The notes under the pieces: model-generated
Databases searched by the model: none
What the model saw: the letters and a program-made list of their open reading frames with translations, nothing else
Told to the model about the DNA's origin: nothing
In this document: positions 1-64,000 of the stretch, piece by piece
Layout: each line of letters opens with the position of its first letter
Numbering within the stretch: position 1 is the first letter of the stretch
Assembly: GCF_002368115.1 (NCBI RefSeq)
Contig: NZ_AP018316.1
Span: 305,344 to 369,343 of the forward strand
Length of the DNA stretch: 64,000 bases
Source of the DNA: Dolichospermum compactum NIES-806
Lineage (GTDB): Bacteria; Cyanobacteriota; Cyanobacteriia; Cyanobacteriales; Nostocaceae
Direction of reading: 5' to 3'
Made by a program: the position numbers and the translations under genes

Positions 1-1362
1 AGGAGACCACTTAGCAGCTTCGCGGATAATATCGTTACCTTCACGAGCCAAGTTACGACCTTCGTTACGAGCTTGAACAACTGCTTCTAGAGCTACGCGG
101 TTAGCTGTAGCACCAGGAGCGTTACCCCAAGGATGTCCGAGAGTACCACCACCGAATTGTAGTACGGAGTCGTCACCAAAGATTTCTACCAACGCGGGCA
201 TATGCCATACGTGGATACCACCGGAAGCAACGGCCATTACACCGGGTAAAGAAGCCCAGTCTTGGGTAAAGTAAATACCACGAGACTTGTCTTGTTCGAT
301 GTAGTTTTCACGCAATAGGTCAACGAAGCCCATTGTGATTCCCCGTTCACCTTCTAATTTACCAACTACTGTACCGGTGTGGATGTGATCACCACCAGAC
401 AAGCGGAGGGCTTTAGCTAATACACGGAAGTGGATACCGTGATTCTTTTGACGGTCAATTACAGCGTGCATCGCCCGGTGAATGTGCAACAGAATACCGT
501 TGTCACGACACCAGCGAGCCAGGGTGGTGTTAGCGGTGAAACCTGCGGTGAGGTAATCGTGCATGATGATGGGCTGTTTGAGTTCTTTAGCGTACTCAGC
601 CCGTTGAATCATTTGCTCGCAGGTAGGAGCGGTAACGTTTAAGTAGTGACCCTTGATTTCGCCAGTTTCTGCTTGTGCTTTGTTAATAGCTTCGGATACA
701 AACAAGAAGCGATCGCGCCATCTTTGGAATGGTGCAGAGTTGATGTTTTCGTCGTCTTTGGTGAAGTCTAAACCACCACGTAAACATTCGTATACTGCAC
801 GTCCGTAGTTCTTAGCGGAAAGACCTAATTTGGGTTTGATTGTACAACCCAACAGAGGACGACCATATTTGTTCAATTTGTCGCGCTCTACTTGGATACC
901 GTGAGGAGGTCCTTGGAAAGTCTTGATGTAAGCTACAGGGAAACGAATGTCTTCCAAACGTAATGCCCGTAAAGCTTTAAAACCAAATACGTTACCTACG
1001 ATAGAGGTTAGTACGTTGGTGATAGAACCCTCTTCAAACAAGTCCAAAGGATAAGCAACATAACAAATATATTGGTTATCTTCGCCGGGAACTGGTTCGA
1101 TGTCGTAACAACGACCTTTGTAGCGATCTAGGTCGGTCAGCAAGTCTGTCCAAACTGTTGTCCAAGTACCAGTGGAAGACTCAGCAGCTACTGCCGCACC
1201 AGCTTCTTCAGGAGGAACTCCGGGTTGGGGAGTCATCCGGAAAGCTGCCAATAAATCTGTATCTTTAGGAGTGTAATCAGGTGTGTAATAAGTTAGTCTG
1301 TAATCTTTAACCCCAGCTTGGTACCCAGACTTAGCCTGAGTCTTAGTTTGCGCGTAAGACAT
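1..1362 (-). CDS. rbcL: RuBisCO large subunit, form I (partial; the 3' end lies beyond the left window edge)
   Basis: Reverse translation from ATG (complement of 1360-1362) reads [76 protein letters not shown]... through ...[40 protein letters not shown]. This is unmistakably RbcL. It is absent from the ORF track only because it has no in-window stop. Confidence 0.95.
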
Positions 1363-2380
1363 ATTTTTCTTCCAAGAAGTCTTTCTTTTTACTATCAAAT
1401 CACGTTATGTGCCACTTCTTCTCATTCCTACTCTTAATTCATTCTTAATGAAATTATAAGTTTTGCTTATGGTTAGGGGCGATCAATTTCTATGGTGGCA
1501 GTATTACTGCTGCACAAATTAGGTTGCAGTCACAATCACCGCAACAAGTTGTTTACCATGTTTCAGACGTACTGTTTGACGCTGTTATTTTTCGTCCCAG
1601 AAATACAAAATCTTTTCATCTTGAGTTTGCATACCCGACTAAATTGGCTTTACAAGCCGTCTGGGGAATTTTGCCTGAAAGCCGCATTCCAAATATAAAG
1701 CTGGTTTGCTGCAATTCTCTTTTTTTTCCTGATGTCTTTACCTAAAGCGGGTAAGGAGCGATCATGAGGCATTTTTCCTGAAGACAAGTTTAGTTAGGGG
1801 ATGAGCAAGAAAAGAAGAAACTGCACATCACGGAATTTGTAGCTTACCCCACAATATATCAATAATTCAATAAGTTATTTTGCAAATTTTGTTAATTGAT
1901 ATATTTAAATTTGTTATTACATAAAGATTTAACATTTTGTTAAGATTTATTTGCAAATGTGTATATCTAAACTCTAGAGAGCTAATGATGTCAGGGCTTC
2001 GTTGTCAATTAATGTAATTTTTAATACTAACTTGAAATGTTTGCTACGGCTTAAAATCTATAGGACTCTCGCTTATCTGTTGGTTATTACACTTAAGCTA
2101 TACTGCAAACAGTTCATAGTTTAACCAAATATGAAACCCCTCTCCAAACCTTTCCAGTATTAAATGTTATTCCTTTTCCCTCTCCTAAGAGGAGAGGGTT
2201 AGGGAGAGGTGCAGGGAGAGGCTTTGAACCTTGTTCTTTGTATGATAAAAAAGTCCAGCTTCTAGCCGTTTTGAGTATAAAGGATGAAAATATTATCAGA
2301 ACAACGGAGGGTTTAGCTTGGTTAATGCCTTCAGTGGGTACGGCTCAACCTCATTTTGGTTTTGGTCGGTATGTGAAATA

Positions 2381-2426
2381 GGAGTCAGGAGTCAGGAGTC
2401 AGGAGTTAGGAGTCAGGAGTCAGGAG
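2381..2426. repeat. STRR (GGAGTCA)n, about 6.5 units
   Basis: ggagtcaggagtcaggagtcaggagttaggagtcaggagtcaggagg in the rbcL/panB divergent intergenic region. The same unit recurs at 12611-12634. Confidence 0.7.
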
Positions 2427-2654
2427 GAAGAATTAGAAGGAGATAAGAATAGTCTCGAATTTGAGAAAGTAATAGTAATATTAGGACTCCTATTTGATTT
2501 TTGAATAAGACTCAGTAGGTATCAATTCTGTATTTCCTGTTCCCTGTTCCCTGTTCCCTTGCCCCAACCACAATTTTTAACGCCCACCTACTTACTTAAT
2601 TGACAATTATCAGTTGACAATTAACAATTGACAATTATCAATGATCAATTCTTT

Positions 2655-3428
2655 ATGGCAGTTACTACCCAACAATTAACTCAATGGAAACAACAGGGAC
2701 GGGCGATTGTTGCGTTAACTGCCTGGGATTATGCGATCGCTCAACTTTTGGATCTAGCTGCTGTAGACTTGATCCTAGTTGGTGATTCTCTTGCCGTTGT
2801 CCTGGGTTATGAAACTACTTTACCAATAACTTTGGATGAAATGATCCATCATGCTAAAGCTGTACGACGTGGGGTCAAAAATGCTCTAGTTGTGGTGGAT
2901 TTACCATTTTTGACTTATCAAGAAAGTATTTCCCAAGCTATGCATTCTGCCGGTAGGGTGTTGAAGGAAACGGGGGCGCAAGCGGTAAAATTAGAAGGTG
3001 GCTATCCCGCAATGGTGGAAACCATTACTCGGTTAGTGCAATCTGGGATTCCGGTTATGGGTCATGTGGGTTTAACACCCCAATCAATCCATCAATTAGG
3101 GTTACGACAACAGGGAAAAACCCAGGAAGCAGGAGAGAGAATTTTCAATGAAGCGATCGCTCTTGAACAAGCTGGTGTTTTTGCGATAGTATTAGAACAT
3201 ATTCCCACAAGACTAGCACTGCAAATTACACAAAAACTCCGTATTCCTACTATCGGCATTGGGGCAGGTTCTAGCTGTGATGGTCAAGTATTAGTGACTT
3301 CTGATATTCTCGGACTTTCGGAAAAACAACCACCATTTGCCAAAGTTTATACAAATTTGCGAGAAACAATTACCAACGCTGTACAAGATTACGCTGTTGA
3401 AGTCCGAGAAAGACAGTTTCCTAAATAG
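2655..3428 (+). CDS. panB: 3-methyl-2-oxobutanoate hydroxymethyltransferase (ketopantoate hydroxymethyltransferase)
   Basis: The translation reads ...[46 protein letters not shown]...VDLPFLTYQ...VKLEGG...GHVGLTPQS...IGIGAG..CDGQVLV, collinear with PanB. The ORF-track start at 2628 is a TTG inside a TTGACAATTA repeat, so the ATG at 2655 is the more likely start. Confidence 0.85.
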
Positions 3429-3476
3429 TTAATATTCCCGGAAGAATAGCCTTTCATAAGGCTATTGATTCCGAGA

Positions 3477-3803
3477 TTATTGATTGATTTTCTTTTTTTC
3501 TTCCCTCCATTCAGCATCTGCTTTCATCATTCCCTTATAAAGTGCCTCATGTGCTTCAATCCCAGTCCTAATGGACTCTTTTTCTCGCTCTAAGGTAACT
3601 CGTTCCTGAATACCTTTTGCCGCTAACTGGATATTTTCTTCTATTGGTACACCTTCTGCCGTCACCATTGGCGCATACCATGTAGCTTCTGAATCAGGAG
3701 TCCGACGACTAACCAAAATATCTAAAGCCTCCCAGTCATCACGGTTTCTCCGTACATAAGCTCTTAAATCATCTGTCGGCATTTGATCAAAATTAGGTTT
3801 CAT
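3477..3803 (-). CDS. small conserved hypothetical protein (charged, helical)
   Basis: 108-aa ORF converging on panB, with a hairpin between them. The N-terminus MKPNFDQMPTDDLRAYVRRNRDDWEALDIL resembles a small protein family widespread in cyanobacteria. Function is unknown. Confidence 0.5.
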   Translation of the reverse strand: MKPNFDQMPTDDLRAYVRRNRDDWEALDILVSRRTPDSEATWYAPMVTAEGVPIEENIQLAAKGIQERVTLEREKESIRTGIEAHEALYKGMMKADAEWREEKKKINQ

Positions 3804-4077
3804 AAATAAACCTCCAATTTCCTTCAGGAAAGATTAGAATTTCCATTTCATCACCTGCCAAAATGTATACATATCCCTTAATTTCATTAAACCGAATTAA
3901 GTGGATGTCTAGAAAGCTGTTAGAGACCATCTGGCAAACCCTGAGACAGGTTAGGGCTTGTACAGCAGTAGAATTAAAAATGGTAGTTTCCTCAATTGTG
4001 ACATAAATAATCTTAAAACGAATGTCCCAATTTTCGATTACAAGTCACTTCTAACTGTTTTCAGCCCCAATCCCCAA

Positions 4078-5043
4078 TTAAACCAATTTCAAATCAGGAT
4101 ATTCAGCAAACAAATCATCTGATGTCAGTGTATCCCCTTCAGCTTGGGGAGTCCACAGCAATTCAATTGCTAACAGTTGTTCACCGGAAAGACTACCAAT
4201 TTGACGTAAGGCTTGGCGTAAATCATCAGCATTATTAATAGCAGGAATTTCACATTTACCCAAAGTCGCTGCTAATAAAGTGACGATAATATATTCTCCA
4301 GGACCTTCACTAATCAAACGAGTGGGGTTATCCACTTCACCTGGTAAGGCTTCTTTACTAAGAACAGCCTTGAGTTGATTATTGACATTAGAGAGAGTTT
4401 CTTCGCTAAACTTACTGCGTTCAGCTAAAGACAAACGATTAAATTGGGATTCGGCAGAATTTAACTTTGCTTGTTGAGTTCCACTACCTGCATATACCCA
4501 GTATTCAGGGTGACGCAATAAAGCCAAACTAGCCTCTTGTAAAACTTCGCTTCTTCCCTCTGGGGTGTTGGTATCAGCAGTTTCCGCAATCCGATTGAGT
4601 TCTGGTTGTAAATCTCTGGCTTGGGCTAATAAACCAACTTGTAACAGGGTGACAGACACGGAGGGATTGCTGCTATAGCTAACTTCTTCTGATTCTCCAC
4701 TGGTAACACGGCGAAAGGTTTGGACTAAAAAATTCGCCATTGCAAAAAAGATTAAAATCCCAAACAACCCACCAAAACCACCGCCGAAACCCCATAAGGG
4801 TAAAAGAAACGGAAAGCCAAAACCACCACCATAAGGGGCATAGTAGCCGCCATTACCGGGCATACTTGTCCGGGGTGCATAACTTCGGCTAGAAGGCATT
4901 CTAAAAGAACCACCACCAATTCTGCCACCACTACGGGCTGCTAATGCATCATTAGCATGACCAAAAGCCAAAGTTAGCACTAAGCTAAGGATAAAGACGG
5001 TTTTAAATAGGGGTTTGAGGAATCCTTGTATTTTTTTACTCAT
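4078..5043 (-). CDS. membrane protein with an N-terminal signal/TM segment, a Gly-rich low-complexity region and a DUF1517-like C-terminal domain
   Basis: 321-aa ORF with a hydrophobic N-terminus. It has a GGGFGFPFLLPLWGFGGGFGGLFGILIFFAMANF segment, then a non-repetitive C-terminal domain. The DUF1517 assignment is recognition-based only. Confidence 0.45.
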   Translation of the reverse strand: MSKKIQGFLKPLFKTVFILSLVLTLAFGHANDALAARSGGRIGGGSFRMPSSRSYAPRTSMPGNGGYYAPYGGGFGFPFLLPLWGFGGGFGGLFGILIFFAMANFLVQTFRRVTSGESEEVSYSSNPSVSVTLLQVGLLAQARDLQPELNRIAETADTNTPEGRSEVLQEASLALLRHPEYWVYAGSGTQQAKLNSAESQFNRLSLAERSKFSEETLSNVNNQLKAVLSKEALPGEVDNPTRLISEGPGEYIIVTLLAATLGKCEIPAINNADDLRQALRQIGSLSGEQLLAIELLWTPQAEGDTLTSDDLFAEYPDLKLV

Positions 5044-5251
5044 AACACATTTATGGAGACAACTGTATTTTTATGATCACTTCTCCGGTTTTGAAGAAGT
5101 GACACTATCTCTAATCTACCGCGTCTTTTCTTTGTTAGGGTGGAAATAGGGAGAGATTTCTGGCGTTGATAACCGTACAAGGAAGTATCTTGAGAATCAA
5201 AAAACTTTAGAATAAATTAATAATTTTTCATTCTCATTTATGCAAAGCTGA

Positions 5252-5331
5252 TACGGCGGTATGCACTTGGATGAGATACAGTGATTAAATTGCAAAAGCT
5301 GTAGGGTTTCCCCGCCCTCTCAATTGTATTG
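5252..5331. repeat. dispersed GC-rich repeat (GTAGGGGTTTCCCCGCCC...ATTGTATTG family), copy C
   Basis: It shares acggcggtatgcact...gtagggtttccccgccct..attgtattg with the copies at 8779-8926 and 38320-38497. Confidence 0.4.
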
Positions 5332-5410
5332 TTTTAGTTTCCTATCTGTTCCCTTTTTTGTAATTTGGATAATTTATTGATATGAAGTGAATCACAAATT
5401 ATTGAATTAT

Positions 5411-5926
5411 TCAAATATCATAACCCATAATGTAATCATCCAATACAAATCCACTACCAAAATCTTTTATCTGACTATCAATAATTTTAAACCCAAATCG
5501 AGAATAGGCTTTAATTCCTTTTTCATTCCTTTTATTAACATTGAGGATGATTTTTTTGCTGTTCATTGCTTGGGCTTTTTGGCAAATATGAAATAACATC
5601 TTTTGACCATAGCCAAAACCATGTAATGATGGTAATAAGTAACATTTATGTAGTTTTAAATAATTTGTAGTATTTATCGTTTCTGAACCATAAGATAAAT
5701 AACCAACTAATTGAGAATTATGTAAAACTTGATCATAAAAGATGCCTTGGTGATAAATTTCATGTTCAATGACTCCTATGCCATACATTTTATTGAGCAT
5801 ATACTCAATTTGTGCATGGCTGAGAATTGTCGAATAATGGCTATACCAAATCTCTCGACTGATTTTTCTGAGTTCTGCCAAATTTGTATCTAATAACTGA
5901 GTAATGGTAATTGATGAAATATTCAT
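5411..5926 (-). CDS. GNAT family N-acetyltransferase
   Basis: 171 aa ending ...HGFGYGQKMLFHICQKAQAMNSKKIILNVNKRNEKGIKAYSRFGFKI, the acetyl-CoA-binding Q/RxxGxG/A region of GNATs. It lies in a visibly AT-rich local context. Confidence 0.7.
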   Translation of the reverse strand: MNISSITITQLLDTNLAELRKISREIWYSHYSTILSHAQIEYMLNKMYGIGVIEHEIYHQGIFYDQVLHNSQLVGYLSYGSETINTTNYLKLHKCYLLPSLHGFGYGQKMLFHICQKAQAMNSKKIILNVNKRNEKGIKAYSRFGFKIIDSQIKDFGSGFVLDDYIMGYDI

Positions 5927-6070
5927 AGAGAAAATTATATTCTAATGAAAATTAAATTTGATGATTATAAAATAAATTTACCATTTAATTGAGATCATAT
6001 AAAATTCATATTTGATTTTGGAAATATACGGAGAGTGCTACTATTTAGAAAACGAGAGAAAAAAGCAACT

Positions 6071-7507
6071 ATGGCAATGGATGATACATTTGACACCCTA
6101 AATCAATCCTTATCTATCCCCAAAGTCAAGATATTGACGATGTTTCGGCTAGGATTGTTTCAAATGGGGTTGAGTATGATGTCTATCTTGACTCTGGGAG
6201 TGCTTAACCGTGTCATGATTCAGGAAATCGCAATTCCGGCAACTATAGGTAGTTTAGTATTAGCAATACCTTCTTTTATCGCACCGACAAGGATTTTATT
6301 TGGGCAAATGTCCGACGCTAAACCCTTATTAGGTTATCATCGTACGGCTTATGTATGGGGAGGAGCAGGAATATTTGCGATCGCTGCATTTTTAGCGGTA
6401 CAAGTAATGTGGCAGTTAAATGCGGCTAATATTGGTGATAAGTGGACATGGACTACCCAAACCATCGGTTGGACAGCAGTTTTAGGGTTAGTGTTCGCAA
6501 TTTACGGTTTAGCAATTTGTGCTAGTGGTACAGCATTTGCAGCTTTATTAGTGGATATCTCCGAAGAAGACAACCGTTCCCAAGTTGTGGGGATTGTTTG
6601 GTCAATGTTAATGGTAGGGATTATAGTAGGGGCAATTATCAGTTCCAGCTTATTAAAGCAATTAAGCACAGACGCACCTCTAGAAACTTTACAAGCGGCA
6701 ATTAATCGTCTATTTATAATTGTTCCCAGCATCGTTTTTAGTTTAGCAATTGTGGCAACTGTAGGAGTTGAAAACAAATATTCCCGTTTCTTAACCCGTG
6801 CCAATAAAGGAAATCGGGAAGATGGTATTACCTTAAAAGTTGCTTGGAAAATTTTAACAGCTAGTCCACAAACAGGCTTGTTTTTCACATTTTTATTAGT
6901 GATGACTATCAGCTTGTTTATGCAAGATCCCATTTTAGAACCTTATGCAGGGCAAGTATTTAAAATGCCCTTAGCAGAAAGTACCAAACTCAACGTTTTT
7001 TACGGGACAGGGATATTAATTTCCTATGGAATCACAGGTTTTTTCATTGTTCCCCGTTTGGGTAAAAAAAGGACTATAAAGTTAGGTTGTATCTTAGTAG
7101 CAGTTGCCGCTTTATTAATAGGTGTTTCTGGATTTTCTGCAAATCCATCTCTCCTAAAATCAACTTTAGTTTTATTTGGTTTATCTACTGGTTTTGTCAC
7201 TACCGCAGCCGTTACTTTAATGTTAGACTTAACAATTGCTGAAGCCGCAGGTACATTCATTGGCGCTTGGGGACTTGCCCAGTCTTTATCTAGAGGCATT
7301 GCTACGGTAATTGGTGGTACTGTTTTAGATTTAGGACGCAAGTTTTTACCCGATAATTTGGTCTTAGCTTATGGCATGGTATTTCTATTAGAAGCTGTGG
7401 GAATGTTGATATCAATTTGGTTTTTGAATCGAGTCAATGTTACAGAATTTCAAACTAACACAAAACAAGTTTTAGCCTCTGTTCTCGAAAGTGACTTAGA
7501 TAATTAA
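6071..7507 (+). CDS. BCD/PucC-family MFS transporter
   Basis: About 12 predicted TM helices. The N-terminal MFRLGLFQMGLSMMSILTLGVLNRVMIQEIAIPATIG... is typical of the PucC/LhaA (bacteriochlorophyll-delivery-like) MFS branch found in cyanobacteria. The ORF-track start at 6035 is GTG, and the ATG at 6071 is the likelier start. Confidence 0.75.
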   Translation: MAMDDTFDTLNQSLSIPKVKILTMFRLGLFQMGLSMMSILTLGVLNRVMIQEIAIPATIGSLVLAIPSFIAPTRILFGQMSDAKPLLGYHRTAYVWGGAGIFAIAAFLAVQVMWQLNAANIGDKWTWTTQTIGWTAVLGLVFAIYGLAICASGTAFAALLVDISEEDNRSQVVGIVWSMLMVGIIVGAIISSSLLKQLSTDAPLETLQAAINRLFIIVPSIVFSLAIVATVGVENKYSRFLTRANKGNREDGITLKVAWKILTASPQTGLFFTFLLVMTISLFMQDPILEPYAGQVFKMPLAESTKLNVFYGTGILISYGITGFFIVPRLGKKRTIKLGCILVAVAALLIGVSGFSANPSLLKSTLVLFGLSTGFVTTAAVTLMLDLTIAEAAGTFIGAWGLAQSLSRGIATVIGGTVLDLGRKFLPDNLVLAYGMVFLLEAVGMLISIWFLNRVNVTEFQTNTKQVLASVLESDLDN

Positions 7508-7550
7508 CAACTAACAACTAACAAATAAAACATAACCAGGGATACATTCT

Positions 7551-8774
7551 ATGAGTTACTACATTGCGCCTAGTTTTCTTGATAAACTTGCAGTTCATAT
7601 CACCAAAAACTTCTTAAATATTCCTGGGATTCGCGTTCCTCTAATTTTAGGTATTCATGGACGCAAAGGTGAGGGGAAAACTTTTCAATGCGAATTAGTC
7701 TTTGAGAAAATGGGTATCGAAGTCACCTTAATATCTGGAGGAGAATTAGAAAGTCCAGATGCAGGAGATCCAGCGCGGTTAATTCGGTTGCGTTATCGGG
7801 AAACAGCAGAATTAATCAAAGTGCGGGGGAAAATGTGCGTACTGATGATTAATGATTTAGATGCAGGTGCGGGACGTTTTGACGAAGGAACTCAATATAC
7901 AGTAAATACTCAGTTGGTAAATGCCACATTGATGAATATTGCTGATAATCCCACAGATGTGCAGTTACCGGGAAGTTATGATTCCAATCCTTTATGTCGT
8001 GTACCCATTATTGTCACCGGAAATGATTTTTCTACTCTCTATGCACCATTAATTCGTGATGGGAGAATGGATAAATTTTATTGGGAACCAAACCGCGATG
8101 ATAAAATAGGAATTGTGGGGGGAATTTTTGCACCTGATGGACTTTTAGACCGAGAAATTACCCAATTAGTTGATACTTTTCCTCATCAATCTATTGACTT
8201 TTTTAGTGCTTTGCGTTCTCGGATTTATGATGAACAAATTCGTAGTTTTATCCATCAAATTGGGTTTGAAAATGTCTCTTTAAGAGTTGTTAATAGTTTA
8301 GAAGGTCCACCAGCATTTAAAAAGCCAGATTTTACACTCTCTCATTTAATTGAGTCTGGTAAATTTATGGTTGGTGAACAAAAACGGGTAGAAACTTCTC
8401 ATTTAGTAGATGAATATAATCGTTTAAATCGCGGTAAAGCTTCTCAAGCAAGTTTACCTGTTGTGGAAAGTCCAGTTAGCAAACCTACGGTTAATCAACC
8501 TACTCATCTAAGTTTAGAAACTCAAGAACAAGTTCGCCAAATTTTATCTCAAGGTTGTAAAATTGGCATTGAACACGTTGATGAAAGACGGTTTCGGACA
8601 GGTTCTTGGCAAAGTTGTGGTTCTTTTAATATTGATGCCCATTCCGATGCTATTTCTACTTTAGAATCTTGTTTATCTGAATATAATGGTGAATATGTGC
8701 GTTTAGTAGGAATTGACCCACAAGCAAAACGACGGGTAGTAGAGACAATTATTCAGCGTCCCAATGGTAAGTAA
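7551..8774 (+). CDS. rca: Rubisco activase, cyanobacterial type (AAA+ domain plus C-terminal small-subunit-like SSUL domain)
   Basis: Walker A GIHGRKGEGKT, then an AAA+ body (LMINDLDAGAGRF...IIVTGNDFSTLYAPLIRDGRMDKFYWEP). The C-terminal ~90 aa (CKIGIEHVDERRFRTGSWQSCGSF...YVRLVGIDPQAKRRVVETIIQRPNGK) is RbcS-like. Proper ATG start. Confidence 0.85.
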   Translation: MSYYIAPSFLDKLAVHITKNFLNIPGIRVPLILGIHGRKGEGKTFQCELVFEKMGIEVTLISGGELESPDAGDPARLIRLRYRETAELIKVRGKMCVLMINDLDAGAGRFDEGTQYTVNTQLVNATLMNIADNPTDVQLPGSYDSNPLCRVPIIVTGNDFSTLYAPLIRDGRMDKFYWEPNRDDKIGIVGGIFAPDGLLDREITQLVDTFPHQSIDFFSALRSRIYDEQIRSFIHQIGFENVSLRVVNSLEGPPAFKKPDFTLSHLIESGKFMVGEQKRVETSHLVDEYNRLNRGKASQASLPVVESPVSKPTVNQPTHLSLETQEQVRQILSQGCKIGIEHVDERRFRTGSWQSCGSFNIDAHSDAISTLESCLSEYNGEYVRLVGIDPQAKRRVVETIIQRPNGK

Positions 8775-8778
8775 TTAG

Positions 8779-8926
8779 TAGGGGCGGGGTTTCCCTGCCC
8801 TGGATTGTATTGTATTCTAAAGATATAGCGTTTTTCAATTCAGTGAGGTACAAGAACCCCAACCCCCTCCCCGCAAGCGAGGAGGGGGCTATAATATACT
8901 CGATATGATTAGAAAACGCTATAACT
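8779..8926. repeat. dispersed repeat, copy A (GTAGGGGCGGGGTTTCCC... plus a CCCCCTCCCCGCAAGCGAGGAGGGGG hairpin core)
   Basis: About 150 bp after the rca stop. The termini are inverted (atagcgttttt ... aaaacgctat). The core aagaaccccaaccccctccccgcaagcgaggagggggcta is nearly identical to 38421-38465. Confidence 0.5.
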
Positions 8927-8936
8927 GCTATATTAA

Positions 8937-9722
8937 CTAAACTGGAGTTAAAAATAGATTAGCTTCTGCTTGTCTTCTGCGTCTTAATCCAGCTTCTACA
9001 TTGCTACCGGGATTTCTGTATTTCAGAAAAGTTTCTTCAATCTCATTCCATTTCTTATCTCTCAAAACTCTAGTCATGCTTGAGAAGTTGGAACTGCCAT
9101 AGAAGTTAGCACCCAAGTTATAACCAAAACTCAATAAAGCACCCTGTTGATTGGCGTTTAATTCATTCCAAACCGGAATTTTTTGCAGAGGTGGAAGATA
9201 GCTATTCTCTAGTTGAAGCATCAATAAATCATCTGCTTCTTGTTGAGTGATGCTTTCACCTAATTTCCAGTTACTACCATCTCTTTTTTTAGTAGTACCC
9301 CAACCAATGGTGATAGGTAAATTACCACTGAGAGGATCTGGGTAAGCTTTTAAATAACAACCTTCAAATTCTTTAATCAGAGGAATTCCTGGAAGTGGTA
9401 GTTTTCCAGTTGTCCCACCAAAACCTTTTTTAGGGGCGCTTACAGTAGGGGATGATGTAGATGATGCTGCGCTTGTTGTTGCTTCTCCCAGGGCATTATT
9501 TAAGGCATTTTGAGTATTTTTCCCAACGATACCATCGGCTTCAAGTCCTTTTTGACTTTGAAATTGTTTAATGGCTTTGAGAGTGTTATTACCAAAATCA
9601 CCATCTATTTTTCCTGGGTTTAGATTAAGTGCTTTTAAGATTTCTTGGAGTTGTCGAACTTGTGATCCTGTGGCACCTTTCTGGAGAGTTTCACCGCTAT
9701 TGAGATTTAATTTGCTAGGCAT
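8937..9722 (-). CDS. peptidoglycan-binding domain protein fused to a GH24 (phage-type) lysozyme domain
   Basis: N-terminal PG_binding_1-like repeat (GSQVRQLQEILKALNLNPGKIDGDFGNNTLKAIKQFQ...), a Ser/Thr linker, then LIKEFEGCYLKAYPDP...ITIGWGTT, which matches the catalytic E...D...T of GH24 lysozymes. Confidence 0.7.
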   Translation of the reverse strand: MPSKLNLNSGETLQKGATGSQVRQLQEILKALNLNPGKIDGDFGNNTLKAIKQFQSQKGLEADGIVGKNTQNALNNALGEATTSAASSTSSPTVSAPKKGFGGTTGKLPLPGIPLIKEFEGCYLKAYPDPLSGNLPITIGWGTTKKRDGSNWKLGESITQQEADDLLMLQLENSYLPPLQKIPVWNELNANQQGALLSFGYNLGANFYGSSNFSSMTRVLRDKKWNEIEETFLKYRNPGSNVEAGLRRRRQAEANLFLTPV

Positions 9723-9970
9723 TGTGTTATTATGGGGACTGGATTTAATCAGTTTAATAATTAAGAAAAAGCAAATTTAAAACTTACTTTTTACCTATAA
9801 CAATAAGTAAACAATTTCCATCCATTTTTGTGAATGAATTTTTGATATTTACTAGTTGTCTGTTCTCAGCAGTAGAATCATTATTGCAGTCATTGCCAGT
9901 TAATTCAACCAAATTTTAAAAACTTAACAAATTATTAGTAAATTTCTAGATAATCTCACAAATTTTAGCA

Positions 9971-10522
9971 TCATTTGCCGGATGGTAGAAACGGAAATTT
10001 TGATTTAATATTCCAGCAGTTGCCATCATGCAGGAGTAGAGTTAAATGAGTTACTGTGCATTCAGAATAAAACTGACGCTGGACAAATTCTGGCCAAGCA
10101 GTCCGAAAGCTTTCCATTGTTAAATCCCGAAATGCTACTGTGAGATGGGGGATAAAGGGGCGAGTTTTTCCGACTTGATCAATAATCCCTAAGTTGGTTT
10201 GTAGATGTGTAACTAAATCTGTTTGTAAATTCAAAAGTGGTTGACTTTTGACTACATCCATGTATATAACACGAGGCGGAAAGGCAGCAAACCCGTTGAA
10301 TGTGATGGAAATTGATTGCTGTTGAATAGCGAATGTTTCCAAAGATGTTTCTAGACTCAATAGGGAATAATCTGCCCATTCAAAGGGCGGCTGTAAGGTA
10401 ATATGGGGGGGTGATTTTTTAGCACTGTAGGAGGCATATTTATCTGCAAAATACTGTTTAATTTCGTTTGCATATTCTTGGATATTTTGTGGTGGTAAGA
10501 GGGCAACGAAAAAGCGACTCAT
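9971..10522 (-). CDS. 2H phosphoesterase / 2'-5' RNA ligase (LigT-like) family protein
   Basis: Two H-x-T/S-x motifs at the expected spacing (PPHITLQPPF and IPHLTVAFRD) in a 183-aa protein. Confidence 0.7.
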   Translation of the reverse strand: MSRFFVALLPPQNIQEYANEIKQYFADKYASYSAKKSPPHITLQPPFEWADYSLLSLETSLETFAIQQQSISITFNGFAAFPPRVIYMDVVKSQPLLNLQTDLVTHLQTNLGIIDQVGKTRPFIPHLTVAFRDLTMESFRTAWPEFVQRQFYSECTVTHLTLLLHDGNCWNIKSKFPFLPSGK

Positions 10523-10697
10523 TTAATTCTCCTGCTTTTACTACATAATTATACAGTATGGATGTGTAAATGGGTAGCGTGTGGCTATGGAATATTACAT
10601 AAATCATAAAAATATATGAATCAGCACAAATATGATAACAAATCATGATATTTTGTGATAAATCAGAAATTATTCATTTAAAATCTCATCTGAAGAT

Positions 10698-10964
10698 ATG
10701 GCTTGGTTTGTCAAAATTGAAACTGGTAAGGTTGAGAAACCCACCTTTGACCAATATGTACCTGCCCATAGAGCCTATGTACAAGAGTTGATTACTAAAG
10801 GACACAAAGCTAAAACAGGTTATTGGGCGCAAAAGGGTGGTGGAATGATGTTATTTGAGGCGGCATCAATGGATGAGGCACAAGCAATAGTATTGGCTGA
10901 CCCCTTGGTACAGAACGATTGTGTCAGCTACCAATTATTTGAATGGCGAATTGTTGTGGAATAA
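10698..10964 (+). CDS. YciI-like (YCII-related) small protein
   Basis: 88 aa, MAWFVKIETGKVEKP...ITKGHKAKTGYWAQKGGGMMLFEAASMDEAQAIVLADPLV..., recognised as the YciI-like fold family. Confidence 0.65.
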   Translation: MAWFVKIETGKVEKPTFDQYVPAHRAYVQELITKGHKAKTGYWAQKGGGMMLFEAASMDEAQAIVLADPLVQNDCVSYQLFEWRIVVE

Positions 10965-11123
10965 TCCACAAATTTTGAATTTTCGTGTTATGATGATGGA
11001 AGACCTGGATCTATGCAACTTCAACGCCCAAACTTTGTCAGGACCGGAAGGTAGCAGCAATAAGGGATGCTTGTGGTAGGCGTAGTCTCCGGGTCGCCTT
11101 ATTTGTAGGAGCTTTCAGCAGCA

Positions 11124-11525
11124 ATGCCTGGTTTTGGAGATATTGTACAAAAAGCTTTTTATCTTGGTGTGGGGTTAGCCTCTTACGCTGGCGAAAAAGC
11201 TGGGGGGAAGTTAGCCGAACTGCGATCGCAATTTCAAAAATTGGCAGATGAAATGGTAGCCAAAGGTGAGATGAACACGGAAGAAGCTCGCCGCTTTGTC
11301 GAAGATATGATGAAGCAAGCCCAACAGCAATCAACATCTGAACAAACGCCTGAAAAAACAGCCCCTTCTGAACCTCGTCGGATTGAAATTTTAGAGGTTG
11401 ACGAAGAACCAACTGTGAAAGAGGCGAAAAAAGAAAATAAAGAAAATGGCGATAATGTAGATGAACTACGGAATCAAGTGTTAGAACTACAGGAAGAGTT
11501 AAAACGGCTGCAACGTGAACCGTAA
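11124..11525 (+). CDS. hypothetical protein, phasin-like (helical, K/E-rich C-terminus)
   Basis: The N-terminus MPGFGDIVQKAFYLGVGLASYAGEKAGGKLAELRSQFQKLADEMVAKGE resembles proteins annotated as phasin-family in cyanobacteria. It is preferred over the antisense 164-aa ORF, which is low-complexity. Confidence 0.5.
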   Translation: MPGFGDIVQKAFYLGVGLASYAGEKAGGKLAELRSQFQKLADEMVAKGEMNTEEARRFVEDMMKQAQQQSTSEQTPEKTAPSEPRRIEILEVDEEPTVKEAKKENKENGDNVDELRNQVLELQEELKRLQREP

Positions 11526-11690
11526 AAAGCAATTTTTGATTTTGGGTATCAGAAACATTTAATTCTTTTAATTCTCAAAAAATGACGCTGTACCCAAGAT
11601 GGTTTGAGTTGCAATTACCAACCGTAAACTCCATAGCTTCCAGTCAAACGGTGTTAAGCGTCATGTTTTTAGCCTTTTAGAGTATAAGTT

Positions 11691-12113
11691 ATGGAACAGT
11701 GGCAAAAAGACTTAATAGGCATGATTGAAACCGTGACTGATGAAGTAGAGCAGTTCTTCCTAGAAATAAATGATATGGTAGACGCTTTTTTTGAGATTAC
11801 GGAAGAGATTACTGAAGAAGTACAAAACGCATTGGTGGCTGATATTGATACCTTCGCTACTTTGCACGAACAGTTTTTACAGGACTTGACCGAACCATTT
11901 TTGGAAATTTATTGGGAATTCGGGGACATTTCTGAAGATATAGATCCTGGTTTTCCTTATGCAGTAGAAGCTACACTAGAAAAAAATGCTGCTTGTATTG
12001 GTTGTAGTAACTATCACGGACAAGTTTACAGTGGTAATTTGCTAGTCTGTGGTATGCACCCTCATGGTTGGGATGATGAAAGTTGTCCAGATTGGGAAAA
12101 AGAAATTGAGTAG
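11691..12113 (+). CDS. hypothetical acidic protein with a C-terminal Cys/His cluster
   Basis: 140 aa with a strongly acidic N-terminal two-thirds. The C-terminus CIGCSNYHGQVYSGNLLVCGMHPHGWDDESCPDWE is a possible metal-binding site. Confidence 0.45.
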   Translation: MEQWQKDLIGMIETVTDEVEQFFLEINDMVDAFFEITEEITEEVQNALVADIDTFATLHEQFLQDLTEPFLEIYWEFGDISEDIDPGFPYAVEATLEKNAACIGCSNYHGQVYSGNLLVCGMHPHGWDDESCPDWEKEIE

Positions 12114-12194
12114 GTGACTCATGAAGCTGGGGAGAAATGTTAAAAACTGTTAAGTTAATAATTGTGAATCTCTGCATTTCTTTTTATTAACATA

Positions 12195-12611
12195 ATGAGT
12201 AACTTTGCACCTGAAACTGTATCTCCAGCAAGTCAAGAAATGAAATATGGTGAACGCGAAATTGCGGAGGGGAAATTAATTACATTTCCTAACCCCCGCA
12301 TTGGCAGACGCTATGACGTTAATATTACTTTACCGGAATTTACTTGTAAGTGTCCTTTTTCCGGTTATCCTGACTTTGCGACTATTTATATTACATACAT
12401 TCCCGATGAAAAGGTAGTAGAGTTGAAGGCACTCAAGCTTTATATTAACAGCTACCGCGATCGCTATATCTCCCATGAAGAAACAGCCAATCAAATTTTA
12501 GATGATCTAGTTGCAGCTTGTGATCCTTTAGCAATTACTGTGAAAACAGATTTTACCCCTCGTGGGAATGTGCATACAGTTGTTGAAGTCAGACATCAAA
12601 AAGCTGTTTAG
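12195..12611 (+). CDS. queF: NADPH-dependent 7-cyano-7-deazaguanine reductase (preQ1 synthase), type I
   Basis: EFTCKCPFSGYPDFATIYITYIPDEKVVELKALKLYINSYRD is the QueF signature, including the catalytic Cys and the E(S/L)K(S/A)hK(L/Y)(Y/F/W) motif. Confidence 0.9.
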   Translation: MSNFAPETVSPASQEMKYGEREIAEGKLITFPNPRIGRRYDVNITLPEFTCKCPFSGYPDFATIYITYIPDEKVVELKALKLYINSYRDRYISHEETANQILDDLVAACDPLAITVKTDFTPRGNVHTVVEVRHQKAV

Positions 12612-12670
12612 AGTAGGAGTCAGGAGTCAGGAACTATACTGCAAACGGCTTGATTGTTTGATTCTAAACG

Positions 12671-12875
12671 TAGGGGTAAAGCAAGAGCTTCATTGGTGTC
12701 AACTTAACGTAAAACGGGCGGTTAGAAACCGCGTCTACACAGGCAAAACCCACCTGCGTGGGTTTCAATCCTTGATTTTTCCTTAGTCCGCGCAGGCGGA
12801 CTTTGTTTGTGTAGCCGTGAATTCCATTCGCCAGGGCTTAAGTTGACACCATTAAGCTTTTGCTTTACCCCTACA
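12671..12875. repeat. MITE-like element with ~37-bp terminal inverted repeats (GTAGGGGTAAAGCAAGAGCTTCATTGGTGTCAACTTAA)
   Basis: The left arm 12671-12708 and right arm 12838-12875 are reverse complements with about two mismatches and one indel. The ~130-bp interior carries two sub-hairpins (aaacccacctgcgtgggttt and agtccgcgcaggcggact). A partial inverted copy lies at 33039-33090. Confidence 0.55.
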
Positions 12876-13075
12876 CATCTGGGTTCTTTGTCATTAGACA
12901 TCTGGTGAAAATTAAATATGCGTGACATGAAACCCCTGTAGAGAGGTTTCATGGAACGTCTCTACAATCTTTACCGGAGATGTCTATTAGCCATAACCCA
13001 ACATTATCAAGGATCTTGTTGGGTTTCGCTGTCGCTCAACCCAACCTACATTTCCTTAACCGACAAGCACCCCTA

Positions 13076-14149
13076 CTAAGTAACTAAAGCATTGCGGGGA
13101 AAACCATTTTGTTGAGCTAAGTTTTCGGCAATTAGCTGGCGATAAACGGCTTCATAACCATCAGTCATGTGCTGAACGCTAAAATTTTTGTCCACATATT
13201 CACGACAAGCGTAACGATCTAAGTTACTTATTTTGTCAAGAGAATGAATACATTCTGCCACATTATTACAAAGGAAACCTGTTTCACCATCAACAATCAC
13301 TTCTTCTGCTGAACCCATTCGCATGGCAATTACAGGTGTACCTGATGCCATTGATTCTACCATGACTAATCCAAAGGGTTCTCGCCAAGTAATGGGGAAT
13401 AAAGTTGCATAAGCACCCCCCATAAGGGCATTTTTTTGTAGATGATTGGCTTCACCTAAATATTCAATTTGTTTACCATCAATATGTGGTTTAATTTTTT
13501 GGTCAAAATATTCCAAGTCTACTAAATCTACCTTACCTGCTATTTTTAACTTCCGACCAGTTTTTTTAGCAATTTCAATTGCTAAATGTGGTCCTTTTTC
13601 TGGGGACATTCTCCCTAAAAAAGCTAAATAAGATGGTTCATTTGGTTGGGGATAAAATTCATAACTACTAACATCAATGCCATTATAAACAGTGTCTACG
13701 TAGTTTAATCCTAGCCGGGGTTCTTTTTGAGAATTAGAAATACTAATATAAGGCTGTTTTTTGCCATATTTAAAGATTTTTTCATTATCGGGAGTAAAAA
13801 TTCCATGTAAAGTGTGAACTGTAGGAGTTTTGACTAAATTGGCATAAACTAGCGCTCCTAGTCCTACATGAGAATGGATGATATCAAAATTTTCTGCTTG
13901 TTCATAAACTGAAGCTAATAGCAGCATTTCATAAATAGCCGGCTCTTTAATTGTAGGATCTAGCCTTAAAGCGCGGGGATGCACTGATACTAATTTGGCT
14001 AAACTTAAAGAATCTCCTGATGCAAATAATGTCACTTCATGTCCTCGACGGACTAGTTCATCAGTTAATAACCCCACTACTAATTCTATGCCACCATAAG
14101 CTGGTGGGGGTACTCTCTCCCACTGTGGGGAAACCTGAGCAATTTTCAT
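13076..14149 (-). CDS. glycosyltransferase family 4 protein
   Basis: 357 aa with a GT4 (GT-B) C-terminal region ...GRMSPEKGPHLAIEIAK...EPFGLVMVESMASGTPVIA..., the EX7E-type motif. Confidence 0.8.
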   Translation of the reverse strand: MKIAQVSPQWERVPPPAYGGIELVVGLLTDELVRRGHEVTLFASGDSLSLAKLVSVHPRALRLDPTIKEPAIYEMLLLASVYEQAENFDIIHSHVGLGALVYANLVKTPTVHTLHGIFTPDNEKIFKYGKKQPYISISNSQKEPRLGLNYVDTVYNGIDVSSYEFYPQPNEPSYLAFLGRMSPEKGPHLAIEIAKKTGRKLKIAGKVDLVDLEYFDQKIKPHIDGKQIEYLGEANHLQKNALMGGAYATLFPITWREPFGLVMVESMASGTPVIAMRMGSAEEVIVDGETGFLCNNVAECIHSLDKISNLDRYACREYVDKNFSVQHMTDGYEAVYRQLIAENLAQQNGFPRNALVT

Positions 14150-14440
14150 GTCAATCTCCTAAGATATCAGATTTCTATTTCTAGTTAGTTGATGAATAAA
14201 TGAAATAACTAACGCAGAAATAGCTAAAAATATAAAAACCACCCTTCTTTATGATTACTACCAAATCTTATGTTTTATATTTGATATTTTTTGTCTATCT
14301 GAGGTAATGTAAATGCCTGATACTTAAGAAATAAATTAGACAGAATATAATCATCATGGTTGTAATTTTTAACTTGACTGAGAACAAAAAAATCAGTATA
14401 GTATGACACGATAACCAAATATTTGCATTGATTAAGTAGC

Positions 14441-15244
14441 ATGAATATATACAAAAAAATAAATAAACCGCGTGTTTCATGGCAGGTGATTTTTGCACTG
14501 ATTATATTTGTGTTTATGTACTTACCTATCCTGGTACTGGCTTTTTATAGTTTTAATCAGTCTCCCTACAGTGCTACATGGCAAGGTTTCACCCTGGAAT
14601 GGTACGGAAAATTATTTAATGACGACCGGATTTTATCGGGGTTATATAATAGTTTGGTGGTGGCTTTTTGTGCTGTGGGGGTTTCTGCTGTTATGGGAAC
14701 ATTAATGGCTGTGGGGTTGGCACGTTATGACTTTCCTGGTAAGAAATTATATCAGGGAATTGCTTATTTACCGTTATTAATTCCTGATATTGCGATCGCA
14801 GTTTCTACCCTAGTATGTTTAGCAGCCTTTGCTATTCCTTTGAGTATATGGACTATTATCGCCGCCCATATCGTATTTTGTCTATCCTATGTTGGTTTGG
14901 TAGTGTCTGCGCGGATGAATAATATTAATCCCCATTTGGAAGAAGCAGCTTTAGATTTAGGTGCGACACCAACACAAGCCTTTATTTTAGTTTTATTACC
15001 TCAATTAATGCCAGGAATTATTTCTGGGTGTTTATTGGCTTTTGTATTGAGTTTGGATGATTTTTTAATTGCTAGTTTTACTGCGGGAAGTGGGACTAAT
15101 ACCTTACCAATGGAAATCTTTAGCCGCATTAGAACGGGAGTTAAACCGGATATTAATGCTTTAAGTGTGATGTTGATTTCTATGACTGCGATTGTGGCTT
15201 TGATAGGGGAATTGATTAGAACTGCGGGGGAAAGGAGAGAATAG
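14441..15244 (+). CDS. ABC transporter permease, PotC-like (spermidine/putrescine type)
   Basis: Six TM segments and an EAA-like loop (...DLGATPTQAFILVLLPQLMPG...), with PotC-like length and topology. No cognate ATPase or substrate-binding genes are adjacent. Confidence 0.7.
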   Translation: MNIYKKINKPRVSWQVIFALIIFVFMYLPILVLAFYSFNQSPYSATWQGFTLEWYGKLFNDDRILSGLYNSLVVAFCAVGVSAVMGTLMAVGLARYDFPGKKLYQGIAYLPLLIPDIAIAVSTLVCLAAFAIPLSIWTIIAAHIVFCLSYVGLVVSARMNNINPHLEEAALDLGATPTQAFILVLLPQLMPGIISGCLLAFVLSLDDFLIASFTAGSGTNTLPMEIFSRIRTGVKPDINALSVMLISMTAIVALIGELIRTAGERRE

Positions 15245-15251
15245 GGTGAAA

Positions 15252-15458
15252 TCAATTCAAAGTAGAAAAATGTTTTAAAAATTGCATAAAAGCAGGAATA
15301 TGATATTTAGCATAATTACTCTGTTCTGAGTAAAATTTAGCTATTTGCCTTAATAGTTCATCCCTAAATACCTCCTCTGTATTAGTCCAATCACTTGGTG
15401 GTTTAATGTCTTCCCAATAGTCCTCTTTAGTGTTTTTATCCTTAACTTTTTTAAGCAT
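15252..15458 (-). CDS. small hypothetical protein (68 aa)
   Basis: Coding-like composition. It lies ~95 bp downstream of the IS4 element, and before that insertion it would have sat ~100 bp downstream of the ATPase/TOPRIM-like operon. Confidence 0.3.
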   Translation of the reverse strand: MLKKVKDKNTKEDYWEDIKPPSDWTNTEEVFRDELLRQIAKFYSEQSNYAKYHIPAFMQFLKHFSTLN

Positions 15459-15554
15459 TAATAAGGCATAAATTAACTCATTCCTGCGTGTTTCATCTGA
15501 ATTTTCAAACTGTTCTTTCCAGGAATCACGTAACTTTTCTAAATCTGTACAATC

Positions 15555-16728
15555 AGAAATGTTGAATAGCGTAATAAAACTTTACATATTGAAATAAACT
15601 TAGCCTATAAGTGCTATTTTTCATCTTATCCAAATAAGTTTTCTAAACCAATGAACATAACTTATTTCCTGACACATATAGGACTGAAGATAACGGAGTT
15701 TATCTAATAAAGTTTTGCCAAATTCTTGCGGTATTTCTATTAGTTGCAATATCAAATAAGCGATTAAACAGCACATTATCTGAATTCTAATTCCATTCTC
15801 ATTCTTTGTCATAAGTCTGTCTAACTTGAGGTGCATTTTTAAGAATTTCCATAACAATTCAATTTGCCATCTTTGTATGTAAATTTCCATAATCTCTTGA
15901 TTACTAACTTGCTCTTCTCCTTCATTTAATAAGTTTGTTGCTAAACGAAATTCACTCTTAGTTTCTATATCACAAAATGCTACTACTCTAATTTCCACTT
16001 CTCTTTCATCTTTGCCAACTTTACAATTACCATTTTCTAGCATTTCTAAAGTGACATTATTTTTAATTCTTAAGACAAAAGCTTTATTTTTTTGTTGTTT
16101 TAATTCAGATATTCTTTCGGAGGATGCAAATCCTCTATCCATTATCCCTACTCCTTTTGACGGAATTGCTTCTACTGTTTCTTGTCCATATTTATGGTCA
16201 TGTCCTTGCCCAAAATGAATCACCATTCCACCAACTTCTGATGTCAAACTATCTAACCCACAAAATAGTTTTACTTGATGATATCCTTGACTCCATAATA
16301 ATTTACTTGTTAATGTAATAATTGTTGAATCTATAGGAAATAATGCTTGGGTTTCTTCCTTTCCTTTTTTCTTTCTCAGTTGATTGTTTAATTCAGTTAT
16401 TATCTCCAAAAATACTTGAGTATCTCTCTTTTTACTTGCCTTGGAAAAATTTGATATTTTTAAATCTATCCCTTGATTATTTAGTCTTTGAAATAAATCT
16501 CTCATACTCACTATACTTTTATCCATGACATACTGTAACCACACTGATACAAATGAAAATGTGTCCAGAACTGGATAATCTTTTTTGGGCAATGGTTTCA
16601 ATATTGTTTTGACCACTTCTGGGAAATTCTTTAAGCGCATAATTTGATAATTCTTTATCTATATTTTTTTAGATTGTATCAAATTATGGTACTTTTTTTT
16701 AATCTTTTCCTAACATTCAACACTTCTG
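15555..16728. mobile_element. IS4-family insertion sequence, apparently intact (single transposase ORF, imperfect 14-bp terminal inverted repeats, 10-bp target-site duplication)
   Basis: Left end agaaatgttgaat... and right end ...attcaacacttctg (reverse complement cagaagtgttgaat) match at 13 of 14 positions. The flanks carry the direct repeat CTGTACAATC at 15545-15554 and 16729-16738. Confidence 0.7.
15621..16640 (-). CDS. IS4-family DDE transposase
   Basis: 339 aa. The C-terminal ...EIMEIYIQRWQIELLWKFLKMHLKLDRL is the YxxRWxIE(x)F(K) block characteristic of IS4/IS10-type transposases. Confidence 0.85.
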   Translation of the reverse strand: MRLKNFPEVVKTILKPLPKKDYPVLDTFSFVSVWLQYVMDKSIVSMRDLFQRLNNQGIDLKISNFSKASKKRDTQVFLEIITELNNQLRKKKGKEETQALFPIDSTIITLTSKLLWSQGYHQVKLFCGLDSLTSEVGGMVIHFGQGHDHKYGQETVEAIPSKGVGIMDRGFASSERISELKQQKNKAFVLRIKNNVTLEMLENGNCKVGKDEREVEIRVVAFCDIETKSEFRLATNLLNEGEEQVSNQEIMEIYIQRWQIELLWKFLKMHLKLDRLMTKNENGIRIQIMCCLIAYLILQLIEIPQEFGKTLLDKLRYLQSYMCQEISYVHWFRKLIWIR

Positions 16729-16786
16729 CTGTACAATCTAATCCTGAACAATGACTAATGCGATTAGAAACCTTTGATAAGTTATT

Positions 16787-17404
16787 TTATAAGTCATTAC
16801 TATTAATAATAGCATTTGCCATAGTAATATAAACATCTTCAAGAATAAGTTTTTGACTATTATACATAGGAACATTAATATAATCATCAAAAACTTCTTG
16901 CAGTTCAGGTATGATGAAATATGCTTCTTTGTGAATTAATCCCGTCACCCAAATGCGATGGTTTCTGGCATTTTCCTCATTAATTTGACCTTGGTGATAA
17001 AGATTTAAGAAAATTTCTTCTGTATTAGAGAAACCGTAATTATCAATATTTTGGGACTGTAAATCTAAATCAACTATAGCAAAAAGCTTATCAGGATTTA
17101 AGTATGACTCTCTACTACCTTCTTCATGTAATTCTAAAAGCTTAAAATAAGTATCTATAACACCTGTTCTACCTTGACAATTAAAAAATTCTGGTTTGTA
17201 TGTTTTCCATGTCTTTGGAATGCATTTTATGTAAAAATCTGCATCTGGCATTTGCTTCATTTTTCCGTAATTTACTGTTGTTTCATCACTTAAATTTAAA
17301 ATACTACCTTGACCTTCACACAAAACAACAATTCTCTGTCTAATGTTTGGATTTCCCAGAATTTCGTTACAATGTTGCATTAGTTTTTTTTGATAAGTAT
17401 TCAT
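16787..17404 (-). CDS. TOPRIM-like small protein (DUF4276/RloB-like), predicted nuclease partner of the upstream ATPase
   Basis: 205 aa. It has a beta-strand-like RIVVLCEGQGS with a conserved Glu (~E30) and, about 80 aa later, FAIVDLDLQ (D112-x-D114). This is the E ... DxD spacing of TOPRIM domains. Its start codon overlaps the ATPase stop (ATGA). Confidence 0.55.
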   Translation of the reverse strand: MNTYQKKLMQHCNEILGNPNIRQRIVVLCEGQGSILNLSDETTVNYGKMKQMPDADFYIKCIPKTWKTYKPEFFNCQGRTGVIDTYFKLLELHEEGSRESYLNPDKLFAIVDLDLQSQNIDNYGFSNTEEIFLNLYHQGQINEENARNHRIWVTGLIHKEAYFIIPELQEVFDDYINVPMYNSQKLILEDVYITMANAIINSNDL

Positions 17405-18864
17405 AGTGGAATATTATTATCTGATTTGATAAGCTTTGGTTTTAGTTCCCTGACATGAGCCGGTGTAAGCGCTCGACATAATTGATAAGAATGAGTTGCT
17501 AAAATATATTGATTACTAGGAGACCATTCTTCTAAATCTCTAATTATTTCATATTGCCAATCTGGATGAAATCCTATTTCAATTTCATCCATGAGAACAA
17601 TAGCATCTTCGATTTTATTATACTTTATCCATAAGTAAATGCTCAATCTTTTTAATTCACCATGACTTAAATCTTCAGGATAAAGTTTAATATTTTCATC
17701 ATTTGTGTCTAACTGGAAGATGATTGTGGATAAATCTGTAGAAATATTTACTTTTTTATAAACCAAGAATGAATTCAAATCATCTAATAATGCTTTATAT
17801 CGCTTACCATACTCACCTTCAGTTTTTATAGCATCTCTGTAATCTTCATTTATAGCATTTGTGAATACTGTAATCATCGGTTGAGCAAAATCATAAGTAA
17901 AAAATCCTGGTAGTTTCAATTTAGACATTTTTAATTCTGAATCATAATTTTTATCACCATTTTGTTCAAAGAATCGTCTTCTGTATTCGTGATGAGTAAA
18001 TAGAAAAACTTGACTAATAGGAGCAGCTAAGAATACTTTATTTGATATTTCATCTAACCAGGCTTCTGCTTTATTGATATCTAAATTATCACCAATTTGG
18101 CATAATACAAATTCATTTTCTTCAGTATTAATTCCTGAAGAATAATTACATATATATATAATGTTTTTTTCATGCAAGTATGTGGATATTTTTTGCAATA
18201 CAATATCTATTTTTTCTTTTTCCTGCGAAAGTTCATCAAGATTTAGTTGATATGAATCAAGCATTTCTTCAACTTCTTCTTTAAAATCTGCAACTGGCAA
18301 TCTTCTTATTCTAGAGGATATTATATTATTATAGAATAATTCACGCATTACTTGTTGGAATCGTCTGTGCTTAATATCATCATTTTCTAGCTTTTCATGA
18401 ATTTCTAATTTATTAATTGCTTTTTCTAGTTGTTCAATATCTTGTTCTGTTTTATAAATATTCTTAGTGATATTTTCTAGTTTTTCAAAATTAGATAATT
18501 TCCAGTCTTCATTGTTTTTGTATTTATGATCTTGTTTTAATATATTTTCGATATAAGTGTTATGACAAGCTAGAAATTTAATTTCAACTTCTTTTTCACC
18601 ATCCCAAATTTTGATGATAGCTAATACTCTATCACTAGAGTCATCATTAAGTGTAAAGCCATGTAGTAAATTCTTTATAAAAATTTTTCTTTCTGGATTT
18701 GTGCAGCAATGTAATAACACAAAAACTAATTGTAAAAGTGTACTTTTACCACCTCCATTGAGGCTTCCTAAAGGAAAGATATTAGGGACAAACTTTCTAT
18801 CAAACTTAATATCAACATCTTTCAAAACGCGGAAATCGGGTACTTGAACTTGTAGTAACTTCAT
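17401..18864 (-). CDS. ABC-type (AAA_21/SMC-like) ATPase with a coiled-coil insertion
   Basis: Walker A FPLGSLNGGGKSTLLQLV (K~40), then a long K/E-rich helical insertion. The C-terminal region has an ABC signature-like LSHGELKRL, Walker B AIVLMDEIEIGFHP and an H-loop ILATHS. This is the OLD/AriA/GajA-type ATPase architecture. Confidence 0.75.
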   Translation of the reverse strand: MKLLQVQVPDFRVLKDVDIKFDRKFVPNIFPLGSLNGGGKSTLLQLVFVLLHCCTNPERKIFIKNLLHGFTLNDDSSDRVLAIIKIWDGEKEVEIKFLACHNTYIENILKQDHKYKNNEDWKLSNFEKLENITKNIYKTEQDIEQLEKAINKLEIHEKLENDDIKHRRFQQVMRELFYNNIISSRIRRLPVADFKEEVEEMLDSYQLNLDELSQEKEKIDIVLQKISTYLHEKNIIYICNYSSGINTEENEFVLCQIGDNLDINKAEAWLDEISNKVFLAAPISQVFLFTHHEYRRRFFEQNGDKNYDSELKMSKLKLPGFFTYDFAQPMITVFTNAINEDYRDAIKTEGEYGKRYKALLDDLNSFLVYKKVNISTDLSTIIFQLDTNDENIKLYPEDLSHGELKRLSIYLWIKYNKIEDAIVLMDEIEIGFHPDWQYEIIRDLEEWSPSNQYILATHSYQLCRALTPAHVRELKPKLIKSDNNIPL

Positions 18865-19168
18865 GTGAATTTTCTTCCTTGAGAAATATTACATATTGGA
18901 ATTATACCGTTAACACTGAATCACGGCTAACCTAATCATAATTCATTTAGGGTGGGCATTACCCATCACTAGACTTTACAATATTTTACACCTTAAACTT
19001 AACCGTGATCAGCTTCATGGCTGCTTCGACATCTTCTAAAGGCATAAATTTGGAAATAACCTGCACCCACAGAGTAAAATCTGATTAATATGTCTTGCTT
19101 AAAAAATCCCATATACTGTATTTGTGCTAGTGTAACTTTTAATTACTCCCTGTTTTTCGCTTTCTCAA

Positions 19169-20602
19169 ATGAACACTATACCCGAATCCATCCCCAATTG
19201 GGAAGAAGAATTGGATAATGCCATTTTTACCTTTGACGATATCCAAGCCGAACTTAACTACAAACAAGCCAAAAACGCACTCCGAAACTTAGTTAAAAAT
19301 CTTGATCTTTCCCCTGTGGAAAAATCAGGGTTAGAAGCAGAAATTCATGATTTAGAAACCATGCTAGATAAACTAGAAAGCATGGTAGTCCAAATTGCTG
19401 CTTTTGGGATGGTAGGACGGGGTAAATCTTCCCTTCTCAATGCTTTAGTCGGTCAAGAAGTCTTTGTTACAGGTCCCCTACATGGTGTTACTCGTGATGC
19501 ACAAACAGTAAATTGGAGTATTACTGAAGCAGCTTTAGGGACTTTAAAAGCCACATTACCCAGCAATGGTCAATCCCAAGTTGAATTAATTGATACTCCT
19601 GGATTAGATGAAGTAGACGGTGAAACTCGCGCAGCTTTAGCTGAACAAATTGCCAGGCAAGTAGATTTAATTTTATTTGTAATTTCGGGAGATATGACGA
19701 AGATTGAACAAATAGCATTATCGCAATTACGAGAAGTAGGTAAACCGATTATTTTAGTCTTTAATAAAGTTGATCAATATCCCGAAACTGACAGAATTAC
19801 AATTTATGAAAAAATTCGAGATGATAGAGTGCGGGAATTACTTTCACCAGCAGAAATCGTTATGTCCGCAGCTTCACCATTAGTCAGAATTGCGGTACAA
19901 AATCCTGATGGGACTAGAGGTATAAAACTCCAAAAAGGACAATCACAAGTTGACGAATTAAAATTGAAAATATTGGAAATTCTGCACCATGAAGGTAAGG
20001 CATTAGTAGCTTTAAATACTATGCTTTATGCTGATGATGTTAATCAGCAATTGGTACAACGTAAACTAATAATTAGAGAAGAAAATGCTAATCAGTTAAT
20101 TTGGAAAGCAGTCATTACTAAAGCATTAGCGATCGCACTCAATCCTGTTACAGTAGTGGATATACTCAGCGCCGTAATTATAGATATCTCCTTAATTTTA
20201 GGCTTATCCAAGCTTTACGGTATCCCCATGACCGAAACCGGTGCAGTCAAATTACTCCAAAAAATCGCCCTGAGTATGGGTGGTATCGGTGCTAGTGAAC
20301 TATTAGCAAATTTGGGTTTAAGTAGTTTAAAAACCCTACTGGGTATCTCTGCAACAGCAACCGCCGGCATGACAATTGGACCCTATTTATCCATAGCTAT
20401 AACCCAAGCAGGTGTAGCTGGAGTATCTTCATACAGTATCGGTCAAGTTACCAAAGCCTATTTAGCCAATGGTGCAACTTGGGGACCAGATGGACCAAAA
20501 GCAGTAGTTAGTCAAATTCTATCAACTTTAAATGAAACTTCAATTTTGAACCGAATTAAAGATGAATTGCTGATTAAAGTTAGACTCAGAAAAAAAATAT
20601 GA
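19169..20602 (+). CDS. GTP-binding protein (Era/EngA-like G domain) with a C-terminal hydrophobic DUF697-like domain
   Basis: G1 GMVGRGKSSLLNALVG, G3 LIDTPGLDE and G4 VFNKVDQ. The C-terminal ~170 aa are rich in small hydrophobic residues (ALAIALNPVTVVDILSAVIIDISLILGLSKLYGIPMT...). Confidence 0.65.
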   Translation: MNTIPESIPNWEEELDNAIFTFDDIQAELNYKQAKNALRNLVKNLDLSPVEKSGLEAEIHDLETMLDKLESMVVQIAAFGMVGRGKSSLLNALVGQEVFVTGPLHGVTRDAQTVNWSITEAALGTLKATLPSNGQSQVELIDTPGLDEVDGETRAALAEQIARQVDLILFVISGDMTKIEQIALSQLREVGKPIILVFNKVDQYPETDRITIYEKIRDDRVRELLSPAEIVMSAASPLVRIAVQNPDGTRGIKLQKGQSQVDELKLKILEILHHEGKALVALNTMLYADDVNQQLVQRKLIIREENANQLIWKAVITKALAIALNPVTVVDILSAVIIDISLILGLSKLYGIPMTETGAVKLLQKIALSMGGIGASELLANLGLSSLKTLLGISATATAGMTIGPYLSIAITQAGVAGVSSYSIGQVTKAYLANGATWGPDGPKAVVSQILSTLNETSILNRIKDELLIKVRLRKKI

Positions 20603-20678
20603 ATTCTGATCAAATTTTTAGTAGGGTGTGTTAGAGACAGCGTAAAGCACCATCTTTATTGTTTAACTATACTCAGAC

Positions 20679-21134
20679 TTAGGGCATAAAATCTGCATTG
20701 AGAACCTCAACTAAAGAAAAAGATGGCTCTTCCGGGAATAAAGTTGCGGGAAGTTGATATTTATTTATTGTATCATTTCTAGCATCTGTATAACAACCTA
20801 TAAATACATCATTTAAAATACCTTTTAAACTCGGACTATCTGCTAGAGTATAGGCTATTTGTCGTCTTTGTTCAACGACAGTATTACGCCAGCCCCTAGC
20901 ATTGTAATCTTTTTCCTCTGTCAAATATTGTAGTTTTAATAACTGTTCAATTAGGACAACTAGGCGAGTTTTTAGTTCTTTCTTTTCACTCCTTCCTATA
21001 CTATCAATTTCTTCAATCAAATTCCCAATATCTAATTGTTCTAATTTTCTTTCTCTCAAAAGTGTAAGTGTAGTTTGTATCCACAGATAAAAATCTTGCT
21101 CATATAATGTTTTATTAGTATCAATGGTCAGCAT
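20679..21134 (-). CDS. DUF29 family protein
   Basis: The N-terminus LYEQDFYLWIQTTLTLLRERKLEQLD... is a hallmark of the DUF29 family, which is abundant in cyanobacteria. A paralogue lies at 56203-56646. Confidence 0.7.
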   Translation of the reverse strand: MLTIDTNKTLYEQDFYLWIQTTLTLLRERKLEQLDIGNLIEEIDSIGRSEKKELKTRLVVLIEQLLKLQYLTEEKDYNARGWRNTVVEQRRQIAYTLADSPSLKGILNDVFIGCYTDARNDTINKYQLPATLFPEEPSFSLVEVLNADFMP

Positions 21135-21181
21135 AACAACATCTCCTGACTCGATAGACTCCTAAGAAATTATACAACTAA

Positions 21182-22003
21182 CTAATTCAACTTAGCAAGT
21201 AATTGACGAATTACATCTCCATCTCTAGCATCAGGAACTTTGATTAAATAAATCTGTAAGTCTTCCGCAGCTTGAGAAAACTGCCCCAATTGATAATACA
21301 GTAATCCCCGATCTCTTAATTCAAAACTTGCTTCTGGAAACAACAATAAAATCCGTTCTACAGTTCTTAAACTCCTTTCTAAATCCTGCTTTTGAAGATA
21401 AATATATTTTAAATTAGTCAACATTCGTGTTAAAAATTGCCGATTACTCACAACCGCTAAAAATTCAGGTTTGAGTGTCACTTCTTGCTGATAAATTTGT
21501 GAAAGTCTTTCTTGACAGTCTTGGGCAAACATCACCTCACCACCATTAAAAGCATCCACAAAAATCCCTATATCTTCCACGTCTGGACGAATCAAAAAAT
21601 GTCCCGGCATTCCTACCCCAACCATCGGAAAATCAATCCGTTTGGCTACCTCCATATAAACCAGTGCCAAAGTAATCGGAATACCCGTTTTCCGTTCAAT
21701 GACATCATTTAAAAAACTATTGCGGGGGTCATAATAATCAAGCTTATTACCATCAAAGCCCAATTCTTCGTATAAATATTGATTAATACTTTGAATAACC
21801 CGTAGAGGATAGCGAAAAGAAGGCAAACGTTCCTCTAACTCCATTGACATTGTATCAATAGCATTTAAATATTCTTCAGTATCAATCTCTGGATATTCTT
21901 CCTGGGCGATATATAAAGCTGCCCTTGCGAGATTGATATCCTCGTCAGGTTGTTGAATCTCTTGGTAAAAATACTGTCGTGCTGACGAGAAGTTCATAAG
22001 CAA
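21182..22003 (-). CDS. SirB1-like protein (transglutaminase-like N-domain plus TPR-like C-domain)
   Basis: 273 aa. The central ...GIPITLALVYMEVAKRIDFPMVGVGMPGHFLIRP... matches the SirB1/YchA transglutaminase-like core, followed by a helical repeat region. Confidence 0.6.
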   Translation of the reverse strand: MLMNFSSARQYFYQEIQQPDEDINLARAALYIAQEEYPEIDTEEYLNAIDTMSMELEERLPSFRYPLRVIQSINQYLYEELGFDGNKLDYYDPRNSFLNDVIERKTGIPITLALVYMEVAKRIDFPMVGVGMPGHFLIRPDVEDIGIFVDAFNGGEVMFAQDCQERLSQIYQQEVTLKPEFLAVVSNRQFLTRMLTNLKYIYLQKQDLERSLRTVERILLLFPEASFELRDRGLLYYQLGQFSQAAEDLQIYLIKVPDARDGDVIRQLLAKLN

Positions 22004-22202
22004 TCAGGATGAAGCGATTAGAGGAAAGTACAGAGTTTTTTGTGTCTCCTCCCATTTTAGATTATTCAAGAGATTTATGGAACATGGACTGGATATATCC
22101 GTTCTAGAACCTGAAAACAAGAAAAAAGAGCATCATTGTAGTATAATCAATATAGATTTATAATTGTTACCGCCTTATTAAACTTTTCAAACCAGTTCCA
22201 AC

Positions 22203-22457
22203 ATGAAACTACCTGACTTAGATCCTGAAAGTATAGATCGGATTATCGAAATGGCTTGGGAAGATCGGACACCATTTGATGTTATAGAAAAACAATTTGG
22301 ACTTTTGGAAAAACAGGTAATTGCTCTGATGAGAAGGGAAATGAAATTATCTAGTTTTCAAATGTGGAGAGAAAGAGTTACCAAACGTAAAACCAAACAT
22401 TTAGAAAAGAGAGAATTTATTGCCGGTAGATTTAAATCCCAAAATCAAAAAACTTAA
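22203..22457 (+). CDS. DUF2805/TIGR03643-family small protein (photolyase-associated)
   Basis: 84 aa reading MKLPDLDPESIDRIIEMAWEDRTPFDVIEKQFGL.... It sits 25 bp upstream of a photolyase-family gene, the usual context for this family. Confidence 0.6.
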   Translation: MKLPDLDPESIDRIIEMAWEDRTPFDVIEKQFGLLEKQVIALMRREMKLSSFQMWRERVTKRKTKHLEKREFIAGRFKSQNQKT

Positions 22458-22482
22458 ATTGACATAAAATCTAAAATTATCT

Positions 22483-23985
22483 ATGATTGGAATTTGGATA
22501 TTAGGCGATCAACTTTCCCTACAACAATCAGCCTTAAAAAGCTGTAATCATCAAATAAATACACCTGTAATTTTCATCGAATCATTACAGCATATCCAAA
22601 TCAGACCATATCATCGCCAAAAATTAGTGTTAATTTGGTCAGCAATGCGCCATTTTGCAGCAGAATTAGCACAACTGAAATATGCAGTCACATACAAAAT
22701 AGCCACAGATTTTCAAACATCACTCCAAGCATGGATTCAAGTTAATCAAATTACCGAATTGCGGGTAATGACACCCAATGATAAACCATTCATCCAAATA
22801 ATTCAAAATTTACAATTACCTTGTCTAATCACCTTAATTCCTAATAATCAATTTTTATGGAGTACAGAAAAATTTACTGCTTGGGCGAAAAGTCGCAAAC
22901 GCCTATTAATGGAAGATTTTTATCGAGAAGGAAGACGAAGTTTTCAAATTTTAATGGAGGACAAACAACCAATTGGAGGACAGTGGAATTTAGATAAAGA
23001 AAATCGTCAACCACCTAAAGGTAAATTACATCCACCCCCAGCCCAATGGTTTACACCAGACGCAATTACTCTCGATGTTATAGACAAAGTTAACTCTCTT
23101 TCTCATTTAACTTATGGAGAAATAGAACCCTTTGATTGGGGAGTAAATCGTCAACAAGCACTTCAAGTATTAGACTGGTTTATTCAACATCGTTTATCAG
23201 ATTTCGGTACTTACCAAGATGTGATGATTACCGGAGAACAGACAATGTGGCACGCATTAATTTCTCCTTATTTGAATATTGGCTTACTCCAACCATTGGA
23301 AGTAATTCAAGCCGCTGAAGCAGCATATAAACAACACCAACTACGTTTAAATAGTGTGGAAGGTTTTATTCGTCAAGTATTGGGTTGGCGAGAATATATG
23401 TATGGCATCTATCATTTTGTAGATACAGAATATGCCGAAAAGAATTGGTTTGGTCACACCCAATCATTACCCGAATTTTTCTGGACAGGTGAAACAAACA
23501 TGAATTGTTTACACCAAACTATCACCCAGATCAAAAGTACAGGTTACGCTCATCATATCCAGCGGTTAATGGTATTGAGTAACTTTGCTTTAATTGCAGG
23601 AATTTCACCCCAAGCTGTAGAAAATTGGTTTCATGCAGTATTTATTGATGCTTATGATTGGGTGATGCAAACTAATGTTATTGGTATGGGTTTATTCGCA
23701 GACGGAGGAGTATTAGCATCTAAACCCTATGCTGCTTCTGCTAACTATATAAATAAGATGAGTGACTATTGTAAAAGCTGTGTTTATAATCACAAAGAAC
23801 GGATAGGTGAAAATGGCTGTCCATTCAATTTTTTCTATTGGGATTTTCTGAATAGACACAGAGAAAAACTGCAAACTCAAGGACGAATGAGCTTAATTTT
23901 AAAACATCTAGATAAAATGTCTTCAGAAGAATTGCACTCTATCCATCAACAAGCTGAAAACTGGTGGAGTCTTCGTCAGAATTAA
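22483..23985 (+). CDS. cryptochrome/photolyase-family protein of the FeS-BCP type (PhrB-like bacterial (6-4) photolyase)
   Basis: 500 aa. The DNA-photolyase N-domain and FAD-binding region are recognisable. A C-terminal Cys cluster (CKSCVYNHKERIGENGCPFNFFYWDF) is typical of the iron-sulfur bacterial cryptochrome/photolyase clade. Confidence 0.75.
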   Translation: MIGIWILGDQLSLQQSALKSCNHQINTPVIFIESLQHIQIRPYHRQKLVLIWSAMRHFAAELAQLKYAVTYKIATDFQTSLQAWIQVNQITELRVMTPNDKPFIQIIQNLQLPCLITLIPNNQFLWSTEKFTAWAKSRKRLLMEDFYREGRRSFQILMEDKQPIGGQWNLDKENRQPPKGKLHPPPAQWFTPDAITLDVIDKVNSLSHLTYGEIEPFDWGVNRQQALQVLDWFIQHRLSDFGTYQDVMITGEQTMWHALISPYLNIGLLQPLEVIQAAEAAYKQHQLRLNSVEGFIRQVLGWREYMYGIYHFVDTEYAEKNWFGHTQSLPEFFWTGETNMNCLHQTITQIKSTGYAHHIQRLMVLSNFALIAGISPQAVENWFHAVFIDAYDWVMQTNVIGMGLFADGGVLASKPYAASANYINKMSDYCKSCVYNHKERIGENGCPFNFFYWDFLNRHREKLQTQGRMSLILKHLDKMSSEELHSIHQQAENWWSLRQN

Positions 23986-24436
23986 TTATTTTTGTGCATA
24001 CAGAGTCAGTTTCTAAGCTGGGGAACTAAAACCGGATTTTAGGGGTTTTGAAGTGGGGAGACTGACGAAAAGAATTTGACCCCTCTCCAAACCTCTCCCG
24101 GCACTATGCGTTAGCCATATCTTTCTTGACACTCTTGAAACCCTTATAATATGAGGGTTTAGCAATCCTAAACCCCTACCGGGTTATTTATATTTGTTTG
24201 ATATATCTTCCTTATCAAGCCCATTGTAACAAATATAAAATCCGTTGTCAATCCCCAATACTCTCTTTTTGCGCTTTTTTGTGGAAGTAATTTATTTTGC
24301 AGTTCCAGGATTTTCACAAAATCGGGGATCTCTTCTTAATAATGAATTTAAGGCAAAGGTGGAGTCGTTAAGTGCTAACCTAAAAGATGATATCGCTTGA
24401 TCTAGGGTTTTAAACGAACCCACTTGTGAAAAATAG

Positions 24437-25905
<1,469 letters not shown>

Positions 25906-25906
<1 letters not shown>

Positions 25907-26004
25907 TCATTAGTCATTAGTCAGTGGTCAGTGGTTTTTTATGCAACTGACAACTGACAACTGACAATTGACAAAAGGCAAATGACAAAGGACAACTGAC
26001 AAAT
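25906..26004. repeat. STRR heptamer tracts (TCATTAG, CAGTGGT, CAACTGA, AATGACA units) filling the atpB-atpE spacer
   Basis: Visible tandem 7-mers run from the atpB stop to the atpE ATG. The atpE start codon lies inside the last GACAAATGACA unit. Confidence 0.7.
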
Positions 26005-26416
26005 GACATTAACTGTTCGTGTAATTTCCCCAGACAAAACTGTTTGGGATTCTGAAGCTGATGAAGTAATTTTACCTAGCACTACTGGTCAGTTAGGTGT
26101 TCTCAGTGGACACGCTCCCATGCTGACAGCCTTGGACATAGGTGTAATGCGTGTTCGGGCTAATAAAAGTGCTGGTTGGCAAGCGATCGCTCTTTTAGGT
26201 GGTTTTGCTGAAGTTGATCAAGATGAAGTCACAATTCTAGTCAATAGTGCTGAACGTGGCGACAAAATAAACCTTGAAGAAGCCCGCACTGCTTTTAATA
26301 CAGCACAATCTGGCTTAAATCAAGTTAGCGCAGATGACCGGAAAGCACAATTCCAGGCAAATCAAGCCTTTAAACGCGCTCGCGCTCGTTTTCAAGCTGC
26401 TGGTGGTTCGGTTTAA
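26003..26416 (+). CDS. atpE: ATP synthase F1 epsilon subunit
   Basis: [51 protein letters not shown]... Uses the cyanobacterial name atpE, equivalent to bacterial atpC. Confidence 0.9.
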
Positions 26417-26443
26417 ATTGTGTAGAGTATCAAAGACTAATGA

Positions 26444-26472
26444 GGGTGGGCTATTTTGTCCACCCTTATTTT
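26444..26472. terminator. intrinsic terminator hairpin shared by the convergent atpE and Type IIG gene
   Basis: GGGTGGG-ctattttgt-CCACCC followed by TTATTTTAT. The hairpin is symmetric, so it could act on both strands. Confidence 0.5.
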
Positions 26473-29400
26473 ATCCTTCTATAATTTTTATCTCTTCTGT
26501 TGTTAGTTCGTAAAGTTGATAAACTAACTGATCTATTTCTGTTTCTAATGTGGTTGTATCTGCTTTTGGATCTAATTTTTTAGCGGTGAGAATCTGATTA
26601 ACCATTTTTTCTAATAACAATTCTTCAGTTTCCGTAGTTTCTTTAATGGGTAACATTTCAATTTTATACTTTTTCCATCTATTTGTACCCATTCCTGTGG
26701 TAGTTGAAATCTGGTTAAAATACCATTCTGATAGTTTTGAATTTAAAATTGCTAACAAATATTTAAGTTTTTCACCAGTCATTAAAAATGTAGTAGCTTC
26801 AGCATAATAGCTAGAGTCATCAAAAGCAAATTTAGGTTTATCAGAAATTTCACCCCAAACAATTTTAGGTTTATTAAAATCATCTAAATAAGCACAGTTT
26901 CTTAAATTTGTCCAATCTTTACCCTGATCTTGTCTTTGTTCAATTTGAGGAAGAAAAGAAATTAAATAATTATAAATAGATGGGTAATTTTCTTTAACTT
27001 TTATTCTCTCGATGTTATTTTTTGCCACTCCATTATGTGTATTAATTAGATAAAATCCAGAAAATTCATAACTATATTTTTTTAAGTCTCTACCTCTTAA
27101 AATTGGCTGAATTATTTCAGCAGAATTAGAACTTTCAGCAATTAATTGATGTTTAGTTTCCTCATTGATAATAAAAGCTGCATTTAGTCCAGTAAGCAAA
27201 CCTCTATTAATATTAATATCAAATTCTTTTAAAAGTTTAGAGGATTGCTCTATTTTTTGTTTCAAACTTACGGTTTCTTCATTACCTATAATCCATTCTG
27301 ATGTATTAGGTATTGTAAATTGAAAATAGTTTTTATCAAAATACTCTTCTAATGAAGAACCAATCAGATAATTATTCGTTAAACTAGCAACATCAAAAAA
27401 TTCATTAACTTTATCTTTTTTCAAGATGAAAATATTTGATTCTACAGTTGCTTCCTCAAAAATTTGCATATCTTCAATATTTAATAAAGTTTGAGGTTGG
27501 AGATTTTCAATTAAATATTTTTTCAGTAAATCACCATAAATAGTTTTTAACCAAGAATTAGAAGTAATGTAAGTTAAAAATCCTGCTTTTCTTAACAAAC
27601 AACTTCCTTTTTCGTAAAACAAGCAATAAATATCTGAACCCCTTGTATAAGTTTGATAATTATTTTCAAAATAAGCAGTTTGATTTTTTTCTTTAATTTT
27701 AGATAGTGAAAAATAAGGAGGATTGCCAATTACGACATCAAAACCGATAAAATCACCTTCATCATTCAAAACTTCAGGAAATTCAAACCGCCATTCAAAA
27801 GCATTTTGATACAATTTACCACTTTTTTTATCCTCAATTTCACTATTAAGTTGATTAATTTGCTGTTCTAACTCTTCTTGCTTTTTTTGACGACTTTTTG
27901 CTTCTGCTTTACTTTCTGCAAATAATGACTTCTGATCTCGTAAATGACGAAGTTCTGCAACTTTTTGATTTCGCTTTTCTATATTCGGATCATTGCTACT
28001 AATTTCTGTACGTATTTTACTTTTAATATCATTAATTAACCTCTCTATTTCCTGTTTTTTATCCTTGTTATCAGTATTATGATAGGTTGTTATAGCATTT
28101 CTATAACTTTCAATATTCCAATTGCTTTTTTTCAAAATTGTCCGTAAATCCCAATTTAAAGGAAAACGACTGATTAAAGAATTACCAGTTTTAATATTAA
28201 TATCAATATTTGGTAAAGTTTCCAATTCTCCTATATTCCCCTCTCCTGGTAGGAGAGGAGTTAGGGATGATGTCTTATAATAAGCATTCTTTAAAAGCTC
28301 AATCCATAAACGTAACCGACAAATATTAACTGAATTAGGATTTATATCTACACCAAATAAACAGTTTTCAATAATTGTCTGTTTTTCATGAAAAAGTGTT
28401 TCTTGTATGCGTCTACTTTCTGAATTTTTAGGATTATATTTGAAAAAATTACCATCGTCATCTGTAATATTTAACTCATCATTTTCAATTTTTACATCAT
28501 AATCTCTTAAAGTTTTTCCTTGTCTATCAAGTAAAACCTTCAAGTCACTTTTAATAGTAATAATTTCATTTAAAGCTGAAACCAAAAAATGTCCAGAACC
28601 TACTGCTGGATCACAAATTTTTAAACTATTGATAATCTGATTAGCTTCTTTTTTATCTGTTATTTTATCATACAATTCGTCAATATTTGCACAGTTCCAA
28701 CCTTTAATTTCCCTGAATTTTTGTAAAACTGCTCTGCGAATAGTTTCCCGACACATATACATAGTAATAAAGCCAGGAGTGAAGAAAGAACCATCTTGAT
28801 AACCGTTAATTTTCTCAAAAATTAAACCTAAAACAGAAGCATTAATTAAAGTTTTATTTTCTTCTTGAATTTCCTCTGCACCTTCACTGCTAAAGTCGTA
28901 AGCATCAAGAAATGCAAAAATATATTCTAGTGCTTTTAATTTCCCTGTCCGTGTATTACCATTATCTTTAAGAACTGTTTTGTTAAAAATAGAAAGTTTT
29001 TCATCATTGATTAAATTACTAATAACTATGGTTTTATGTTCGATTTCTGATACTTCAAATAAAGAACTATTCAAATAAGGAATATTAGCAACAATATTTT
29101 TTATATGTTCGTCTCTTTCATCTGGTTTACGAGATAAAACACCAAAAAATAAACGGTTGAGATTACCAAAATCTTGAATCTTTGCTATATTGAGAAATCC
29201 AAGAGATTTATCACCTTGATGATAGTTAATTAATTGGGATTCTAAAAGTTTCAAAAAGAGAATGCGATTAATCCAAGTAATAGCTAATTCTAAACTAACA
29301 TTAAAAAGTCTCTCTTCGGTATTTTCTCCAAATTGTTCTAAATTTTCTAATCTGTCAATTTTGCGTAATTCTTGCAAACGAGTAATAGTATTTTCAATTA

Positions 29401-30250
29401 ATGAACCCTGTTCCCTTTCATTAATTGATTTACGCTGAATTAATTTTTTACTACCTTCTTTAATTTCCGTTAAACCAAGAATGTGTAGTAATTCACTATA
29501 AAAGTTTCTATTTAAACTATTGCTATCATTAATAGTAGGTAACTTTAATAAATGTTGTGGTGAAAACAGCTTAAATAAAGGAATCAGTTTTTGATCATTT
29601 TCAGGATTTTGATTAATTAAATACTGTTCATAATCTCTAATATCAAAATGTGTGAAAATTAGTTCATTTTGAATTTTATCTATTGCAGGTTGAGCAATTT
29701 CGTTATAAAAGAAATCCGTGCGAGAATTAGATAGACGTTTTTCTTCAAAATCAGTAAATTGCTTGACTAATTGTTTATTCTGAGCAAACAAATTGTCAAA
29801 AAGTGTTGCATCAAAAATGAACCATTCATGAATATTAGTAGCAATTAAATATTTAATTTCTGGATTTTTATTTGTAATCCGTTCTCGTAAAAAGTATAAA
29901 ACTAATTGTTGTAATGCTTTAGTATTTAAATTATTAACCTTGAGCATTTCATTGTTATTTACCTTTTTAGCCTCTAAAATCACACCAACATTGCTTTTAG
30001 TATCTTTTCCATTATAAATTACTAAGTCATTACTGGCTTTAATATTTATTAAGTAATCAGCACCATAATAGGTATTTTTCAAAAAATCAGTAAGAATATT
30101 TTTATGAAATTCCTCTCTTTCGTTTTCATCAATTTGATTAAGTAGTGTAATCAGATTCCTTTTAAATATCTCAAACTCATTTCTAATTGGTTTAATTCTC
30201 AGAAATGTTTTGCTTAATGCTTGTCTAGGTTTAATTTTATTGTCAATCAT
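26471..30250 (-). CDS. Type IIG restriction-modification enzyme: N-terminal PD-(D/E)xK-like nuclease, Eco57I/TaqII-type gamma N6-adenine methyltransferase and C-terminal target-recognition region in one 1259-aa polypeptide
   Basis: N-terminal ...NGKDTKSNVGVILEAKK (D...ExK). Methyltransferase motifs SFFTPGFITMYMCRE (motif X), ICDPAVGSGHFLVSA (motif I) and, after a coiled-coil insertion, AFEWRFEFPEV...FDVVIGNPPY (motif IV). The gene is very AT-rich relative to its neighbours. Confidence 0.8.
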   Translation of the reverse strand: MIDNKIKPRQALSKTFLRIKPIRNEFEIFKRNLITLLNQIDENEREEFHKNILTDFLKNTYYGADYLINIKASNDLVIYNGKDTKSNVGVILEAKKVNNNEMLKVNNLNTKALQQLVLYFLRERITNKNPEIKYLIATNIHEWFIFDATLFDNLFAQNKQLVKQFTDFEEKRLSNSRTDFFYNEIAQPAIDKIQNELIFTHFDIRDYEQYLINQNPENDQKLIPLFKLFSPQHLLKLPTINDSNSLNRNFYSELLHILGLTEIKEGSKKLIQRKSINEREQGSLIENTITRLQELRKIDRLENLEQFGENTEERLFNVSLELAITWINRILFLKLLESQLINYHQGDKSLGFLNIAKIQDFGNLNRLFFGVLSRKPDERDEHIKNIVANIPYLNSSLFEVSEIEHKTIVISNLINDEKLSIFNKTVLKDNGNTRTGKLKALEYIFAFLDAYDFSSEGAEEIQEENKTLINASVLGLIFEKINGYQDGSFFTPGFITMYMCRETIRRAVLQKFREIKGWNCANIDELYDKITDKKEANQIINSLKICDPAVGSGHFLVSALNEIITIKSDLKVLLDRQGKTLRDYDVKIENDELNITDDDGNFFKYNPKNSESRRIQETLFHEKQTIIENCLFGVDINPNSVNICRLRLWIELLKNAYYKTSSLTPLLPGEGNIGELETLPNIDINIKTGNSLISRFPLNWDLRTILKKSNWNIESYRNAITTYHNTDNKDKKQEIERLINDIKSKIRTEISSNDPNIEKRNQKVAELRHLRDQKSLFAESKAEAKSRQKKQEELEQQINQLNSEIEDKKSGKLYQNAFEWRFEFPEVLNDEGDFIGFDVVIGNPPYFSLSKIKEKNQTAYFENNYQTYTRGSDIYCLFYEKGSCLLRKAGFLTYITSNSWLKTIYGDLLKKYLIENLQPQTLLNIEDMQIFEEATVESNIFILKKDKVNEFFDVASLTNNYLIGSSLEEYFDKNYFQFTIPNTSEWIIGNEETVSLKQKIEQSSKLLKEFDININRGLLTGLNAAFIINEETKHQLIAESSNSAEIIQPILRGRDLKKYSYEFSGFYLINTHNGVAKNNIERIKVKENYPSIYNYLISFLPQIEQRQDQGKDWTNLRNCAYLDDFNKPKIVWGEISDKPKFAFDDSSYYAEATTFLMTGEKLKYLLAILNSKLSEWYFNQISTTTGMGTNRWKKYKIEMLPIKETTETEELLLEKMVNQILTAKKLDPKADTTTLETEIDQLVYQLYELTTEEIKIIEG

Positions 30251-30590
30251 ATTGAATTACCAAAAATTATAATTTTATTTCACGCAGAGACGCTCCAGGC
30301 GCAGAGAGTAAGAGTTTGAGAGATGGAATTTTCGACTTTCATACCCCAATTCACCAACCCCTTAATATTCAGCCTCACATTGTAGCATCAAATTAAAATC
30401 AAGAAATATATTGTAATATTTTCTAACAAAACTTAAGCCATAAAATATCTAACTTCTTAAAGAAATCGGGGATATGACTCTTACAATGTATACCTACGGC
30501 ACGCTACGCTATCACGCATCGAACAGGAAAACCAGAAAGAAGATATGCAGACAGCATACGGAGAAGCTCAGTTTAATCTTTATCAACAAT

Positions 30591-30750
30591 ACCTTGTCCA
30601 TTTTTTGTAGGTCGGGTTAAGCGACAGCGCAACCCGACGCATTTTTTGGGTTATGGCTATCGCCACACTATGGCTAACGCCACGCTCCGCGAAGGTGAAC
30701 GTGCCTCAACCCAACCTACAAATCAAGACTTTTTTCAATTTGGACAAGGT
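30591..30750. mobile_element. MITE family A, copy 1 (160 bp; terminal inverted repeats ACCTTGTCCA(T/A)TTT)
   Basis: It starts accttgtccatttttt, ends ttttttcaatttggacaaggt and has an internal hairpin gtcgggttaagcgacagcgcaacccgac. One mismatch over 160 bp relative to the copy at 33110-33269. Confidence 0.7.
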
Positions 30751-30962
30751 GATGAAGAAGAGTTGATCATCCCAGTGTTGGGTGGAAATGAACTGCAAGA
30801 TATTCTTTTAGGTGTACGTTGGCTACAAAGTAAGCGACTAGTAGCAGATTTTACCGCTGGGGTGCTAACATTGGGTTAAAAAATTACATTAAGTTTAAGA
30901 AAAATCATTCCCTCCTGATGAAGTGATACCTTAGATGATTAGTTGCCCAAAGAGGCACATAT

Positions 30963-33038
30963 ATGAAAAGCTTTCCGTTTTCTCTTGGTAAAAGTAAGCA
31001 AAATAAGTTTGTCAGCGTGGCTACATCTGCAATTGCAGCCTTAGCTTTAGCAGGTGGTGTTAATGCTGCTAATGCCACTCCCATAAAAACACTGACAGCA
31101 AAAGAATTTACTTCTGTTTCTATTCCCTCTACCCAAACTCAACCCGTAGTTACTCAATCAGTAACTCGTCCAATCCCCTATCAATCAATGGGAATTGAGC
31201 CTTTAATCATTATTCCTGCCATTATTATTGGTGGTTGTTTCTTATTTGGGGGACTGGTAGTTATCGGTGAACGGGAAGTGGGAATTGTGGTGAAAAAATT
31301 CACCCTTTCCGGTAAAGGATTACCTCCTGGTAGATTAATAGCCCTCAATGGTGAAGCGGGTTTACAAGCCGATACCCTCGCCCCTGGTTGGCACTGGGGT
31401 TATTGGCCTTGGCAATATGCAGTGAAAAAAGAGTCGGTAATTGTTGTCCCCCAAGGTCAAATCGCTCTGATTGTCGCCGCTGATGGGGCTTCTAACCCTC
31501 CAGAACGGATTTTGGGCAAAATTGTCGAATGTGATAATTTTCAAGATGCTCGGAAATTCTTAACCAAAGGTGGGGAGAAAGGACGGCAAATTGCTTTTAT
31601 CACCGCAGGTACTTACCGCATCAATACAGCGCTGTTTAAAGTGATTACAGCAGCAAATGCCAGTAAAGAGGGTATGCGTCCAGAACAGTTACAAATCTAT
31701 GAAATAGCAGCGGAAAAAGTTGGTATTGTGACTACTTTGGATGGTTCACCAATTGCCGCAGGTGAAATTGCTGGGCGTGCTATTACCGGACATAATAATT
31801 TTCAGAATGGTCAAAAATTTATTGACGCTGGAGGACAACGGGGTTTACAAGAACAGGTGTTATTATCGGGTTCGTGGAATCTCAATCCTTGGTTGGTAAG
31901 TATTGAACAAGTACCGATGACTCAAATCCCTATCGGCTATGTGGGTGTGGTGATTTCTTTTGTTGGTGAAGAACAGGAAGATGTGAGCGGGGCATCTTTC
32001 ACTCACGGAAATTTGGTTAATCAAGGACATAAGGGTGTTTGGGTTGAGCCTTTATATCCTGGGAAGCACCCGCTCAATACTAAAGTGATGAAAGTTGAGC
32101 TAGTGCCGACAACAAACATTGTCTTAAACTTTACTGATAGAATTAGCGGTCAGCATGGGTATGATACGAATTTAACGGCGCTGAAACTTCTGTCATTTGA
32201 TGGTTTTAGCTTTGATTTGGAGATATTCCAAATTATTCACATTGGTGCGTCAGATGCTCCGAAAGTGATTTCCCGCTTGGGTTCGATGCAAAATGTCATT
32301 GATCAGGTTTTGCGTCCCATTGTGGGGAATTATTTCCGCAACTCGGCTCAAGAATATACTATCCTGGATTTCTTGATTGCCAGAAGTGAGCGTCAAGTTG
32401 AAGCCTCTGAATACGTTAAATCTGCCTTACGTGCTTATGATGTGCAAGCAGTGGATTCGTTGATTGGTTTGATTACGCCACCGAATGAATTAATGCACAC
32501 GCTGACAGACCGGAAAATTGCTGAGGAACAACGCAAAACTTACGAAGTTCAGCAAATGGCAGAAACCCAACGACAAATGTTAGTCCGGGAAACAGCGATC
32601 GCAGATATTCAGCAAGAGTTGGTAAAATCGGAACAAGGTGTCACAATTGCCGAGTTGCAAGCTAACGCACAAATTCAGCAAGCAACAGGTGAAGCTGAAG
32701 CCACTAAACTTAAAGCCATAGCTGAAGCTGAAGGTATCCGGGCGACAGGTAACGCTAAGGCGGAAACCTACCGGACAGGTGTACAAGCTTTAGGTCTGCA
32801 AGGTTACACAGCAATGCAGTTAATGCAAATTGTGGGCGATCGCAATGTCCGCATTATTCCTGATATCATTGTTGGTGGTAATAATGGTAGTAATAATGGT
32901 TTAGCAGATGGTTTGTTATCTATGATTCTTTTGAATCAAACTAATAGCAAAACCCATCTAGAATCGAAAATCCCTACACCTCCACCGCTTTCTAATTCTG
33001 TAGTTCCTAAAGCTGAATCTACTAATCATAATAGTTAG
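30963..33038 (+). CDS. flotillin-like SPFH (band-7) domain protein
   Basis: N-terminal TM (IIIPAIIIGGCFLFGGLVVIG), an SPFH core, then an E/A/Q-rich coiled-coil (...AETQRQMLVRETAIADIQQELVKSEQGVTIAELQANAQIQQATGEAEATKLKAIAEAEGIRATGNAKAETY...) typical of FloT-like flotillins. The true start may be the downstream M at about 31188. Confidence 0.75.
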   Translation: MKSFPFSLGKSKQNKFVSVATSAIAALALAGGVNAANATPIKTLTAKEFTSVSIPSTQTQPVVTQSVTRPIPYQSMGIEPLIIIPAIIIGGCFLFGGLVVIGEREVGIVVKKFTLSGKGLPPGRLIALNGEAGLQADTLAPGWHWGYWPWQYAVKKESVIVVPQGQIALIVAADGASNPPERILGKIVECDNFQDARKFLTKGGEKGRQIAFITAGTYRINTALFKVITAANASKEGMRPEQLQIYEIAAEKVGIVTTLDGSPIAAGEIAGRAITGHNNFQNGQKFIDAGGQRGLQEQVLLSGSWNLNPWLVSIEQVPMTQIPIGYVGVVISFVGEEQEDVSGASFTHGNLVNQGHKGVWVEPLYPGKHPLNTKVMKVELVPTTNIVLNFTDRISGQHGYDTNLTALKLLSFDGFSFDLEIFQIIHIGASDAPKVISRLGSMQNVIDQVLRPIVGNYFRNSAQEYTILDFLIARSERQVEASEYVKSALRAYDVQAVDSLIGLITPPNELMHTLTDRKIAEEQRKTYEVQQMAETQRQMLVRETAIADIQQELVKSEQGVTIAELQANAQIQQATGEAEATKLKAIAEAEGIRATGNAKAETYRTGVQALGLQGYTAMQLMQIVGDRNVRIIPDIIVGGNNGSNNGLADGLLSMILLNQTNSKTHLESKIPTPPPLSNSVVPKAESTNHNS

Positions 33039-33090
33039 GCGAATAGAATTTGCGGCTACACAAACAAAGTCCGCGCAAGCGGACTAAATA
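33039..33090. repeat. partial inverted copy of the 12671-12875 element
   Basis: gcgaatagaatttgcggctacacaaacaaagtccgcgcaagcggactaaat matches the reverse complement of 12781-12832. Confidence 0.5.
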
Positions 33091-33109
33091 AGTTTTTGAT
33101 CAAACCAAT

Positions 33110-33269
33110 ACCTTGTCCATTTTTTGTAGGTCGGGTTAAGCGACAGCGCAACCCGACGCATTTTTTGGGTTATGGCTATCGCCACACTATGGCTAACGCC
33201 ACGCTCCGCGAACGTGAACGTGCCTCAACCCAACCTACAAATCAAGACTTTTTTCAATTTGGACAAGGT
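33110..33269. mobile_element. MITE family A, copy 2 (direct orientation relative to copy 1)
   Basis: Identical to 30591-30750 except gaaGgtgaac versus gaaCgtgaac. Confidence 0.7.
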
Positions 33270-33273
33270 ATTG

Positions 33274-33819
33274 TCAAACGTAATCAATTTTTCTTGTAGA
33301 ATCAGAACAGGGACGCAAACGAGTGATATTGAGTCCGGGATAACTATCCAGAGTGAGTTCTAAACCATTAGTTACACCTTGTATCTGAAGTTGCTCTTCT
33401 AAATAAAGCAAAATTACTTTAGTTCCTTGTCTTAAAATCTCAGATGGCATTAAACTCAGACTATTACCTTTTAAGTAAAGATTTTTAAGTTTTTTCAATC
33501 TGCCGATTTCAGGTGGCAGTGACTCTAAGTAATTATTGCTAAGGTCTAAGGTCTCTAAATTAGTAAGTTCTCCAATTTCACTAGGTAAATATCTAAGTTG
33601 ATTGTTGCTAACAGCTAATATTTTTAAGCTAACCAACTGCCCAATTTCAGTAGGTAATATTTTTAGTCTATTTTCCCCAATATCTAGTTTTTTTAGAGGA
33701 TGTTCTAAAATCTTATGAATATTTTTTTGAAGATTTGGACTAGTTAGCTGTAAATCTCCAAGGTCTAATTCAGTTCCTTTATTTTTTACAATTCTGCCAA
33801 AAAAATTATTGTTGATCAT
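33274..33819 (-). CDS. leucine-rich repeat (LRR) protein, 181 aa, without catalytic domains
   Basis: Consecutive ~23-aa repeats of the form LxxLPxEIGxLxxLxxLxLxxNxL (LKILPTEIGQLVSLKILAVSNNQLRYLPSEIGELTNLETLDLSNNYLESLPPEIGRLKKLKNLYLKGNSL). AT-rich. The stop codon lies 5 bp from the end of MITE copy 2. Confidence 0.7.
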   Translation of the reverse strand: MINNNFFGRIVKNKGTELDLGDLQLTSPNLQKNIHKILEHPLKKLDIGENRLKILPTEIGQLVSLKILAVSNNQLRYLPSEIGELTNLETLDLSNNYLESLPPEIGRLKKLKNLYLKGNSLSLMPSEILRQGTKVILLYLEEQLQIQGVTNGLELTLDSYPGLNITRLRPCSDSTRKIDYV

Positions 33820-34322
33820 AAATTTATTTCTCTATTTTAATACCTTCGCCAATTTACGAGGGTAAGTTTATAAAGCCTTCACTAATAACTCGCTGTTCTC
33901 TAAAGCAAAACAATAAGTCCTAAAAATTCCCTGAAGGTTTCTCACAAGGTATTTTTTAGCATATTGCTTGCTGTATAGAGGCTTTAAGAGTCTACTATCT
34001 TGTAAAGTAACACTGATTTATGAGTTGTTTTGGACAAATTGACAAAATTTTTGTCGGCTCTCAATTTAGCAAAGGTATTGTTAAATACAGGACTTCTCGC
34101 TGCTATAAGGTGCAACAACAGCAATTAGTAAACCAGTTTTTAAATGTTGAGGATTGATTAAGTCAAGAGCAAATGGAGATGATTGTATCAACTATTTTGG
34201 TTGGAGTTGGAGAAAAAGTACGTAAAAAAAAATTTGAGTTTTGACCACCATAACTGTTTCTTCTAACCATAAACTTTCTGGTTGTCTTCAAGTCATGTCC
34301 TTACCAAATTATTCTAAGATAA

Positions 34323-35099
<777 letters not shown>

Positions 35100-35100
35100 T

Positions 35101-35191
35101 TGGTGATTGGTGATTGGGAAGAAAAAGACAAACATTGTCCCCTGCTCCCCTGCTCCCCTGCCCCCTATTCCCTGTTCCCTGTTCCCTGTTC
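35101..35191. repeat. STRR heptamer tracts (TGGTGAT x2; CCCCTGC x3; TCCCTGT x3)
   Basis: Tandem 7-mers visible between the convergent fabG and the transferase gene. The same TCCCTGT unit occurs at 2535-2559. Confidence 0.7.
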
Positions 35192-36265
35192 ACGGATTAT
35201 TCTTTGCCAAACGGTAAAGCCTAACAGCAAAATAATACCGGCAGCAGTAGCCAGCATTACTGGTAAACTCATACCCTGAACTTTCATCGCCAGCAAATTA
35301 CAACCTAAAGTAATTGACCAGAGGATAAAAGCTGCATTGCGTTGGGATAGTCCCCAAGCCAACAAACGATGATGGATGTGGTCTTTACCTGGTGTACTCA
35401 GAGGGTTTTTTCCTGCCATGAGCCGGCGCACAAATACTTGAGTAGTGTCAATAACTGGCAAGAGCAGAAATAAAACTGTCGGTATCAGGGCATAGATTGT
35501 ATTTAGTTGGAGTTTACCTAAAATGCTGGTTGCTGCTAACACATAGCCAAAAAAGTATGCTCCAGCATCACCCATAATGATGTGTGAGGGGTGAAAATTA
35601 TGGCGTAAAAAGCCCAGTGCTGCCCCTCCCAAAGCTGCTAAAACTAGAGTAGCAGCTGCGCGATTATCAAACTGGGCAGAAACTCCTAACAAACTGATAG
35701 CAGTGATAAAGCTAATCCCACCAGCCAAACCATCCATCCCATCCATGAGGTTAACAGCATTAGTAATCCCCACCACCCACAGCACTGTTAAGGCCATAGA
35801 CAAGAGGGAATCAATGGGTGTACCAAAGGCAACTTGGATGCTAATTCCGTTACCAACCAACAAAAGTGCTGTTGTTACCTGCGCCCATAACCGCACGGAC
35901 GGGGGTAAGCCAAATTGGTCATCAATAAAGCCGACGAGAACTAAAATTGAACCACCGAGGAGAATCGTTAAAACCTGAGCTAAAACGCCTTGCAGTTCAA
36001 TCGGCCGCAAGAGACTAGCTAAGACCAAAGCCGCAATTACCCCCGCGTAGATTGCCAAACCTCCCGCATTAGGTAAAGGTTCTTGATTCAGTCGTCGAGC
36101 GTTGGGTTGATCTGCCCAACCTACCTCTAAGGCAAATTTCCGAATTGTGGGAATTAAACGCCAGGTAACAATTAAAGCTAATAGAAACGTAAATAATACA
36201 GCTAACCAGCCGGAGCCGCTAGGGTCAGCAATGCCAAGGGATTTAAGGGAGTTGGCTAAGTTCAT
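35165..36265 (-). CDS. MraY/WecA-family polyprenyl-phosphate N-acetylhexosamine-1-phosphate transferase
   Basis: About 10 TM helices with the signature motifs GFIDD and NAVNLMDGMDGLAGG, plus the C-terminal HHRL... block. It cannot be assigned to MraY versus WecA by eye. Confidence 0.75.
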   Translation of the reverse strand: MNLANSLKSLGIADPSGSGWLAVLFTFLLALIVTWRLIPTIRKFALEVGWADQPNARRLNQEPLPNAGGLAIYAGVIAALVLASLLRPIELQGVLAQVLTILLGGSILVLVGFIDDQFGLPPSVRLWAQVTTALLLVGNGISIQVAFGTPIDSLLSMALTVLWVVGITNAVNLMDGMDGLAGGISFITAISLLGVSAQFDNRAAATLVLAALGGAALGFLRHNFHPSHIIMGDAGAYFFGYVLAATSILGKLQLNTIYALIPTVLFLLLPVIDTTQVFVRRLMAGKNPLSTPGKDHIHHRLLAWGLSQRNAAFILWSITLGCNLLAMKVQGMSLPVMLATAAGIILLLGFTVWQRIIREQGTGNRE

Positions 36266-36369
36266 TTGCTCCCAATATAATCATTAGTTTTATGGTCAAA
36301 CATAAGTATCAATTGTTAATATTAACCAATTTTGGGATTTTGATTGTTAATCTAAATTGGGAAAAGGGA

Positions 36370-36396
36370 TTAGCACTCTTGGTCAGTGAGTGCTAA
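36370..36396. promoter_or_regulatory. CIRCE element (HrcA operator) upstream of groEL
   Basis: Perfect TTAGCACTC-N9-GAGTGCTAA at 36370-36396, about 30 bp upstream of the groEL ATG. Confidence 0.85.
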
Positions 36397-36428
36397 ATTG
36401 TCTAATGGAAGCAATAGAAAAATAAAAC

Positions 36429-38129
36429 ATGACTAAGATTATTGCATTTAAGGAAGAATCACGACGTGCATTAGAGAGGGGTATTAACGCTCTGGCAGAT
36501 GCAGTGAAAATCACTTTAGGACCAAGAGGTCGTAACGTCCTATTAGAGAAAAAATTTGGTATTCCCCAAATTGTTAACGATGGTATCACTGTTGCTAAAG
36601 AAATTGAATTAGAAGATCCTCTAGAAAATACTGGTGCTAGACTAATTCAGGAAGTAGCATCAAAAACTAAGGATATAGCTGGCGATGGGACTACCACTGC
36701 CACAGTTCTAGCACAAGCCTTGATTAATGAAGGTTTGAAGAATGTAGCTGCGGGGACAAATCCTATTAGTTTAAAACGGGGTATTGATAAAACCGTTGAG
36801 GCGCTGGTAAAAGAAATTGCCAATATCGCTAAACCCGTAGAAGGAAGTGCCATTTCCCAAGTTGCCACAGTTTCCGCTGGTAATGATGGGGAAGTTGGAC
36901 AAATGATCGCGCTGGCGATGGAGAAAGTGACCAAAGACGGTGTGATTACCGTTGAAGAATCTAAATCCTTCACCACTGAACTAGAAGTAGTAGAAGGAAT
37001 GCAGGTTGATAGAGGTTATATTTCTCCCTACTTCATCACCAACAACGAACGGATGACAGTGGAGTTTGAAAATGCTCGCATCCTGATTACCGATAAAAAA
37101 ATCAGCAGCATTCAAGATTTAGTCCCCATTTTGGAAAAAGTTGCCCGTTCCGGTCAACCTTTATTGATTATTGCCGAAGATGTAGACGGTGATGCTTTAG
37201 CAACCTTGGTTGTGAATAAAGCGCGTGGTGTATTAGCGATCGCCGCAATTAAAGCTCCTGGTTTTGGCGAACGTCGCAAAGCTATGTTAGAAGACATTGC
37301 CATTCTCACCGATGGACAAATGATTTCTGAAGACATTGGCTTAAGCTTAGATACCGCCACTTTGGAAATGTTGGGAACAGCGGAAAAAATCAACATTGAC
37401 AAGGAAAATACCACCATTGTCGCTGGTAATGCTGCTAAACCAGAAATCCAAATTCGGATTGAGCAAATTCGCAAACAATTAGCTGCAACTGATTCCGACT
37501 ATGATACCGAAAAACTGCAAGAACGCATTGCTAAGTTAGCCGGTGGGATTGCCGTGATTAAAGTCGGTGCAGCCACAGAAACCGAACTCAAGGACAGAAC
37601 CTTGCGGATTGAAGACGCACTCAACGCTACTAAAGCCGCAGTAGAAGAAGGTATTGTTCCCGGTGGTGGTGCAACCCTAATTTATTTATCTACCAAGATA
37701 GAAGCAATTAAAAATAGCCTCACCCCCGAAGAAAGAATTGGCGCTGATATTCTTAAAAAAGCTTTAGAAGCTCCCTTGCGGCAAATCGCAGAGAACGCTG
37801 GGGCAGAAGGTTCTGTGATTGTTGCCAGAGTGCGGGAAACTGATTTGAATATCGGTTATAACGCAGCTACAGGGGTATTTGAAGACTTAATTGCTGCTGG
37901 TATTATTGATCCCGCAAAAGTGGTTCGTTCCGCCTTACAAAACGCCTCTTCTATTGCCGGTATGGTTCTAACCACCGAAGCCATTATTGCCGAAAAACCT
38001 GAAAAACAATCCGCTGGGGCCCCTGATGGTGGTATGGGCGGTATGGGTGGCATGGGCGGTATGGGTGGTATGGGTGGTATGGGCGGTATGGGTGGCATGG
38101 GTGGCATGGGTGGCATGGGTATGTTCTAA
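36429..38129 (+). CDS. groEL: chaperonin GroEL (stand-alone GroEL2 type with a C-terminal GGM repeat tail)
   Basis: [42 protein letters not shown]..., ending (GGM)n MF. There is no groES immediately upstream, so this is the solitary cpn60-2 copy typical of cyanobacteria. Confidence 0.95.
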
Positions 38130-38164
38130 TTTGCCACTTTCCCAAATCCATAATTTATAAATTA

Positions 38165-38199
38165 CCCACCCCTCAACTTAGTAAGGGTGGGTTTTTTTA
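38165..38199. terminator. intrinsic terminator of groEL
   Basis: CCCACCC-ctcaacttagtaa-GGGTGGG followed by TTTTTTT. Confidence 0.6.
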
Positions 38200-38319
38200 A
38201 CCGTTATTAAGTACCACGACAGAATTAATTACATATTGGTTATTTACCAATTCTTTGCCAGTTAAGGATTTCAGCCCAGATTTTTGTGTAATTAATTTTG
38301 TCCAATTACTTATAGCGGT

Positions 38320-38497
38320 ATGCACTCTTGGTGAGATTCAGTAGGGGTTTCCCCGCCCTTGATTGTATTGCATCAAGCGCGATAACTGTTATTACAGCAA
38401 ATTGTCATCAAACCCGGAACAAGAACCCCACCCCCAACCCCCTCCCCGCAAGCGATGAGGGGGCTAAGATGTACCTTATATGATTGGAAATCGCTGT
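38320..38497. repeat. dispersed repeat, copy B (the same family as 5252-5331 and 8779-8926)
   Basis: tatagcggtatgcactcttggtgagattcagtaggggtttccccgcccttgattgtattg ... aagaaccccacccccaaccccctccccgcaagcgatgagggggcta. Confidence 0.5.
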
Positions 38498-38644
38498 AAG
38501 TACCTGAACAAAATTAATTGCACATTTTTTTAATAAACAGAAATCTCTGTATTCCTTTTGCCTGAACATATTATTTAATCAAAATTTACTGATGATTATT
38601 AAATCCGCAGAATTACAAATTACCACATTACTAAAATATGAGAA

Positions 38645-39385
38645 ATGCAAATCCTGAAACGCAATATTGAGTTAAAAGTTGATGATAGTTTAATGCGGGT
38701 TTATGTGGCATCTCCCAAACCAGCAGGTAAATATCCAGGAATTGTTTTTTACAGTGATATTTATCAATTAGGTGATGCCATAATTCGGTTAATTAATTAT
38801 TTGGCTGGATTTGGTTATGTTGTCGCAGCGCCGGAAATTTTTCACCGCATTGAACCGATAGGTTCTGTTATTGAACCTAATGATCTTGGCAGAATGCGCG
38901 GTAATGATGATGCCCGACGGACATTAATTTCTGAATATGATGCTGATACTCGTGCGGTAATTGATTTTCTCAAACATGAAAGTTCAGTTATTGCTGATCA
39001 AATCGGAACATTGGGTTTTTGTATTGGTGGACATTTAGCTATGCGTGCTGCTTTTGAAAGTGAAATTGAAGCTTGTGTTGCTTGTTATCCTACAGGTATT
39101 CCTATTGGTAAATTAGGTAAAGGTGTGGCAGATACTATTCACAGATTTGAGGAAATTAAAACAGAAATATTGTTAATATTTGGAACTGAAGATCCACATA
39201 TTTCTGAACATGATCGGCATACTATAATCAATGCTTTGGAAAACGCCAAAATCCATCATCAATTTTTCGCTTATGAAGCCGAACATACTTTTATGAGAGA
39301 TGACGGTTATCGTTATGATCCTGTTGCTGCTACTTCCGCATGGTCACAAATTATTGCTTTTTTAGAACGGAAATTTAGAAGATAA
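38645..39385 (+). CDS. dienelactone hydrolase family protein
   Basis: 246 aa with GIVFYSDIYQL, the nucleophile elbow region GTLGFCIGGHLAM and a C-terminal His region, giving an alpha/beta-hydrolase DLH-like layout. Confidence 0.7.
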   Translation: MQILKRNIELKVDDSLMRVYVASPKPAGKYPGIVFYSDIYQLGDAIIRLINYLAGFGYVVAAPEIFHRIEPIGSVIEPNDLGRMRGNDDARRTLISEYDADTRAVIDFLKHESSVIADQIGTLGFCIGGHLAMRAAFESEIEACVACYPTGIPIGKLGKGVADTIHRFEEIKTEILLIFGTEDPHISEHDRHTIINALENAKIHHQFFAYEAEHTFMRDDGYRYDPVAATSAWSQIIAFLERKFRR

Positions 39386-39499
39386 TTATCAACATACATA
39401 AATCCCCCATTTCTCAAAGAAGTCGGGGATTTTGTCGTTGCTAGACCATAATATTTGTTAAACTAAGATTGAGAAAAGCAAAATTTATTTTATTTATTT

Positions 39500-39879
39500 A
39501 TGACTTTCTCCCCTCCGTTGATTTCTCAATCAGATCCTCCCCTTCCCCCTTGGGAAAATCTGCCGACAATGTATGATTTACCTAATGAAAACCCAGAGGA
39601 AAAAGGTTTGCCAGACGAATTTCATTTTTTACAACCTTTACTTTTATATCTGACCTTTCAACCTCTAAATTGGGGTTAAGGTGGTTTACTCTCGCAGGAG
39701 AATTAATTCCTGAACCAACAGAAAAAGTTGTTGCTGCGACAGAAAGGGCTATTCTTGCTGAGAAGAATGCTAAAGAAGCTCAACAAGAAGCAACTGAAGC
39801 TAAAAGAAAAGCCGAAAAACTAGCAGAAAGGTTACGTCAGTTAGGTATTAATCCTGATGAATCTGATGATAATTCATAG
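39500..39879 (+). pseudogene. Uma2-family (DUF820) endonuclease remnant: N-terminal and C-terminal pieces in different frames, with the nuclease core missing
   Basis: Frame 1 gives MTFSPPLISQSDPPLPPWENLPTMYDLPNENPEEKGLPDEFHFLQPLLLYLTFQPLNWG*, a typical Uma2 N-terminus. A second frame continues ...RWFTLAGELIPEPTEKVVAATERAILAEKNAKEAQQEA...LAERLRQLGINPDESDD, a typical Uma2 C-terminal tail. The total is about 125 codons against about 200-240 for intact members. Confidence 0.45.
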
Positions 39880-39979
39880 TTAATATCCAAATCCCCAAAT
39901 TCTTGAAGAAATTGGGGATATCAATTTTCAATTTTACCTCAACCTACTTTTCCTGTGTTTTTTGAAAGTAGATAAATTT

Positions 39980-40678
39980 CTAATCATTAACTGACAATAA
40001 ACCGGGGGGAGGAGTAATTTCAACTCGACGGGTTGCTAAATCAACAACAGGAACAATTTCCATGACAAAAGGAATTAAAACTGTTTTTTGTTTTTTATCA
40101 GTTTTAAATTCTTCATGGTTAGTGACAAAATCAGGATCAAATTTAACTTCTAATAAATCATGACCTGAAGGCAATATATCCACCACCGTTCCCACAAATT
40201 CCCCAGATGATTGCATAAAGACTTGCAACCCTAGCAAATCTAACACATGAAATTCACCTGCTGCCAATTCTGGGCGATCGCTCACCGGCACAAAAAACCG
40301 ACAATCACGCATATTTTCAGCTTGATGGCGATCGCTCACTCCCTTTAATTTAATCACATAGAGATTCTTCCCATCAAGATACCGTCCATGTAACAACTCC
40401 ACAGATTCAAGTTCCGTTTCCCCAGGACGCAACAACCAGCGTTTTCCTGGTTTCTCAAAGCGTTCAGGAAAATCAGTATTAGGATAAACTCGCAACTCCC
40501 CAGTTAAACCTTGAGGAGAGACAATTTTGCCAATTTCCAACCAATCATCAAGATTAGGGCTTGGTGATTGGTGATTGGTGATTGGTGATTGGGGACTAGG
40601 AACAGGTGACTTTTTGACCTTTCCCTCTGCACCCTGCCCCCTGCCCCCTTGCTTCTTTTTCCCGTCTTCGTGGTTCAT
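39980..40678 (-). CDS. rimM: ribosome maturation factor RimM (the annotated N-terminal ~45 aa are low-complexity and encoded by STRR/hairpin repeats; the true start may be the TTG at 40540)
   Basis: The core ...WLEIGKIVSPQGLTGELRVYPNTDFPERF...VIKLKGVSDRHQAENMRDCRFFV...HVLDLLGLQV... has RimM N-domain and PRC-barrel layout. The extension MNHEDGKKKQGGRGQGAEGKVKKSPVPSPQSPITNHQSPSPN is translated from the GGTGATT x4 and CCCCTGC repeats. Confidence 0.75.
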   Translation of the reverse strand: MNHEDGKKKQGGRGQGAEGKVKKSPVPSPQSPITNHQSPSPNLDDWLEIGKIVSPQGLTGELRVYPNTDFPERFEKPGKRWLLRPGETELESVELLHGRYLDGKNLYVIKLKGVSDRHQAENMRDCRFFVPVSDRPELAAGEFHVLDLLGLQVFMQSSGEFVGTVVDILPSGHDLLEVKFDPDFVTNHEEFKTDKKQKTVLIPFVMEIVPVVDLATRRVEITPPPGLLSVND

Positions 40679-40683
40679 TTCTC

Positions 40684-41970
40684 TTACACACTTACAGCCG
40701 CAACTTGATAAACCTGTTCAGCAACTTTCGCTAAACGCTGCATACCGACAGTAATTTCCTCATCACTACCAGTCAAACTAATTCGCAGACATTGGTGTTT
40801 GTGTTCCCAATCCTCCTTTAAACCGGGAAAGAAACTACTACCAGGAACAACAATCACACCCACCTTCTTTAATTCCTGGTAAAATTCCCAATCAGTCATG
40901 GGTAGATCTTGCAACCACAACCATCCAAAAATAGCTCCTTCACCGCGATGTAAGAACCAAGGTATACTTTTCGGAATAGCCGCTTCCAATGTACTTTCTA
41001 AAACATCAAACTTTTGTTGATAGAAAGGACGAATCACATTTTCCGCAATATGGGCTAATATCCCTGATTCTATCGCGCGGGCGGCGATCGCTTGACCATA
41101 TCGAGAAGAATGAATCCCCACATTGGTTTGGAAACATTCCAAAACTTGAATTAGGTTTTCATCCCCAATAGCCACCCCAATCCGTTCCCCAGGCAAACCT
41201 GCTTTTGATAAACTCATACAGTGGAGAATATTTTCCCCAAATACCGGAGTCATTTCTGTAAAGTTCAACGCTGGGAAAGGAGGTGCATAAGCAGAATCAA
41301 TCAGCACAGGCACATTATAAGGTGCAGCTAAAGCGGTAATCTTATTCACCTCATCATTAGTTAAAACATTACCCGTCGGATTACAAGGACGGGAAAAAAT
41401 CACACAACCAGTATTTTCTGTAATTGAAAGTTGGTTAAAATCAGGGCGATATTTAAATCTGTGTGCGGCTGTATCAATATCTAGAGTAGGCTTATAAGCA
41501 ACTAAAGCCTCTGGAAACAAACAAACTCCACCATAACCAGTATAATCTGGACTTAACGGCAGGACAATTTCTTTCAAACCGCCATTACCAGTATAGCCAC
41601 CAAAAGCGTTAGCGGCATAAAAATAGATAGTTTGACTACCCGCAGTAATTAAAATGTTCCGCTCAGTTAAACTTAACCCATAACGCTGGTTAAAGTCCTT
41701 GACAATTGCCTCAATTAATGGTGAATAACCTTGACTTGAACCATAACGACAAACAACTTCACCATATTCAGAACTAGCTAATAAATCTGCCGTACAATCC
41801 CGCCATAACTTTTCTACCTCTGGTAAAATCAACGGATTGCCAGCGCTCAAATTATATAATTCCTGTCCCTTACTAGCTCTGAGGGTTTCGTTAATATCTT
41901 TCATAATCGCTCTTACGCCAGTTAAGTTAGACATCTGAGCGCCAATTTTCGTAAGGGCAGGTTTTATCAT
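40684..41970 (-). CDS. PLP-dependent class I/II aminotransferase, valine-pyruvate transaminase-like
   Basis: 428 aa. SLSKAGLPGERIG contains the SxSK PLP-lysine motif. The overall layout resembles AvtA-type enzymes. The downstream M (MSNLTG...) is an alternative start. Confidence 0.65.
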   Translation of the reverse strand: MIKPALTKIGAQMSNLTGVRAIMKDINETLRASKGQELYNLSAGNPLILPEVEKLWRDCTADLLASSEYGEVVCRYGSSQGYSPLIEAIVKDFNQRYGLSLTERNILITAGSQTIYFYAANAFGGYTGNGGLKEIVLPLSPDYTGYGGVCLFPEALVAYKPTLDIDTAAHRFKYRPDFNQLSITENTGCVIFSRPCNPTGNVLTNDEVNKITALAAPYNVPVLIDSAYAPPFPALNFTEMTPVFGENILHCMSLSKAGLPGERIGVAIGDENLIQVLECFQTNVGIHSSRYGQAIAARAIESGILAHIAENVIRPFYQQKFDVLESTLEAAIPKSIPWFLHRGEGAIFGWLWLQDLPMTDWEFYQELKKVGVIVVPGSSFFPGLKEDWEHKHQCLRISLTGSDEEITVGMQRLAKVAEQVYQVAAVSV

Positions 41971-42203
41971 GTTTGTTATAGACTTACTTAATCGTCAAAG
42001 TGGATAGATGATTGGGTGGTTGCAGCTAAGACAAAATTTATTATAGTTGCCAAAACAGCGAATACCTTTAACCAATCTAAACTAATGAATGCGATTTTAA
42101 CAAAATCTGATAGTTAATAAAGCCCCACTGGTGAAGGTGGGGGATTTCTTATGTGATAGGTATTAATGTACTATAAATAAAATCACTTGACAAGCAAATA
42201 TTG

Positions 42204-42363
42204 GGCGTTGCTGATTAAGGGTATGAATTTTAGTCTCACGCAAAGGCGAGGCAGCGCGGTCTTGGGGGTTTCCCCCATGAGCGACTGCCGTAGCAAAGAC
42301 GCACTGAGGTTTGAGTTTTAAAGATTCAATTTGGGAATTTCATACCTCAATTCAGCAACGCCG
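42204..42363. mobile_element. MITE family B, copy 1 (terminal inverted repeats GGCGTTGCTGA(A)TT; carries a ~45-bp nested insertion relative to copy 2)
   Basis: ggcgttgctgattaagggtatgaattt ... aaatttcatacctcaattcagcaacgcc. The interior is collinear with 60452-60566 (reverse orientation) except for an extra gaggcagcgcggtcttgggggtttcccccatgagcgactgccgtag. Confidence 0.6.
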
Positions 42364-42401
42364 AAAAAACATTTCGTGAGGTGGGTGAAAAAATGAATTT
42401 T

Positions 42402-42560
42402 TTGGTGCTTGAGTTTAATGGTGAAGGGAATCACGTCCATGCACTGATTGAATATCCTGCTAAATTATCCGTTTCTCAAATAGTAAATGCCCTAAAAGGC
42501 GTATCCAGCCGCAGATATGGACAAGCCGGATATAAAACTTTGCTTCTTTGCGCCTTTGCG
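42402..42560 (+). pseudogene. IS200/IS605-family TnpA (HuH Y1 transposase) fragment
   Basis: ...LVLEFNGEGNHVHALIEYPAKLSVSQIVNALKGVSSRRYGQ matches the HuH-motif region (DHVHLLIE.PPK.SVS..V..LKG.SSR) of IS200 transposases. The first ~60 residues of a full TnpA are absent, and the frame then runs antisense into hemW. Confidence 0.55.
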
Positions 42561-42574
42561 CGAAATAAAATTCA

Positions 42575-43759
42575 TCATTCTCCTAACTTTTCAAACAACT
42601 TCGCTAACATCACATTAGAAAATATAAAACCATCGGGATCGCTAAAACGCAACCTATCCCCAACAATCTTTACCCAACCGTGAACAAAGTATGGTTGCAA
42701 AGAGCTTTGAATTTTCTCTACTTGATGATTGCCAAAGTTTGCGGCTAGGGAATTTAAACTGATTCCTTCGGCTAACCGTAACCCTAACATGAGAGTTTCC
42801 AATAAAACATCTGCCTGTGGGGTGACTTCACAATCAATCACAGCACCGTTTTTTAACCATTGGTAATATTCCTGGGTTTTGCGGGGACGGGTGAAGCGTT
42901 TACCATGAATATAGCTGGCTGCACCCATACCAAAACCATAATAAGGGCGATTTTGCCAATAAACTCGATTATGCTGGCATTGGTGTCCTGGTTGGGCATA
43001 GTTGGAAATTTCGTAATGTTCGTACCCAGCATCTGTTAAGGTTTTTTGCCCCATTTGATACATTTTGACTGTGGTTTCATCTGTGGGTAAAGGATGATCT
43101 CCCGGTTTGTAATAACGATTGAAGGCTGTTCCCGGTTCAATGGTCAGGTCATAGATGGAAATGTGAGTTGGTGTGGCTGCTACAGCTTGGGTTAAGGAAT
43201 CTTGCCATTGTTCTAAAGATTGATGCGGTAAGCCAGAAATTAAGTCTAAGCTAAATTCGGGAATCTCGACCTTGTGAATTAACTCTATAGCTGTAAATAT
43301 ATCTACAAGGGAATGCGATCGCCCAGCAGTTTTTAACAATTCTTCTTGAAAGGCTTGAACACCTAAACTGACCCGATTTACTCCTGAGTTACGATAACCG
43401 GCGATATGTGCGAAATCAAAAGTCCCTGGGTCAATTTCCATAGAAGTTTCTACCTTAGAGGCAATGCCAAATCGCTGTTCTAAGGTTGTCAATATAGATT
43501 GCAACTGTGCTGTTGATAATAACGAAGGAGTCCCACCACCAAAAAAAATTGTTTCTAAAGGTTGACCATAAGTTGGTGCAATCCTGATTTCTTGACATAA
43601 AACTTCAACATATTCGCCAATTGTCCCAGAATTTTCTCCCCGTGAGCGATCGCCCACCACAAATACCGGAAAATCGCAATAAAAACACCGTCGCCGACAA
43701 AAGGGAATATGCACATAAGCAGAACGGGGAATCCCCCAACCAACATCTTTTTGACTCAT
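42575..43759 (-). CDS. hemW: radical SAM heme chaperone HemW (HemN-like, oxygen-independent coproporphyrinogen oxidase family)
   Basis: YVHIPFCRRRCFYCDFPV (the CxxxCxxC radical-SAM motif), GGGTPSLL, and a HemN C-domain; 394 aa. Confidence 0.85.
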   Translation of the reverse strand: MSQKDVGWGIPRSAYVHIPFCRRRCFYCDFPVFVVGDRSRGENSGTIGEYVEVLCQEIRIAPTYGQPLETIFFGGGTPSLLSTAQLQSILTTLEQRFGIASKVETSMEIDPGTFDFAHIAGYRNSGVNRVSLGVQAFQEELLKTAGRSHSLVDIFTAIELIHKVEIPEFSLDLISGLPHQSLEQWQDSLTQAVAATPTHISIYDLTIEPGTAFNRYYKPGDHPLPTDETTVKMYQMGQKTLTDAGYEHYEISNYAQPGHQCQHNRVYWQNRPYYGFGMGAASYIHGKRFTRPRKTQEYYQWLKNGAVIDCEVTPQADVLLETLMLGLRLAEGISLNSLAANFGNHQVEKIQSSLQPYFVHGWVKIVGDRLRFSDPDGFIFSNVMLAKLFEKLGE

Positions 43760-44001
43760 TCTGAAAAATAGTGAAGTTAATTTAATCTGACTGTTAAAAA
43801 TAATGAAAATGAGGAGTTAGTTTACAACTTTTTATCCTTTTTCCCTAAAAATAAAAATAATATGCAGTAAAAACCCTTTAGTTATAATGTTGGCATATTC
43901 TGTCTGCCTGAACAGCTAAAATGATTCCATCACTAAAAAGGACTCAAGCAAGCATACTTTACTTTATCGAATAAATATCGTTGTAGGAACATAACACAAC
44001 C

Positions 44002-45078
44002 ATGCTGGATGTCATTATTATTCTCTCATTTATCTTGGCAGTGGCGGGGATAGGTTATTTCAGCACTGATCTACTCCCCCCAGGTACTCTCACTGGAGTT
44101 ACCAATTTAGATGCCTTACGCTTAATTCTAGCCGTGTTTGCTGCCATTATTGGTGGTGCAGTCGGGCTGAGTTTCCAGACTACATACCGTCGTCTAGAGT
44201 CGCAAGTTCGGGAAATGCCTCTAGAAGTTATTTTAACCCGTGCCATTGGTTTAGTAATTGGGCTATTACTCGCCAATCTCATGTTAGCGCCGCTATTTTT
44301 ATTACCCATTCCCTCAGATTTTGGCTTTATCAAACCTCTTGTCGCTGTTGTTGGTAGTATCATCCTCTCTGTGACAGGGATGAATTTGGCAGATACTCAC
44401 GGACGAGGTTTGTTAAGGTTAATTAACCCCAATACTGTTGAAAGCATGGTGGTGGAAGGAACTCTCAAACCTGCCAACACCAAAGTTTTAGATACTAGCT
44501 GCATTATAGATGGACGCATTGAAACATTACTAGAAACAGGATTTTTAGAAGGTTTAATTCTTGTCCCTCAATTTGTTTTACAAGAATTACAACAAGTGGC
44601 TGATGCGAGTAAGGATCAAAAGCGGGTGAGAGGAAGAAGAGGACTAGAAATTCTCAACCGCATTCGGGAAATTTATCCAGAACGCATTTTAATTAACCCT
44701 GTAGACTATGAAGACACTCCTACTGTTGATGCTAAATTAGTCCGTTTTGCTCAAGAAATCAATGGGACATTACTTACCAATGATTACAATTTATCTAAAG
44801 TCGCCAGTGTACAAAAAGTCCCAGTTTTGAATGTTCACGATTTAGTAAATGCCGTCCGTCCGACCTATTTACCTGGTGATAATCTGGATTTGAAAATTCT
44901 CAAAGAAGGAAAAGAACCAACTCAAGGCATTGGCTATTTAGATGATGGAACAATGGTAGTAGTTGAAGAAGGTAGAGGTTATGTCGGTGGTGAATTGCGA
45001 GTAGTAGTTACCAGCGCCTTACAAACCTCCGCTGGGAGGATGATTTTTGCCAAACCCCAAGCTTCCGCCTTAGCGTAA
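44002..45078 (+). CDS. PIN/TRAM domain membrane protein (YacL-like)
   Basis: Four N-terminal TM helices, a PIN domain (VLDTSCIIDGRIETLLETGFLEG...LTNDYNL), and a C-terminal TRAM-like beta region (GIGYLDDGTMVVVEEGRGYVGGELRVVVTSALQTSAGRMIFA). Confidence 0.75.
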   Translation: MLDVIIILSFILAVAGIGYFSTDLLPPGTLTGVTNLDALRLILAVFAAIIGGAVGLSFQTTYRRLESQVREMPLEVILTRAIGLVIGLLLANLMLAPLFLLPIPSDFGFIKPLVAVVGSIILSVTGMNLADTHGRGLLRLINPNTVESMVVEGTLKPANTKVLDTSCIIDGRIETLLETGFLEGLILVPQFVLQELQQVADASKDQKRVRGRRGLEILNRIREIYPERILINPVDYEDTPTVDAKLVRFAQEINGTLLTNDYNLSKVASVQKVPVLNVHDLVNAVRPTYLPGDNLDLKILKEGKEPTQGIGYLDDGTMVVVEEGRGYVGGELRVVVTSALQTSAGRMIFAKPQASALA

Positions 45079-45222
45079 GGAATATGGCACGGAAAAATCG
45101 AGTTAAACTATGTAATCGGTGTGGGGAAACTGCACCGATCTTATATAGGGTTAAATATCTAGTACAGGTCGGCGGAAATAAATAGACCATTCCAAACTAC
45201 TGGAAAGCTCATTGTATATTCG

Positions 45223-45257
45223 TTTTGACTTTTGACTTTTGACTTTTGACTTTTGAC
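45223..45257. repeat. STRR (TTTTGAC)x5
   Basis: A visible tandem heptamer. The same unit occurs four times at about 62467-62494. Confidence 0.7.
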
Positions 45258-45413
45258 GAACGCGAAGCGGTACTAGAAGGGGGGACTGGATTTTTGTTTA
45301 TTCTCAATCTTGGTCTTCTGTAAGCAACAATAATTTATTTTATGTTTATGGTGGAACTTGGAAATCAAGTTTCATGATTGCCTGAGTGTCAGATGGTTGA
45401 TATTCTCTGACTA

Positions 45414-46223
45414 TCATTGTTTTGTTTGCACAGGTTTGATATTTTTGGCTTTATAAAATGTTTCTAAACTATCAGTATCGCCTACAAAACGCCAATGCCA
45501 AGGTTCATAACTGACACCTTGAAGATTATCTTTAGGAAAGGAAATTTCAAAACTAAACTTGGCCGCATTAGCTTGTAACCACTGATAAGCTTTGGTATTA
45601 TCAAAATTCGCTTGAAGGTTTGTGGCTGGGACTGTGCGATCGCCAATATCCACCGCATAACCTGTATGATGTTCACTATGATTTGGTGGTGCGCTCAGGG
45701 CGGCTCTTTCTGCCGGAGTTTGATTACGCTGTGCGCTTACACCGAAAAACAACTGCTTTTGCTCCTGTACAGAACGAAAACCAGAAAGTGGCACTAAATT
45801 TACACCTGCACTTCTAGCAGCTTGTACCATTGCTTGAAACTTAACAGCAGCAGCTTTTCGCATTTTGATTCTACCGTCACTAGTAATTGGGGCTAATTCT
45901 GATGCTGGTGCTTCTGAGTAAGGAAAATGTCCCAACACTGTATCATTATCATTATCACTAACTGGAGTATTGGTAGCTACAGGTGTAGAACTAATTGGTG
46001 TAGCTAGAGAATTAGCAGTTGGCTTAGGTGTCGTCAACGAGAACAAAAAACCACTAGTCACAGCCAGCAGCAAAAATCCTGTTAATCCACCTATAATGAA
46101 AATCACAGGTTGGACTTTGATCTTACTTCCTGCATCATTTGTATCGCGTAAAGCTACTGGGATATCATCACCAGAGAGAGGGTAGGAATTGTGCGGTTTT
46201 TTAGGAAACCCAGCTTTATTCAA
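45414..46223 (-). CDS. M15-family D-alanyl-D-alanine carboxypeptidase (VanY-like)
   Basis: An N-terminal TM anchor, then SGFRSVQEQ...HSEHHTGYAVDIGD...EPWHWRF, the zinc-binding H/D/H motifs of M15B peptidases. Confidence 0.75.
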   Translation of the reverse strand: MNKAGFPKKPHNSYPLSGDDIPVALRDTNDAGSKIKVQPVIFIIGGLTGFLLLAVTSGFLFSLTTPKPTANSLATPISSTPVATNTPVSDNDNDTVLGHFPYSEAPASELAPITSDGRIKMRKAAAVKFQAMVQAARSAGVNLVPLSGFRSVQEQKQLFFGVSAQRNQTPAERAALSAPPNHSEHHTGYAVDIGDRTVPATNLQANFDNTKAYQWLQANAAKFSFEISFPKDNLQGVSYEPWHWRFVGDTDSLETFYKAKNIKPVQTKQ

Positions 46224-46287
46224 GTTTTTGCTCCTGTTTGTGTTTAATAGTTATTAAAGAAGAAAAGAGTTTTTTTAATTCTTAATT

Positions 46288-47223
46288 TTGAATTATGGTG
46301 TAATTTTGATAAATCTTTTAGAACTATATATCAAGTTAGTGGGATTAATCCTAGTGGGATTTATACTGGGACGTAAACTGCCTAATAATACTTCGACTTA
46401 CGTAGGTCAGTTTCTCTATTGCGTGGGAGTACCCATCAGTATTATTGGTTTTTTAATACAAACAGATTTATCAGGACAGATTTGGATTGCACCGATAATA
46501 GCTCATTTTGCCATCTTTTTGGGGGCATTATTAGCTTGGTTAAGAATCAAAGCCCAAGCCTATCTTACTCATTCAGTTCCCCCCGCTACAACTCAAGGTA
46601 GTTTGATTCTAGCAGCAATGGTAGGTAATACAGGTTATCTGGGTTTTCCCATTACTTTAGCAATGGTAGGTAAAGAATATTTTGCCTGGGCTTTATTTTA
46701 CGATATGTTGGGTTCGCTGTTTGGAGCTTATGGTTTAGGTGTGTTTCTTGCTGCTAAGTTTGGTAATAATATCCAAAATCAGATGCAAATAGCAAAGGTA
46801 ATTTTGATTAATCCGGCTTTATGGAGTTTTGGATTTGGCTTATTATTGCATCAAGTTACCCTTCCCTCCCCAGTGGTATTTTGTTTGGAGAAATTGGCTT
46901 GGGGTGCAGTTGCCTTATCTTTGATGTTAATTGGTATGAGACTTTCCCAACTAAAATCTTGGCGAAAATTACCAGAAGCAGGAAGTAGTGTGTTCATTAA
47001 AATGCTATTAGTGCCGATGATTTTAGGTAGTATGCTATCGCTGTTTGGGGTGACAGGTAATGCAGCACAGGTGATAGTTTTGCAAATGGGTATGCCTCCA
47101 GCTTTGGCTACTTTGGTAATAGCAGAAACCTTTGATTTGGATAGAGATTTGGCTGTTACTGCTTTAGCTATGGGGATGATAGTTTTGTTGTTTACTCTTC
47201 CTGTTTGGTTATGGTTGTTTTGA
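46288..47223 (+). CDS. AEC (auxin efflux carrier) family transporter
   Basis: 311 aa with about 10 TM segments in a 5+5 arrangement and a central hydrophilic loop. The N-terminal YIKLVGLILVGFILGR is typical. Confidence 0.7.
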   Translation: MNYGVILINLLELYIKLVGLILVGFILGRKLPNNTSTYVGQFLYCVGVPISIIGFLIQTDLSGQIWIAPIIAHFAIFLGALLAWLRIKAQAYLTHSVPPATTQGSLILAAMVGNTGYLGFPITLAMVGKEYFAWALFYDMLGSLFGAYGLGVFLAAKFGNNIQNQMQIAKVILINPALWSFGFGLLLHQVTLPSPVVFCLEKLAWGAVALSLMLIGMRLSQLKSWRKLPEAGSSVFIKMLLVPMILGSMLSLFGVTGNAAQVIVLQMGMPPALATLVIAETFDLDRDLAVTALAMGMIVLLFTLPVWLWLF

Positions 47224-47286
47224 AAATAAGTATCTTACCTGTACCCAATTCTGGGATGATGTATTAAAAACAATTCTAATCGCTCA

Positions 47287-48981
47287 ATGCCTAAGCCGAA
47301 TACCACAGCCCAAAAGACTCAAATCATTGAAGTTTTGACACGGGATTATTTTCCGATGATCCCTCAACTTCAGAGAAATTGGACACCAGAACAACATTAT
47401 AAAAATCGTTTAAGTCGTTCTTTGGCTGCATTTGCGATCGCTAATCTTGCTGATCTTACTCCTTCTCAAGCTGCTCACTCGATTATCAATGGAGGAGATG
47501 ATAATGGTATTGATGCAGTTTATTTTGATCGGGTTAATAATCGGCTTTGGTTAGTACAGGCTAAAGCGGGGAAAGCCCCAAATATGGGTGATAATAAGAA
47601 ATTCTGTGATGGAATTAGGGATCTTGTCCATAAACGGTTTCAAAAATTTAATTCCAGTTTTTCACGCTTACAGCATGATGTTGAAGATGCTTTAGACAGA
47701 AATGGAGTCAAAATAGTTGGTTGTAATATATATTTAGATGAAAGTTTGGGTTCTCATGTAGTTAATGATCTCAATCAATTAGAAAATGAACTAAATAAGT
47801 TTGATTCGCGTTTTCAATGGCAAGATTTGAATATTAAAAATATTTATGGATGGTTGACAGCAAAACAAGAAAATGTACCTATTGAGGTTAAATTGACTTT
47901 AGAAAAATGGAATTGTTTAGAACAGCCCAGAAAAGCTTTTTATGGATTAGTGAATGCTGCTGAACTAGCAGATTTATATAAACAGCATAATAAATTATTA
48001 TTCGAGAGAAATATCCGTTATTACCTGGGTACAGAAGATGTTAACCTAGCAATTGCTGAAACTGTTAAAGAACAACCATCAGAACTTTTTTATCTCAATA
48101 ATGGATTAACTATTACTTGTGCAAAAGTTAGTTTACCATCTGGACACAATCAGGACTCAACTCAATTTACTTTAGAGGGGTTTTCGATAGTCAATGGAGC
48201 GCAAACAGTGGGATCTATTGCATCTGTATTTAATGACAATCGTGCAATATCTCCCAATGACAATCGTGCAATATCTCCCAATGCAAAATTATTAGTTACC
48301 ATCATTGAAGTAGGCACACAATCAGATACTATAGGTATAGAAATTACCAAAGCGAGAAATACACAAAATACAGTCCGTGATATTTATTTTGCAGCATTAG
48401 ATCCCAATCAGGAACGGTTGCGGCAAGAATGTATGGTATCAAATATTGTTTATCAATATCGTCCATCAGCAGATAATCAAGATGCTATTACCATTGAACA
48501 AGCTGCAATAGCACTTGCTTGTTTTAGTGGTAATGCTGAAATAATTGTTGCAGCTAAGAAAAACTTGAATCTTTTGTATAAGGATCATTATTCTACACTT
48601 TTTAGTAATGAACTTTCAGGAATTACACTTTGTCGTTATGTGCGTATATTTCAATATCTTGATCAGATTTTTGAAGATTCTCGCAAAGCAGAAACAGAAA
48701 CTCGACGTAAAAATTTCTATCAACATGGTAGATTGTTTATATTAGATATTTTATCAAGACGCTATAAATCTCTAATCAATAAACCAGAAGTTAATTTATC
48801 TCAAGATTACTTGACTGAGTTTTCCAGAATTGGTATAGAAATTGCTGAGTTAATTTATACTCTTGCTGAATCTCAGTTTGCTAGTGATGAAAAGGGCTAT
48901 CTTGCTATTTTTAGAAGTTTAACTGATGTTAAGTCTCTAACCAGTGCGGTGATGCAAGAATTGGCTAACAAGGATGCTTAG
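47287..48981 (+). CDS. AIPR-family protein (abortive infection phage resistance, AbiV-like)
   Basis: 564 aa. The central ...LFYLNNGLTITCAKV...FSIVNGAQTVGSI... matches the AIPR core (PF10592-like). Contains an in-frame perfect 24-bp tandem duplication at 48232-48279 (NDNRAISP x2). Confidence 0.7.
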   Translation: MPKPNTTAQKTQIIEVLTRDYFPMIPQLQRNWTPEQHYKNRLSRSLAAFAIANLADLTPSQAAHSIINGGDDNGIDAVYFDRVNNRLWLVQAKAGKAPNMGDNKKFCDGIRDLVHKRFQKFNSSFSRLQHDVEDALDRNGVKIVGCNIYLDESLGSHVVNDLNQLENELNKFDSRFQWQDLNIKNIYGWLTAKQENVPIEVKLTLEKWNCLEQPRKAFYGLVNAAELADLYKQHNKLLFERNIRYYLGTEDVNLAIAETVKEQPSELFYLNNGLTITCAKVSLPSGHNQDSTQFTLEGFSIVNGAQTVGSIASVFNDNRAISPNDNRAISPNAKLLVTIIEVGTQSDTIGIEITKARNTQNTVRDIYFAALDPNQERLRQECMVSNIVYQYRPSADNQDAITIEQAAIALACFSGNAEIIVAAKKNLNLLYKDHYSTLFSNELSGITLCRYVRIFQYLDQIFEDSRKAETETRRKNFYQHGRLFILDILSRRYKSLINKPEVNLSQDYLTEFSRIGIEIAELIYTLAESQFASDEKGYLAIFRSLTDVKSLTSAVMQELANKDA

Positions 48982-49163
48982 AAGATGTTGGGAAATTAGT
49001 AGATATGAAAAACCTAACCCCCCTACCCCCCTTCCCTACAAGGGAAGGGGGATTACCAAAAAATATTGAGTATTCATTTTTATTCTTTTTCCCTCTCCTT
49101 GTAGGAGAGGGTAAGGGAGAGGTTTTTTAATATTTAACATTTGAGATAAAAGCTAAACTAATT

Positions 49164-50843
49164 ATGACTAAAAAACAGAGACTAGAACTTACATGGATTG
49201 GTAAAGAAATTCGCCCCAAATTAGAACCGCGAATTTTGCTGGAAGATTCTGAAAAATCTTATCATGCTACACATCGAGTCTGTGAAAATGATATTTTTGA
49301 TAATCGTTTAATTCGTGGAGATAACTTATTAGCTCTCAAGGCTTTAGAACAGGAATTTACAGGAAAAGTTAAATGTATTTTTATTGATCCTCCCTATAAT
49401 ACTGGTAACGCATTTCCCAACTACTATGATGATGGTTTAGAGCATTCCCGTTGGCTTTCTTTAATGAAAGATCGTTTAGAAATTATCTATAAGTTATTAT
49501 CAGAAGATGGATCTTTATGGATAACAATTGATGATAATGAAGCACATTATTTAAAAGTAATGTGTGATGAAATTTTTGGAAGGAACTGTTTCATCACTTC
49601 ATTTATATGGAAAAAGGTGGATAGCCCTAATGATAATAAAGTTCCAATTACACCTGATCATGAATACGTTCTCTGTTTCGCTAAAAATCCCAACTTAGTT
49701 AAATTTAAACAGAAACCTGATGACTCAATTCTCGAAGCTTATAGAAACCTTGATTCAGAGTCAGATCGTCCCTACAAAGATCGATTATTAAAAAAGAATG
49801 GCAAAAGCAGTCTTAGATCAGATAGACCATCAATGTTTTTCCCTGTTATTGCACCTGATGGCACAGAAGTTTTCCCAATTCATGATGATGGTAGAGAAGC
49901 TTGCTGGGCAATGGGGAAAAAAGGGGTTGAAGATTTAGTAGCCAAAGGAAATTTAATTTGGAAACAGCGTGAACAAAACGGTATAAAGCGATGGATTCCA
50001 TACACAAGAGAATTTGCACCAGACAACCCTTCTCGTCCATATCCAACAATTTGGAATGATTTGGATACTACAAGACAAACAAAAGCACACCAAAAGACGT
50101 TGTTTGGAGAAAATCAAGTATTTGATACACCAAAACCAGAAAATCTCATTTGCCGTATTTTACAAATGTCTACAGAAAGCGGTGATTTAGTATTAGATTC
50201 CTTTGCAGGTTCAGGAACAACAGGTGCAGTTGCACACAAAATGGGAAGACGCTGGATCATGATTGAACTAGGAGAACATTGTCATACCCATATCATTCCC
50301 CGACTTAAAAAAGTAATTGATGGCGAAGATCAAGGTGGCATTAGCAAAGCAGTAAACTGGAAAGCTGGCGGCGGATTTCGTTATTATCGCCTTGCACCAT
50401 CACTGTTAGAAAAAGACAAATGGGGTAACTGGATTATTAATAAAGAATATAACCCCGCCATGTTAGCCGAAGCACTCTGCAAAATTGAAGGCTTTACATA
50501 CTCACCATCAGATACATTTTATTGGCAACATGGTTATTCTACAGAACGAGATTTTATTTATGTCACTACCCAAAATCTCAGTCATGAACAATTATCTCAA
50601 CTTGCTGATGAAGTAGGACAAGAACGCACATTATTAGTTTTATGTAGTGCTTTTCGTGGCAAAGTTGATACATTCCCAAATCTGACCATTAAAAAAATTC
50701 CTCAACAAATTCTTTCACGTTGTGAATGGGGACACGATGATTACAGTTTAAAAACTGAAAACCTGCCTAAAGCAACTCCAAAAATTGAACAACCATCACC
50801 ACAAAAACCACAACAACAGCATATACAACAATCATTATTTTAG
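49164..50843 (+). CDS. mod: Type III restriction-modification methyltransferase (Mod subunit, beta-class N6-adenine)
   Basis: Motif IV IFIDPPYNTGN precedes motif I DSFAGSGTTGAVA, the circularly permuted beta order. A variable middle region is consistent with a target-recognition domain. 559 aa. Confidence 0.85.
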   Translation: MTKKQRLELTWIGKEIRPKLEPRILLEDSEKSYHATHRVCENDIFDNRLIRGDNLLALKALEQEFTGKVKCIFIDPPYNTGNAFPNYYDDGLEHSRWLSLMKDRLEIIYKLLSEDGSLWITIDDNEAHYLKVMCDEIFGRNCFITSFIWKKVDSPNDNKVPITPDHEYVLCFAKNPNLVKFKQKPDDSILEAYRNLDSESDRPYKDRLLKKNGKSSLRSDRPSMFFPVIAPDGTEVFPIHDDGREACWAMGKKGVEDLVAKGNLIWKQREQNGIKRWIPYTREFAPDNPSRPYPTIWNDLDTTRQTKAHQKTLFGENQVFDTPKPENLICRILQMSTESGDLVLDSFAGSGTTGAVAHKMGRRWIMIELGEHCHTHIIPRLKKVIDGEDQGGISKAVNWKAGGGFRYYRLAPSLLEKDKWGNWIINKEYNPAMLAEALCKIEGFTYSPSDTFYWQHGYSTERDFIYVTTQNLSHEQLSQLADEVGQERTLLVLCSAFRGKVDTFPNLTIKKIPQQILSRCEWGHDDYSLKTENLPKATPKIEQPSPQKPQQQHIQQSLF

Positions 50844-50857
50844 ATGGATAACATACA

Positions 50858-53584
50858 ATGAATAACATCGTTAATAACATTGCTAATCGTCTCAGTTTGC
50901 GCCCTCCGCAAAGACAATCATTAGAAATTTTGGATCGGGTTTGTGATATTTTGCCTATCAATGGACAATCAGATATAGAAACAAGTTTAGCGAAAATTCA
51001 TCAACAATTCTACACAGTTACAGATTTTGAAAGGGAATTTCCATCACTATGTTTTGCACTAGCTACAGGTGTGGGTAAAACGCGATTAATGGGGGCTTTT
51101 ATCAGCTACTTAAATCTAGTACACGGGATCAAGAATTTCTTTGTTTTAGCACCTAATTTAACAATTTATAATAAACTAATTACAGATTTTACACCTAATA
51201 ATCCCAAATATGTATTTACAGGTATTTCTGAATTTGCAATCAATTCACCAATTATTATCACAGGTGAAAACTATGAAACCAATGCGAGAACAATTTTAGA
51301 TCCACAAATTACTTGTAAAATCAATATTTTTAACATATCAAAAATTAATTCTGAAGTGCGCGGTGGTAAAAGTCCCAAAATCAAACGACTATCTGAATAT
51401 ATTGGTGAAAGTTATTTTGATTATCTTTCCCAGTTAAAAGACTTAGTAATTTTAATGGATGAATCCCACCGATATCGAGCATCAGCAGGAATTAGAGCAA
51501 TTAATGAATTAAAACCATTAATGGGTTTAGAACTCACAGCTACACCTTCTGTAGAAACCAGTAAAAAACCTGTATATTTTAAAAATGTTATCTATGAATA
51601 TTCTTTAGGAAAAGCAATTACAGATGGTTTTGTGAAAGATCCTGCGGTTGTTACTCGTAAAGACTTTAATCCTGCCAGTTTATCACCAGCAGCAATTGAA
51701 CAAATCAAATTAGAAGATGGAATTTATTTACACGAAAATATTAAGGCTGAATTAAAAACCTATGCTTTGCAAACAGTAAAGCCAATTGTTAAACCTTTTA
51801 TGCTAGTAATTGCCCGTGACACTACCCATGCTACACAACTTTTAGAAATGATTAAATCTGATGAATTTGCAGCAGGGTTCTATAAAGATAAAGTCATACA
51901 AGTTGATTCTAGTAAAACAGGCACTCAAGAAGATGAAATGGTAGAAAGATTGCTAAAAGTAGAACATCCAGATGAACCAACGGAAATAGTTATTCATGTG
52001 AATATGTTAAAAGAAGGTTGGGATGTTACTAACCTTTATACAATCGTACCATTAAGAGCCGCAAATTCGGAAATTTTGATTAAACAATCTATTGGTAGAG
52101 GATTACGTTTACCTTATGGAAAGCGTACAGGTATCACCATTGTAGATCGTTTAAATATTGTTGCCCATGACAAATTTCAAGAAATTGTGGAAGAAGCAAA
52201 ACGCCCAGAATCAGAAATTAGATTGCAACAAATTATTCTCACATCTGAAGAGTTAGAAGAAAAAAACAAAACAGTAGTTTCACAGTCAAAACTTGCCCAA
52301 ACTTTAGGAATGACGACGGAACAAAAGAGTGAAAAAAATATAACTGTCCCAGAAACAGAAAGCCAAAATATTCAAACGTCTATATTTGCATCTACCATAG
52401 AACAAAAAATTGCAAACCTGACTTACCAAGAGATTCAAAAGTTAGAAAGTCAGCCGGAAAAAGTACCAACTACATCCTATCTTTCAACACCAAAAGTTCA
52501 ATCAATAGTGCGGGAAGCTGTAGCTAGAGAATATCAGCCGGAACAACTGGAAATTGAAGGTGTAAGCACACCACCAGATATTGCAGATATTGTGGCTAAA
52601 ACCACTAATTTAGTTATTCAACAAACCATTGATATTCCCAAAATTATTGTTGTTCCCCAAAGGGAAGTAAAATCAGGTTTTAGGTCTTTTGCTTTAGATG
52701 TGACAGGTTTAAATTATCGTGTTCCATCCAAAAAAGAATTATATATCCAATCGTTAGCAACGGATGATTCTACATCTTTAGAAATCAAAACAGACGATTT
52801 TGAAGAATTTCAGTTAGAAAACTATATTGTCAAAAATTTAGTCAATTTTGATGATATTTGTTATGATGAAAATGCTGATTTACTTTATGATTTAGCAAGT
52901 CAGGTTATTAGTCATTTTCTCACTTACTTATCAGAAGAAGAGACACAGAAAGTTTTATCTGATAACCAAATCGAAATTGCTAACTTTGTCCATAACCAGA
53001 TGATAAAACATTTCTGGGAAGATGATAAGGTTGAGTACAAATACGAAATTAGCAAAGGTTTTACAACCTTAAAAGAGAGTGCATATACCACAAATGCGAA
53101 GAATTATTTAAATTATAGAACCTCGCCTCCAGATAAAAGCAATATGTCCAAATATCTGTTTACAGGGTTTTCTAAATGCCTCTATAAAGAACAAAAATTT
53201 CAATCAGAAGCAGAAAGAGTATTATCTATAATTTTAGAACGAGATGCAATAAAATGGTTTAAACCAGCAAGAGGACAATTTCAGATTTATTACCAATGGG
53301 ATGGAAATTATTTAGAATATCAACCCGATTTTGTAGCAGAAACAGCAGAAATTATCTATATGCTTGAACCCAAAAATCGAGAGGAAATAGATCATCCTCA
53401 AGTAGTTGCTAAGAAGAATGTAGCCGTTAAATGGTGTCAAAATGCCTCTAATTATATGCTACAACACAATGGAAAGCCTTGGGTTTATGTGTTGATACCC
53501 CATGATGCGATCGCCCAAAATATGACTCTCAAAGGATTAGGCGATGCCTTCGGCGAGCGCAGCTATCGCTTTCAAACAAAGTAA
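50858..53584 (+). CDS. res: Type III restriction endonuclease, Res subunit (SF2 helicase plus C-terminal nuclease)
   Basis: Helicase motif I ALATGVGKTRLM, motif II LVILMDESHRY, later motifs (..MLKEGWDV.., QSIGRGLRL), and a C-terminal region of about 250 aa after the helicase. It starts 15 bp after the mod stop. Confidence 0.85.
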   Translation: MNNIVNNIANRLSLRPPQRQSLEILDRVCDILPINGQSDIETSLAKIHQQFYTVTDFEREFPSLCFALATGVGKTRLMGAFISYLNLVHGIKNFFVLAPNLTIYNKLITDFTPNNPKYVFTGISEFAINSPIIITGENYETNARTILDPQITCKINIFNISKINSEVRGGKSPKIKRLSEYIGESYFDYLSQLKDLVILMDESHRYRASAGIRAINELKPLMGLELTATPSVETSKKPVYFKNVIYEYSLGKAITDGFVKDPAVVTRKDFNPASLSPAAIEQIKLEDGIYLHENIKAELKTYALQTVKPIVKPFMLVIARDTTHATQLLEMIKSDEFAAGFYKDKVIQVDSSKTGTQEDEMVERLLKVEHPDEPTEIVIHVNMLKEGWDVTNLYTIVPLRAANSEILIKQSIGRGLRLPYGKRTGITIVDRLNIVAHDKFQEIVEEAKRPESEIRLQQIILTSEELEEKNKTVVSQSKLAQTLGMTTEQKSEKNITVPETESQNIQTSIFASTIEQKIANLTYQEIQKLESQPEKVPTTSYLSTPKVQSIVREAVAREYQPEQLEIEGVSTPPDIADIVAKTTNLVIQQTIDIPKIIVVPQREVKSGFRSFALDVTGLNYRVPSKKELYIQSLATDDSTSLEIKTDDFEEFQLENYIVKNLVNFDDICYDENADLLYDLASQVISHFLTYLSEEETQKVLSDNQIEIANFVHNQMIKHFWEDDKVEYKYEISKGFTTLKESAYTTNAKNYLNYRTSPPDKSNMSKYLFTGFSKCLYKEQKFQSEAERVLSIILERDAIKWFKPARGQFQIYYQWDGNYLEYQPDFVAETAEIIYMLEPKNREEIDHPQVVAKKNVAVKWCQNASNYMLQHNGKPWVYVLIPHDAIAQNMTLKGLGDAFGERSYRFQTK

Positions 53585-53600
53585 CAGGTGATAAGAATTA

Positions 53601-54116
53601 TCATCGTTGACTCATCTTTTTTGCTAGTTCGGAAGGACTGATAGATTCGTAATGTTCAAAAGGTTGATGAATCCAAGGATTATCAGCCAGATAATCAACG
53701 TGGTAGTCAGGAACAACAACTGAACAAGCTTTATACCAAATTACAGCGGTGCGAATTTCTTGAATGGGAAAATCATCATGTTTCTGTAGCCAGGGAACTG
53801 TTTGTTGAATAGTGATACCAGAGTCTACTAAATCATCTACTAGCAAAATCCGTGAACCTAAATTTCCGCTAGTCATGGTTAATTGATGAGAAATAATTAA
53901 ATTACTCCTTTCATGTTTACCCGCGCCGCTGTAAGATGAAGTAGATAAAATTGCCAAGGGTTGATTGTATATGCGGGAGAGAATATCTCCTACTCGCAGT
54001 CCTCCTCTGGCTAAACAGACAATTTGGTTAAATTCCCAACCTGATTGATAAATCTTTACAGCCAGTTGTTCAATTTTGTGGTGATAATCTGACCAAGAAA
54101 TGTAAAGGTCTGACAT
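53601..54116 (-). CDS. phosphoribosyltransferase family protein (purine PRTase-like)
   Basis: 171 aa with the PRPP-binding motif ILLVDDLVDSGIT. Confidence 0.7.
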   Translation of the reverse strand: MSDLYISWSDYHHKIEQLAVKIYQSGWEFNQIVCLARGGLRVGDILSRIYNQPLAILSTSSYSGAGKHERSNLIISHQLTMTSGNLGSRILLVDDLVDSGITIQQTVPWLQKHDDFPIQEIRTAVIWYKACSVVVPDYHVDYLADNPWIHQPFEHYESISPSELAKKMSQR

Positions 54117-54187
54117 AAGACTAAAATAAGTGTGTTAATAATTGTTAATTATCTGTTGTCAATTGTCAATTCATAAGGGTGTAATTT

Positions 54188-55639
54188 ATGGTTAAAGATA
54201 ATTCTCATAATAACGGTTTTTACCAATCTCTGACCAGTGAAAAATTAGATTTTAAAACTAAATTAGCTTATGGGGCTGGAGATTTGGGTCCGGCGATTAC
54301 TGCCAATATTGCTGTATTTTATCTGCTGGTTTTCTTTACCAATGTGGCAGGAATTCCAGCGGGTTTGGCAGGTAGTATTTTGATGATTGGCAAAATTTGG
54401 GATGGTATCAATGATCCTATGGTGGGAATGCTGACTGATAAAACCCAATCCCGCCGCTGGGGTCGTCGTTTACCTTGGCTTTTATATGGGGCAATTCCTT
54501 TTGGTTTTTTCTTTTTCTTGCAGTGGATTGTCCCCCAATTTAGTGCCGATAAAAGTGTTAATATTTGGTGTTTATTTTGGTATTATGTAGTAATTGGCAT
54601 TGTCTCTCAGGCATTTTTTACTGTTGTGAATTTGCCCTATACAGCCATGACTCCTGAATTAACTCAGGATTACGATGAACGGACTAGTTTAAATAGTTTT
54701 CGGTTTACGTTTTCCATTGGTGGCAGTATTTTATCGTTGATTTTATCAAAAATTATTTTCTCACAAATTAGCGATCGCCAACAACAGTATCTAATTTTAG
54801 CGGCTGTGTGTACCGTGATTTCGGTTTTATCCTTGTATTGGTGCGTTTATGGGGTGCGCGATCGCATTTTGGCTTTTGAAGCTAAACGGATTTCTTTACC
54901 ACAAGAAGCAGAAATTCCCTTTCTAGAACAGCTAAAAATTGTCTTTAGTAATAAACCTTTTCTGTTTGTAATTGCTATTTATCTTTTTTCTTGGTTAGGT
55001 GTGCAAATCACAGCCAGCATTATTCCTTATTTTGTCGTTAACTGCATGAAACTGAAAGAGGGAGATGTTCCCACAGTCATGATTGCAGTTCAGGGAACGG
55101 CTTTGTTTATGTTATTTATTTGGAGTTATTTAAGTAAAAAGATTGGCAAAAAAATCGTTTATTTCTTAGGAATGAGTTCCTGGATTATTGCTGCTGCTGG
55201 ATTATTTTTCCTACAGCCAAATCAAATTGGTTTGATGTATGTTATGGCTATAATGGCAGGTGTGGGAGTTTCCACAGCTTATCTAATTCCTTGGTCTATG
55301 ATACCTGATGTGATTGAATTAGATGAATTGCAAACAGGACAACGCCGCGAAGGTATTTTCTATGGTTTCATGGTGTTATTGCAAAAATTTGGTTTAGCTT
55401 TTGGGCTATTTTTGGTCGGTAATACTTTACAAGCCTATGGTTTTAAAGAAGCTGTGGCTGGACAAAGTTCTTTACCCATACAACCTGAATCTGCACTTTT
55501 AGCCATTCGTATCGCCGTTGGACCCATACCAACTGTTTGTTTAATTGCAGGTTTGATTTTAGTTTACTTCTATCCTATTACTCGTGAGATTCATGCAGAA
55601 ATGATACTAAAACTGCAAGAACAACGAGAAAATAAATAA
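54188..55639 (+). CDS. MFS transporter, GPH (glycoside-pentoside-hexuronide:cation symporter) family
   Basis: GDLGPAITANI...GKIWDGINDPMVGMLTDKTQSRRWGRRLPWLL is the GPH family D-x-x-x-G...D...R-x-G-R-R-x-P-W motif. 12 TM segments. Confidence 0.75.
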   Translation: MVKDNSHNNGFYQSLTSEKLDFKTKLAYGAGDLGPAITANIAVFYLLVFFTNVAGIPAGLAGSILMIGKIWDGINDPMVGMLTDKTQSRRWGRRLPWLLYGAIPFGFFFFLQWIVPQFSADKSVNIWCLFWYYVVIGIVSQAFFTVVNLPYTAMTPELTQDYDERTSLNSFRFTFSIGGSILSLILSKIIFSQISDRQQQYLILAAVCTVISVLSLYWCVYGVRDRILAFEAKRISLPQEAEIPFLEQLKIVFSNKPFLFVIAIYLFSWLGVQITASIIPYFVVNCMKLKEGDVPTVMIAVQGTALFMLFIWSYLSKKIGKKIVYFLGMSSWIIAAAGLFFLQPNQIGLMYVMAIMAGVGVSTAYLIPWSMIPDVIELDELQTGQRREGIFYGFMVLLQKFGLAFGLFLVGNTLQAYGFKEAVAGQSSLPIQPESALLAIRIAVGPIPTVCLIAGLILVYFYPITREIHAEMILKLQEQRENK

Positions 55640-56202
55640 ACACAACTGTTACGTATAGAACTCATATACAGCAATCCTAAATAAGATATGAACACCTCTT
55701 TTTCTCTACCTCTGCGGTCTCTGTCTATGTGCATTGGCCAATATGCGGTTTTTCAAGAAACTTCCCGTCAAGAAGTTGTCAGATTACAAGCGGGTGCGGA
55801 AGATACACTTCATGCGTGGAAAAAGATTTAAAAGTTCTATACCAGCGGGTAAACAATAGTGAACAGAGTAGAAAATTTTTTGGTGGGCAACACCCACGTT
55901 AGAAGGTGTTTGAAAAGTATTTAGATGAAACCGATAATCTCCAAAAACCTAACTACCCTGCCCCCTTCCCTACGTTAGCGCAGCGTGCCGAAGGAAGGGG
56001 GGTTTCAAAGCCTCTCTCCGCTTCGGGGAGAGGTTTGGAGAGGGGTTTGTTTATACATTAAAAACTTTTCAAACATCCTCTTACATAATATTGCAAAAAT
56101 CAAATATTATTTCCATCTAAATTATCTCTTCGATGTTATAATTAATTTTAAGTTAGATGATCAATAAGTAAATCTCTCCAAACAAATACTAGAGAAAAAA
56201 CC

Positions 56203-56646
56203 ATGACATCATCTCTTTATGAAACAGATCACAACCAATGGACACAAGATACTATCCAATACATTCAAAACCGTAATTTTGACAGCATAGATTGGGATAG
56301 CTTAATCGAAGAACTAGAAATTATGGGAAAAAACGACAAACGCGCCATAATTAGTCTGTTGACCCGTGTTCTAGAACATCTACTAAAATTGTCTTACTGG
56401 GAATCTGAAAAAACAAGATCCGGTAATCACTGGGCTGCGGAAATTGTCAACTTTCGCGCCCAAATTCAAGGGCGTTTGGAAGATAGTCCTAGCCTTTATT
56501 CTCAATTACAAACGTTCTACGAAAAAGCTCATCCCGTCGCTATCAAGTCCGTTTCTAAGTTATGTCCACTTCCCCCAGATGCTCACATTAGCCTCTTGCA
56601 AGCCCTAGATGACAACTGGTTTCCGAATGACATCTCAAATGATTAA
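56203..56646 (+). CDS. DUF29 family protein (paralogue of 20679-21134)
   Basis: LYETDHNQWTQDTIQYIQNRNFDSIDWDSLIEELEIMGKNDKRAIISLLTRVLEHLLKL. Confidence 0.7.
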   Translation: MTSSLYETDHNQWTQDTIQYIQNRNFDSIDWDSLIEELEIMGKNDKRAIISLLTRVLEHLLKLSYWESEKTRSGNHWAAEIVNFRAQIQGRLEDSPSLYSQLQTFYEKAHPVAIKSVSKLCPLPPDAHISLLQALDDNWFPNDISND

Positions 56647-56688
56647 ATATCACAGTATTCAACAGCAGAGACAGATACAATTGATATA

Positions 56689-58479
56689 ATGAACCTTACA
56701 CAAGAACAACTAAAACTCAAATTAACACAGGCTTTAGTGGCTGCTTTTGGTACAGATTATACTAATACAGATCCAATTTTGGTTTCTGCCAGTAATCCTA
56801 AATTTGGTGACTATCAAGCTAATGTGGCTTTATCCCTGAGTAAAAAGTTAGGAAAGCAACCCAGAATTATCGCTGCGGAAATCGTCAGTAAATTAGATGT
56901 ATCTGATATTTGTGAACCTCCAGAAATCGCTGGTCCTGGTTTTATTAACCTCAAATTACAAACGTCCTACTTAGAAGCACAACTTAACGCGATTCAAATA
57001 GATGCTAGATTGGGAATACCCACAGCGAAAAATCCCCAAAAGCAAATTGTTGATTTTTCCAGTCCGAATATTGCTAAAGAAATGCACGTTGGCCATTTAC
57101 GTTCTACTATTATTGGTGATTCTATTGCCCGGATTTTAGAATTTTGTGGTCATGATGTTTTGCGGTTAAATCATGTTGGTGATTGGGGTACACAATTTGG
57201 GATGTTAATTACTCATCTTGTTGATTGTTATCCCGATCTACAGGGTATTATCTTTATGGAAACTCCTCTAGGCAACTATTTACTTGGTGATGTAAATATA
57301 GGAGACTTGGTTGAGTTCTATAGAGAGTCTAAGAAGAAATTTGATAACGATGAAGAATTTCGAGAAAGATCCCGAAAAGCAGTAGTAAGCCTACAATCCG
57401 GGGATAAATTCACAAAAGACGCATGGGATCTTCTTTGTGAGGCTTCTCGACAAGAATTTAAAATCATTTATGATTTACTGAATATCAAATTAATAGAAAG
57501 AGGTGAATCTTTTTATAATCCCTTATTACCAAAGGTTGTGGAAGATTTAGCAACAACGGGATTATTAGAAGAAAGTCAAGGGGCAAAATGTGTTTTCTTG
57601 GATGGTTTTACTAATAGAGAAGGTGATCCTTTACCCTTAATTGTCCAAAAAACTGACGGTGGTTATAACTACGCAACTACAGATTTAGCTGCACTAGGTT
57701 ATCGCATTCAAGAAGATAAAGCCAAGCGAATTGTTTATGTGACAGACGAAGGACAATCTAACCACTTTGCCCAATTTTTCCAAGTCGCAAGAAAGGCAAA
57801 TTGGATTCCTGATGATGTGGAATTAGTTCATGTTCCTTTTGGGTTAGTGTTAGGTGAAGATGGGAAAAAATTTAAAACTCGTTCTGGGGATACTGTGCGG
57901 TTACGCGATTTGTTAGATGAAGCAATTAACCGCGCTCGTGCAGACATAGAAAATAGATTACAAGAAGATGGACGCACAGAAACAGAAGAATTTATTCAAA
58001 ATGTCGCAGAAGTTGTGGGAATTAGTGCGGTTAAATATGCAGATTTAAGCCAAAATCGCACCAGTAGTTATGTCTTTAGTTATGACAAAATGTTATCTCT
58101 AAAGGGCAATACAGCCCCTTATCTTCTCTATGCTTATGTGAGAATTCAAGGTATTAGTCGTCAAGGGAATATTGATTTTACTAACTTGGGAATAAATCGC
58201 CAAATCTTGCTGAAAGAAGATGCAGAATTAACTTTAGCTAAACATCTACTGCAACTTGATGAGGTAATTAAGGAAGTAGAACAGGATTTATTACCAAATC
58301 GTTTGTGTGATTATTTGTATCAACTCAGCGATAAGTTTAACAAGTTCTATGAAAATTGCCCTGTTCTCAAATCTGAAGAACCTGCTAGAACTTCGCGGTT
58401 AATGTTATGTGATTTAACTGCAAAAACTCTGAAGTTGGGATTATCTTTGTTGGGAATTAAGGTTTTAGAAAGGATGTAA
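56689..58479 (+). CDS. argS: arginine--tRNA ligase
   Basis: [25 protein letters not shown] (the HIGH motif), a class I Rossmann core and the C-terminal DALR anticodon-binding region. 596 aa. Confidence 0.95.
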
Positions 58480-58890
58480 CCCACATTCCGAACTTCATTT
58501 TGTAATACACCAAGATTACCAATATAGGGCTAATAATAGTCAGATAGCGATTCCTACGGAGCGCTTCGCTATCGCATTACCACCAGGAAAAATCAGGATT
58601 AATATTTAATAAAACTATCCTAATTTAGTAACATTTTTTGAAGCATAAGTATGTGACACTTTGAAGTGCGGAATGCCGGTTTACGTAATAAATAAAGGAT
58701 GTTCAATGGACATCTCCAGAAATTAAATATGCGTATCCTAGTACCGCCGTAAGTAATCGAACAAAATTAATTACACAGAAATCTGGGCTGAAATCCTTAA
58801 ATGGCAAAGAATTCGTAAATCATCAATGTATAATTAATTTTATCGCGGTACTTATTGCAGAGTGAATAATTCACATAACTACCAAAAAAA

Positions 58891-58906
58891 ATGTAATCTT
58901 CAATAC
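58891..58906. promoter_or_regulatory. candidate NtcA-binding site (TGTA-N8-TACA) of an NtcA-activated promoter for amt
   Basis: tGTAatcttcaaTACa lies about 100 bp upstream of the amt ATG, with a TAN3T-like -10 (tatttt) about 20 bp downstream of it. Confidence 0.5.
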
Positions 58907-59005
58907 AGAATATTTTTTTAATCAACTATAAAATTACCAGATTAATTTTATTCAGCAAACATAAAGAGATCAGGAATTACTGAGTCAGCAATAAGAACAA
59001 CAACC

Positions 59006-60448
59006 ATGAACAAACGTATTCGTCCTTTATATCGTCTTTTAGCACTAGCTATAGGTGCAATGGTTTTGGCAATTTTTGCTCCCACAGTTGTCCAAGCTGC
59101 AGATCCTGTGACACTGGAATCTTTAAATGCCACAACTGAGCAATTACAAATTTCCATTGATACTACCTGGGTACTACTCACAGGCTTTTTAGTATTTTTC
59201 ATGCAGACTGGTTTTTCCATGTTAGAGGCAGGTTTGCTACGCCAAAGAGGTGTAGTTAATGCCTTATTAGAAAACTTTATTGATGCGGCTGTCACCATTC
59301 TAATCTGGTGGGGTGTGGGCTTTGGCATCGCTTTTGGTACAAGTGCTGGTGGGTTTATTGGTACAGACACTTTTTTCTTAAGTCAATTACCAGTTAACGG
59401 TACTTTTACTAATGGTGGTGTGCCAGGAATAGCTTCAGGACTCAATGCTTATACTTTGTTCTTCTTTCAGTTTGCTTTTGCGGCTACTGCCAGTACAATT
59501 ACTACTGGGGCAATGGCTGGGAGAACGGACTTTATCGGTGATTTAATCTACAGCGCTGTCATGGCTGCGTTCAGCTATCCCGTGATTGTGCATTGGGTAT
59601 GGAACTCCAGCGGCTGGTTATCGAAAATAGGTTTTCATGATTTTGCTGGTAGTACAGTGGTTCATACCGTTGGTGGTTGGACAGCTTTAGTTGGTGCTTT
59701 TTTACTTGGTCCACGCCCTGGACGAACTCCTTGGGGGCAGATTCCTCCAGCCCATAACTTAGGTTTGGCAGCTTTGGGAACTATGATTCTCTGGTTTGGC
59801 TGGTATGGCTTTAACCCCGGTTCAACCCTCGGTACTGGTAATCCTGGCTTAATTGGTTTAATCACCCTGAATACGACCCTGGGGGCTGGTGCTGGGGCGT
59901 TAGCGGCGATGTTTTATCAATATAGTCGTTCACGTAAATGGGATTTAGTCTATTGTCTGAATGGTTCTTTGGCAGGTTTGGTAGGGATTACCGCTGGTTG
60001 TGCTTTCATAGCGCCTTGGGCGGCGGTGGTGATTGGTTTAACTGGGGGAATTTTAGTAGTTTTAGGAATTGATATTATTGAATCATGCAAAATTGATGAT
60101 CCGGCAGGAGCATTTGCTGTTCATGGTATTAATGGCATGATGGGTACACTTGCAGTTGGTTTTTTAGGTCAACCAGAACTGACTTTGAATCAAAAAGCTG
60201 GATTTTTATTAGGTGGTGGTTTTGATTTGCTGGGTGTGCAGATTTTGGGCCTAGTCGCAGTATCAGTTTTCACTATTGGTTTTGCCTTTTTAATGTTTAC
60301 TGGACTCAATGCTATTGGTAAGCTGCGTGTTAATTCTGAAGCTGATAAGGTGGGGATTGATAACTATGAACATGGTGCAACTGTCTGGCCTGATGTTTAT
60401 GCTGTTGAGGAGTTTGTAGAGCAGGAAAAAAGTTACTCTAATAAATAA
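59006..60448 (+). CDS. amt: ammonium transporter (Amt family) with a cleavable N-terminal signal peptide
   Basis: Signal peptide ...VVQAADP, about 11 TM helices, and the twin-His pore region ...FHDFAGSTVVHTVGGW.. ...FAVHGINGMMGTL... Confidence 0.9.
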   Translation: MNKRIRPLYRLLALAIGAMVLAIFAPTVVQAADPVTLESLNATTEQLQISIDTTWVLLTGFLVFFMQTGFSMLEAGLLRQRGVVNALLENFIDAAVTILIWWGVGFGIAFGTSAGGFIGTDTFFLSQLPVNGTFTNGGVPGIASGLNAYTLFFFQFAFAATASTITTGAMAGRTDFIGDLIYSAVMAAFSYPVIVHWVWNSSGWLSKIGFHDFAGSTVVHTVGGWTALVGAFLLGPRPGRTPWGQIPPAHNLGLAALGTMILWFGWYGFNPGSTLGTGNPGLIGLITLNTTLGAGAGALAAMFYQYSRSRKWDLVYCLNGSLAGLVGITAGCAFIAPWAAVVIGLTGGILVVLGIDIIESCKIDDPAGAFAVHGINGMMGTLAVGFLGQPELTLNQKAGFLLGGGFDLLGVQILGLVAVSVFTIGFAFLMFTGLNAIGKLRVNSEADKVGIDNYEHGATVWPDVYAVEEFVEQEKSYSNK

Positions 60449-60451
60449 TCC

Positions 60452-60566
60452 GGCGTTGCTGAATTGAGGTATGAAATTCCCAAATTGAATCTTTAAAACT
60501 CAAACCTCAGTGCGTCTTTGCGCCTTTGCTTGAGACTAAAATTCATACCCTTAATCAGCAACGCCA
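60452..60566. mobile_element. MITE family B, copy 2 (115 bp, inverted relative to copy 1, lacks the nested insert)
   Basis: ggcgttgctgaattgaggtatgaaattccc...cttaatcagcaacgcc. Its reverse complement aligns to 42204-42363. Confidence 0.6.
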
Positions 60567-60791
60567 ATAATCCTTAGAGGATGTTTGAAAAGTATCAGAA
60601 TTAATCGAGATCCCCCCAACCCCCCTTACAAAGGGGGGCTAAATTCCTCAAAGTCCCCCTTGAAAAGGGGGATTTATGGGGATCTGCGGGTGTCAGATCC
60701 CACACGAAAAAGTTTTCAAACAACCTCTTAAATTGGTACATACAGCAGGAGTAATATTTGAGGCGGGGAAACCCCGCCCCTAGGGGTGTAT

Positions 60792-62339
60792 TTAATTTTT
60801 GGCTGCTGGTTGAGCGCTGGGAATGGTAATGTCTATGGTAGTGACTTTGGCGGCTAAATTGGTTAAGGGTTGTTTCATATCAGCTTGGTTTCCGACTACT
60901 AAGGTGACTAAATTTTCTGGTTTTAAGTATTTCTGCGCTACTCGTTTCACGTCTGCGGTTGTGGTGCTAGTGATGGCTTTTTGATAGCGAAAGAGGAAAT
61001 CGGCAGGATAACCATAATATTCGTATCGCATTAATCTGGATAATGTTTGGCTAGGATCTTGAAAGTTGAAGACAAAGGAGTTTAAGGTGGAGTCTTTGGC
61101 TTTATTTAATTCTTGGACTGTGATATTTGCGGTTTGTAGCCGTTTAATTTCTGTTTCCAGGGATTTGATAAACTGAACTGTGGTTTCGGTGCGGGTTTGT
61201 CCTCCAGCGACGAATGTTCCTGGGTAGTCGAAACGGGGACTCCACATTCCATATACAGAATAAGCTAATCCTTGACGCGATCGCAATTCATTAAATAAGC
61301 GTCCCCCAAAGCCATTTAATACGCTATTCATGACATCTAAGGCTGGATAATCGGGATTGTCGAATTTTCCGCCTAAATGACCAATTAAAACACTACTTTG
61401 GGTGAGGTGGGGTTGATTAACGAAATATACACCACCTAAATTAGCTTGGGTGACTTGTGGTAGTTGGGTTTTGGCAATTTGCGGATTTGGTTTCCAGTCA
61501 CCTAATTTAGCTTGAATGAGCGATCGCATTTTTTGAGCATTAAAATCACCCACAATCCCTAAAATGATCTTATTGGGGTGAAAATACTGTTGATAAAATT
61601 TCTGCAAATCATCACGGGAAATTTTATCGAGCGTTGCATATTCAACTGTCCGGGCATAAGGACTTTCTTGCCCATAAATTAATTTTCTCAACTCTCGACT
61701 GGCAATACTATTAGGATTATCATTGCGTCGAGCAATACTACCGCGAATTTGAGTTTTATCCACATCCAACTTTTCCTGTGCAAAAGCCGGTTCTCGGAGT
61801 ACCTCTGTAAATAACCCAAATACCATGTCTACGTCTTCAGTCAAAGCTTCAAAACTAGCACTTCCAGCCGCTTCACCCATATCTGTTTCCACAGAGGCAG
61901 CCCGTTGTTCTAGAATTTCATTTAATTTATCTGCGGAATGTTTTTGAGTACCACCACTTCGCAATGTCGAACCCACTAAAGTTGCTAAACCTGCTTTTTC
62001 GGATTGTTCCCAACGGCTACCTGTTCTGATTAGTGCTGTACCATTTACCAATGGTAGTTCATGATCTTCCATCAAATAAACTACTAAACCATTTTTGAGG
62101 ACATACCTTTCATACTTGGGTAATTTGATTGCCGATACTGGCGGAAATTGTAATTCATCGTAATGCTTTGCTGTGGTTGCTGCCCAAGAAAAATTCAAAT
62201 TTACGAGCAAACAAGCAGCAACAATCACCAATGTAAAAACAAATCTTTGTCCCTTAAAAAAGTGGAATTTTTTGCTTTTCAAATCTAACCTCAACATATC
62301 TATCTTCAACTTTGGATCAGGATTTATGGCTAACGCCAC
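60792..62339 (-). CDS. M16-family peptidase homologue lacking the HxxEH zinc motif (probable non-catalytic subunit)
   Basis: It has the two-domain M16 layout (...GGRLFNELRSRQGLAYSVYG...) but GLATLVGSTLRSGGTQ where HxxEH would be. The annotated start is GTG, and the M at residue 15 followed by a signal/TM segment is an alternative. Confidence 0.7.
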   Translation of the reverse strand: MALAINPDPKLKIDMLRLDLKSKKFHFFKGQRFVFTLVIVAACLLVNLNFSWAATTAKHYDELQFPPVSAIKLPKYERYVLKNGLVVYLMEDHELPLVNGTALIRTGSRWEQSEKAGLATLVGSTLRSGGTQKHSADKLNEILEQRAASVETDMGEAAGSASFEALTEDVDMVFGLFTEVLREPAFAQEKLDVDKTQIRGSIARRNDNPNSIASRELRKLIYGQESPYARTVEYATLDKISRDDLQKFYQQYFHPNKIILGIVGDFNAQKMRSLIQAKLGDWKPNPQIAKTQLPQVTQANLGGVYFVNQPHLTQSSVLIGHLGGKFDNPDYPALDVMNSVLNGFGGRLFNELRSRQGLAYSVYGMWSPRFDYPGTFVAGGQTRTETTVQFIKSLETEIKRLQTANITVQELNKAKDSTLNSFVFNFQDPSQTLSRLMRYEYYGYPADFLFRYQKAITSTTTADVKRVAQKYLKPENLVTLVVGNQADMKQPLTNLAAKVTTIDITIPSAQPAAKN

Positions 62340-62510
62340 GCTTTGCTATCAAGATTAAAGGATTGATAGGATTAATCTTTAATCCTGTTTGGATTTTGGA
62401 TTTTTAGTACAGCATGACGCAAATAAACCAACTATTTTTAATCGCCAAAAATTTTGCTAAATATTACTTTTGACTTTTGACTTTTGACTTTTGAATTCCG
62501 CCCTGCGGTA

Positions 62511-64000
62511 CTATCCTGGTTGTTTTGACAACAACTTCCCAACTATGCGATTTTCTGGTGTAAATGTGGCTTGGGCTACTCTTTTAATATCTTCAGGAGT
62601 TACAGCGGCAATTTTATCCAATTGCTGAAATAAGTTGCGCCAAGAACCGGTTTTGACTTCATATTCTAACAACTGTGCTGCCATACCGGAATTAGAATCA
62701 AGGCTGCGTAATAAACCGGCTCTAGCTTGGGTTTTCAGTCTTTCTAATTCCACCGCAGATACAGGTTCAGTTTTCAGTTTATCAATTTCTTGGCGTAAGG
62801 CGATCGCCACTTCATCTACTGTTTTCCCTGGAGATGTGAGAGCATAAAAGAAGATAAGATTAGGATACTTGTCTCCTGGAAAGCCACTAGAACCTTGAGC
62901 ATTTAGAGCTAAACTTTGTTTTTCTACTAAAGACTTATAAAGTCTTGATGTTCTCCCATCACTCAATAAACTGCCAATTATTTCATAAACTGCATTATCA
63001 GGATGAGTAACAGCCGGACGATGATAACCTTCTAAATACCAAGGTTGGGTAGGTAGTTCTAAGGTAACTTCTCTGGTGGCGGTTTGCTGGGGTTCTATGG
63101 GTAGTTTTTGTTGAGGTTTCGGTTTAGCTTGATAACGGCCAAAATAAGTTTGTGCCAGTTTTTTGACTTCAGCCGGATTGACATCGCCGACAATCGCAAT
63201 TGTTAAATTGCTAGGAGCATAATAAGCATCAAAAAAGTTTTTAACATTCTCCGGTGTTAAGTTGCGAATATCTTGATCATAACCAATTACTGGTCGGCGG
63301 TAAGGATGAACCTTGAAAGCAGCATCTATGAATTTTTCTACCATCTGACCGATAGGAGAATTTTCAACTCGTAAGCGCCTTTCTTCCAAAATTACTTCTT
63401 TTTCTTTATAGAATTCTCGAAATACAGGATCTAAAAACCGATCTGATTCTAAGGACATCCATAATTCTAATTTATTCGAGGGAAAACTATAAAAATAGCG
63501 AGTAGCTTCCGAAGAAGTAGTTGCATTTAAACCCACACCTCCAGCTTGTTCAACTATTTGCCCCATTTCGTTTTGTTTAACTAATTTCAGGGCTTGAGAT
63601 TCTACTGATTTAAATTCAGTTTCTAACCGGGCTATTTCATCTTTTTTTCCACTAGTTTTTGCGGTTTTGATTTGGTTATCTAAATTTTCTAACTTGGCTA
63701 AAAGTGGTGCTTCGGCTTGATAGTCTGTAGTCCCGATGCGCTTTGTGCCTTTAAATGCTAGATGTTCGAGAAAGTGGGCTACCCCTGTTTGTCCATCTGG
63801 TTCATCAATGCCACCGACATCAGCATAGGTGAGAAAGGAAACTACTGGGGCTTGATGTCTTTCTAAAACGATGAATTTTAGCCCATTATCCAGGCGAAAT
63901 TCGGTGAGACGATTAATTACTTGTTCTAGGTAAGGTTGAATGGAATTTGGGGCTTTTTGCAGGGCTAAAGCTGTTTCCGGTATCCATCCCCAACCAAATA
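62511..64000 (-). CDS. M16-family zinc peptidase (pitrilysin-like, catalytic subunit); the N-terminus lies beyond the right window edge
   Basis: The ORF track starts it at M(63566), but the frame stays open to the window end. Upstream codons read ...GVAHFLEHLAFKGTKRIGTTDYQAEAPLLAKLENL..., which contains the HxxEH zinc motif. So the real gene continues past 64000. Confidence 0.8.
   Translation of the reverse strand, partial: FGWGWIPETALALQKAPNSIQPYLEQVINRLTEFRLDNGLKFIVLERHQAPVVSFLTYADVGGIDEPDGQTGVAHFLEHLAFKGTKRIGTTDYQAEAPLLAKLENLDNQIKTAKTSGKKDEIARLETEFKSVESQALKLVKQNEMGQIVEQAGGVGLNATTSSEATRYFYSFPSNKLELWMSLESDRFLDPVFREFYKEKEVILEERRLRVENSPIGQMVEKFIDAAFKVHPYRRPVIGYDQDIRNLTPENVKNFFDAYYAPSNLTIAIVGDVNPAEVKKLAQTYFGRYQAKPKPQQKLPIEPQQTATREVTLELPTQPWYLEGYHRPAVTHPDNAVYEIIGSLLSDGRTSRLYKSLVEKQSLALNAQGSSGFPGDKYPNLIFFYALTSPGKTVDEVAIALRQEIDKLKTEPVSAVELERLKTQARAGLLRSLDSNSGMAAQLLEYEVKTGSWRNLFQQLDKIAAVTPEDIKRVAQATFTPENRIVGKLLSKQPG

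Follow-up and report, generated by a model that had tools for sequence, protein, structure and literature searches.

Canonical PARIS systems are often borne by phages or satellites. They consist of two adjacent, co-oriented genes, the first of which encodes an ATPase (AriA) and the second a protein (AriB) with a TOPRIM fold inside a DUF4435-type domain; the two genes may also be fused. AriA assembles into a trimer of dimers by means of helical insertions. AriB has been described as a toxin activated by AriA: phage proteins such as Ocr trigger the release of AriB, which is followed by cleavage of tRNALys (PMC11464382). The catalytic residues of AriB are E26, D30, D88, E90 and E122, and the trigger-binding pores of AriA are poorly conserved (PMC11464382). 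PARIS has been detected by a rule that combines an ATPase scoring at least 32 bits against AAA_15 or at least 27 bits against AAA_21 with an adjacent protein scoring at least 27 bits against DUF4435 (PF14491) (PMC9122126).

An ATPase is paired with a separate protein in other systems as well. AbiL has a two-gene ATPase and TOPRIM layout (AbiLi and the RloB-like AbiLii), and in Septu and retron type I-A the ATPase PtuA is paired with the HNH nuclease PtuB. Among OLD proteins, classes 1-3 are exemplified by P2 Old, TsOLD, Gabija GajA and the retron-associated OLD; class 2 is defined by a neighboring UvrD-like helicase and class 3 by a reverse transcriptase with its ncRNA. In classes 1-3, a single polypeptide contains both the ATPase and the TOPRIM domain (PMC10568477).

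In this study, we analyzed a 64,000-nucleotide stretch (the window) of the genome of the cyanobacterium Dolichospermum compactum NIES-806, in which an intact operon for an ABC-type ATPase and a small TOPRIM-like protein had been predicted. We found that the second gene is a pseudogene. The locus is probably a decayed copy of a system composed of an ATPase and a 322-residue TOPRIM nuclease, a divergent and distant relative of PARIS in fold and architecture.

An intact ATPase gene and a broken partner gene

The ATPase gene (17401..18864, minus strand) is intact and codes for a 487-residue ABC-type ATPase of the AAA_21/AAA_15 family, with scores above the Pfam cut-offs (48 bits for AAA_21 and 37.1 bits for AAA_15). 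The motifs noticed originally, i.e., Walker A (GSLNGGGKST, with K40), the signature LSHGELKRL, Walker B (LMDEIE) and H458 of the H-loop, are present and, like Q285, do not vary among 37 aligned family sequences. A central coiled-coil insertion, at about residues 100-260, is variable in the family. As reported before, the ATPase gene and the partner gene are joined by an ATGA stop/start overlap (17401..17404, minus strand), which can be read directly in the DNA.

The partner gene is where the locus departs from the original prediction. The 205-codon ORF (16787..17404, minus strand) exists as described, but it is not a complete protein: homologs are 313-323 residues long, and the ORF is closed by an in-frame TAA at codon 206 (16787..16789, minus strand). 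Nucleotide comparison with the intact allele of Dolichospermum DEX189 (locus L087) identified this premature stop as a single G→T change at 16789 that converts GAA to TAA (E206*). Past the stop, the frame continues to about codon 226, where an IS4-family element is inserted; codons 1 to about 226, which hold the TOPRIM core, occupy 16729..17404 (minus strand). Beyond the element, the frame restarts with DLEKLRDSW and finishes with HFSTLN at the natural stop, in agreement with homologs. This 3' portion (15252..15544, minus strand) encodes the helical C-terminal domain, and the 68-residue ORF within it (15252..15458), which had been taken for a possible third component, encodes the C-terminus of the partner. 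The 205-residue ORF, the IS4 element and the 68-residue ORF are thus three pieces of a single 322-codon gene. When the element and one copy of its duplication are taken out, a 969-nt frame is restored that differs from the DEX189 allele at 6 nucleotides (4 synonymous changes, D127N and E206*). Four sister Dolichospermum assemblies of identical synteny carry an intact 322-residue partner gene and lack the element.

The insertion sequence (15554..16728, minus strand; 1175 bp) was delimited by its ends, inverted repeats and target-site duplication. The 14-bp terminal inverted repeats, CAGAAGTGTTGAAT and CAGAAATGTTGAAT, match at 13 of 14 positions. One copy of the 9-bp duplication, ATTGTACAG on the minus strand, lies at 16729..16737, where the overlap of blastn blocks against L087 agrees with it, and the other copy lies at 15545..15553. 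The 339-residue transposase (15621..16640, minus strand) matches Pfam DDE_Tnp_1 (4e-25) and is placed in the IS4 family, as had been proposed, by NCBIfam NF033592 (173 bits versus a cut-off of 115). The DDE transposase, terminal inverted repeats and direct target duplication expected of this family are all present, and the element is single-copy in the window by blastn. It had been described as lying immediately downstream of the pair, but it interrupts the partner gene and is one of two lesions.

The partner gene of the window is inactivated by E206* and the IS4 insertion, and the ATPase gene is intact; the module as a whole, previously taken to be intact, is broken. Because the effector is left without its C-terminal domain, the system is presumably non-functional in this genome.

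Distribution and evolution of the gene pair

The family is carried by only about 157 species representatives, nearly all of them filamentous cyanobacteria. A few members come under non-cyanobacterial names (Pedobacter, Entotheonella and Vulcanimicrobiota MAG contigs), for which the simplest explanation is mis-binning of cyanobacterial contigs, with L086 as a possible exception.

Neighbor conservation, proposed as a check on the original prediction, was borne out: the ATPase gene is directly upstream of the partner gene and co-oriented with it in 77 of 80 species genomes. The 77 pairs have the -4 overlap or a short gap, in nearly all of them between -11 and +27 nt. In none of these loci, the window included, are ATPase and partner fused into one gene. 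In its intact form, the family is a strictly conserved pair that is often translationally coupled. In 50 of the 80 relatives, the pair closely follows dapL in the same orientation, and this chromosomal position is stable across cyanobacterial orders. The earlier remark that nothing housekeeping is operonic with the pair therefore holds for the window but not for these relatives. Recurrent neighbor clusters comprise DapL, a CofH-like protein, a glycosyltransferase, Uma2 and unknown proteins, with no UvrD-like helicase or reverse transcriptase among them. A tblastn search with the partner found no relative in 50,697 phage and 72,556 plasmid records. The stable position beside dapL, together with divergence that tracks taxonomy, indicates long vertical retention.

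Sequence change in the pair is 3-4 times faster than in neighboring dapL: DapL has a median identity of 87% to the reference, compared with 59% for the ATPase and 53% for the partner. Among ATPases of one genus group, identity is 90-93% in the nucleotide-binding lobes and 40-60% in the central region, and overall length varies from 371 to 492 residues. At its longest the insertion has about 150 residues, and it can be absent, as in one Rivularia ATPase. In one Nostoc and one Phormidium genome, independent lesions have disrupted the effector gene and left the ATPase intact. We considered whether truncations fall preferentially at the domain boundary but make no such claim, since the 205-residue query biases the ranking of truncated matches.

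The AT-richness of the locus was also confirmed: GC content of the pair region is 0.28-0.29 versus 0.374 across the whole window, and in all 76 of the loci compared the pair has a higher AT content than the flanking DNA. In such DNA, a promoter and terminator scan was uninformative (38 promoter-like sites versus 25 expected, and no terminator).

Comparison with PARIS and related systems

The two partner motifs that had suggested a TOPRIM domain, VVLCEGQ (E30) and IVDLDLQ (D112 and D114), are invariant across 49 diverse homologs. D54 is invariant too, and E129 nearly so, with a conservation of at least 90%. The TOPRIM core falls inside the first 205 residues, and in the full 322-residue protein it is accompanied by a helical C-terminal domain. 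The AF2 model of the partner (pLDDT 91.2, pTM 0.89) has the AriB fold, i.e., a TOPRIM within a DUF4435-type domain. AriB and AriA were the top structural matches of the partner and the ATPase, respectively; AriB had a better structural score than OLD-type nucleases, with 201 aligned residues versus 132-152. Absence of a TOPRIM fold and lack of neighbor conservation had been named beforehand as grounds for abandoning the original prediction, and neither was observed. Sequence identity of the partner to AriB is 11%, and a Foldseek search of the PDB gave no significant match for the partner and did not recover AriB. In an hhalign comparison with a genuine DUF4435 profile, E30, D54, GRxxVI and D112xD114 of the family aligned to E35, D39, GKPEVI and D84xD86, a register that is right but statistically unsupported (P = 0.026, probability 1.9%) with a narrow profile of 13 enterobacterial sequences. 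By this register, the partner appears to have the acidic catalytic residues of AriB.

With regard to the detection rule, the ATPase scores exceed both published thresholds and adjacency with co-orientation is found in 77 of 80 loci, with the second gene disrupted in the window, but the DUF4435 part fails. No DUF4435 match was present in the window fragment (E up to 1) or in four full-length homologs (E up to 10). Among 14 full-length members scanned (these four and ten divergent members), the best score was 19.7 bits, in one protein (P0168), versus the cut-off of 27; a Yersinia phage AriB-like protein, used as a positive control, scored 87.3 bits. PADLOC AriB models matched none of 8 full-length partners. 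Scans of the 205-residue fragment with Pfam, PADLOC, NCBIfam and PHROG returned nothing, and scans of full-length homologs with Pfam and PADLOC gave no above-threshold match. None of DUF4276, RloB, Toprim_OLD and DUF4435 reached threshold for the partner, and the suggested small partner of the DUF4276/RloB type has to give way to a protein of 322 residues. When 1.84 billion representatives were searched exhaustively with a profile, only the family itself was recovered, and nothing linked it to DUF4435 or to other families; the A1 profile gave only chance matches, to USP2, among PDB sequences. A Pfam hint of ABC-3C CTD11 in the partner (E 0.63) was dismissed as noise.

For the ATPase, defense ATPases (AriA and PtuA) rank above repair ATPases. 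PADLOC AriA models matched (2.9e-15), and PtuA models scored better; the sequence matches to PtuA lie mainly in the C-terminal region from Walker B to the H-loop. The AbiLi match was weak (5.8e-10), weaker than the generic PtuA and AriA matches.

Overall, the family shares with PARIS the layout of two adjacent co-oriented genes, ATPase first, nearly all overlapping or less than 30 nt apart. Its ATPase is also an AAA_15/AAA_21 protein with a helical insertion, and its partner, of about 35 kDa, combines a TOPRIM domain at the N-terminus with a helical part at the C-terminus and has conserved acidic residues in register by profile alignment. Also shared are co-evolution of the two genes and a stretch of low conservation in the ATPase (cf. 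PMC11464382). The family differs from PARIS in that it is missed by the published rule, its ATPase insertion varies in length, and the partner model has a low-confidence loop of about 20 residues near the active site, between the catalytic Glu and the Asp-bearing helix. It is also almost confined to filamentous cyanobacteria and is chromosomal, usually downstream of dapL, rather than in phage or plasmid collections. A stable site beside a housekeeping gene is atypical of defense islands.

Other systems are further away. OLD classes 1-3 differ in their fused architecture, whereas the family has two genes, no Toprim_OLD match in Pfam and no recurrent helicase or reverse transcriptase neighbor of the kind found in classes 2 and 3. 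Septu and retron type I-A differ in the HNH nuclease, in place of which the family has a TOPRIM protein. AbiL has a similar layout, but the window partner has no match to the small TOPRIM proteins of this kind (PF13707, PF14103 and PADLOC AbiLii); AbiLii was matched by one divergent partner only (P0168, E 0.002), the other 7 of 8 tested being without a match.

Possible function of the family and alternative explanations

Judged by fold and architecture, this is an unannotated AriA/AriB-like family that is almost restricted to filamentous cyanobacteria, chromosomally anchored and outside the sequence definition of PARIS. We infer its function in defense by analogy with PARIS. In such a mechanism, an ATPase oligomer would keep the nuclease inactive until the hypervariable central coiled coil detects a phage-derived trigger. 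ATP-dependent release would then let the nuclease act via its C-terminal helical domain, and the freed enzyme would cut host nucleic acid (tRNA, like PARIS, or DNA, like OLD and Gabija), so that infection is aborted. The divergence pattern, AT-richness and repeated effector disruption of the family resemble the evolution of immune genes, and the hypervariable center of the ATPase parallels the poorly conserved trigger-binding pores of AriA. More tentatively, and with slightly less than even confidence, the family may be viewed as "cyano-PARIS", an unrecognized, lineage-restricted branch of ABC-ATPase/TOPRIM immune sensors that is missed by defense-finder HMMs, anchored at dapL, and equipped with a hypervariable, recombining coiled-coil sensor of cyanophage proteins and a distinctive 20-residue nuclease insertion near the active site. 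The nuclease would then shut down the infected cell, and recurrent effector loss would reflect the cost of autoimmunity.

These views compete with several others. The pair could be a split OLD-type DNA nuclease, not a PARIS-type tRNase, modeled on P2 Old, TsOLD or Gabija GajA; the ATPase would regulate or target the TOPRIM enzyme without sequester-and-release, and phage or host DNA would be nicked or degraded. We consider this unlikely given the clearly higher score and longer alignment of AriB, the two-gene layout, which is that of PARIS (OLD class 4) and not of the fused classes, and the neighborhood free of recurrent UvrD-like helicases and reverse transcriptases. Alternatively, a selfish toxin-antitoxin-like addiction module, with the TOPRIM protein as toxin, the ATPase as antitoxin or regulator and no dedicated anti-phage role, would persist through post-segregational or linkage effects. 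AriA is labeled "antitoxin" by the depositors of AriA-AriB complex entries, AriB is named a toxin activated by AriA (PMC11464382), and the Pfam text for AAA_21 reads "putative AbiEii toxin, Type IV TA system"; in addition, the effector is repeatedly lost with the ATPase kept, and the AT content of the pair exceeds that of the host genome. However, the family does not occur in the plasmid and phage records, where addiction modules thrive, its position beside dapL is stable with divergence that tracks taxonomy, and trigger recognition better accounts for the hypervariable ATPase center. On balance, such a module is improbable.

A housekeeping role in DNA repair or chromosome maintenance, with a Rad50/RecF/RecN-like ATPase and a TOPRIM nuclease linked to dapL in filamentous cyanobacteria, is more improbable still: carriers are few, the pair outpaces DapL in divergence, and the ATPase center differs greatly in length and sequence among close relatives, up to its loss in Rivularia. 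The gene is also dispensable, being a pseudogene here while sister strains keep an intact copy, and AriA and PtuA outrank repair ATPases. As for an intact operon of a 487-residue ATPase and a 205-residue DUF4276/RloB-type protein, possibly with a 68-residue component and an unrelated IS4 element nearby, the three ORFs are indeed open and the first 205 residues do contain the TOPRIM core. This reading can hardly be correct, as homologs are longer, sister genomes hold one 322-residue gene, the frame runs past the TAA and across the element and its duplication into the 68-residue ORF, and DUF4276 and RloB matches are lacking.

The preferred reading remains a decayed, PARIS-related ATPase and TOPRIM system. 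For the window, it corrects the annotation to one pseudogene in place of two genes and a "third component". If the family works in defense, the PARIS/OLD class would gain a sequence-orphan branch, and detection rules based on DUF4435 would be overlooking whole lineages. The family would also be a candidate determinant of cyanophage resistance in the bloom-formers Dolichospermum, Aphanizomenon, Nostoc and Microcoleus, and its dapL-anchored site with a fast-evolving ATPase center would offer a natural series for studying how trigger specificity changes in ABC ATPases.

A partner gene with two lesions beside an intact ATPase

The ATPase gene of the window (17401..18864, minus strand, 487 aa) is joined through an ATGA overlap at 17401-17404 to a 205-aa ORF on the same strand (16787..17404), and this part of the original prediction was borne out by ORF reading. 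Each of the ATPase motifs it had listed was also found, and Walker A (GSLNGGGKST), Q285, LSHGELKRL, LMDEIE and H458 are invariant in a family alignment of 37 sequences. The protein clears the Pfam thresholds of both AAA_21 (48 bits) and AAA_15 (37 bits). Its nearest solved chains by sequence, matched over the C-terminal part only (E ~1e-7), are PtuA, retron ATPases and AriA, the ABC ATPase of the two-gene anti-phage system PARIS (OLD class 4), whose second component is the DUF4435/TOPRIM nuclease AriB. A weak ATPase match also brought up a type I-A retron cassette (reverse transcriptase, PtuA-like ATPase and PtuB; L092:896-4073) in the 11.5-kb inovirus-like Vibrio filamentous phage 10N.261.55.B9_PE001. 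The predicted motifs VVLCEGQ and IVDLDLQ are present in the 205-aa ORF, with E30, D112 and D114 invariant among 49 diverse homologues.

This ORF had been read as a complete small protein, but a homology search from it retrieved 463 proteins, nearly all cyanobacterial, and full-length homologues have 313-323 aa (323 aa and 92-97% identical in Dolichospermum and Anabaena). The ORF terminates at an in-frame TAA, beyond which the partner frame runs on as NNLSKVSNRISHCSGLDCT as far as a mobile element, picks up past it at DLEKLRDSW... and reaches its natural stop. The element (15554-16728, 1175 bp) has 14-bp terminal inverted repeats (13/14 matching), a 9-bp target duplication, ATTGTACAG, and a transposase of the IS4 family (NF033592; 173 bits, cut-off 115); it interrupts the partner gene, rather than lying downstream of the pair as had been proposed. 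The 68-aa ORF at 15252..15458, suggested as a third component, falls within the final stretch of the partner frame. In silico removal of the element and one copy of the duplication restored a 969-nt frame with six nucleotide differences from the intact Dolichospermum sp. DEX189 allele: D127N, four synonymous substitutions and the GAA→TAA change of codon 206. The window gene order (slr1306-family GTPase, ATPase, partner, ABC permease, glycosyltransferase) is shared exactly by four assemblies, DEX189 and three others, and in all four the partner is uninterrupted at 322 aa. Relative to DEX189, collinearity of the flanks (97-98% identity) is broken only by the IS, and the ATPase gene remains intact, its product differing at five residues. 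Given the restored frame and the intact gene in the syntenic assemblies, the 205-aa protein, the downstream IS4 and the third component together represent a single pseudogene carrying two lesions, which refutes an intact module of a small TOPRIM protein plus a third component.

The window effector ends ahead of its C-terminal helical domain. In AriB, F137A and E285R, the latter near the C-terminus, were predicted to block dimerisation and each abolishes defence (PMC11464382); by this analogy, the system in the window is presumably inactive. The effector has been disrupted independently in Nostoc sp. GCA_054880735.1 (L093:4001-5250), where the frame is interrupted after about codon 208 by a ~183-bp insertion and continues beyond it, and in Phormidium sp. 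GCA_049589015.1 (L094:4001-4630), where it stops after codon 209 and a C-terminal domain was not detectable downstream; the ATPase is intact in both. Further database partner ORFs terminate at residues 204-217, but this sample carries a search bias and we therefore claim no truncation hotspot.

Fold of the partner protein

The original prediction had placed the partner among DUF4276/RloB-type proteins, which the Pfam searches did not support: the 205-aa fragment had no match in Pfam (nor in PADLOC, NCBIfam or PHROG), and four full-length homologues had none in Pfam even to E 10. Eight full-length partners gave no PADLOC match save one weak AbiLii, the AriB models included, and a sequence relative was not found in the PDB. 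DUF4435 reached 19.7 bits in one divergent member, below the cut-off of 27. When 1.84 billion representative proteins were searched exhaustively with a family profile, just 163 matched, all of them family members or fragments, so that no sequence bridge to any other family is visible in that set.

An AlphaFold2 model of an intact 323-aa homologue, built from an alignment of 49 sequences (pLDDT 91.2, pTM 0.89), has a β-α-β-α-β-α-β core, in which E30 ends β1 and D112xD114 ends β3, followed by a helical C-terminal domain from about residue 188; residues 31-50 form a low-confidence loop. We compared the partner-family profile with a DUF4435 profile built around the PARIS of a P2-like Yersinia phage (AAA_15 75.5 bits, DUF4435 87.3 bits). 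The score is weak (P = 0.026, probability 1.9%), yet the alignment is in the expected register: KIVVLCEG pairs with KIFFxLEG, D54/F57 with D39/F42 past a 19-residue insertion of the cyanobacterial family that corresponds to the low-confidence loop, GRxxVI with GKPEVI, and AIVDLD with GICDAD. The metal-binding residues of AriB are E26, D30, D88, E90 and E122 (PMC11464382). In the partner, E30, D54, D112 and D114 are invariant and E129 is near-invariant among the 49 homologues, and these conserved acidic residues appear to fit the AriB pattern. The best structural match of each component is a PARIS protein, which for the ATPase is not strongly discriminating.

This PARIS pair, a genuine one, is flanked by the cI repressor and integrase genes in Yersinia phage vB_YenM_31.17 (OM140653.1; L091:2077-4226), whose record labels the two genes only 'ATPase' and 'hypothetical protein'. 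Its AriB-like protein had no phmmer match to the solved AriB, which illustrates how diverse AriB is.

Distribution and evolution of the pair

With one genome scanned per species, 157 partner relatives were identified, almost all in filamentous cyanobacteria (Dolichospermum, Aphanizomenon, Nostoc, Calothrix, Rivularia, Microcoleus, Coleofasciculus, Tychonema and Lyngbya); none occurred among 50,697 phage records or 72,556 plasmids. The expected conservation of the two genes as neighbours was confirmed: in 77 of 80 retrieved loci the ATPase gene immediately precedes the partner, co-oriented with it and nearly always separated by -11 to +27 nt; of the other three loci, two are at contig ends. A few relatives lie on MAG contigs labelled Pedobacter, Entotheonella and Vulcanimicrobiota (L069, L080 and L086), probably binning errors, though L086, which has the most divergent ATPase (525 aa, family-profile score 441 bits), may truly come from outside the cyanobacteria.

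In 50 of the 80 loci, spanning Nostocales and Oscillatoriales, the pair is preceded on the same strand (median 294 nt) by the gene for DapL, LL-diaminopimelate aminotransferase (TIGR03542, 615 bits). Relative to a Dolichospermum reference, DapL has a median identity of 87%, the ATPase 59% and the partner 53%; identity declines with taxonomy for all three, far more steeply for the pair. Among Dolichospermum, Anabaena and Aphanizomenon ATPases (371-492 aa), the nucleotide-binding lobes are 90-93% identical and the central region (residues ~100-260) 40-60%; a 357-aa Rivularia ATPase wholly lacks the insertion. The two genes have a higher AT content than their flanks in 76/76 loci tested, by a median of 10 points (median GC 0.32 for the ATPase, 0.36 for the partner and 0.44 for flanks), an anomaly that persists despite apparently vertical inheritance beside dapL.

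The window and DEX189 lineage has the long, 487-aa ATPase form, not the 371-417-aa forms. Here, a divergently oriented slr1306-family GTPase gene (19169..20602) lies upstream of the ATPase where most relatives, another Dolichospermum included, have dapL (window 18865..20602; L001:5404-6750; L087:4263-6000), implying a rearrangement with its breakpoint just upstream of the pair. Microcoleus and Tychonema loci (e.g., L053:7905-8546, L070:4015-4611) carry, 20-1700 nt from the pair and on either side of it, Uma2-family (PF05685) endonuclease genes and an unannotated ~198-aa family, the latter sometimes in 2-3 copies per locus; both are probably cyanobacterial multi-copy elements, not system components. 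The other low-GC block of the window (GC 0.27-0.28) is occupied by a 1259-aa ORF (26471..30250, minus strand) with DUF7149, DUF7814, Eco57I methylase and TaqI_C specificity domains, which resembles a type IIG/IIL restriction-modification enzyme made as a single polypeptide; its PglX-like matches are far under BREX cut-offs.

Relationship to PARIS and possible function

In PARIS, AriB is kept sequestered, three subunits by six of AriA, until a phage protein is detected in an ATP-dependent manner; freed AriB then dimerises and cuts host tRNA-Lys. The two proteins co-evolve, and there is little conservation in the AriA pores that bind the trigger (PMC11464382). The cyanobacterial pair shares with PARIS the two-gene layout, best-matching folds, catalytic residues, co-evolving genes and a hypervariable ATPase region. 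Unlike PARIS, it is isolated at the sequence level, has an insertion in the active-site loop and an ATPase insertion that is variable or missing, and is chromosomally anchored beside dapL and restricted to cyanobacteria. The published rule for detecting PARIS asks for AAA_15 or AAA_21 adjoining a DUF4435 that scores at least 27 bits (PMC9122126); the ATPase has such a domain, but the partner lacks DUF4435 at that score and is missed by the PADLOC AriB models, so by sequence the pair is not a PARIS member, and the likeness is one of fold and layout.

The anatomy, fold similarity and evolutionary pattern of the pair are direct observations, and a distant relative of PARIS fits them best. By analogy, the pair would be an abortive-infection system of a sensor ATPase and a sequestered nuclease, in which the two proteins may form a complex, respond to a trigger, cut tRNA or DNA and confer defence. 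As sequence does not reveal the substrate, the pair may instead be an OLD-like enzyme cutting DNA. The recurrent loss of the effector fits a selfish toxin-antitoxin module, a reading that agrees poorly with the stable position of the pair and its absence from plasmids and phages. That same position beside dapL, together with the SMC/Rad50-like head, suggests a housekeeping role in repair, against which stand the restricted distribution, rapid evolution, variable insertion and demonstrated dispensability.

[quoted passage not shown] The value of the finding is in the partner and ATPase family rather than in the window locus, whose copy is dead.

Follow-up and report, generated by a model that had tools for sequence, protein, structure and literature searches.

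Two separate MITE insertions very probably account for a repeat pair around a flotillin gene in Dolichospermum compactum

Structure of the repeat pair

In the chromosome of Dolichospermum compactum NIES-806, two near-identical repeats lie in the same direction on either side of a flotillin gene. Such an arrangement raises the question of whether the gene was carried to this place between the two elements, in the manner of a composite transposon, or whether two elements were inserted next to a gene that already resided there. The locus was analysed in a window of 64,000 nt (contig NZ_AP018316.1, positions 305,344 to 369,343 of the forward strand), and all coordinates given below are those of the window unless stated otherwise. 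A first-pass annotation had described the repeats as two copies of a 160-bp MITE and proposed that they form a composite cassette with the flotillin gene.

A repeat search revealed a pair of 164-nt direct repeats at 30587-30750 and 33106-33269, with 99% identity and a spacing of 2519 bp. The sole internal mismatch is a G at 30694 in copy 1 versus a C at 33213 in copy 2, in agreement with the initial description of two near-identical direct copies with a single difference (one internal mismatch in 164 nt). A 28-nt probe corresponding to the left end matched the two copies and nothing else in the window, the expectation from shuffled sequences being 0. Comparison of the ends, described below, defined the complete unit as a 168-bp element running from CAATACCTTGTCCA to TGGACAAGGTATTG. 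The two copies are as follows:

30587-30750, plus strand: MITE copy 1, 164 of 168 bp; left terminus CAATACCTTGTCCA intact, right end without ATTG, no target duplication
33106-33273, plus strand: MITE copy 2, complete (168 bp); terminal inverted repeat (TIR) of 14 bp, perfect, CAATACCTTGTCCA / TGGACAAGGTATTG

The element recognised in the first-pass annotation is thus real, and its ends had to be corrected: CAAT is added at the start and ATTG at the end, which places the true termini 4 bp further out on each side. The annotation had itself suspected that the unit extends beyond the TIR that it gave, and rightly so; the "partial upstream flank similarity" noted there is explained by the start of the unit at CAAT, 4 bp earlier.

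Folding of the unit as single-stranded DNA gave a long hairpin (-34.8 kcal/mol, z = -6.0), and folding of the element as RNA did likewise (z = -5.75). The terminal inverted repeat reported initially is genuine, as is the internal stem-loop. The coding capacity of the 168-bp element is limited to chimeric read-through ORFs, and no transposase is encoded. Segmental duplication as the source of the pair was rejected, since the identity between the copies ends where the element ends. Beyond the TIR, further imperfect inner inverted repeats and a modular variable core were also observed.

A dispersed family of MITEs

Species-representative genomes were scanned for exact matches to the left-end 20-mer CCTTGTCCATTTTTTGTAGG, which gave 48 loci spread over at least 12 genomes. 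The hosts include Anabaena cylindrica UHCC 0172, Anabaena UHCC 0204, and Cronbergia UHCC 0137, as well as Cuspidothrix, several Dolichospermum, Aphanizomenon, and Trichormus. One metagenome provided four extra loci, all four with 6-bp target duplications. For most family members at other loci, identity to the window copies is 75-97%. The closest ones are a copy in locus L017, with 96.9% identity to copy 1, and a metagenome copy (L062), which is located at an unrelated site and is 98.8% identical to copy 2. Therefore, a young 168-bp subfamily exists independently of the flotillin locus.

BLAST alignment of the unit to these loci revealed conserved ends (positions 1-62 and approximately 112-160) and a variable middle. 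Family members range in size from 112 to 317 bp, the common form being about 122 bp long, and the 168-bp variant is distinguished from the latter by an additional block, which in copy 2 occupies positions 33168-33221 and in copy 1 is located as follows:

30649-30702, plus strand: additional block inside copy 1, about 46-54 nt

Almost all copies have CAATA before them and TATTG after them, which identifies CAATACCTTGTCCA...TGGACAAGGTATTG as the true termini. The TIR is conserved over 31 aligned copies, and every full copy but copy 1 ends in ...GGACAAGGTATTG. Exact direct repeats of 5-7 bp were found immediately outside the termini in 18 of 31 full copies (5 bp in eight, 6 bp in nine, and 7 bp in one); their sequences are varied and AT-rich. 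The first-pass annotation had advised looking for a TA target duplication, and a duplication of about 6 bp was found instead. A TA duplication of the IS630/Tc1-mariner type was rejected, as the TA beside CCTTGTCC belongs to the conserved terminus CAATA/TATTG. An IS630/Tc1-mariner-derived origin was rejected as well, since the actual duplications sit outside this terminus, are 5-7 bp long, and vary in sequence.

The repeats are short, possess TIRs, generate target duplications of about 6 bp, and occur as dispersed copies in several genomes, with both filled and empty sites. They are a non-autonomous DNA transposon, and the initial assignment to MITEs was correct; members of the family are scattered over genomes of Aphanizomenonaceae and Nostocaceae. 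TIRs combined with a target duplication of fixed length are the mark of staggered-cut transposition. The element could thus be moved by a DDE-type transposase acting in trans, as the anatomy of the TIR and the duplication, taken by itself, would suggest. Among the fetched loci, about 0.5 Mb in total, a search for a parent IS found no TIRs paired at a distance of 0.5-4 kb, and the copies having the left end only were all truncated or decayed. A blastn search of both ends against plasmids returned one partial MITE in a Dolichospermum plasmid and chance matches, a scan of viral contigs for a parent IS found nothing, and no transposase was detected by Pfam among the 16 ORFs of the window.

Insertion of copy 2

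Copy 2 is located between the flotillin gene and a convergent gene, and the following features surround it:

33100-33105, no strand assigned: target duplication TCAAAC, left copy, defined by flank comparison and the empty site
33274-33279, no strand assigned: target duplication TCAAAC, right copy; the leucine-rich-repeat (LRR) gene has its stop codon (TGA, minus strand) in the first 3 nt
33274-33819, minus strand: convergent LRR gene, 181 aa, intact

In the window, the sequence reads ...aagtttttga TCAAAC, followed by the 168-bp element and then by TCAAAC gtaatcaattt.... The empty site, tttttgaTCAAACgtaatc, is present in three Dolichospermum assemblies (L052-L054), where the same flanks enclose one TCAAAC (...aagtttttga TCAAAC gtaatcaattt...), and in the relative the alignments of the two flanks of copy 2 share exactly 6 bp. 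With this exact filled/empty pair, copy 2 is a textbook insertion. The element, which begins 67 nt past the flotillin stop codon, entered the 66-bp spacer that separates flotillin from the convergent LRR gene, exactly at the stop codon of the latter, duplicating TCAAAC. Since the duplication restores this stop codon, the LRR ORF keeps the length that it has in the relatives (181 aa in L052-L054 as well, with 95% identity).

Insertion of copy 1

Copy 1 lies upstream of the flotillin gene, between two fragments of a pseudogene:

30525-30586, plus strand: protease pseudogene (clan AA, DTGF type), upstream fragment, ...EQENQKEDMQTAYGEAQFNLYQ, interrupted by copy 1; 96.9% identity to positions 5065-5129 of the Cuspidothrix locus L059
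30751-30879, plus strand: C-terminal tail of the same pseudogene, DEEELIIPVLGG...VLTLG*, 129 bp

When the joined flanks of copy 1 were used as a protein query, short fragments from Nostocales were the only matches. Two of these (P0121 and P0126) span the junction uninterrupted, with the sequence ...MQTAYGEAQFNLYQ-ETIFF/GAILL-DEEELIIPVLGG.... The protein rebuilt from the pseudogene fragments matched the model TIGR03698 (clan AA aspartic protease, DTGF type) with an E value of 4.8e-9, below the model's cutoff. In Cuspidothrix L059, this protease remnant lies directly between atpC and the flotillin gene. The site in L059 reads ctttatcaa, gaaactatatttttc, gatgaag, and the corresponding sequence of the window is ctttatcaa, the MITE without ATTG, gatgaag; copy 1 thus stands in place of 15 bp retained by Cuspidothrix. 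The right tip of copy 1 is ...GGACAAGGTGATG (GGTGATG), whereas all other copies have ...GGTATTG, and there is no target duplication around it.

The simplest history would be a simple insertion of copy 1, as suggested by the site in Cuspidothrix, a distant relative (85-97% local identity) rather than a sister strain. The element probably landed upstream of the flotillin gene in an aspartic protease pseudogene that was already in decay, and a deletion of about 25 bp, presumably later, could have removed the terminal 4 nt of copy 1, 15 bp of flank, and the duplication presumed to have been there.

An ORF of 69 aa starts in copy 1 and ends in the protease tail. Its product is identical to P0122, annotated as "hypothetical protein [Dolichospermum compactum]"; this annotation represents a chimera of the MITE and the pseudogene tail. 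The first-pass annotation had stated that the segment between the copies holds only the flotillin gene. Flotillin is indeed the sole intact gene there; the 129-bp pseudogene tail had been overlooked.

The flotillin gene and its neighbourhood

The gene enclosed by the two copies is the following:

30963-33038, plus strand: flotillin (SPFH/Band_7), 691 aa, intact, 95% identity to Dolichospermum UHCC 0684; judged native by synteny

Flotillin homologues with 75-95% identity are present across Nostocales. The window has atpD-atpC and an MmeI-like restriction-modification gene in common with Dolichospermum UHCC 0684 (L003), the downstream genes LRR-SDR-GT4 with L052-L054, and both atpDC and SDR-GT4 with Cuspidothrix L059, so that the conserved order in the relatives is atpDC ... 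flotillin ... SDR-GT4. The first-pass annotation had proposed that related strains be compared for the two repeats and the gene; flotillin is present at this place in L003, L052-L054, and L059, and no MITE occurs at either of the window sites in any of them. UHCC 0684, the closest relative by flotillin identity, is MITE-free on both sides of the gene. The GC content of the flotillin gene (0.428) and of the inter-MITE segment (0.42) is within the range of the window. Judging from gene order, flotillin is native to the site and not a cargo. A short-read contig, L002, covers exactly the inter-MITE segment; its limits are due to the breaking of the short-read assembly at the MITE repeats on both sides of flotillin.

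Origin of the pair

Because the gene order around flotillin is conserved in relatives that are MITE-free at both sites, the pair very probably arose by two separate insertions of the MITE around a native flotillin gene, and not by movement of a composite transposon. Both insertions appear to be recent, as the first-pass annotation had proposed, given that the copies are very similar and that both sites are empty in the closest relatives.

The near-identity of the copies could alternatively stem from gene conversion, with two older insertions homogenised over a distance of 2.5 kb, rather than from very recent transpositions. Such a history would be consistent with a single difference in 164 nt where most family members elsewhere share 75-97% identity, and with copy 1 being old enough to have suffered a terminal deletion. 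However, a copy in a metagenome at an unrelated site is as similar as 98.8% to copy 2, the L017 copy reaches 96.9% with copy 1, and the nearest relatives available have no MITE at either site; we consider gene conversion unlikely.

A separate question is whether the copies have been co-opted for the expression of flotillin: an outward promoter would come from copy 1, and copy 2, situated between the convergent genes, would terminate transcription through its hairpin or stabilise the RNA. The following region is relevant to it:

30874-30962, plus strand: conserved flotillin upstream region, with 93% identity to L003, 89% to L055, 83% to L052, and 90% to L059

The sole promoter-like match touching copy 1 (30741-30770) is weak and consists of TGGACA in the right TIR, 18 nt, and GATCAT in the flank. 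This match, together with the long RNA hairpin and the position of copy 2 shortly past the flotillin stop codon, would speak for co-option. On the other hand, the promoter scan detected 3 sites versus 7.8 in shuffles, an Rfam search of the region matched no family, the same gene arrangement exists in relatives without either copy, and the insertions at other loci are not tied to particular genes. Moreover, the stretch of about 90 bp that precedes the flotillin start is 83-93% conserved among the relatives regardless of the sequence farther upstream, for which reason the native promoter and leader of flotillin are probably located downstream of copy 1. Co-option is thus distinctly improbable, and the contribution of copy 1 to the flotillin promoter considered initially is not supported. 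A tRNA scan found none.

With two insertions beside a resident gene as the preferred history, one could further ask what the pair is capable of at present. Since copy 1 has lost its inner terminus and the outer termini of the pair are intact, the 2.69-kb segment comprising both copies and flotillin may now be the sole transposable unit that includes copy 1. Separately, since no parent IS was detected in the fetched loci, plasmids, or viral contigs and the core is built of short blocks, the family may move by an undescribed mechanism. We give this pair of proposals only a very slim chance. If the first were true, some transposase might mobilise flotillin, a housekeeping gene, or the 164-bp repeats could delete or amplify it in D. 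compactum populations. RecA-dependent deletion or duplication between 164-bp near-identical direct repeats is a generic possibility.

As for the proposal of a composite transposon, present or former, by which flotillin was carried here as cargo, the similarity to composites of the Tn5/Tn10 type is that two copies of one family bracket a single gene, here in direct orientation, and that the outer termini (copy 1 left, copy 2 right) are intact and match the family consensus, so that a transposase could in principle treat them as the ends of one 2.69-kb element; this speaks of capacity and not of history. Unlike in such composites, the outer flanks, ...tctttatcaa (TTATCAA) and tcaaacgtaa... (TCAAAC), share no duplication, copy 2 has a 6-bp duplication of its own and a precise empty site, copy 1 interrupts a different ancestral sequence (the pseudogene belonging to this position), the supposed cargo occupies the orthologous position between atpDC and SDR-GT4 in MITE-free relatives, and the flanking elements encode no transposase; the composite cassette suggested by the first-pass annotation is therefore almost certainly not the origin of the pair.

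Comparison with known elements

The pair represents ordinary repeat-element biology, with one copy since damaged, and its importance is mainly for annotation. For a Nostocales MITE family, it is now established where the element ends, how long its target duplication is, and in which hosts it occurs. The locus also provides a worked example of repeats that bracket a gene without forming a cassette, as recognised from their own insertion footprints and from synteny in MITE-free relatives.

The genome of Anabaena sp. 90 contains 147 MITEs of 77-541 bp, described as "type II", a term for MITEs that have no IS with matching TIRs in the genome (PMC3542288). Compared by description, these orphan MITEs of Anabaena/Dolichospermum resemble the window family in host clade, size range, nested sets of inverted repeats, a mostly intergenic location with some pseudogene-associated copies, and, as far as the fetched loci, plasmids, and viral contigs show, the lack of a matching IS. 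The string CCTTGTCC is absent from the Anabaena sp. 90 MITE paper and its supplement (PMC3542288). The arrangement around flotillin differs from the described Anabaena MITEs and is specific to the D. compactum genome. According to the account of Fewer et al. 2011 given in PMC3184786, MITEs inactivate mcy genes in Baltic Anabaena.

Another cyanobacterial MITE, Nezha (Zhou et al. 2008), the best-known one in Nostocales, occurs in Anabaena variabilis and Nostoc PCC 7120. As far as the description in PMC3184786 goes, Nezha resembles the present element: it is about 130-170 bp long, carries TIRs and direct repeats, forms a stable hairpin, and has filled as well as empty sites between relatives. However, the TIR of Nezha is shared with ISNpu3, while no parent IS was found for the window family in the fetched loci, plasmids, or viral contigs. 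The identity of the two elements was rejected on the basis of direct-repeat length, since the reference copy of Nezha has a 10-bp direct repeat, CATTATCTAC (PMC6042816), compared to about 6 bp here. The exact-match 20-mer scan gave no copy in A. variabilis or PCC 7120.

A full-text literature search for CCTTGTCCA returned unrelated papers only. Small dispersed repeats nested in MITE-like hosts have reportedly been described in Nostocales by Elhai et al. in 2008. By description, the window family is similar to them in that copies differ in their core by short, separate blocks, and one such block has a core that is also present on its own elsewhere; the likeness concerns the internal block and not the whole element. 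The core of the extra block was observed outside any MITE at 62325-62342 in the window and at 7746-7768 in locus L029.

Gene content between atpC and the flotillin gene

Comparison of the window with Dolichospermum UHCC 0684 (L003), a further Dolichospermum assembly (L052) and a Cuspidothrix assembly (L059) showed that the interval between atpC and the flotillin gene is a variable island, which in the window holds this gene:

26471-30250, minus strand: restriction-modification fusion gene, MmeI/Eco57I-like, 1259 aa (DUF7149, DUF7814, Eco57I, TaqI_C)

A 1259-aa MmeI/Eco57I-like fusion gene with these domains is also located between atpC and flotillin in UHCC 0684. Hydantoinase A/B and Uma2 genes are found in this interval in three Dolichospermum assemblies (L052-L054), and that of Cuspidothrix contains the remnant of a clan-AA aspartic protease gene and nothing else.

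Repeats near the flotillin gene in the window and in relatives

In the Aphanizomenon/Dolichospermum clade whose flotillin has 693 aa (L055-L058), a 122-bp copy of the window MITE family is present at 4193-4314, about 690 bp upstream of the flotillin gene. Its site differs from those in the window, and it was inserted independently near the same gene.

A 50-nt repeat, GGCGAATAGAATTTGCGGCTACACAAACAAAGTCCGCGCAAGCGGACTAA, lies immediately downstream of flotillin in the window (33038-33087), its first base being the final base of the stop codon, and is found downstream of flotillin in relatives as well. Its minus strand includes a hairpin that resembles a terminator. A second, inverted copy with 86% identity is located 20 kb away (12783-12832).

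Fragments, tandem forms and a truncated copy of the MITE

Pieces of the MITE interior stand alone in the window at 13018-13050 and 62325-62342. One corresponds to the stem-loop TGTAGGTTGGGTT...AACCCAAC, and the second, TATGGCTAACGCCACGCT, to the core of the additional block that distinguishes the 168-bp variant. Since these pieces occur without terminal inverted repeats, they suggest that the core of the family is built from short repeats that disperse independently. One copy in Anabaena sp. 54 (L007, approximately 6083-6292) carries an internal block of about 54 bp three times in tandem, and Dolichospermum FACHB-1091 (L035, 2652-3025) has three partial copies in tandem with 132-bp spacing.

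A truncated copy was found on pUHCC0315b, a plasmid of Dolichospermum UHCC 0315A (L001, 1496-1570). It consists of about 75 bp from the left part of the 168-bp element and has a TEK-like gene on one side and an HTH regulator gene on the other. A transposase gene of the ISKra4 family is located some 1.2 kb from this copy, with no evidence connecting the two.

Other repeats in the window

Two inverted pairs, 38208-38320 / 58742-58854 (113 nt, 88% identity) and 42204-42363 / 60451-60565 (71 nt at 100% and 45 nt at 98%), both with a spacing of about 18-20 kb, probably represent members of further families of small repeats. The Cpn60/GroEL gene (36429-38129) carries at its 3' end about 13 tandem units of a 9-nt repeat, GGTGGTATG with variants (38010-38135), which encode the usual C-terminal GGM tail of this protein.
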